A stretch of 24,135 bases of DNA, taken from NCBI GenBank assembly GCA_010909165.1, contig VJWM01000388.1, positions 1-24,135 of the forward strand, given 5' to 3'. Below, piece by piece: positions 1 through 24,135 of this stretch (the stretch's first letter is position 1; each line of letters starts with the position of its first letter). A program made the position numbers and the translations under genes. The notes beneath the pieces were generated by a model. That model had not been told where the DNA came from. It searched no databases and was given only the letters and a program-made list of their open reading frames with translations. The stretch is from Anthoceros angustus. Lineage: Eukaryota; Plantae; Anthocerotophyta.

Positions 1-253
1 GGGGAGAGGAGGAGGAAGAGGAGGAGGAGGAGGGAGAGGCAAGAGGAGGAGAGGATCGAGGTAGAGGAGGAGGAGGAGAGGAGGAGGAGGAGGAGGGAGG
101 CGAGAGGAAGGAGGAGGAGGGAAGCGAAAGAGAGGAGGAGATTATAAGGAGGAGGAGGAAGATGGAAAAGAAGAGGAGCAAGAGGAGGGGAGAGGGAAGG
201 AAGAGGAGGGGAGATGGGAAGGAGGAGGAGGGGAGGGAAGGAAGAGGAGGAGG
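1..253. repeat. GA-rich low-complexity tract, degenerate (GGA)n/(GAG)n
   Basis: Almost only G and A on the + strand (gaggaggagg...) up to the switch at ...gaggaggagg|cccattcc. Confidence 0.95.
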
Positions 254-790
254 CCCATTCCATGCTGTGATTTCAAGTCCGTTCCATGATTTCGGTCTCA
301 ATTTTTGATGCGTAACGGTGTGACATGAGGTTGGTGAAGGGATGGTGGCGGGCGGATCACGTCTACTAGCGGATCTTGTACTTGCGAGCATTGCAAGGTC
401 GGCCAAGACCTGTTCAATCGTGATTTCCTCTCAAATTTTCAATGCGTAACTAGCTAGTGTGATTTGATGTTAGAGAAGGCGATAGTAGCATGGCGGGGTG
501 TCTCGTGTACATGTACAACTCAAGTAGTTGCAAGGACCCATTCCATGTGTATTTCCTATCTCAAATTTTCAGGTGATGCGTAACTATGATGTGAAGTTAG
601 GAAGGCGATGGAAGAATGGCGGGGTCTCATGTACATGTATAGGCAAGGTGAGGCCAAGACCCATTCCATCTTGTGATTTCCTACCTCAAAATTTTATTTG
701 ATGCGTAACTAACGGTGATGTGACATTAGAGAAGGCGATGCTAGTAGGCGGTCTTGGGTGAATAGGGAGTGACAAGGCGATGCAGTAGGA
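254..790. repeat. Degenerate tandem array, about four units of ~125-135 bp
   Basis: The block gtgatttc...tcaaatttt...(g)atgcgtaac...gaaggcgat recurs. TGCGTAAC-containing cores start at about 307, 441, 575 and 700. Confidence 0.85.
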
Positions 791-1301
791 GGGACGTGTT
801 TGGAGGGCGGATCCGGGTCGTAGCACAAAGAAGGCAGTGTACTATCACCGCAAGTATGAGACATGTGTTGAGTGTGACAAGGAAAACAACGCAAGGAGTG
901 GAAGAGGTGGGTGGCGGAGGAGGATAGGAATGGAGCAACCACAATATGGTCGGCGAGGGGCAAAAAGGCGTAACGGACATGAGGCGGTTGTCTAGGGGAG
1001 AGAGAAGGAGGGAGGACTTGGGCCAAACAACCCCATGCGCACATAGCAAACATGGGTCCATAGCACAAACTCAGAGGCACAAAAGGCACAGTGCTCAAGG
1101 ACAAACTGTAAACGTGTGGACGTGTACAAAGTATGTACGTTATCCTGTGCGATATATTTATATAAAATAGAATATGACCGTATATCACAGAAATTACCAT
1201 ATAGTATATGTGCCATGAACAATACATGTATTTTACGAAGAATGTATTTGTACATGTATTTATGTATATGTATATTCATAATGAGTATAGTGGAACTACT
1301 A
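421..1301 (+). repeat. ~880-bp direct repeat, copy A (partner 7469-8348)
   Basis: Collinear with 7469-8348 from tgatttcctc...tgcgtaactagctagtgtgatttgat through ...gtatagtgg(g)aactacta. Differences are mostly 1-3-bp indels. Confidence 0.95.
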
Positions 1302-1419
1302 CTTGATAAGCAGCCTGCGGCGGTTGTGCCGAGAAGAGGCGCCACACGCGCCCCCTCTCTCCATGCCTTCATACTGCAGTATAAACCGATGCATGGGGTA
1401 CCCAACTCCATGCTCACTG

Positions 1420-3420
1420 CGACAGATTCCGCTGCCTTGCTGCGATGTCCTCATCGGATTGGAAGGAATAGGGCACATGGATGCCCGAGCATTATGGAAG
1501 CAAATTCCATTAGTCCTCAATTTTATTATCCCGTCCTCCTCCGACATTTAAATCATCGTGCCAAGCACTCGGTATAGGGCCATCCTCTTCACGAGGGTCC
1601 ATACTGCCCTCGTCCTCATCTCCTTCCAGGTTCATAGTCGAGATAGCCCAGCCACGGTCCTTCTAAAGACATCTCCGACGGTGATTGATGATAGAACTTG
1701 TAATCACCTCACATAAGCATCGATAAAAATTCCTTGCATTACGCCCAAGCGTTAGAAGTGCGAAAAGTGTTAAGTGGATGCAATGATGTTCCAAAACTTC
1801 AAAATCAATGACTTCCAAAGACATACACTTACAATCCTCGTCAAGAGCTTCCGAATTTAAGAGAGTTCGTGGCTCGCACTTTTTCTTTATGCAAGCACAC
1901 TGCTACTCAACACGAACACCGTAATCTTGACCCCCGGCAAAGCTTCAAACCCATAAGGCTTTGAAGTCACCTGAATATCCGGATCTCCTTCCGCTTCTAT
2001 CAAAGTTGCCGGACCACATACCGGCTCTCGATTGGCAGCACCATTGTGGCCATAAATCCACAATTTCAGCATGGGTGTCCACACCACATTGTCTTCTTGA
2101 GCTCTGCGCTCATGTCACAAGCATCCTTCTCCGGAGAATTGTCTCATCAATGGTTAGTGTGTCCGCAATTGAGCAGTCTCCTCAAAGCGTAAAAGGTGAG
2201 GATTAGAATCACGGCGGCTTTTGACTTGGCCATCTCGATTTCCCTCCGCCCTCGCCGTTGTGCTCACCTTTGCCGACCAGGATCCACGAGAGTTCAGGGC
2301 CCGCGCTCGACATCAGGCTCGTTAGCTGTGCTCACGAATTGGAACAAGTCGAACTTTGGTGTGCATCCACTCCACGGCTCCTTTGCGTGGGTTGCTCGCC
2401 TTCTTCCCTTTTGGTCTCTTCGTTTTGGTTTGTCTACATGCGGTTTCTTCTTCCGATCCACCAATTCCTTCTTCCGCCCAGCCACTCTGCCAAAGCAAGC
2501 GGTTGATTACGGTGACCTTCTCCCTCAATGCAAAAAGGCGTGAGGATGCGCACCGAAGTCACGGGCAGCGGCGCAATTGACAAAAATCACGAACAAGCGG
2601 CGTGGGCGGCGCGGCGTTCGGCTTGCGGAAGTGGGCGCAACTCAGCTTGGTGAACACGGTGTGGCCGTGATGGGCCTCCATTACGGTAAGGTTGAACGCC
2701 TAAAAGGTCGGGGCGGGTTAAAAGCTGCGAGATCGCCGCGTTTGTGTGTCCATTTTGGAACCCTAATTTCGGCACCGCTTGCTTTGCCATGGTTTCGTTA
2801 AGCAGGTGCCCATGTTTTCCACGTGGTGTTACGTACTGCATTAAATGATTCCGATAGAGCGGCAAGCCATTTATGTCCTTGACAAATGGCGTCGGATCCG
2901 ACTTGATAGGTAGATCTTCTCCAACGGTGAATGCAAATATTGGCGCTAAGGCATCCGGCTTGTTCTCCGATGTCTCATACTAATTTGCCCTCCTCCTTGT
3001 TTGTTGCTCTGGTTGTGGTGGCTCGTTCGCGTTCGCGAGGCGTGAACGTCACACCATGCTCCACTCCACCCATACCGATGAGGATACGAGGTAGCTTCAG
3101 CGATTGCTGCTCCTTCAATGTAGTTTGTATCCGGGTCGTTGTTCACCGTGGGTGTCATGCGGATCGGAGTGCGGATGGGAGGAACTTGTCCGCATCGTAA
3201 TGTCTTGCACTCCAAGCATGCGGCGAAAGGAGCATCCGATCTATTTCCCATAAGCGCTTGCAAACTTTGCCAGCGATGAGGCGACCACATTGAAGTGCTC
3301 TTTGTTGAAAAGCTCTGTTTCATAATTAATTCGTGCTGTTGGATGTTTTCCGACAACCGTCAGGGCATGCGGGTTTGCAATGGTAATCATCGCGATGGCG
3401 ATGAGCTTCACCTTGTATTA
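1420..3420 (-). pseudogene. Fragmented unassigned ORF, divergent from the transposase
   Basis: Protein-like stretches in shifting minus frames (e.g. HALTVVGKHPTARINYETELFNKEHFNVVASSLAKF; LKLPRILIGMGGVEHGVTF; EALDEDCKCMSLEVIDFEVLEHHCIHLTLF). No family recognised and the boundaries are approximate. Confidence 0.3.
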
Positions 3421-4355
3421 AACATGCTTGCGTCGAGGTCGAAGGACTCATCACCATTCGTGCACCCCTATGTGCCACGCCTCGGAACTTGAACTTGTAT
3501 GCGGCTATGGAACTTAGAAGACGAGGAGATGCGCCCTCGAGTGAGCCATCAGCAGCAATGAGAGGTCTCTTTCGCCCTCGTGTGGAGTTTTGGGTGCATC
3601 GGGGGCGATATTCTTGGCGACGTTCCCCACCCTCCGTTCACCTCACAGGCTGCAGTGTACATATCATCCGAAGCCAATGTCGGAGACATTGCACTATGAG
3701 AGCTTGCGTTTCGTTTGCAAACAGGGGTGGTGTCTCCTTGAAGAAGGCGAGACGGACACGATTACGGAGGATTTCCGTAAACCGTGTTGCAACAAAGTAT
3801 GTATTCAACGACTTTCGAGGAAGGTTTCGGAAGAGAGGCAAAGGTTCCTTAGGTTGGGAAGGTCGGAGAGACATTCCTAGAGACCCTTGTAAGACGACCA
3901 TGGTTCGAATGGCAAAGACATACTTTCACAAGGCACCGGTTCCAATCAAGTGTTGCACGAAATCCTTGAAGGGTGTATTGCATAGGGTCGGAAAGGTACG
4001 AGGAGGTGAAGGGCGAGTCTTTTGAATTCACCATGGGATTGTAGCAAGCCAAGCCCGGGTGAAATCCTCTCATGCATTGGGCGCTATTGCATGGATGGAT
4101 GCAACATTTACGCAATTGGCGGCGGCGCCTAATGTTGAAGTCTACAATCTTCCGACACTTTCACCAAACTAGAAGTGTGGACACAATACAAATGTGGCAT
4201 GGAGCAAAAGGGCTGCGGTATATTTCGTATGCTTACTTTACGAGACTATGGGAGCAGAACTTCAAGTGAAGATACCCAAATCCAATCGGTTTTCAACATG
4301 TTCTCTTTGCGGTCTAAAGTTCAACATTGAACCTTTGGATCGCAGACGGATCAAG

Positions 4356-5082
4356 GTAAGCTCATCGCTCCACACCGTTTTCGGCATGGTATAAAGGTGA
4401 AAGGTTGTGACATGTGGGCCATCGATATCGTTGTGATGGTGGGAGGTTGAACCTTGGTCGAGGTAACGGTTCGGCCCCTGCGATGAAGGCGGGCGGTTGC
4501 GAGCGCCATCGGGTGGGAGAGGGAGGCGCTGGCGCCCTCGGTGGGAGGGGAGGAGGAGGCGCGGCATGCTGCGCCCTCATGGGTGGAGGGTGTGCGAGAG
4601 GAGGCGGCGGCATGCCGGGACCTAAACCCTAAAGGAGGAGCGCCGGCATGCCGCCCTCATTGAACGGAGGGCGGGGGGTTGCGCATGCCGGTGCCCTCGT
4701 GTTGTGGGAGGGAGAGGAGGGCGCGGCATGCGCCCTCATGGGTGGAGGGTGTGCAATGGGGGAGGGCGGCAACATGCGTGGACCTAAACCCTAAAGGAGC
4801 TTGGGAGGCGCCGCATGCCACATCCCTAATTGAGGGGGAGGGCGGGCGGCGTGGCGCCCCGCCAGATGGGATTTAAGGACTGGATGCAGGCCATACAACG
4901 GGTGGATCCCTAGGTTCATTTGTTGGGGCATGACCCTTCCGAGGGTTGCCATCATGCTATTGCCTTTGCCCCTCGGTGGATCGTCTAGACTCCGGCGATA
5001 GTAGAGTTCGTCTGGTTGAAGTTGGTTGGTCGTTAGCGCGACGTTATATTTCATGGATGGACGACATGATGTTTGGTTGAAG
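4356..5082 (+). other. Probable phase-0 intron (727 bp) in the transposase
   Basis: Donor AAG|GTAAG at 4356 and acceptor ttggttgaAG|GCG at 5082. Joining them gives CSLCGLKFNIEPLDRRRIK-ASIYRDALNKHRIKLMEE in frame, with spacing plausible for the family. The intervening DNA is GC-rich repeat. Confidence 0.6.
4530..4860. repeat. GC-rich ~160-bp tandem duplication, each unit containing a telo-box
   Basis: ggacctaaaccctaaaggag at 4618 and 4780. gcggcatg..cgccctcatgggtggagggtgtgc at ~4561 and ~4722. AAACCCTAA is the plant telomere-type motif. Confidence 0.85.
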
Positions 5083-6589
5083 GCGAGTATATATCGGGAC
5101 GCGTTGAACAAACATCGCATAAAGCTTATGGAGGAGGCGGAAGAAGTTGACAAAACATCGAGCGAAAGGATACGAGCCTCACAAGTACATGTTGTTATGT
5201 ATCGATGGCATGGATCGAGAAAAAACATCCTTACGCATATACTTAGATGGCCTAAGGAGCTAAAGAAGGCGTAGTCCATGTGGTGGGGTGTATGATCCAC
5301 AATCACACGTTCAAGTCCGGGCGTATCACTCGCAAATTTGCGGAATGATGCTAATTTAACCATATGCATTATCCAAGATGTGATACATACATATGTTGGC
5401 TTACTTCCCAAGGTTCTATATTTGCAACTGGACAACACATGTCGGGAGAACAAGAATCAACTGCTGTTTGCTTATCTCAATATGCTCGTGGAGCTGGGGA
5501 CTTTTGAAAAAGTGAAGGTGGGCTTTCTTCTTGTAGGTCACACACATGACCAGGTGGACCAAATGTTCTCGTGTTTTTCCAAACATTTGAAGCACAAAGA
5601 GGCAAAAACTCTTCCCGTCATGCAGGATATATTGAGCAAGGCTTTCACGCCAAACCCGTGAAGGTCCCACCGAGGTTCCGGACTTCCGTTCTTTTCGTCG
5701 GCCTTTGAAAATAGGAAAGGCGGAAGTTTAAAATGCGGTTAAGCTAAACAATCTATCATACCAACACCGGTTCAAAATCACGCGGGAGGAAAAGTCAGCG
5801 GTAAAAGTATTATTGAGTAAGCATTCGACCTCACCGTTATGGGAAACAGAAGATGGGCTGGAGTTCTTGTCTTTTATTCCAAATCGAGATTGGACCTACA
5901 ACCACCTAGCTCTGAGCCAAGGACAAGAAAGGCGTTGATGGAAGCCTCACGCGAGATGGAGTAGACCACTTAAGGAAGGGTTTGCAAAAGCATCAACATA
6001 TCTAACGCGAGGAGGTGGTGGAGTGACAGGAGGATCAAGAGGAGATCGCAACTATTGTGGACAATAACATCGGCCTTTATGCGAAAAGGCGGTGGAAGTG
6101 GTATGGCGGATCTGCAGATGCACTTGTACCCACTGCGGTTCGGAGGCTATATTGGGTGCCTTATTGAGACGTGCCTCACGGACATGTACTTGGAGCTTAC
6201 AGTGTGGAAAGACGGGAACAAGAGGTCGAGCGGATGAATGGTGACATCATGGAGATAAAAAGGTATGTTTATTGTCACCTTGTGAGGGGACACTCCTGTG
6301 AGGGCATTACAGGTTGCAAAGGTCTTGAGTGTGCACATGACCGATGACCCCTACTTCACTGCAGGTGGCGACCGAGCACAGATGCATACGAGGGCAAGTA
6401 TGTCGGGGAATACTTTGTTAGGACCAGGAGGAGAACTACCTCCTACCAACAAAGGTGCAAAAGCATGGAAGCCTCCCAACATTCGAAGTTGTTTGTCCAT
6501 AAGAGTCATTGTGTACTATGGGTTCAATCTCACTTCTAGGAAACATCATGCGTGGCGGATAAAAAGCTATCAAAGAAGTTAAGTGCCCT

Positions 6590-7196
6590 CCGTCCCCATC
6601 TTCAACTGCACTCCCTCGTCGGTGACGGCGAGGATGATGGGGATAGCCAGTCTTGGGCATGGAGAACCCAGCGGTCTCGAGTCGGTGAGGAGTGAATAAC
6701 CGACGGCTTGAAATATATTCCAGTCATGGTCCGCTCCTAAGAACTTATGGCGCAACCCTTTGTAACACCCTTTGCGATGGCATGCCGCACTCCTTCGCAC
6801 CACATTTTGTGCGTCTATTCCTAGTGGCCCCTTCCATTGTCACGGCTGCCATGGCTCTGTTCGATTAGTGGATTCGTTTAATGGTGGCGCCAACCCAATG
6901 TTTCCGTGAAACTTGGCAGCCCTTTCCGAGCCGGTATGCCAAATTGTGGTTTTGTTGAGGTTCAGAACATGGTACACTACAAGAGATTTCTCCGCTCGGC
7001 GGATATCAAAACCATGTTGGACTGTTTGGTGCAGGAATGGCTAAGGGCCTTTGCCGCAAGGTGTGTGCATCGATGGGCGGCATCGGCGCCCATCGCGCTT
7101 GATGTTTACTCACCTTTCTACCATAGAGAAGCACATTTTCCATACCTTGCCACCGTAAATGTGAACCGGATGCAAAAGTGGCTTCCATTCCCTTGA
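6590..7196 (+). pseudogene. Downstream ORF remnant with a PHD-finger-like segment (6755-6850)
   Basis: Across one frameshift it reads LCDGxPHSF...FC..IPSGPFHCHGCH, which resembles the C-terminal half of a PHD finger (CD-x-C...FH..C....IP.G.W.C..C). It continues into ORF 6906-7196. Confidence 0.35.
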
Positions 7197-7468
7197 TTAT
7201 AAGACAATATATTGTAAACACGTCGGGGTTTCGGATCCCAGCACAAAGTGTGAAGTCGGTGCTAAATCATTGCAAACCCACAGAATGTCCCCACCCTTTT
7301 GGTGGTGCTCTGTAAATTTGAAGTAGAATGTGATTTTGACCATAATTTTGAACACATTATCCTACATACATGAACATCGATTTAGTGACCATCCACAACC
7401 CGGTTCAGCGTATATTCATGCATAAAGCCGCTTGATGTATATTCAGCGGTTCAAATATTATGGTATTC

Positions 7469-8348
7469 TGATTTCCTCAATTTTTCATTTGTTGCGTAAC
7501 TAGCTAGTGTGATTTGATATTAGAGAAGCGATAGTAGCATGGCGGGGTGTCTCGTACATGTACATGCGCAAGTAGTTGCAAGGTCGCCAAGACCCATTCC
7601 ATCTTGTTATTTCCTATCTCAAATTTTCAGGCGATCAACACTATGATGTGAAGTTAGGGAAGGCGATGGAAGAATGGAGGGTCTCATGTACATGTATAGC
7701 TGCAAGGTGAGGCCAAGACCCATTCCATCTTGTGATTTCCTACCTCAAAATTTTATTTGATGCGTAACAGTGATGTGACATTAGAAGGCGATGCTAGTAG
7801 GCGGGGTCTTGGGTGAATAGGGGACAAGGCCGATGCAGTAGGAGGGGCGTGTTTGAGGGCCGGTCTTTGTAGCACAAAGAAGGCGAGTGTCTATCACCGG
7901 CAAATATGAGACATGTGTTGAGTGTGACGGTGAAAACAACGCAAAGTGGAAGAGGTGGAGGAGGATAGGAATGGAGCAACCAAGCAGCCATGGTCGGCGA
8001 GGGCAAAAGGCTCGTAACGGACATGAGGCGGTTGTCTAGGAGAGAGAAGGAGGAGGACTTGGAGCCAAACAACCCCACGCATAGCAAACATGGGTCGCAT
8101 AGCACAAACTCGTAGGCACAAAAGGCCGAGTGCTCAAGGACAAAGCGTAAGCGTATCGTGGATGTGTACAAAGTATATCGTTATCCGTGTGGCGTATATG
8201 CTTATTTTATACAAAATAGAATATGACCGTATATCACGAAATTACCATATAGTATATGTCACCATGAACAATATATGTGTATTTTTAGAATGTATTTGTA
8301 CATATATTATGTATATGTATATTCATACAGTATAGTGGGAACTACTAA
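7469..8348 (+). repeat. ~880-bp direct repeat, copy B (partner 421-1301)
   Basis: Same alignment as copy A. It begins inside the 130-bp sub-repeat array and lacks the first unit and the GA tract that precede copy A. Confidence 0.95.
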
Positions 8349-8404
8349 GTAAAACTAGGTATTCCATAGGGTAATAGTAGTAAAAGGAGGAAGGTAGATG
8401 GGGA

Positions 8405-8666
8405 GGAGGTTGGTACCAAGCCTCCAAAAGTGTTACAAGACTTTTCTTGTAACACTATATATTACAATCTTGTTGCAATCTTGAGAGGACAAAAGCACCT
8501 CTCACTTCATCTCAACATAATTGCAACACCATTGCAACATGGTTGCAACAAACGCTCAGTTTGGTTTCCAAGCCAAAGTGTAACAAGAGGCCCAAAAGTG
8601 TTACATGACCCCAAAATTGCAACATAAGTGTTACATCCGGTCCAAATCTTAACATAAAGTGTAACA
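8405..8666. repeat. Array of about eleven TGTTRCA motifs in both orientations, with two hairpins
   Basis: tgttaca/tgtaaca/tgttgca/tgcaaca recur between 8431 and 8666. There is a perfect 12-bp stem agtgttacaaga-cttt-tcttgtaacact (8429-8456) and a near-palindrome ggagg-ttggtaccaa-g-cctcc (8405-8425). Confidence 0.85.
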
Positions 8667-10137
8667 TGGGCTGCCATTTCTAGTAGGGCAAAGTCAGAAA
8701 ACGGTCAAGCATTGATGAATCCACATTGTGACCATGTGAATCTACGGCTGTGTCGAGACCCCACCACATTAGTGCCCATATGGGACACAGACCACAGTGA
8801 TACTACAGGCAGGCAAATCCATGCACAGGCAAACGCAACACACTCAAGGTAGGCAAATCCGTGCAAATGACCGGCATAGGTGACCCCAACACATGCAACC
8901 AGCAGTTCAACGCTTAGCCTTGTCTGTGACGTGCCTATAACAGGGATCCAAACATTCAGGCACACCACAGGAAGCAGCACACGTCGATGGAAAAAACAAA
9001 TGAAACTCATGCACTAAGCGGTCGGTGCAGCTGCCTCGGAATGTGCGCATCACCCACAACCCACAACACTCACAACCACTACACCAAATTAGCATGATCC
9101 CGAGGGTTCCAACAAAAACCAGTGCACAACTCTAAAATGGACAAGAGAATAGAACATTAGCAATTAAGTCACGCCAAGCCCGATGCAAATATGAACAAAT
9201 CTATCAAGGATGCGATGCCCAACCATTCCCCACCCGCTGCATCAATCCCACAGGCCTCCACATCTACCTTTGGATGATGAAAGCATGGCAAAAGCGAACC
9301 ATGGCTTAAAGCACGGGCGTCATGGACAAGATGATGACCTTTCTCCACGCTTGCACCTCAGGCATCATCCACAATAGGCATCACTACACCCTCGGCCTCT
9401 CCTAGCTTGCCCAATGCCTCCGAACATCCTCAAGCAACCTCGGGCTTTTGGTGTTGGCTTCCTCGGCTCTGTGACCTAGTCACGGGGCCACAGGGCTCAC
9501 CATGTGCCGCAGGTTAGCTGCCCTGTTCTCCCCCCTTCTCTTCACAACCACCTTTCTAGTCTTTGCTTGCTTGCTTGTTGGCCTTCCTTCCTAGAACGAC
9601 CATTTTATAGGCTTTCCAGGTCCAGCCCTTCCTAGCATCTTCTCACAAGAAAAACCAAAGCCATACGTCGGGAATCTTTTGGCCCGTGTATCTTTGGCAT
9701 GTTTTATATCGGCAAAGGTCATCCAAACTTTGCCAATCCTCCTTGACACCAAGTCGGTGGCTTCAAAGTCGTAGCCCTCTTGCGTTGCGAGGCATCTTTG
9801 AAGTGATTTGTAGCGTCCTTCCCAACAATGCGCTCCTTCGGGCCTTGGACCAACTTGTCGTCCCTAACATTCAATCCAAGGTTTGAGGACACTATTTTCA
9901 CCCTTTCATAAGTAGTTAAATAAAACCATAATGTTCTTTCCGTCGAATAATGAATGCGTTCGGAAACATGCTTCAGTTCGTATTTCTTGTCCCCTCAGAT
10001 TGCTCATGAAGACAGGCTTGTGGACACTTTATGCAAGACTCGGTAAAGCCTAGTTTACAAGATCGACTATTTCATTTCATGGACCGAGAGAATATAGTTT
10101 AGTGTTTTGGCCGCTAGCGGTATATTTTGAGAAAACA
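8660..10137 (-). mobile_element. Candidate solo LTR (~1.48 kb)
   Basis: TGT...ACA ends, with flanks taaag and taaac (4/5 TSD-like match). On the minus strand a TATAAAA (~9603-9609) is followed by purine-rich and then GT-rich U5-like sequence. No internal domain is present. Confidence 0.3.
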
Positions 10138-10518
10138 TAAACATTTCTTGAAACGTTAGGGCACCGATCAAGTAATTACCCTAAAACCATAGTAGGATGC
10201 GGCATCTGGTGGCCTTGTACATAAAACACACAATCAAACAGCTGGCTTGATTGCTAGGTTTATTACATGTGTCTGGTTGGGGATCAACTTGCAAGTTGAG
10301 ATTGGGATTACTGCACACGTACTAGAGAACATCGAGGGGCAGCGGTAATGTTTCTAAGGCAAGCTCATCGCGTGAGAAAGTGTCTCACTTCATTGCCTTT
10401 GCATCATCTTCCTCTATCCCATCAACTTTTGAGGCGAAGGCCATCTTGCATCAAGTGTATACCCTCATCCAAAAGGTCTCCAATATGTTCTTTCATTCTC
10501 ACGACGACAGAGGCACAA

Positions 10519-11637
10519 TCAGGCCTTTCCAATTTCTTTTTCACTCATGCAAACCTCCTTGGCCCAGGGAGATATTCCTCGGCGGTGTGGCTCATGGGTG
10601 AGCTCCTCTTACACATCGCGCATACTTCCATGCATACTCGCTGGAATGAATTCGCACCTCTTGTCGCCTCAATAGAAATACAATGGCGGCGACAACAAAG
10701 TAGCCATCAAAGATGTCCCACTCCCGAACAAGCATCTACTATCCAATCGCCTTCCTTAGAGAATGTCTTGATGAGCTTCATCATCAACCCCAAGGCCTTT
10801 GGTAGGGCGGACAACAAGTTTGTCGAGTGAATGATATAAGTTTCTTCACCCGGTTTAAGTGGCCAATCGCAATCTTCCATTGTTAAATTGTGCAAAGCAT
10901 TGATTTACATGACGCATTGCCGTTGTTGTCTTCTCAAACCCCATCCTCATGCATACTCAGCGGTAGTGTCGAAACCACCTTTGTCATTGTTTACGTTTAT
11001 CTTGTCCCAGACAAACGAAACGAGTCCCCCTTTTTGGCACCACTTCCGCATTGCCTCCCTCACCAAATGGGCATCTTCAACACCATTCATGATTATCCGA
11101 TACTGATCACATTTTGTTAAATCATGGAAGGCATGCAAAACATTTCCCACTTGCCAAGCATCAAAACGGGGGTCCTTTGAGCCTTTCTCAGAACCACGGG
11201 GCACATCCATCACAAACAAAAAGTACCTTCTCTTCCTCACGTACCCTCACATGTCGAGGATATCTCACCATGTACCCGATATCGCACCTTTTCTCGAATG
11301 TGGAGCAGTGAATTGAAGGAGTCCATCCTCTATGTCTCGGTCTACTAGTTGTCTTTGCTCATCTTCTAAGCCCTTCCATGTGTTCACCTCATAAATGAAT
11401 TATTGAAAATTCTCGGGCACTTTCGCACCTCAATATCATACATTCTGCACATGACGGAAACCAATATCGGCGTGGCTGCGGTCTTCAATCTCGAATCCAG
11501 GAAGATGTCGGCCGGAGGAGTTCCGGCCAAATGAAGGGGTCCCCATGGGCGCGGCATGGCACCCTCGATCTCGGCTCTTGGGGCCGGGGCATCGCGCACC
11601 CTTTGCCTCAAAAGGCGGGAACCCAGGGGCGCCGCAT
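10519..11637 (-). CDS. Beta-class N4-cytosine/N6-adenine DNA methyltransferase (N6_N4_Mtase family), copy 1, frameshifted as assembled, ~370 aa reconstructed
   Basis: Motifs in order: DILDM..EEEKVLLFVMDVP(R)G (motif III-IV equivalent, 11196-11207); VGNVLHAFHDLTK; FVWDKINVNNDKGGFDTTAEY; (Q)RPLGLMMKLIKTFSKEGDWIVDACSGVG-TSLMATLLSxRHCISIE (motif X-I-II, DACSGVG at 10716-10736, compare QKPxxLxxxLIxxxSxxGDxVLDPFxGSGTTxxAAxxxGRxxIGIE). Catalytic motifs preceding the SAM-binding motif is the beta arrangement. The start (11637) and stop (EIGKA-TGA, 10519) are inferred. Confidence 0.82.
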
Positions 11638-11649
11638 CCAGCCCTAATG

Positions 11650-12130
11650 AGAATCATACACAAGCTCAAGCAATAGCATTGATTTATAATAGAAAGTACA
11701 TGCCTTTATGTAGGTAAGGTTGTTGTAAGTTAAGTGGTTGTAAGAACTAACCAATTAAATAACTATTAGAAGAAAACTAGTGCCCTAAGGGCTAAATTAA
11801 TTATTAAGTCCTAGGTGCCCTAGTGAAGAGTGCCCTAATAGTAAGCTATTTTATCACTCCCACTCACTATGAACTAGGGGTGATTTTCGACCAAAAAAGG
11901 GTCAAGGAAAACTAGCCTAGCAAAACTAGTCCCTAACTAAACTTTTAAAAGCATTAAGTAAAACTGAAAATAATAATCACCATTAAAATAACTCCCACTT
12001 AAGGAGAACTGAGGTGAGAACTAATCACCCAACTTTAAGTAATTAGGTTGGATTAAAACTAATTAAAAGTAGTTCAGAAAATATAATAGCCTAATTTTCA
12101 AAAGGAAAATACAAAGGATAATAGGTAATA
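11650..12130. promoter_or_regulatory. AT-rich spacer, putative (bidirectional) promoter region; duplicated at ~13895-14385
   Basis: Sharp AT-rich island. Minus-strand TATAAAT at 11682-11688, about 45 nt upstream of the inferred MTase ATG. GTGCCCTA occurs three times (11780, 11815, 11830). It could alternatively be an intron. Confidence 0.35.
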
Positions 12131-12189
12131 CCCTCCTTCCTCCTTTTCGCGATTTGCGATTACGGATTTGTTGTTTGGCTTGCGGTGTG

Positions 12190-12768
12190 ATGGCGATGGC
12201 AATGGCAATGCGGCCTATGGCAACCAGTACTAATCACGCCTTACGGGAGGCGCACACGTGGGCGCCATCGTGCCGTAGTCGCCGCCACCCTCTCCCAGCG
12301 GCCGCTCGCTCAGCCGTGCGAGGCCCTCCTAGCGCCAGGCGTCCTTGCGGCGAGGATGCTCATGGGCGTTTCTTTGGCGCTCTAATAGAAAGGTAAAGAG
12401 GGCGCCCTACTGCAGATGCCCATAGTCGGCGTTCCGCTGCCAATGGAGAGTCTCCGCCTCCACAGACCTCGTCTCTCTGCACTTTCAAAAGAAGACTCAC
12501 ATTGATCATTGATCGACCTCATCCTTGGAGGATGAAGCTGAAACGAGGGCCTTAGGATCCTACACAAGGCAGCGTTCTAGCACGAAAAGAGGGCATGTCC
12601 GAGAATGTGAGATTATGCCTTGAATTTGCCATTTCTCCTAGGATGCATAGATTTGTAAAGCAAATGCTGGATATGTCTACCAAAGGGAAGCACAACCTAG
12701 TTGGCGAGGATGTGCCCCCTCAAATCCCTCCCGCCTCCCCTCCCCCTCTTCAATCAATGATGCTCCTT
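12190..12768 (+). pseudogene. Unassigned low-complexity ORF divergent from the MTase (second copy 14449-15063)
   Basis: Starts with MAMAMAM, after a ttggcttgcAG acceptor-like site (14443 in copy 2). Contains RDAHGRF, TPTLIIDLTSSLEDEAET, KKRR and a Pro-rich end. It is cut at the duplication boundary. Confidence 0.3.
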
Positions 12769-12785
12769 GACAAGAGGCTGTCCCA

Positions 12786-13883
12786 GCCTTTCCAATTTCT
12801 TTTTCACTCATGCAAACCTCCTTGGCCCAGGCGAGATATTCCTCGGCGGTGTGGCTCATGGGTGAGCTCCTCTTACACATCGCATACTTCATATCCATGC
12901 ACTCGCGGAATGAATTCACACCTCTTGTCGCCTCAATAGAAATACAATGGCGGCGGACAACAAAGTAGCCATCAAAGATGTCCCACTCACGAACAAGCAT
13001 CTACTATCCAATCGCCTTCCTTAGAGAATGTCTTGATGAGCTTCATCATCAACCCCAAAGGCCTTTGGTAGGAGCGGACAACAAGTTTGTCGAGTGAATG
13101 ATATAGCTTCTTCACCAGTTTAAGTGGCCAATCACCAATCTTCCATTGTTAAATGTTATGCAAAGCATTCGGTAACATGATGCCCATTGCGGTCACTTGT
13201 CTTCTCAAACCCCATCCTCATCACATACTCAGCGGTAGTGTCGAAACCACCTTTGTCATTGTTTACGTTTATCTTGTCCGGACAAAGCGAAGCGAGTCCC
13301 CCTTTTGGCACCACTTCGCATTGCCTCCCTCACCAAATGGGCATCTTCAACACCATTCATGATTATCCGATCGATCACATTTTGTTAAATCATGGAAGGC
13401 ATGCAAAACATTTCCCACTTGCGCATCAAAGCGGGGTCCTTTGAGCCTTTCTCAACCCACGGGCACATCCATCACAAACAAAAGTACCTTCTCTTCCTCA
13501 CGTGCCCTCCACATGTCGAGGATATCTATGCACCGATATCGCACCTTTTCTCGTAATGTGGAACAGTGAATTGAAGGAGTCCATCCTCTATGTCTCGGTC
13601 TACTAGTTGTCTTTGCTCATCTTCTAAGCCCTTCCATGTGTTCACCTCATAAATGAATTGTTGAAAATTCTCGGGCACGTGACACCTCAATATCCTTACG
13701 CACATGGCGGAAACCAATATCGGCGTGCTGCGGTCTTCAATCTCGAATCCGAAGATGTCGGTGAGTTCCGGCCAAATGATGGGTCCCCATGGGGGCGCAT
13801 GCACCCTCCCGATTGGCTCTCGGCTCTTGGGGCCGGGCGCCCGGCACCCTTTGCCTCAAAGGAACCCAAGGGGAGGCCGACAT
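12786..13883 (-). CDS. Beta-class N4/N6 DNA methyltransferase, copy 2, frameshifted as assembled, lacking the copy-1 stop
   Basis: Same motifs as copy 1: EEEKVLLFVMDVP (13461-13469), YQRPLGLMMKLIKTFSKEGDWIVDACS, RHCISIE. A GGA>TGA change lies in motif I (12981-13001) at a CCG/CG site. Most frameshifts fall at different positions than in copy 1. Confidence 0.78.
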
Positions 13884-15063
13884 CTCAGCCCTAATGAGAA
13901 TCATACACAAGCTCAAGCAATAGCATTGATTTATAATAGAAAGTACATGCCTTTATGTAGGTAAGGTTGTTGTAACCGTTAAGTGGTTGTAAGAACTAAC
14001 CAATTAAATAACTATTAGAAGAAACTACTTAGTGCCCTAAGGGCTAAATTAATTATTAAGTCCTAGGTGCCCTAGTGAAGAGTGCCCTAATAGTAAGCTA
14101 TTTTATCACTCCCACTCACTATGAACTAGGGGTGATTTTCGACCAAAAAGGGTCAAGGAAAACTAGCCTAGCAAAACTAGTCCCTAACTAAACTTTACTT
14201 AAAAGCATTAAGTAAAACTGAAAATAATAATCACCATTAAAATAACTCCCACTTAAGGAGAACTGAGGTGAGAACTAATCACCCAACTTTAAGTAATTAG
14301 GTTGGATTAAAACTAATTAAAAGTAGTTAGAAAATATAATAGCCTAATTTTCAAAAAGGAAAATACAAAGGATAATAGGTAATACCCCTCCTTCCTCCTT
14401 TTCGCGATTTGCGATTCTGACAGTTTTGTTGTTTGGCTTGCAGGTGTGATGGCGATGGCAATGGCAATGGCGACAGCTATGGCAACCCAGGGCGTGCCTA
14501 ATCCTGCCCACGGGAGGAGGCGCACACGTGGAGGCGCCATCGTGCCGTAGTCCTTCGCCGCGCGACCCCTCTCCACCGCGCGGCCGCTCCGCTGCAGGCC
14601 GTGCAGGCCCTCCTAGCGCCCAGAGGCGTCCTTGCAGGCGAGGGATGCTCATGGGCGTTTTGCTGGGCGCTCTAATAGAAAGGTAAAGAGGGCGCCCCTA
14701 CCTGCAGATGCCCATAGTCGCGTTCCTGCTGCCAATGGAGAGTCTCCGCCTCCACAGACCTCGTCTCTCCTGCAGCCTTTCAAAAAGAAGACTCCTACAT
14801 TGATCATTGATCTGACCTCATCCTTGGAGGATGAAGCTGAAACAGAAGGGCCTTAGGATCCTACACAAGACGCGTTCTAGCCTGAAAAAGAGACGCCTGA
14901 TGTCCAGGAATGTGAGATTATGCCTTCAGAATTTGCCATTTCTCCTAGGATGCATAGATTTGTAAAGCAAATGCGATATATACCAAGGGAAGCACAACCT
15001 AGTTGGCGGATGTGCCCCTCTCCCTCCCCCCCCCCTCCCCCTCTTCAATCAATGATGCTCCTT
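12786..15063 (+). repeat. ~2.28-kb tandem duplication, unit 2
   Basis: Same alignment as unit 1. The AT-rich middle is nearly identical, while the GC-rich parts differ by many small indels. Confidence 0.96.
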
Positions 15064-15732
15064 AAAAATGTCCACCTTTGCCAAATGTGCTTATAGGAAA
15101 GCTTGTTGCCTACAATATGTTTCTAAGAAGAAGCTATGGCAAAAAGGATTGCAGGGTTGTGGAATGGTATTTTCACGGAGACACAAGGAGGCCACATTTA
15201 TCCTCTATGTCGTTATAGTCCTAGGATTCGATCCCAAAGGGAATGGTTTTGTGTCAAGGTGTTCCAAAACTATGGGTTCTAGCCCTACTCAGTTAGTTCC
15301 TACCCAGCCGCAACCTACTACGTCCAAGACCCACCACGTGTAAGTTCGGCCACCCGCCCGTAGACTCGGTCACCCTGATGGGCGGCTCAACCATGCGGTT
15401 GGTCCCACCTGCAGCGCCGCAGCGCTTCTGACTTGACACCCGGCTCCTCGGCGTGATTCTAAGGGTTATAGTCTCACACACAGTTCGCTACTCCAGATCA
15501 CCTCCGGGGTATCCACCCCAAAACTCACGGCGGACGCCTACCTCGGCCACTCACGCCCGCGCCTCACTCCATCACCGATTCGCTTCATTCCACTCTTCAC
15601 CCCCTCTCCTCCCGCGCTCCCCAAACTTTCACCTTCACCTCCCTAGGCTCCTCCTTACCGTCGACTCACTTCCTCTTCCCCTAAACTCTCGAGACACCAC
15701 CACACACAAGTTGCTCTCGCCATCCCCTCTCG

Positions 15733-15820
15733 GGCCACACCCTCCTCTGGAGCCCTACAGGCCACACGGGCCCCTACCACAGGCCACAGACCCCTATCAC
15801 AGGCCACCACGGACCCCTCT
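15733..15820. repeat. Short tandem repeat, 20-22-bp unit, three to four copies
   Basis: acaggccac...cccct at 15757, 15779 and 15799, with a degenerate ggccacacc at 15733. Confidence 0.8.
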
Positions 15821-16249
15821 CTTAGAGTTAAACACAATTTGGTTAGACAGAGGTTGGAAAGAAGGAGGAAAATCTTTGGAGCGACACCATTTGTCTGGAT
15901 CTATGGACTACATGAAATCCTCTCCTTTCAGTGCGTGTGGCGCCCATCACCGCTAGCCACCCCGGATGCGGAGCTTGGTCACTCACTCTCGACCACCCAA
16001 GGATCTCACAGCCCTCTTGTGAGAGGCGGTGCACAATCGGTTGTTGTTGACGGATGTCTCCAATCAACCCCAGATCGACACACGGAAGCTCACACAGAAA
16101 TTGTCTATCCGAGACACGGAAAGGTCTCTTATACATCCATGGAACACCACGGCTCACTCTTTCTCGATGTCTAAAAAATCGGCTATCCACCACGGCGCAC
16201 CTATTCGGTAACTATAGCTCCAGCCCTTAAAACACCCTATCCCTAATCC

Positions 16250-18820
16250 AAGAAAAAGCCCACGACCTATGATGCCTTCCCTCTAAAATCAGTAGCCGCC
16301 TCATGATTCTTGCCTAATACTGACCCATGGGTGTCCCCTCGCTCTCCTACCACGCCTCGATCCGAGCGATTCTCCTCAAAACCTCCACCTCACTTTCGCT
16401 GCCCGTGGTTCCTTCACCTCTTCGAAGTGCCGCTCGTCCATTGCCCCCATGCATGTTATCCGCTCCTCATCAGCACAGCCACACACGTGCGTTCCTCCCT
16501 CACGCTCGGCCTCCGCCTTGCTCATCTCCTCAAGCACCACTTGCGGGGGTAGGCCCGTCCGTTCGAAGAAACCCAGGTAGACACCCATGGCGGTTAAGAT
16601 GTGCAGCGATGGGTTACGCCCCTCCTGTCCCAACAACCACATACACATTTAGAGTGAGCACTCGCTCACCATGCGGCTTGATGAGCATGCTCATCCACGC
16701 GATACAATATGCCCTTCTGCTATAGGGGTCCTTACCCTCTCCACCGTGGACAATCGGGGCGCCTCCACGGAATCCGGGAAGTTGCATCCCGCTGCGCTCT
16801 TGTGTGGCTTCCCCTACGGGTCCTCCTTGCGGCGGTGGCGGTTTAGCCACCGTGGTAGTTCTTTCCCCAACGCGGTGGTTGCTTGACACTCGGTGGTACA
16901 TTCTGCCCTTCTTGGTTTTGCCTCTCTCTTGATCACAGCCCTAGCCTCATCTCTCTCCGCTTATATCTCTCCGGTTTCTTGAACTTCTCCGGGCGCCGGC
17001 ATCTCCACTGTTCTTGGACTCGCGAAACTTCATTCAGCTCCTCAATCGTATGCGCCCCTTTTACTTGACTCACGGGGCCTCTTGTTGGGTGGACATGGCC
17101 CTCCTCATGTCTTGCTCGGTGCCTCCTCGCACTCCCACTGCAGTCCTCTGCTGCTTTTCTCGCTCTCCAATCCTCCAACTTTTCCTTGAGCATCTTCTCT
17201 TGTTGCCCCTGCACACTCAGCCAAGTGAGAGCCATAGCTGCCTGATCGAGAAGGTCACTTTGGAGTCCGAGCCATTGCGTGAAGTTAGAACACAGATTCC
17301 CAAATTGGGCTGTCCCAGTGCCCATTCCCTTCCACAACAAGCCCGTCTGCAGGCTATGTCACTCGCCTCCACTCCGGTGGGGCCAGGAATAATATCTCCA
17401 AAAATGTCCTTGAGCTCCGTAGCGAGCCTTGCCAAAATTAACCCTTCCTCCCTAGGGTTGTTGCCTTCCTTCCTCATTCGTAAAAACTCCCCTAGCGGTT
17501 GCGATTCATCCTCCGCACCAAGAGGACAACCGTTCCCTTTTGCTTTCCCTCCTTCTCCCCCGCCCGCTGCCGTCTTGACACAGTGATCCGAGGTGTGGTT
17601 ATGGGCTCCTCCTCCCATTTGTTCTCCCTTTTGGCCGACCTCCGTTCGATCGTGCCTTCCTCTTCTTACTCTTTGTAACCTCTCCACCTTCATCCAATTC
17701 TCCGGTGAGGCAATTCCCAACCGCTGGAATCCTTCTGAATCCTCCTTAGACTCTTCTTTCTCTACCTTGAGTTCGGCGGTTTCCAACTATGAAGCGGACA
17801 CAACCTCCAACTCAGTTAGGCATTGAATACGCAAACACATGAATCGGAAAGGCGAGATCAAAAGAGGCGAGGAGGGAATAAGTCGCCCTCTCTTCACAGG
17901 CCCTCTCAAAATCATCCTCCCAGTCAATCCGTGTGCCTTTAACCACTTCATGAAGGAAGACCGAAGTGGTCCATGTGATGATCCAATTTCGGTTACGCAA
18001 AAACACAAAATCCACTTGGCCAACCCGAATTGCAGAGCCGAGTTGGCGGGTCACCCATCCATTATTAACCCTCACTTCCTGTGCTTCATGATTGCGATCA
18101 TGCGGCTTTTTAGGGTCTTCTTCCTCAGGGGTCAATTACTGACTCCATCCTCCGATTCCTCTCGCCCCTTCTGCTGCTCGGAAGAGCCTCAATGAGCCCC
18201 AATTTGTGGCCTCTTCCTCATGTCGCCCTCTTGCGACCGATCCTCAATTAGGCGGGCGCATTCACCGTCAATCGAACTATAGTAGCACCATTTCATCTCC
18301 ATGAAGCTCAACTTCTAACTCCTGCACTGGCCGCGGCTCTAACCTTCCATTGGTCCATATTGGGCCGCTGCGTAGAGATCTGCTGCTCGAGGCGCCATTT
18401 CTTCCCCTCCTTCCCCGTTCAAACGCCCTCGGGCTCTACTCGAACCACCGGTTCGGGGAGGACATTATCCCGAGCTCCGCGATCCACACCCTCAGCCTCG
18501 GACTTCTGCCTCGGCGCCTACGGTCATCCGCCTCGGCCGTCTTGGGTCTTTTCCTCCGTCGCCGCCTCGCCGGCCGTCACGCGCCCGATCACCTTCCTGC
18601 GCCACAGCACGGTGAAAACCCTCTTCTAGGCGCGGCTGCATGTGGCGTCGCCGCCCGGCTCCGGAAGTCTTGTCCGATCGCTCTCTCCTTGAAATCTCGC
18701 GGCCTCTCGGTTATCGGTGTGGTCTTCTTCGATTCGCTCACTTGCCCAACTTCATCGACCTTGCCTCCGCCACTAGGGTTGTGCTCCCACGGCTCGTCCC
18801 ATTCCGGCGTGGTGGGCTAA
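16250..18820 (-). pseudogene. Decayed LTR-retrotransposon-type accessory ORF (charged/disordered, coiled-coil segments)
   Basis: Minus-frame fragments include FLHEVVKGTRIDWEDDF (similar to Gypsy-associated plant transposon ORFs), LARLATELKDIFGD and QQEKMLKEKLEDWRARKAAE. No RT, integrase or gag zinc knuckle was seen. Confidence 0.4.
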
Positions 18821-19049
18821 CCACCTCCCACTTCTACGCCCCAAAGTAGCATATATAGACACTTTTATTTCTAAAATGCCAAGGTCCAAGGACTTTCTAT
18901 CGACCTAACATACCTAGGGGTTGACCCAAGGACCAATAATTTATAAAAATATTATTGCCATGGGCCAAGGACCACTTCGAGTATAAAAGGCCTTACCGAG
19001 ACGATTCCTAAGCATTCCATTACACCAACAACAGAAAAAAAACAAAAAT

Positions 19050-19760
19050 TCGTTCAAACCGGCAGTTCGAGAGAAGGGTTAGTGTACATATGGTCTCCCA
19101 GTGCTAATAGTTTTATGGATAAAGGAAAGGTGACATGGTTGTGTGGTGACGTTTGGGCGTATGGGTGGAGCGGCATGGGGAGGATATGACAAGAAGGCGG
19201 GCGGGAAAAGGTGGAATATATTAAATAAAGGTTATTGATGTTTAAATATCCTAATTTCTATGTGGATTTTAGGATCTATAATAACCTAGCATAAATTTTC
19301 TGATTGATGCGGTGTAAACACATTTTGTTTCCCTAAGTGTATTAAAGACAAAAACATGGGCTATTATAAGCGGAATTCTACCAAAAGGTGACCGGAAAAT
19401 AAAGTATACATACTCACCTTAGGTTTAAGTGAAAAGGAGATGTCCGGACTCCTATATATGTGAGGAAACTACCATCCACATGATAAAAATAGCAAGTCTC
19501 CCATGTGAGGAATTTCAGGACATATCAAACATATTTTCCGTAGGTGCCTTTGGTGCTAAGGGAATTTATTGTTTTAATCACATAAATACTGCTTAAATAT
19601 TATTTTTATTTTTAATATAAATATTCCAGGTTCTATGTTGGCGTCTATGAAGGAGGAAGGGGATGACCTAAGCTATTTTGAGATAGAAGAAGAAAATGTT
19701 CAGAAAAATAGTAAGACAATAATTTTTGGGCTAAGATTTTAAGGTTATCTTAAATCGGCC
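19050..19760 (-). mobile_element. Possible 3' LTR of the copia element (boundaries uncertain)
   Basis: AT-rich DNA directly downstream of the pol stop, after a degenerate PPT-like ttagggccga. Contains a TATATA near 19453-19458. Confidence 0.25.
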
Positions 19761-19780
19761 CTAAGGCTCTAGGGTGAGTA

Positions 19781-20356
19781 TTAGGTTAAAGGTTTGGACA
19801 GTGTGTCCATTATACCCAAACATTTCATGTGTTTCCTATGTAACTCAATTCCCAATGACTTTGTTAATAAATCAAACATTGTCTAAAGTTTGAACATAAC
19901 TAATATTTATGGTTTGATCTTCTAACTTTTCCCTTATGTAGTGATACTCAACAGCTATATGTTTAGTTCTAGAATGAAAAGCGAGTTTCGTGCAAGTGCA
20001 ATGGCACCCTGGCTATCACTAAACAAAGATGTAGGCTTAAGTTGAGGATGATGAAGTTCACTCAAAACTAACCTGGACCACACTATGTCTTTAGAAACTG
20101 AGGTTAGTACCATGTACTCAGATTCAGTACATGACAAAGCTATAGTAGGTTGTTTCTTACTTGACCAGGATATTGGTGCTCCTCCCAAGAGTAATACATA
20201 CCCCGATACAGATTTTCGTGTGTCGGGGTCACCAGCATAGTCGGCATCAACATATGCCGTTAGAGTTAATGTGTTGATAGCTGGTGTATGCTTGAACATC
20301 AGTCCTGTGTACATAATTACCTTTAAGGTATCTGAATATACGCTTAATAGACATCC
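19781..20356 (-). pseudogene. pol: Ty1/copia pol fragment: end of RT plus RNase H
   Basis: MSIKRIFRYLKG; AYVDADYAGDPDTRKSVSGY...ISWSSKKQPTIALSCTESEY...DSQGAIALARN; after a frameshift FHSRTKHIAVEYHYIREK; after another DLLTKSLG...LG, with the stop at 19781. These are classic copia RNase H motifs. Confidence 0.93.
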
Positions 20357-20550
20357 TCACGCCCGTGATTCTCCAAGAATTGTGAGCGTGGAGCCGACTT
20401 CAAAAGATATATCCGTCTCGTAAAATTACATAAATATATTAGCTGTGGACCGGACTCTCCCACAGGGTAGGAAATGAGTTAGGTTTTGTTTTTTTTTTTC
20501 GCGGAGTAGAAAATAAAGTGGAAGGAAGAAATAAGTCAGGAGTCGGTTGC

Positions 20551-20614
20551 ACTCGGAGTAGGTCGAAGGACTGGAGTAGGTCGAAGGACTCGGAGTAGGC
20601 AAAGGACTCGGAGC
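20551..20614. repeat. 18-19-bp tandem repeat, ~3.5 copies
   Basis: actcggagtaggtcgaagg / actggagtaggtcgaagg / actcggagtaggcaaagg / actcggagc. Confidence 0.9.
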
Positions 20615-20833
20615 ACACTCCCGAGGACTACTGACTACTTGGAGGCGGACCGCACCAGTCCGAGTGGTCGGACTACCGCCGGACCGGATGAGTACGAGTA
20701 AAGTAACTTAGGAGTCGGAGTGTGTTTAGACATACAGGGCCACGTGGGCGGTATTGAGAGGTGAGCGGGCATCGTGAGACCGGGGCCGTAGGGGCTGCCG
20801 ATGGCGTTATAAGCGGTATTCACGCTCCAGTCA

Positions 20834-20893
20834 GTGGCGTAAGGCTAAACTGTGGCGTAAGGCGAGTAAGCGGGCGTAAGGCGGGGAGTAAGC
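20834..20893. repeat. Degenerate GGCGTAAGGC / GAGTAAGC tandem repeat
   Basis: ggcgtaaggc occurs three times and gagtaagc twice within 60 bp. Confidence 0.8.
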
Positions 20894-21119
20894 CATGCGA
20901 CCTCACGGCGATTCTGGGCAGCGAGAGAGACGCCGCATGACTACTTAGGCGTCGCGGAGGAGAAGCCATTCTTTCTCACGACCTCGTGGCGGTTTTCAGT
21001 CTCGCGCTCCACACCAAGCTCTCTGGTGTTGTCTTTCAAGCGCCAGCACTCTCGCACCGGCTCACCTTCGTGGTTGGAGTGGCCAACGCGGCAGGCGGCG
21101 GAGAGTAGCACAATTTCCA

Positions 21120-23572
21120 AATGGCGAGGAAAGCCCAATGATGGGACCCAAGAAGGCGGCGGAGGTATGGGAGCCACAGGCGCTTGGTGGGCAACATCGT
21201 CCAAGCGATACCCCAACCGGGCTGGCGGAGGAAGCGGAGGAGCTCGTGGAGCAATGGCACTTGGACATCTTCAGCGTGGTCCGGATGTTTGATGTCCGGC
21301 GCTCGTCGAGAATGCCAAGAAGATCTTGGCGATTGCTAACAAGGAGGTTCGCTCAAGAGCTTGAGGAGGATCCGGAGGTGGACCGTGGAGGTCCCGAGGC
21401 GATTTACCGCCCGGTGGAAGAAATTGGGGCGAGTTCGGGCCCCAAGGTGAGGAAAGGTGGAAGCGGCGGGCGGCGAGGGGCGCAGCAGTCGTCCAAGCAG
21501 CTGGGCGATGTCGGACTGCTGGATAGGCGGGTGAGGCGTGGCTAAGGTCATTGTCCATTGGAACATGCTCACCAAGGTGGATCACCTTGGTGACAATCTT
21601 CTGTGTTTGCACGCCTCTGACGAGGAAGAGGAGACGGGGCGTATCATCTTCGCCGGATCAACCGGAGGCAGGCTGTGGAGTGAAAAGCCTCCTCCGTCAC
21701 TGCCACCCTTCCTCATCCATGTATGGGGACACCTCAACCTCTGAAGGAGGAGAAGAGAGCAGGCGCTCGGAAGGGGTGGCGGCCCTACTCAGGAGGCGAG
21801 GGGAAGGAGCGAAGGCGCAAGGCGGAGGTCCGACCTCCTAAGGCCAAAGCAGGAGGGAGGACAATTGGGAAGGATCCCGGATTCCATTCGATCGACGGAC
21901 CCCCTCGCCCAGGGGAGGTATGGGAGGATATTCCCTCCTCCCTTCGTTCCGAGCGAGGCCCCGATGGAGGAGCACCTACGGAGGGAGGCTGGCGCGGCGC
22001 CCACCGCCTAGCAACCCACCAGCCCTAGCAGGGGAGGCGAGTCGTCAAGAGGCGGAAAAGCGGCTCCTGGAGAAGCGCCAAGCGACAGTTCCTCCGCCTA
22101 CCACGGAGTAGCAGGAGGCGGAGGAAGCGATGAGAGCGGAGGCGAGACGCCAAGGTGCGAGGGCAGCAGAACCACATCCGAGCAGTCTGTCCCGGCAGAA
22201 GAGAAGCCGCTCCGGACCCCCTCGCCGAGCCCCAAGCAGGCGGCGGAGAGTTAGTGGCCAAAGCAGGCCAAGGAGGTGGAAGGATCGGACCAAGGCACTC
22301 GGGACTGAGGTCTGATCAGTCCGGAGAGCCAAGTCCGCTCGCTCGGATGCAGATGGCGGTCCGGGGACCGGAGATCAAACGCCGGACTTCTTGAGGGCCT
22401 CACTCGCAGCAGCCGTGGAGGAGACACGGCGAGTCTTGGCAACCATCATGGACGGTATGCTTTGGGGTCTCTGCGGGACGGCAGAGAAAACCCAGGAAGT
22501 GGAGGCCACTAGGAGGCGCATGGTGCTTCTCCAGGAGCAGGTGGAGGCGGCCCAAGCGGCCAGGAAGAAGGCGGAGTCCCTCGCCCGGATCGAAGAAGGG
22601 AAGCGTCGAGAAGCAGAGCGAGAGGTCCGGTCTGTTCAGCAAGACCGGACCAAGGTCCTTCACTCAGGCGTGGCAAAGTGCAGAGGCCCAAGCCCGCAAA
22701 GGACCTCACAGCGGCAAGAAGCGGCGCAAGGGAGTTGGAGGCTTCAAGGCAAGCAGCGCTGGACCGGGCCGAGGCGGCTCGACAGAGCACCAAGCCCAAG
22801 CTCAGTGAAGGGGGGAGCAGCCAAAGCAACGGGACCATTACCGGGCGGATCGGAACAGTGGAGGGAGACGGGCAGGGACGGCTAACTGAAGGAGCACGGG
22901 CGGGAGTGTGCACCACCGGTAGAAGAGAAGGAGGCCAACAAGGAGATGGAAAATCTCCGGCTCAATTGCGCGAGGAACGGGCGGGAGATGGAGGACCGCA
23001 GGATACCTTGAGCTATACCCAAGATACAATTAATGGGGCTCTTGGCGTGATCACGATCGCGGGAGATAGAGCGACAGCCTGCTGGAGGCGGAGGAGGTAG
23101 GCGATGGAGTAAGGAGCGGACGCGTTGCCGAAATGGAGAAGGACCTCGACGGCAAGAAATCGGGCAGTTGCCACTGGGAAGAGAGATGGCGGAGCGTGCT
23201 AGGATGAATGGGGAGGGGCCCCGGACGAAAAAGAAGCCGCGTGGGCTTGAGGAAGGCGGAGGGGAGCGCCGCGCCATGGCGGGAGCTCAAGTGAAACGAA
23301 GGGAGCCGAGCAAAGGCGGAGCAAGATGCGCCGCAGGAAGTGACAGAGGCCTCCCTCGTGGCCTCGCGAGATTCTGCCTGGCTCCAATTGACGAACCTGG
23401 CGATGGAGACGGGCCAAGAAGGCGACGCCTGAGCACCTATGGCGAAGGGAGTATCGGGTGCTCTGGGCGCATGTGGAACAGGCAATACAGCAAGTCGACT
23501 CGGACTTTGCCTACTACCACTGAGCCCTCAAGGCTGAGGTTTCGCCACCCACATAATTGGACTGACTCCTGA
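21120..23572 (+). pseudogene. Long frameshifted accessory ORF with a C-terminal coiled-coil region (retrotransposon extra-ORF type)
   Basis: A chain of + ORFs (21138-21545, 21538-21744, 21723-22028, 22391-22885, 22678-23100) that are E/R/A/K-rich, e.g. TRRRMVLLQEQVEAAQAARKKAESLARIEEGKRREAEREVR. No enzymatic motif was found. Confidence 0.5.
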
Positions 23573-23740
23573 GGGATCAAGGAGAGGGAAGAGAAGAAGG
23601 CCGGGACAGACCGGCCTTGGCCTTGTTCTGTGACGCAGAAGGAGAGGAGCGAGCGCCAACGTAACAAGACTTGAGGTAAGCCAAGAACCACCAAGGAGGA
23701 TAGAAACGAGGTGTCAGGAGGTTGCCAAGACCGCCCTAGA

Positions 23741-23900
23741 CATGGGACATGGCAGTCCCCAATAACCGGACAGGGATCGTCCACCATGGGACATGGTAGT
23801 CCCACACTGGATAGCGGATCCCCACCCATGGACGGCGGGGCCCCACACCCGGACAAATGGATCTGCCTGCATGGGACATGGCGGGCCCAGCCAAGATCGC
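23741..23900. repeat. ~43-bp degenerate tandem repeat, four units, with a hairpin-capable core
   Basis: Units start at 23741, 23785, 23827 and 23870 (catgggacatgg..gtccc). The core gggac-N6-gtccc is an inverted repeat in units 1 and 2. Confidence 0.85.
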
Positions 23901-24135
23901 GGATTGTCGCAACCAAAATTTAACAAGACACAAGAACTAAGGTAGCATGCAAAGAATGTGAACTAGATGCGGCACCTTGGGCCGTATGTTCTGTCGCAAC
24001 CCAAGCTTATGTCCTCCGTCATGATGTTGACCCCGGACAGGGATCAGTGACACTTTCTTGATTACACATCCGAAATTTGATTTGCAGACTCCGCGAGGCC
24101 TTGGTCAACCATGGCCACCATGTTCCTGATAAGGT

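Follow-up and report, generated by a model that had tools for sequence, protein, structure and literature searches.

The window, by which we mean the whole 24,135-nucleotide stretch of DNA analysed here, contains, as assembled, two head-to-tail copies of a 2.26-kb segment of a repeat element. In each unit there is a divergent methyltransferase-like gene of the beta class (PF01555 type), which would most likely be cargo, or an accessory gene, in a family of cut-and-paste DNA transposons. We consider this account as a whole, duplication and probable transposon cargo together, to be likely. By its sequence the gene belongs, in highly divergent form, to the N6_N4 amino-methyltransferase fold family (PF01555; permuted, beta class), to which its homology is remote.

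In a self-blastn of the window, 10523-12768 and 12786-15063 align over 2341 columns with 90.9% identity, 111 gap openings and 55 mismatches. The repeat families in the window are spaced by 2247-2307 nt. At the junction of the units the bases 12769-12785 weakly resemble 10503-10522, and because these 17-20 flanking bases are weakly alike it is probable that there is no spacer and that the units are contiguous. The features of the duplication are as follows.

10523 to 12768, unstranded: duplication unit 1, about 2.25 kb, from self-blastn and repeat spacing
12786 to 15063, unstranded: duplication unit 2, from self-blastn, repeat spacing and junction comparison
11640 to 12130, and again at about 13886-14385 in unit 2, unstranded: dispersed repeat of very high copy number, AT-rich, on the upstream side of the gene
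10520 to 11473, minus strand: methyltransferase-like gene copy A, from three-frame translation, tblastn with P0005 and the family HMM
12785 to 13726, minus strand: methyltransferase-like gene copy B, from three-frame translation, tblastn and the family HMM
11193 to 11216, minus strand: FVMDVPRG, motif IV equivalent of copy A
13455 to 13478, minus strand: FVMDVPVG, motif IV equivalent of copy B
10953 to 11012 (copy A) and 13225 to 13275 (copy B), minus strand: VW-x-K...TTAEY
10716 to 10805, minus strand: Q-K-P-like motif and motif I (cofactor-binding loop) of copy A, ending in ...GDWIVDACSGVG
12990 to 13070, minus strand: YQRPLGLMMKLI...GDWIVDACS of copy B, the counterpart in copy A being 10716-10805
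10690 to 10716 (copy A) and 12955 to 12981 (copy B), minus strand: TSLMATLLS
10656 to 10691 (copy A) and 12920 to 12955 (copy B), minus strand: RRHCISIEATRG

A previous, sequence-only reading of this DNA had described two tandem minus-strand methyltransferase-like copies with motifs in the beta-class order. Self-blastn and three-frame translation bear this out, and the motifs that it cited are present on the minus strand of both units in that order. Its frame length of ~370 aa was too long; the recognisable frame is ~320 aa, from about 11473 to 10520. Three-frame translation shows that one frame predominates in copy A, interrupted by stops and short out-of-frame stretches, with the C-terminal SEKEIGKA and stop at the unit boundary. 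The frame of copy B is scattered across all three frames, and its FVMDVPVG follows the loss of one base in a run of C. In YQRP...GDWIVDACSGVG(T) we recognise a SAM-binding motif I preceded by a (H/Y)-x-x-Q-K/R-P motif. Read along the minus strand, copy A has FVMDVPRG (11193-11216) first and DACSGVG (10716-10736) downstream of it. This is the permuted order, and it is the same in the related proteins P0001, P0005 and P0006.

Searched with the PF01555 profile, stop-free pieces of the window gave 14.8 and 16.3 bits, below the gathering threshold of 26.7 bits, the frame being too fragmented to score whole. These matches cover profile positions 164-193, which is the motif I block. Single window pieces compared with Pfam and the PDB gave noise and sub-threshold PF01555 matches only, and a search of the Atlas with a 99-aa piece yielded nothing usable (scores about 0.5). 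The link to the family was made by phmmer, where a 97-aa window piece found P0001 (E = 7.7e-5) among 1.84 billion representatives. The family comprises P0001, P0005, P0006 and P0007, all from one public Logan run, and three of the four exceed the PF01555 threshold. The scores are 47.3 bits for P0001, 50.1 for P0006 and 30.0 for P0005, with 34.8 bits for a piece of L004, one of the contigs of the relatives. tblastn with P0005 aligned 256 aa of copy A (11423-10716) with E = 2.7e-19, and a further tblastn match has E = 6e-14. The family HMM gave 45.3 and 31.5 bits for pieces of copy A and 41.2 bits for copy B (13112-12990).

In both copies the motif I block matches phrog_18293 (E = 2.9e-4 for copy A and 4.4e-4 for copy B) as well as bacterial PF01555 proteins. 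hhalign against the latter gave a probability of 98.5-98.8% over the Q-K/R-P and motif I block; this C-terminal block alone was reported, and there was no hhalign alignment of the N-terminal half with bacterial PF01555 proteins. P0001 and P0006 match the phage DNA-methyltransferase families phrog_67 and phrog_498 over the whole domain (E = 8e-10 to 1.7e-18), and P0005 does so over C-terminal stretches only (E about 1e-8). Against the PDB the family profile matches M.RsrI, TTHA0409, DpnA, M.MboIIA, CcrM and N4CMT, with E = 1.4e-7 for the N6A enzyme M.RsrI compared with 8e-4 for N4CMT (8s9m). Given the relatives above threshold and the PHROG and PDB profile matches, the PF01555 and beta-class assignment made by the sequence-only reading is supported as remote membership of the fold family. 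Word-indexed homologue searches with P0001, A2 and A3 found no annotated plant protein, and the family still stood at four proteins. It is small, unannotated and eukaryotic, and since it is nearly missing from protein databases it would be easily missed in surveys of the eukaryotic 6mA/4mC machinery.

The structural model is that of the relative P0005, not of the window protein, and is of low confidence (pLDDT 57). Its best Foldseek matches, every one a beta-class amino-methyltransferase or an MT-A70 protein, are CcrM, M.BceJIV, M.MboIIA, M1.HpyAVI, TTHA0409, N4CMT and MT-A70, with probability 1.0 and TM 0.3-0.5, which gives P0005 the beta-class fold. Its neighbours in the AlphaFold database and the Atlas are PF01555 proteins. 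The closest AlphaFold database clusters are 'DNA methylase N-4/N-6 domain-containing' proteins with accessions A0A388... (E = 3e-14 to 1e-10; bacterial clusters follow at 1e-7). These are several paralogues of 284-1005 aa with 17-24% identity to P0005, and they were absent from the results of all the homologue sequence searches. The prefix A0A388 is used for Chara braunii proteins (PMC11982790), and judged by it these neighbours would come from that species.

That the gene is embedded in repeats, as had been proposed, is borne out by the repeat and transposon DNA of the contig and by the multicopy family seen in the runs of other organisms. Short-read contigs of two organisms other than that of the window, A and D, assembled from ~100-Mb DNA runs, cover the coding stretches with a summed word depth of ~25-340 per bin, and 5-190 for single contigs. 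The flanks of these contigs translate to VVCPYQRP, MDAYAGSGT, VMHGVEE and NDQGGF, so that conservation is at the level of the protein. Because these contigs carry protein-conserved homologues at high depth, at least two further organisms have multiple copies of the gene family, with its protein conserved. The AT-rich repeat at 11640-12130 is nearly identical between units 1 and 2, and in the runs of three organisms its contig word depth sums to 240-5300. A search of sequencing runs with the whole region returned no runs, the 31-mers being probably disrupted by errors of the assembly; the AT-rich stretch, which has few errors, did find runs, chiefly via a separate high-copy repeat.

The same contig encodes a transposase.

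5296 to 5658, plus strand: DDE-type transposase core (DUF7869), PF25273 with E = 6e-40 and 137 bits

It is convergent with the methyltransferase-like gene, about 4.9 kb from the 3' end of the latter. The closest Atlas clusters to it are eukaryotic DUF7869 proteins, and the model of the nearest cluster, rather than of the window protein, resembles DDE_3/rve transposase cores. No credible terminal inverted repeats that would enclose the transposase together with the methyltransferase gene were found in the window, and therefore their linkage here is one of proximity; that they travel together we infer. DUF7869 was absent from the contigs of the relatives, L001-L004. A copia-like fragment is also present on the contig.

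Each copy is interrupted by stops and frameshifts, and we put the chances at about even that both are true pseudogenes, dead relics without present function, irrespective of the role that other family members have. Between them there are 108 indels and 44 substitutions, a ratio of 2.5:1, and 37% of the indels fall at CG/CHG compared with a background of 13%. Given this excess of indels and their CG/CHG enrichment, most of the frameshifts are probably base-calling errors of a long-read assembly. When the differences of one short-read contig are applied to copy A two stops disappear and the frame opens. Many of the frame breaks in the window are thus likely to be assembly errors and not decay. 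Set against this, copy A has at least one clean nonsense substitution, C to T: its codon at 11400-11402 is TAA, and the counterpart in copy B is CAA. The frameshifts of the two copies had been thought largely to complement each other. They do so in part, but two shifts that flank TSLMATLLS are common to both copies, and the TGA at 10707-10709 that arises from them is likewise shared.

The upstream N-terminal domain present in the L002 and L004 relatives was not found in the window, which adds to the case for relics. Pfam detected no ParB_N domain (PF02195) in the upstream minus-strand pieces, where indel errors or introns could hide one, and inspection by eye revealed none there. Nor did the window give any tblastn match to the ParB-methyltransferase P0010 or to the ORFs that lie upstream in L002 and L004. 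The ParB-like appearance of 4363-4557 in L004 itself is unsupported by Pfam, NCBIfam, PHROGs or BLASTP.

The catalytic loop of the family is unusual. Known active enzymes have DPPY, SPPY, NPPY or DPPW as motif IV, and changing SPPY of N4CMT to APPA abolishes its activity (PMC8885841). In place of (D/N/S)-P-P-(Y/F/W/H) the window has D-V-P-R-G and all four relatives have D-L-P-R-G. The equivalence of these loops is based on MAFFT alignment, the whole-domain PHROG matches and the conserved GD...strand-D-x-P pattern. In a MAFFT alignment with bacterial PF01555 proteins the loop shares with DPP[YF] no more than its D and a single P, both of them invariant. D-[LV]-P-R-G is kept in P0001, P0005, P0006 and P0007, members that are only ~30% identical. 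The cofactor-binding half is retained in the family, with YQ[KR]P, D-x-C-S-G-x-G and an acidic residue after strand 2, and the protein is predicted to bind SAM. With arginine replacing the stacking aromatic the loop poses a question: is base methylation possible, or does the loop signal a change to a non-catalytic role?

One answer is that the protein is a pseudo-enzyme or acts on another substrate. It would then have kept binding of SAM, DNA or both for a different role in the transposon, such as recognition of element DNA or regulation of transposition. The non-canonical loop is conserved, which is not random decay, and the cofactor half is canonical. There is a precedent among the relatives of MT-A70, which include METTL14, a non-catalytic partner. 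Against it, searches of the window gave no additional DNA-binding domain and no ParB domain, and we regard this role as possible but on the unlikely side.

The other answer is that intact members are active DNA N6-adenine or N4-cytosine methyltransferases, with D-V-P-R an unusual but working loop; the family would then be a 6mA/4mC writer borne by transposons, on a par with N4CMT or DN4MT1. This we think unlikely. The nearest relatives and the fold are those of DNA amino-methyltransferases, the SAM-binding motifs are intact, motif IV keeps its D and one P, and conservation of the protein extends to other species. The constancy of D-[LV]-P-R-G at ~30% identity moreover argues for selection on the loop. 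Yet the aromatic and the second proline position are replaced, N4CMT is inactive once its SPPY is changed to APPA (PMC8885841), and the family has no specific affinity to N4CMT, while DN4MT1 has TSPPY. The sequence-only reading had suggested a further lineage of 4mC/6mA writers. Its fold family, repeat setting and multicopy state stand, but the protein may not be a writer at all, as DVPR lacks the second proline and the aromatic. It is similarly doubtful that a streptophyte or plant family of cut-and-paste transposons with its own phage- or bacterial-derived amino-methyltransferase has an active D-x-P-R-G loop, which would write 6mA, 4mC or another mark on element or host DNA.

Bacterial or phage contamination, or a chance resemblance to a methyltransferase, is effectively refuted: the great majority of the domain family comes from prokaryotes and viruses, but the best prokaryotic matches span just 25-70 residues at 33-48% identity, the neighbours on the contig are a eukaryotic DUF7869 transposase and the copia-like fragment, full-length matches to eukaryote-like contigs are significant, and the homologues are multicopy in the DNA runs of other organisms.

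We return to the preferred explanation, a tandemly duplicated repeat element with a probable transposon cargo gene. Mobile elements equipped with DNA-modifying enzymes of their own illustrate the ways in which transposons manipulate the epigenetic control of the host. The cases documented so far, all in retrotransposons, concern C5 methyltransferases and enzymes of the Dam-like kind (PMC5890265; bioRxiv 10.64898/2026.05.21.726589). Eukaryotic retrotransposons capture C5 DNMTs (PMC5890265), and the Dam-like adenine methyltransferases are of the alpha class (D12/Dam) with an Asn-Pro-Pro pocket, linked to a reverse transcriptase or DIRS integrase (bioRxiv 10.64898/2026.05.21.726589). Both kinds are parts of LTR/DIRS retrotransposon polyproteins. 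What is shared is that a mobile element bears a gene of the DNA methyltransferase type that came from a prokaryote or from the host. In contrast, the window domain is of the beta-class PF01555 type and not D12, and it lies beside a cut-and-paste DDE (DUF7869) transposase. We found neither a paper on DUF7869 nor one that describes PF01555-type genes in transposons of plants. If the tie to a plant-lineage DDE transposon is real, it would add a further class of enzyme and a further class of transposon. If the loop is active as well, a DNA transposon would encode an epigenetic writer whose class has so far not been described for such elements. We take the family to be a new variant among transposon-borne methyltransferases of prokaryotic type, its methyltransferase role being predicted.

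The bacterial and phage beta-class enzymes (M.RsrI, CcrM, M.MboIIA, phrog_67 and phrog_498) share the order of motifs, in that the SAM-binding half lies C-terminal to the catalytic half. The family also has in common with them the fold class and the elements GD...hydrophobic strand-D-x-P, W-x-K, E-Y, Q-K-P and D-x-x-x-G-x-G. It differs from them in its D-[VL]-P-R-G in place of (D/S/N)PP(Y/F/W), and identity is ~15-20% outside the motif I block. It is moreover eukaryotic, multicopy and embedded in repeats, and neither a restriction partner nor ParB was seen.

In the case of N4CMT and MpDN4MT1a/b, too, eukaryotic genes encode permuted amino-methyltransferases of the prokaryote type. N4CMT of bdelloid rotifers is a proven 4mC writer with SPPY and a chromodomain, and is a single host gene (PMC8885841). 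MpDN4MT1a/b of Marchantia are, like the two copies here, a tandem pair, but of host genes, and are proven 4mC writers with TSPPY (bioRxiv 10.1101/2021.02.12.428880). The window family has neither the SPPY or TSPPY of these eukaryotic 4mC writers nor a specific N4C affinity, having DVPR and with N4CMT scoring below M.RsrI. It is thus distinguished from N4CMT and DN4MT1 by DVPR, its multicopy state and its linkage to a transposase, the sequence comparison with DN4MT1 being one of TSPPY with DVPR.

Self-alignment of the window, together with its repeat families, revealed two head-to-tail units, 10523-12768 (unit 1) and 12786-15063 (unit 2), with 90.9% identity across 2341 columns. The 17-20 bases on each side of the junction resemble one another, so the two units are probably contiguous. 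Each contains a copy of a methyltransferase-like gene (copy A in unit 1, copy B in unit 2), and in unit 1 the stop codon of the gene lies exactly at the duplication boundary. The key features are as follows.

Coding features of the window
5296-5658, plus strand: DUF7869 domain (E = 6e-40), convergent with the methyltransferase-like gene
11456-11473 (...TPILVS...) to 10522-10545 (...SEKEIGKA), minus strand: methyltransferase-like frame, copy A, ~320 residues
13709-13726 (...TPILVS...) to 12785-12808 (...SEKEIGKA), minus strand: methyltransferase-like frame, copy B, ~320 residues
11193-11216, minus strand: motif FVMDVPRG of copy A (FVMDVPVG in copy B)

The motifs run in the order FVMDVPRG/FVMDVPVG, VW-x-K-I-N...TTAEY, YQRPLGLMMKLI...GDWIVDACSGVG, TSLMATLLS and RRHCISIEATRG. 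All the motifs named in the sequence-only reading, which proposed a beta-class N4/N6 DNA methyltransferase, are present in both copies, arranged as in the permuted (beta-class) amino-methyltransferases.

Stop-free pieces of the window score 14.8 and 16.3 bits against PF01555, both below the 26.7-bit cut-off, and match the phage methyltransferase family phrog_18293 weakly (E = 3e-4 and 4e-4). An exhaustive phmmer search of 1.84 billion representatives with a 97-aa piece gave a single true relative, P0001 (E = 7.7e-5), which is a PF01555 protein (47.3 bits). Word-indexed searches additionally recovered the relatives P0005, P0006 and P0007; all four have one public run, SRR33208241, as their common source. 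P0006 (50.1 bits) and P0005 (30 bits) also exceed the PF01555 threshold, and P0001 and P0006 match the phage DNA methyltransferase families phrog_67/phrog_498 over almost the whole domain (best E = 1.7e-18). In tblastn P0005 aligned with 256 residues of copy A at 27% identity (E = 2.7e-19) and also matched copy B, while a family HMM gave 45.3 and 31.5 bits for copy A and 41.2 bits for copy B. Among solved structures the family profile matched M.RsrI (1.4e-7), TTHA0409, DpnA, M.MboIIA, CcrM and the bdelloid rotifer 4mC methyltransferase N4CMT (8e-4), and so shows no special affinity for N4CMT. The SAM-binding half is canonical by comparison with bacterial PF01555 members (hhalign probability 98.5-98.8%).

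An AlphaFold2 model of P0005 has low confidence overall (mean pLDDT 57), with an N-terminal core at 80-90. Its top matches in the PDB are solely beta-class DNA amino-methyltransferases and MT-A70 enzymes, and PF01555 clusters were matched in the ESM Atlas. Among the AlphaFold DB clusters the best matches, at E = 3e-14 to 1e-10, are to four proteins labelled 'DNA methylase N-4/N-6 domain-containing', all under A0A388... accessions; bacterial entries follow far behind. Several uncharacterised A0A388... proteins are also among the nearest structural neighbours. Chara braunii proteins bear this prefix in PMC11982790, and from this we infer the origin of these neighbours; the modelled similarity points to a possible expansion of the methyltransferase fold in a streptophyte alga.

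The catalytic loop is where the family departs from known enzymes. Copy A and all four relatives share D-[LV]-P-R-G after a hydrophobic strand, itself preceded by a conserved (G/A)D-x-L-x-M segment. On alignment with bacterial PF01555 proteins (DPPF, DPPF and DPPY) the only invariant residues are the D, one P and the W of VW-x-K. Since only D and one P align with the bacterial motif, motif IV of the family has neither the aromatic residue nor the second proline position. In active enzymes the motif is DPPY, SPPY, NPPY or DPPW, and an APPA mutant of N4CMT has no activity (PMC8885841). The catalytic motif of DN4MT1, the Marchantia 4mC methyltransferase, is TSPPY. Decay would be one explanation of the variant loop, but it is kept across members that are only ~30% identical, and on this conservation we take it to be a family trait. 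The sequence-only reading is borne out in its observation and partly in its interpretation: motif order, fold and motif I agree with PF01555, but the defining catalytic tetrapeptide is absent. For this reason we call the gene product a divergent PF01555-type methyltransferase-like protein, rather than a 4mC/6mA writer. It is rather unlikely that the family truly writes 6mA or 4mC.

The reading frames of both copies are broken in this assembly. Between the units there are 108 indels, of which 71 span one base and 22 span two, but just 44 substitutions. The indels are over-represented about threefold at CG/CHG sites (37% compared with a background of 13%), and in the CG-poor AT-rich stretch the units are nearly identical. 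This spectrum points to long-read consensus errors left uncorrected where sites are methylated, and not to natural decay. Frame calls anywhere in the window are unreliable. In copy A the sole stop due to a clean substitution is TAA at 11400-11402 (CAA in copy B), the remainder lying on indels; two shifts bordering TSLMATLLS are common to both copies. A short-read contig of another organism (organism A) overlapping 11203-11306 departs from copy A precisely at two of these stops (A>G at 11249 and A>T at 11267, with small indels in addition), and applying its differences to copy A gives the open frame ...EKRCDIVHGRDILDMRGYVRKRRYFLFVMD. The indel bias in 10523-15063 resembles the footprint that cytosine methylation leaves on the base-calling of long reads when an assembly is unpolished.

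In ~100-Mb DNA runs of organism A and a further organism, D, summed word depth across the coding stretches is ~25-340 per bin, with single contigs at 5-190. Organism D matches as short islands at conserved motifs with similar spacing (606 vs 581 and 193 vs 179 bases), and unmatched contig flanks translate to VVCPYQRP, MDAYAGSGT, VMHGVEE, CKGGGMVSF and NDQGGF. Judged at the level of translated sequence, these contigs are diverged homologues retaining key residues, in a multicopy, protein-conserved family.

The nearest clusters to the DUF7869 piece are eukaryotic, and the model of the nearest cluster (not that of the window protein) resembles DDE_3/rve transposase cores. Within the window no terminal inverted repeats were found around both the DUF7869 and methyltransferase-like genes, and no ParB domain was detected. 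Overall, we consider it likely that this divergent beta-class methyltransferase-like gene is multicopy, associated with a transposon and duplicated in tandem, and that its coding breaks are largely technical. The closest precedents in concept are retrotransposons carrying DNMTs (PMC5890265) and LTR/DIRS retrotransposons carrying Dam-like enzymes (bioRxiv 10.64898/2026.05.21.726589), but theirs are other enzyme classes, in retroelements. Our literature search turned up no paper on DUF7869, and none describing PF01555-type genes in DNA transposons.

DUF7869 is absent from the contigs carrying relatives. Near the family member, the P0007 contig (L004) encodes a Ulp1-like protease (Peptidase_C48, 11918-12892) and part of a RecQ-type helicase (15394-15961); such gene content occurs in large eukaryotic DNA transposons. 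In L004 (4578-5285) and a second contig, L002 (21-572), a conserved domain (DWKLD-x-Y-x-RL...HRLVDNKTLEY...GIPVRVWRGFQGI) precedes the methyltransferase ORF. It had no Pfam, NCBIfam or PHROG match, and is probably the N-terminal part of the same protein, split by an intron or frameshift. Upstream of P0001 its contig (L001) has two paralogous tandem ORFs (3361-4053 and 4537-5094), both starting MEPPNKRA..., with only faint similarity to Helitron_like_N (E = 0.0085).

Other repeats are present in the window. A direct repeat, 443-1301/7493-8347 (86.5% identical, 897 columns, 48 gap openings), brackets a 6.2-kb segment with the DUF7869 core, and could be part of a candidate element, a nested insertion or a segmental duplication. 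Just upstream of the putative transposase core is a GC-rich 85-nt direct repeat (4528-4612/4687-4771, 159-nt spacing). The AT-rich stretch upstream of each gene copy (11640-12130; 13886-14385) constitutes a dispersed repeat of its own, of very high copy number and with no clear terminal repeats. Contigs from DNA runs of three organisms cover it at a summed word depth of 240-5300, and one RNA-labelled run contains it weakly. A 133-aa open piece at 19958-20356 (minus strand) had no Pfam match and has the pattern ...DADYAGD...SGY...PISWSSKKQ...TESEY, presumably the RNase H region of a Ty1/copia element. Positions 1-260 are a purine-rich GAGG/GGA low-complexity array of overlapping 68-nt repeat copies.
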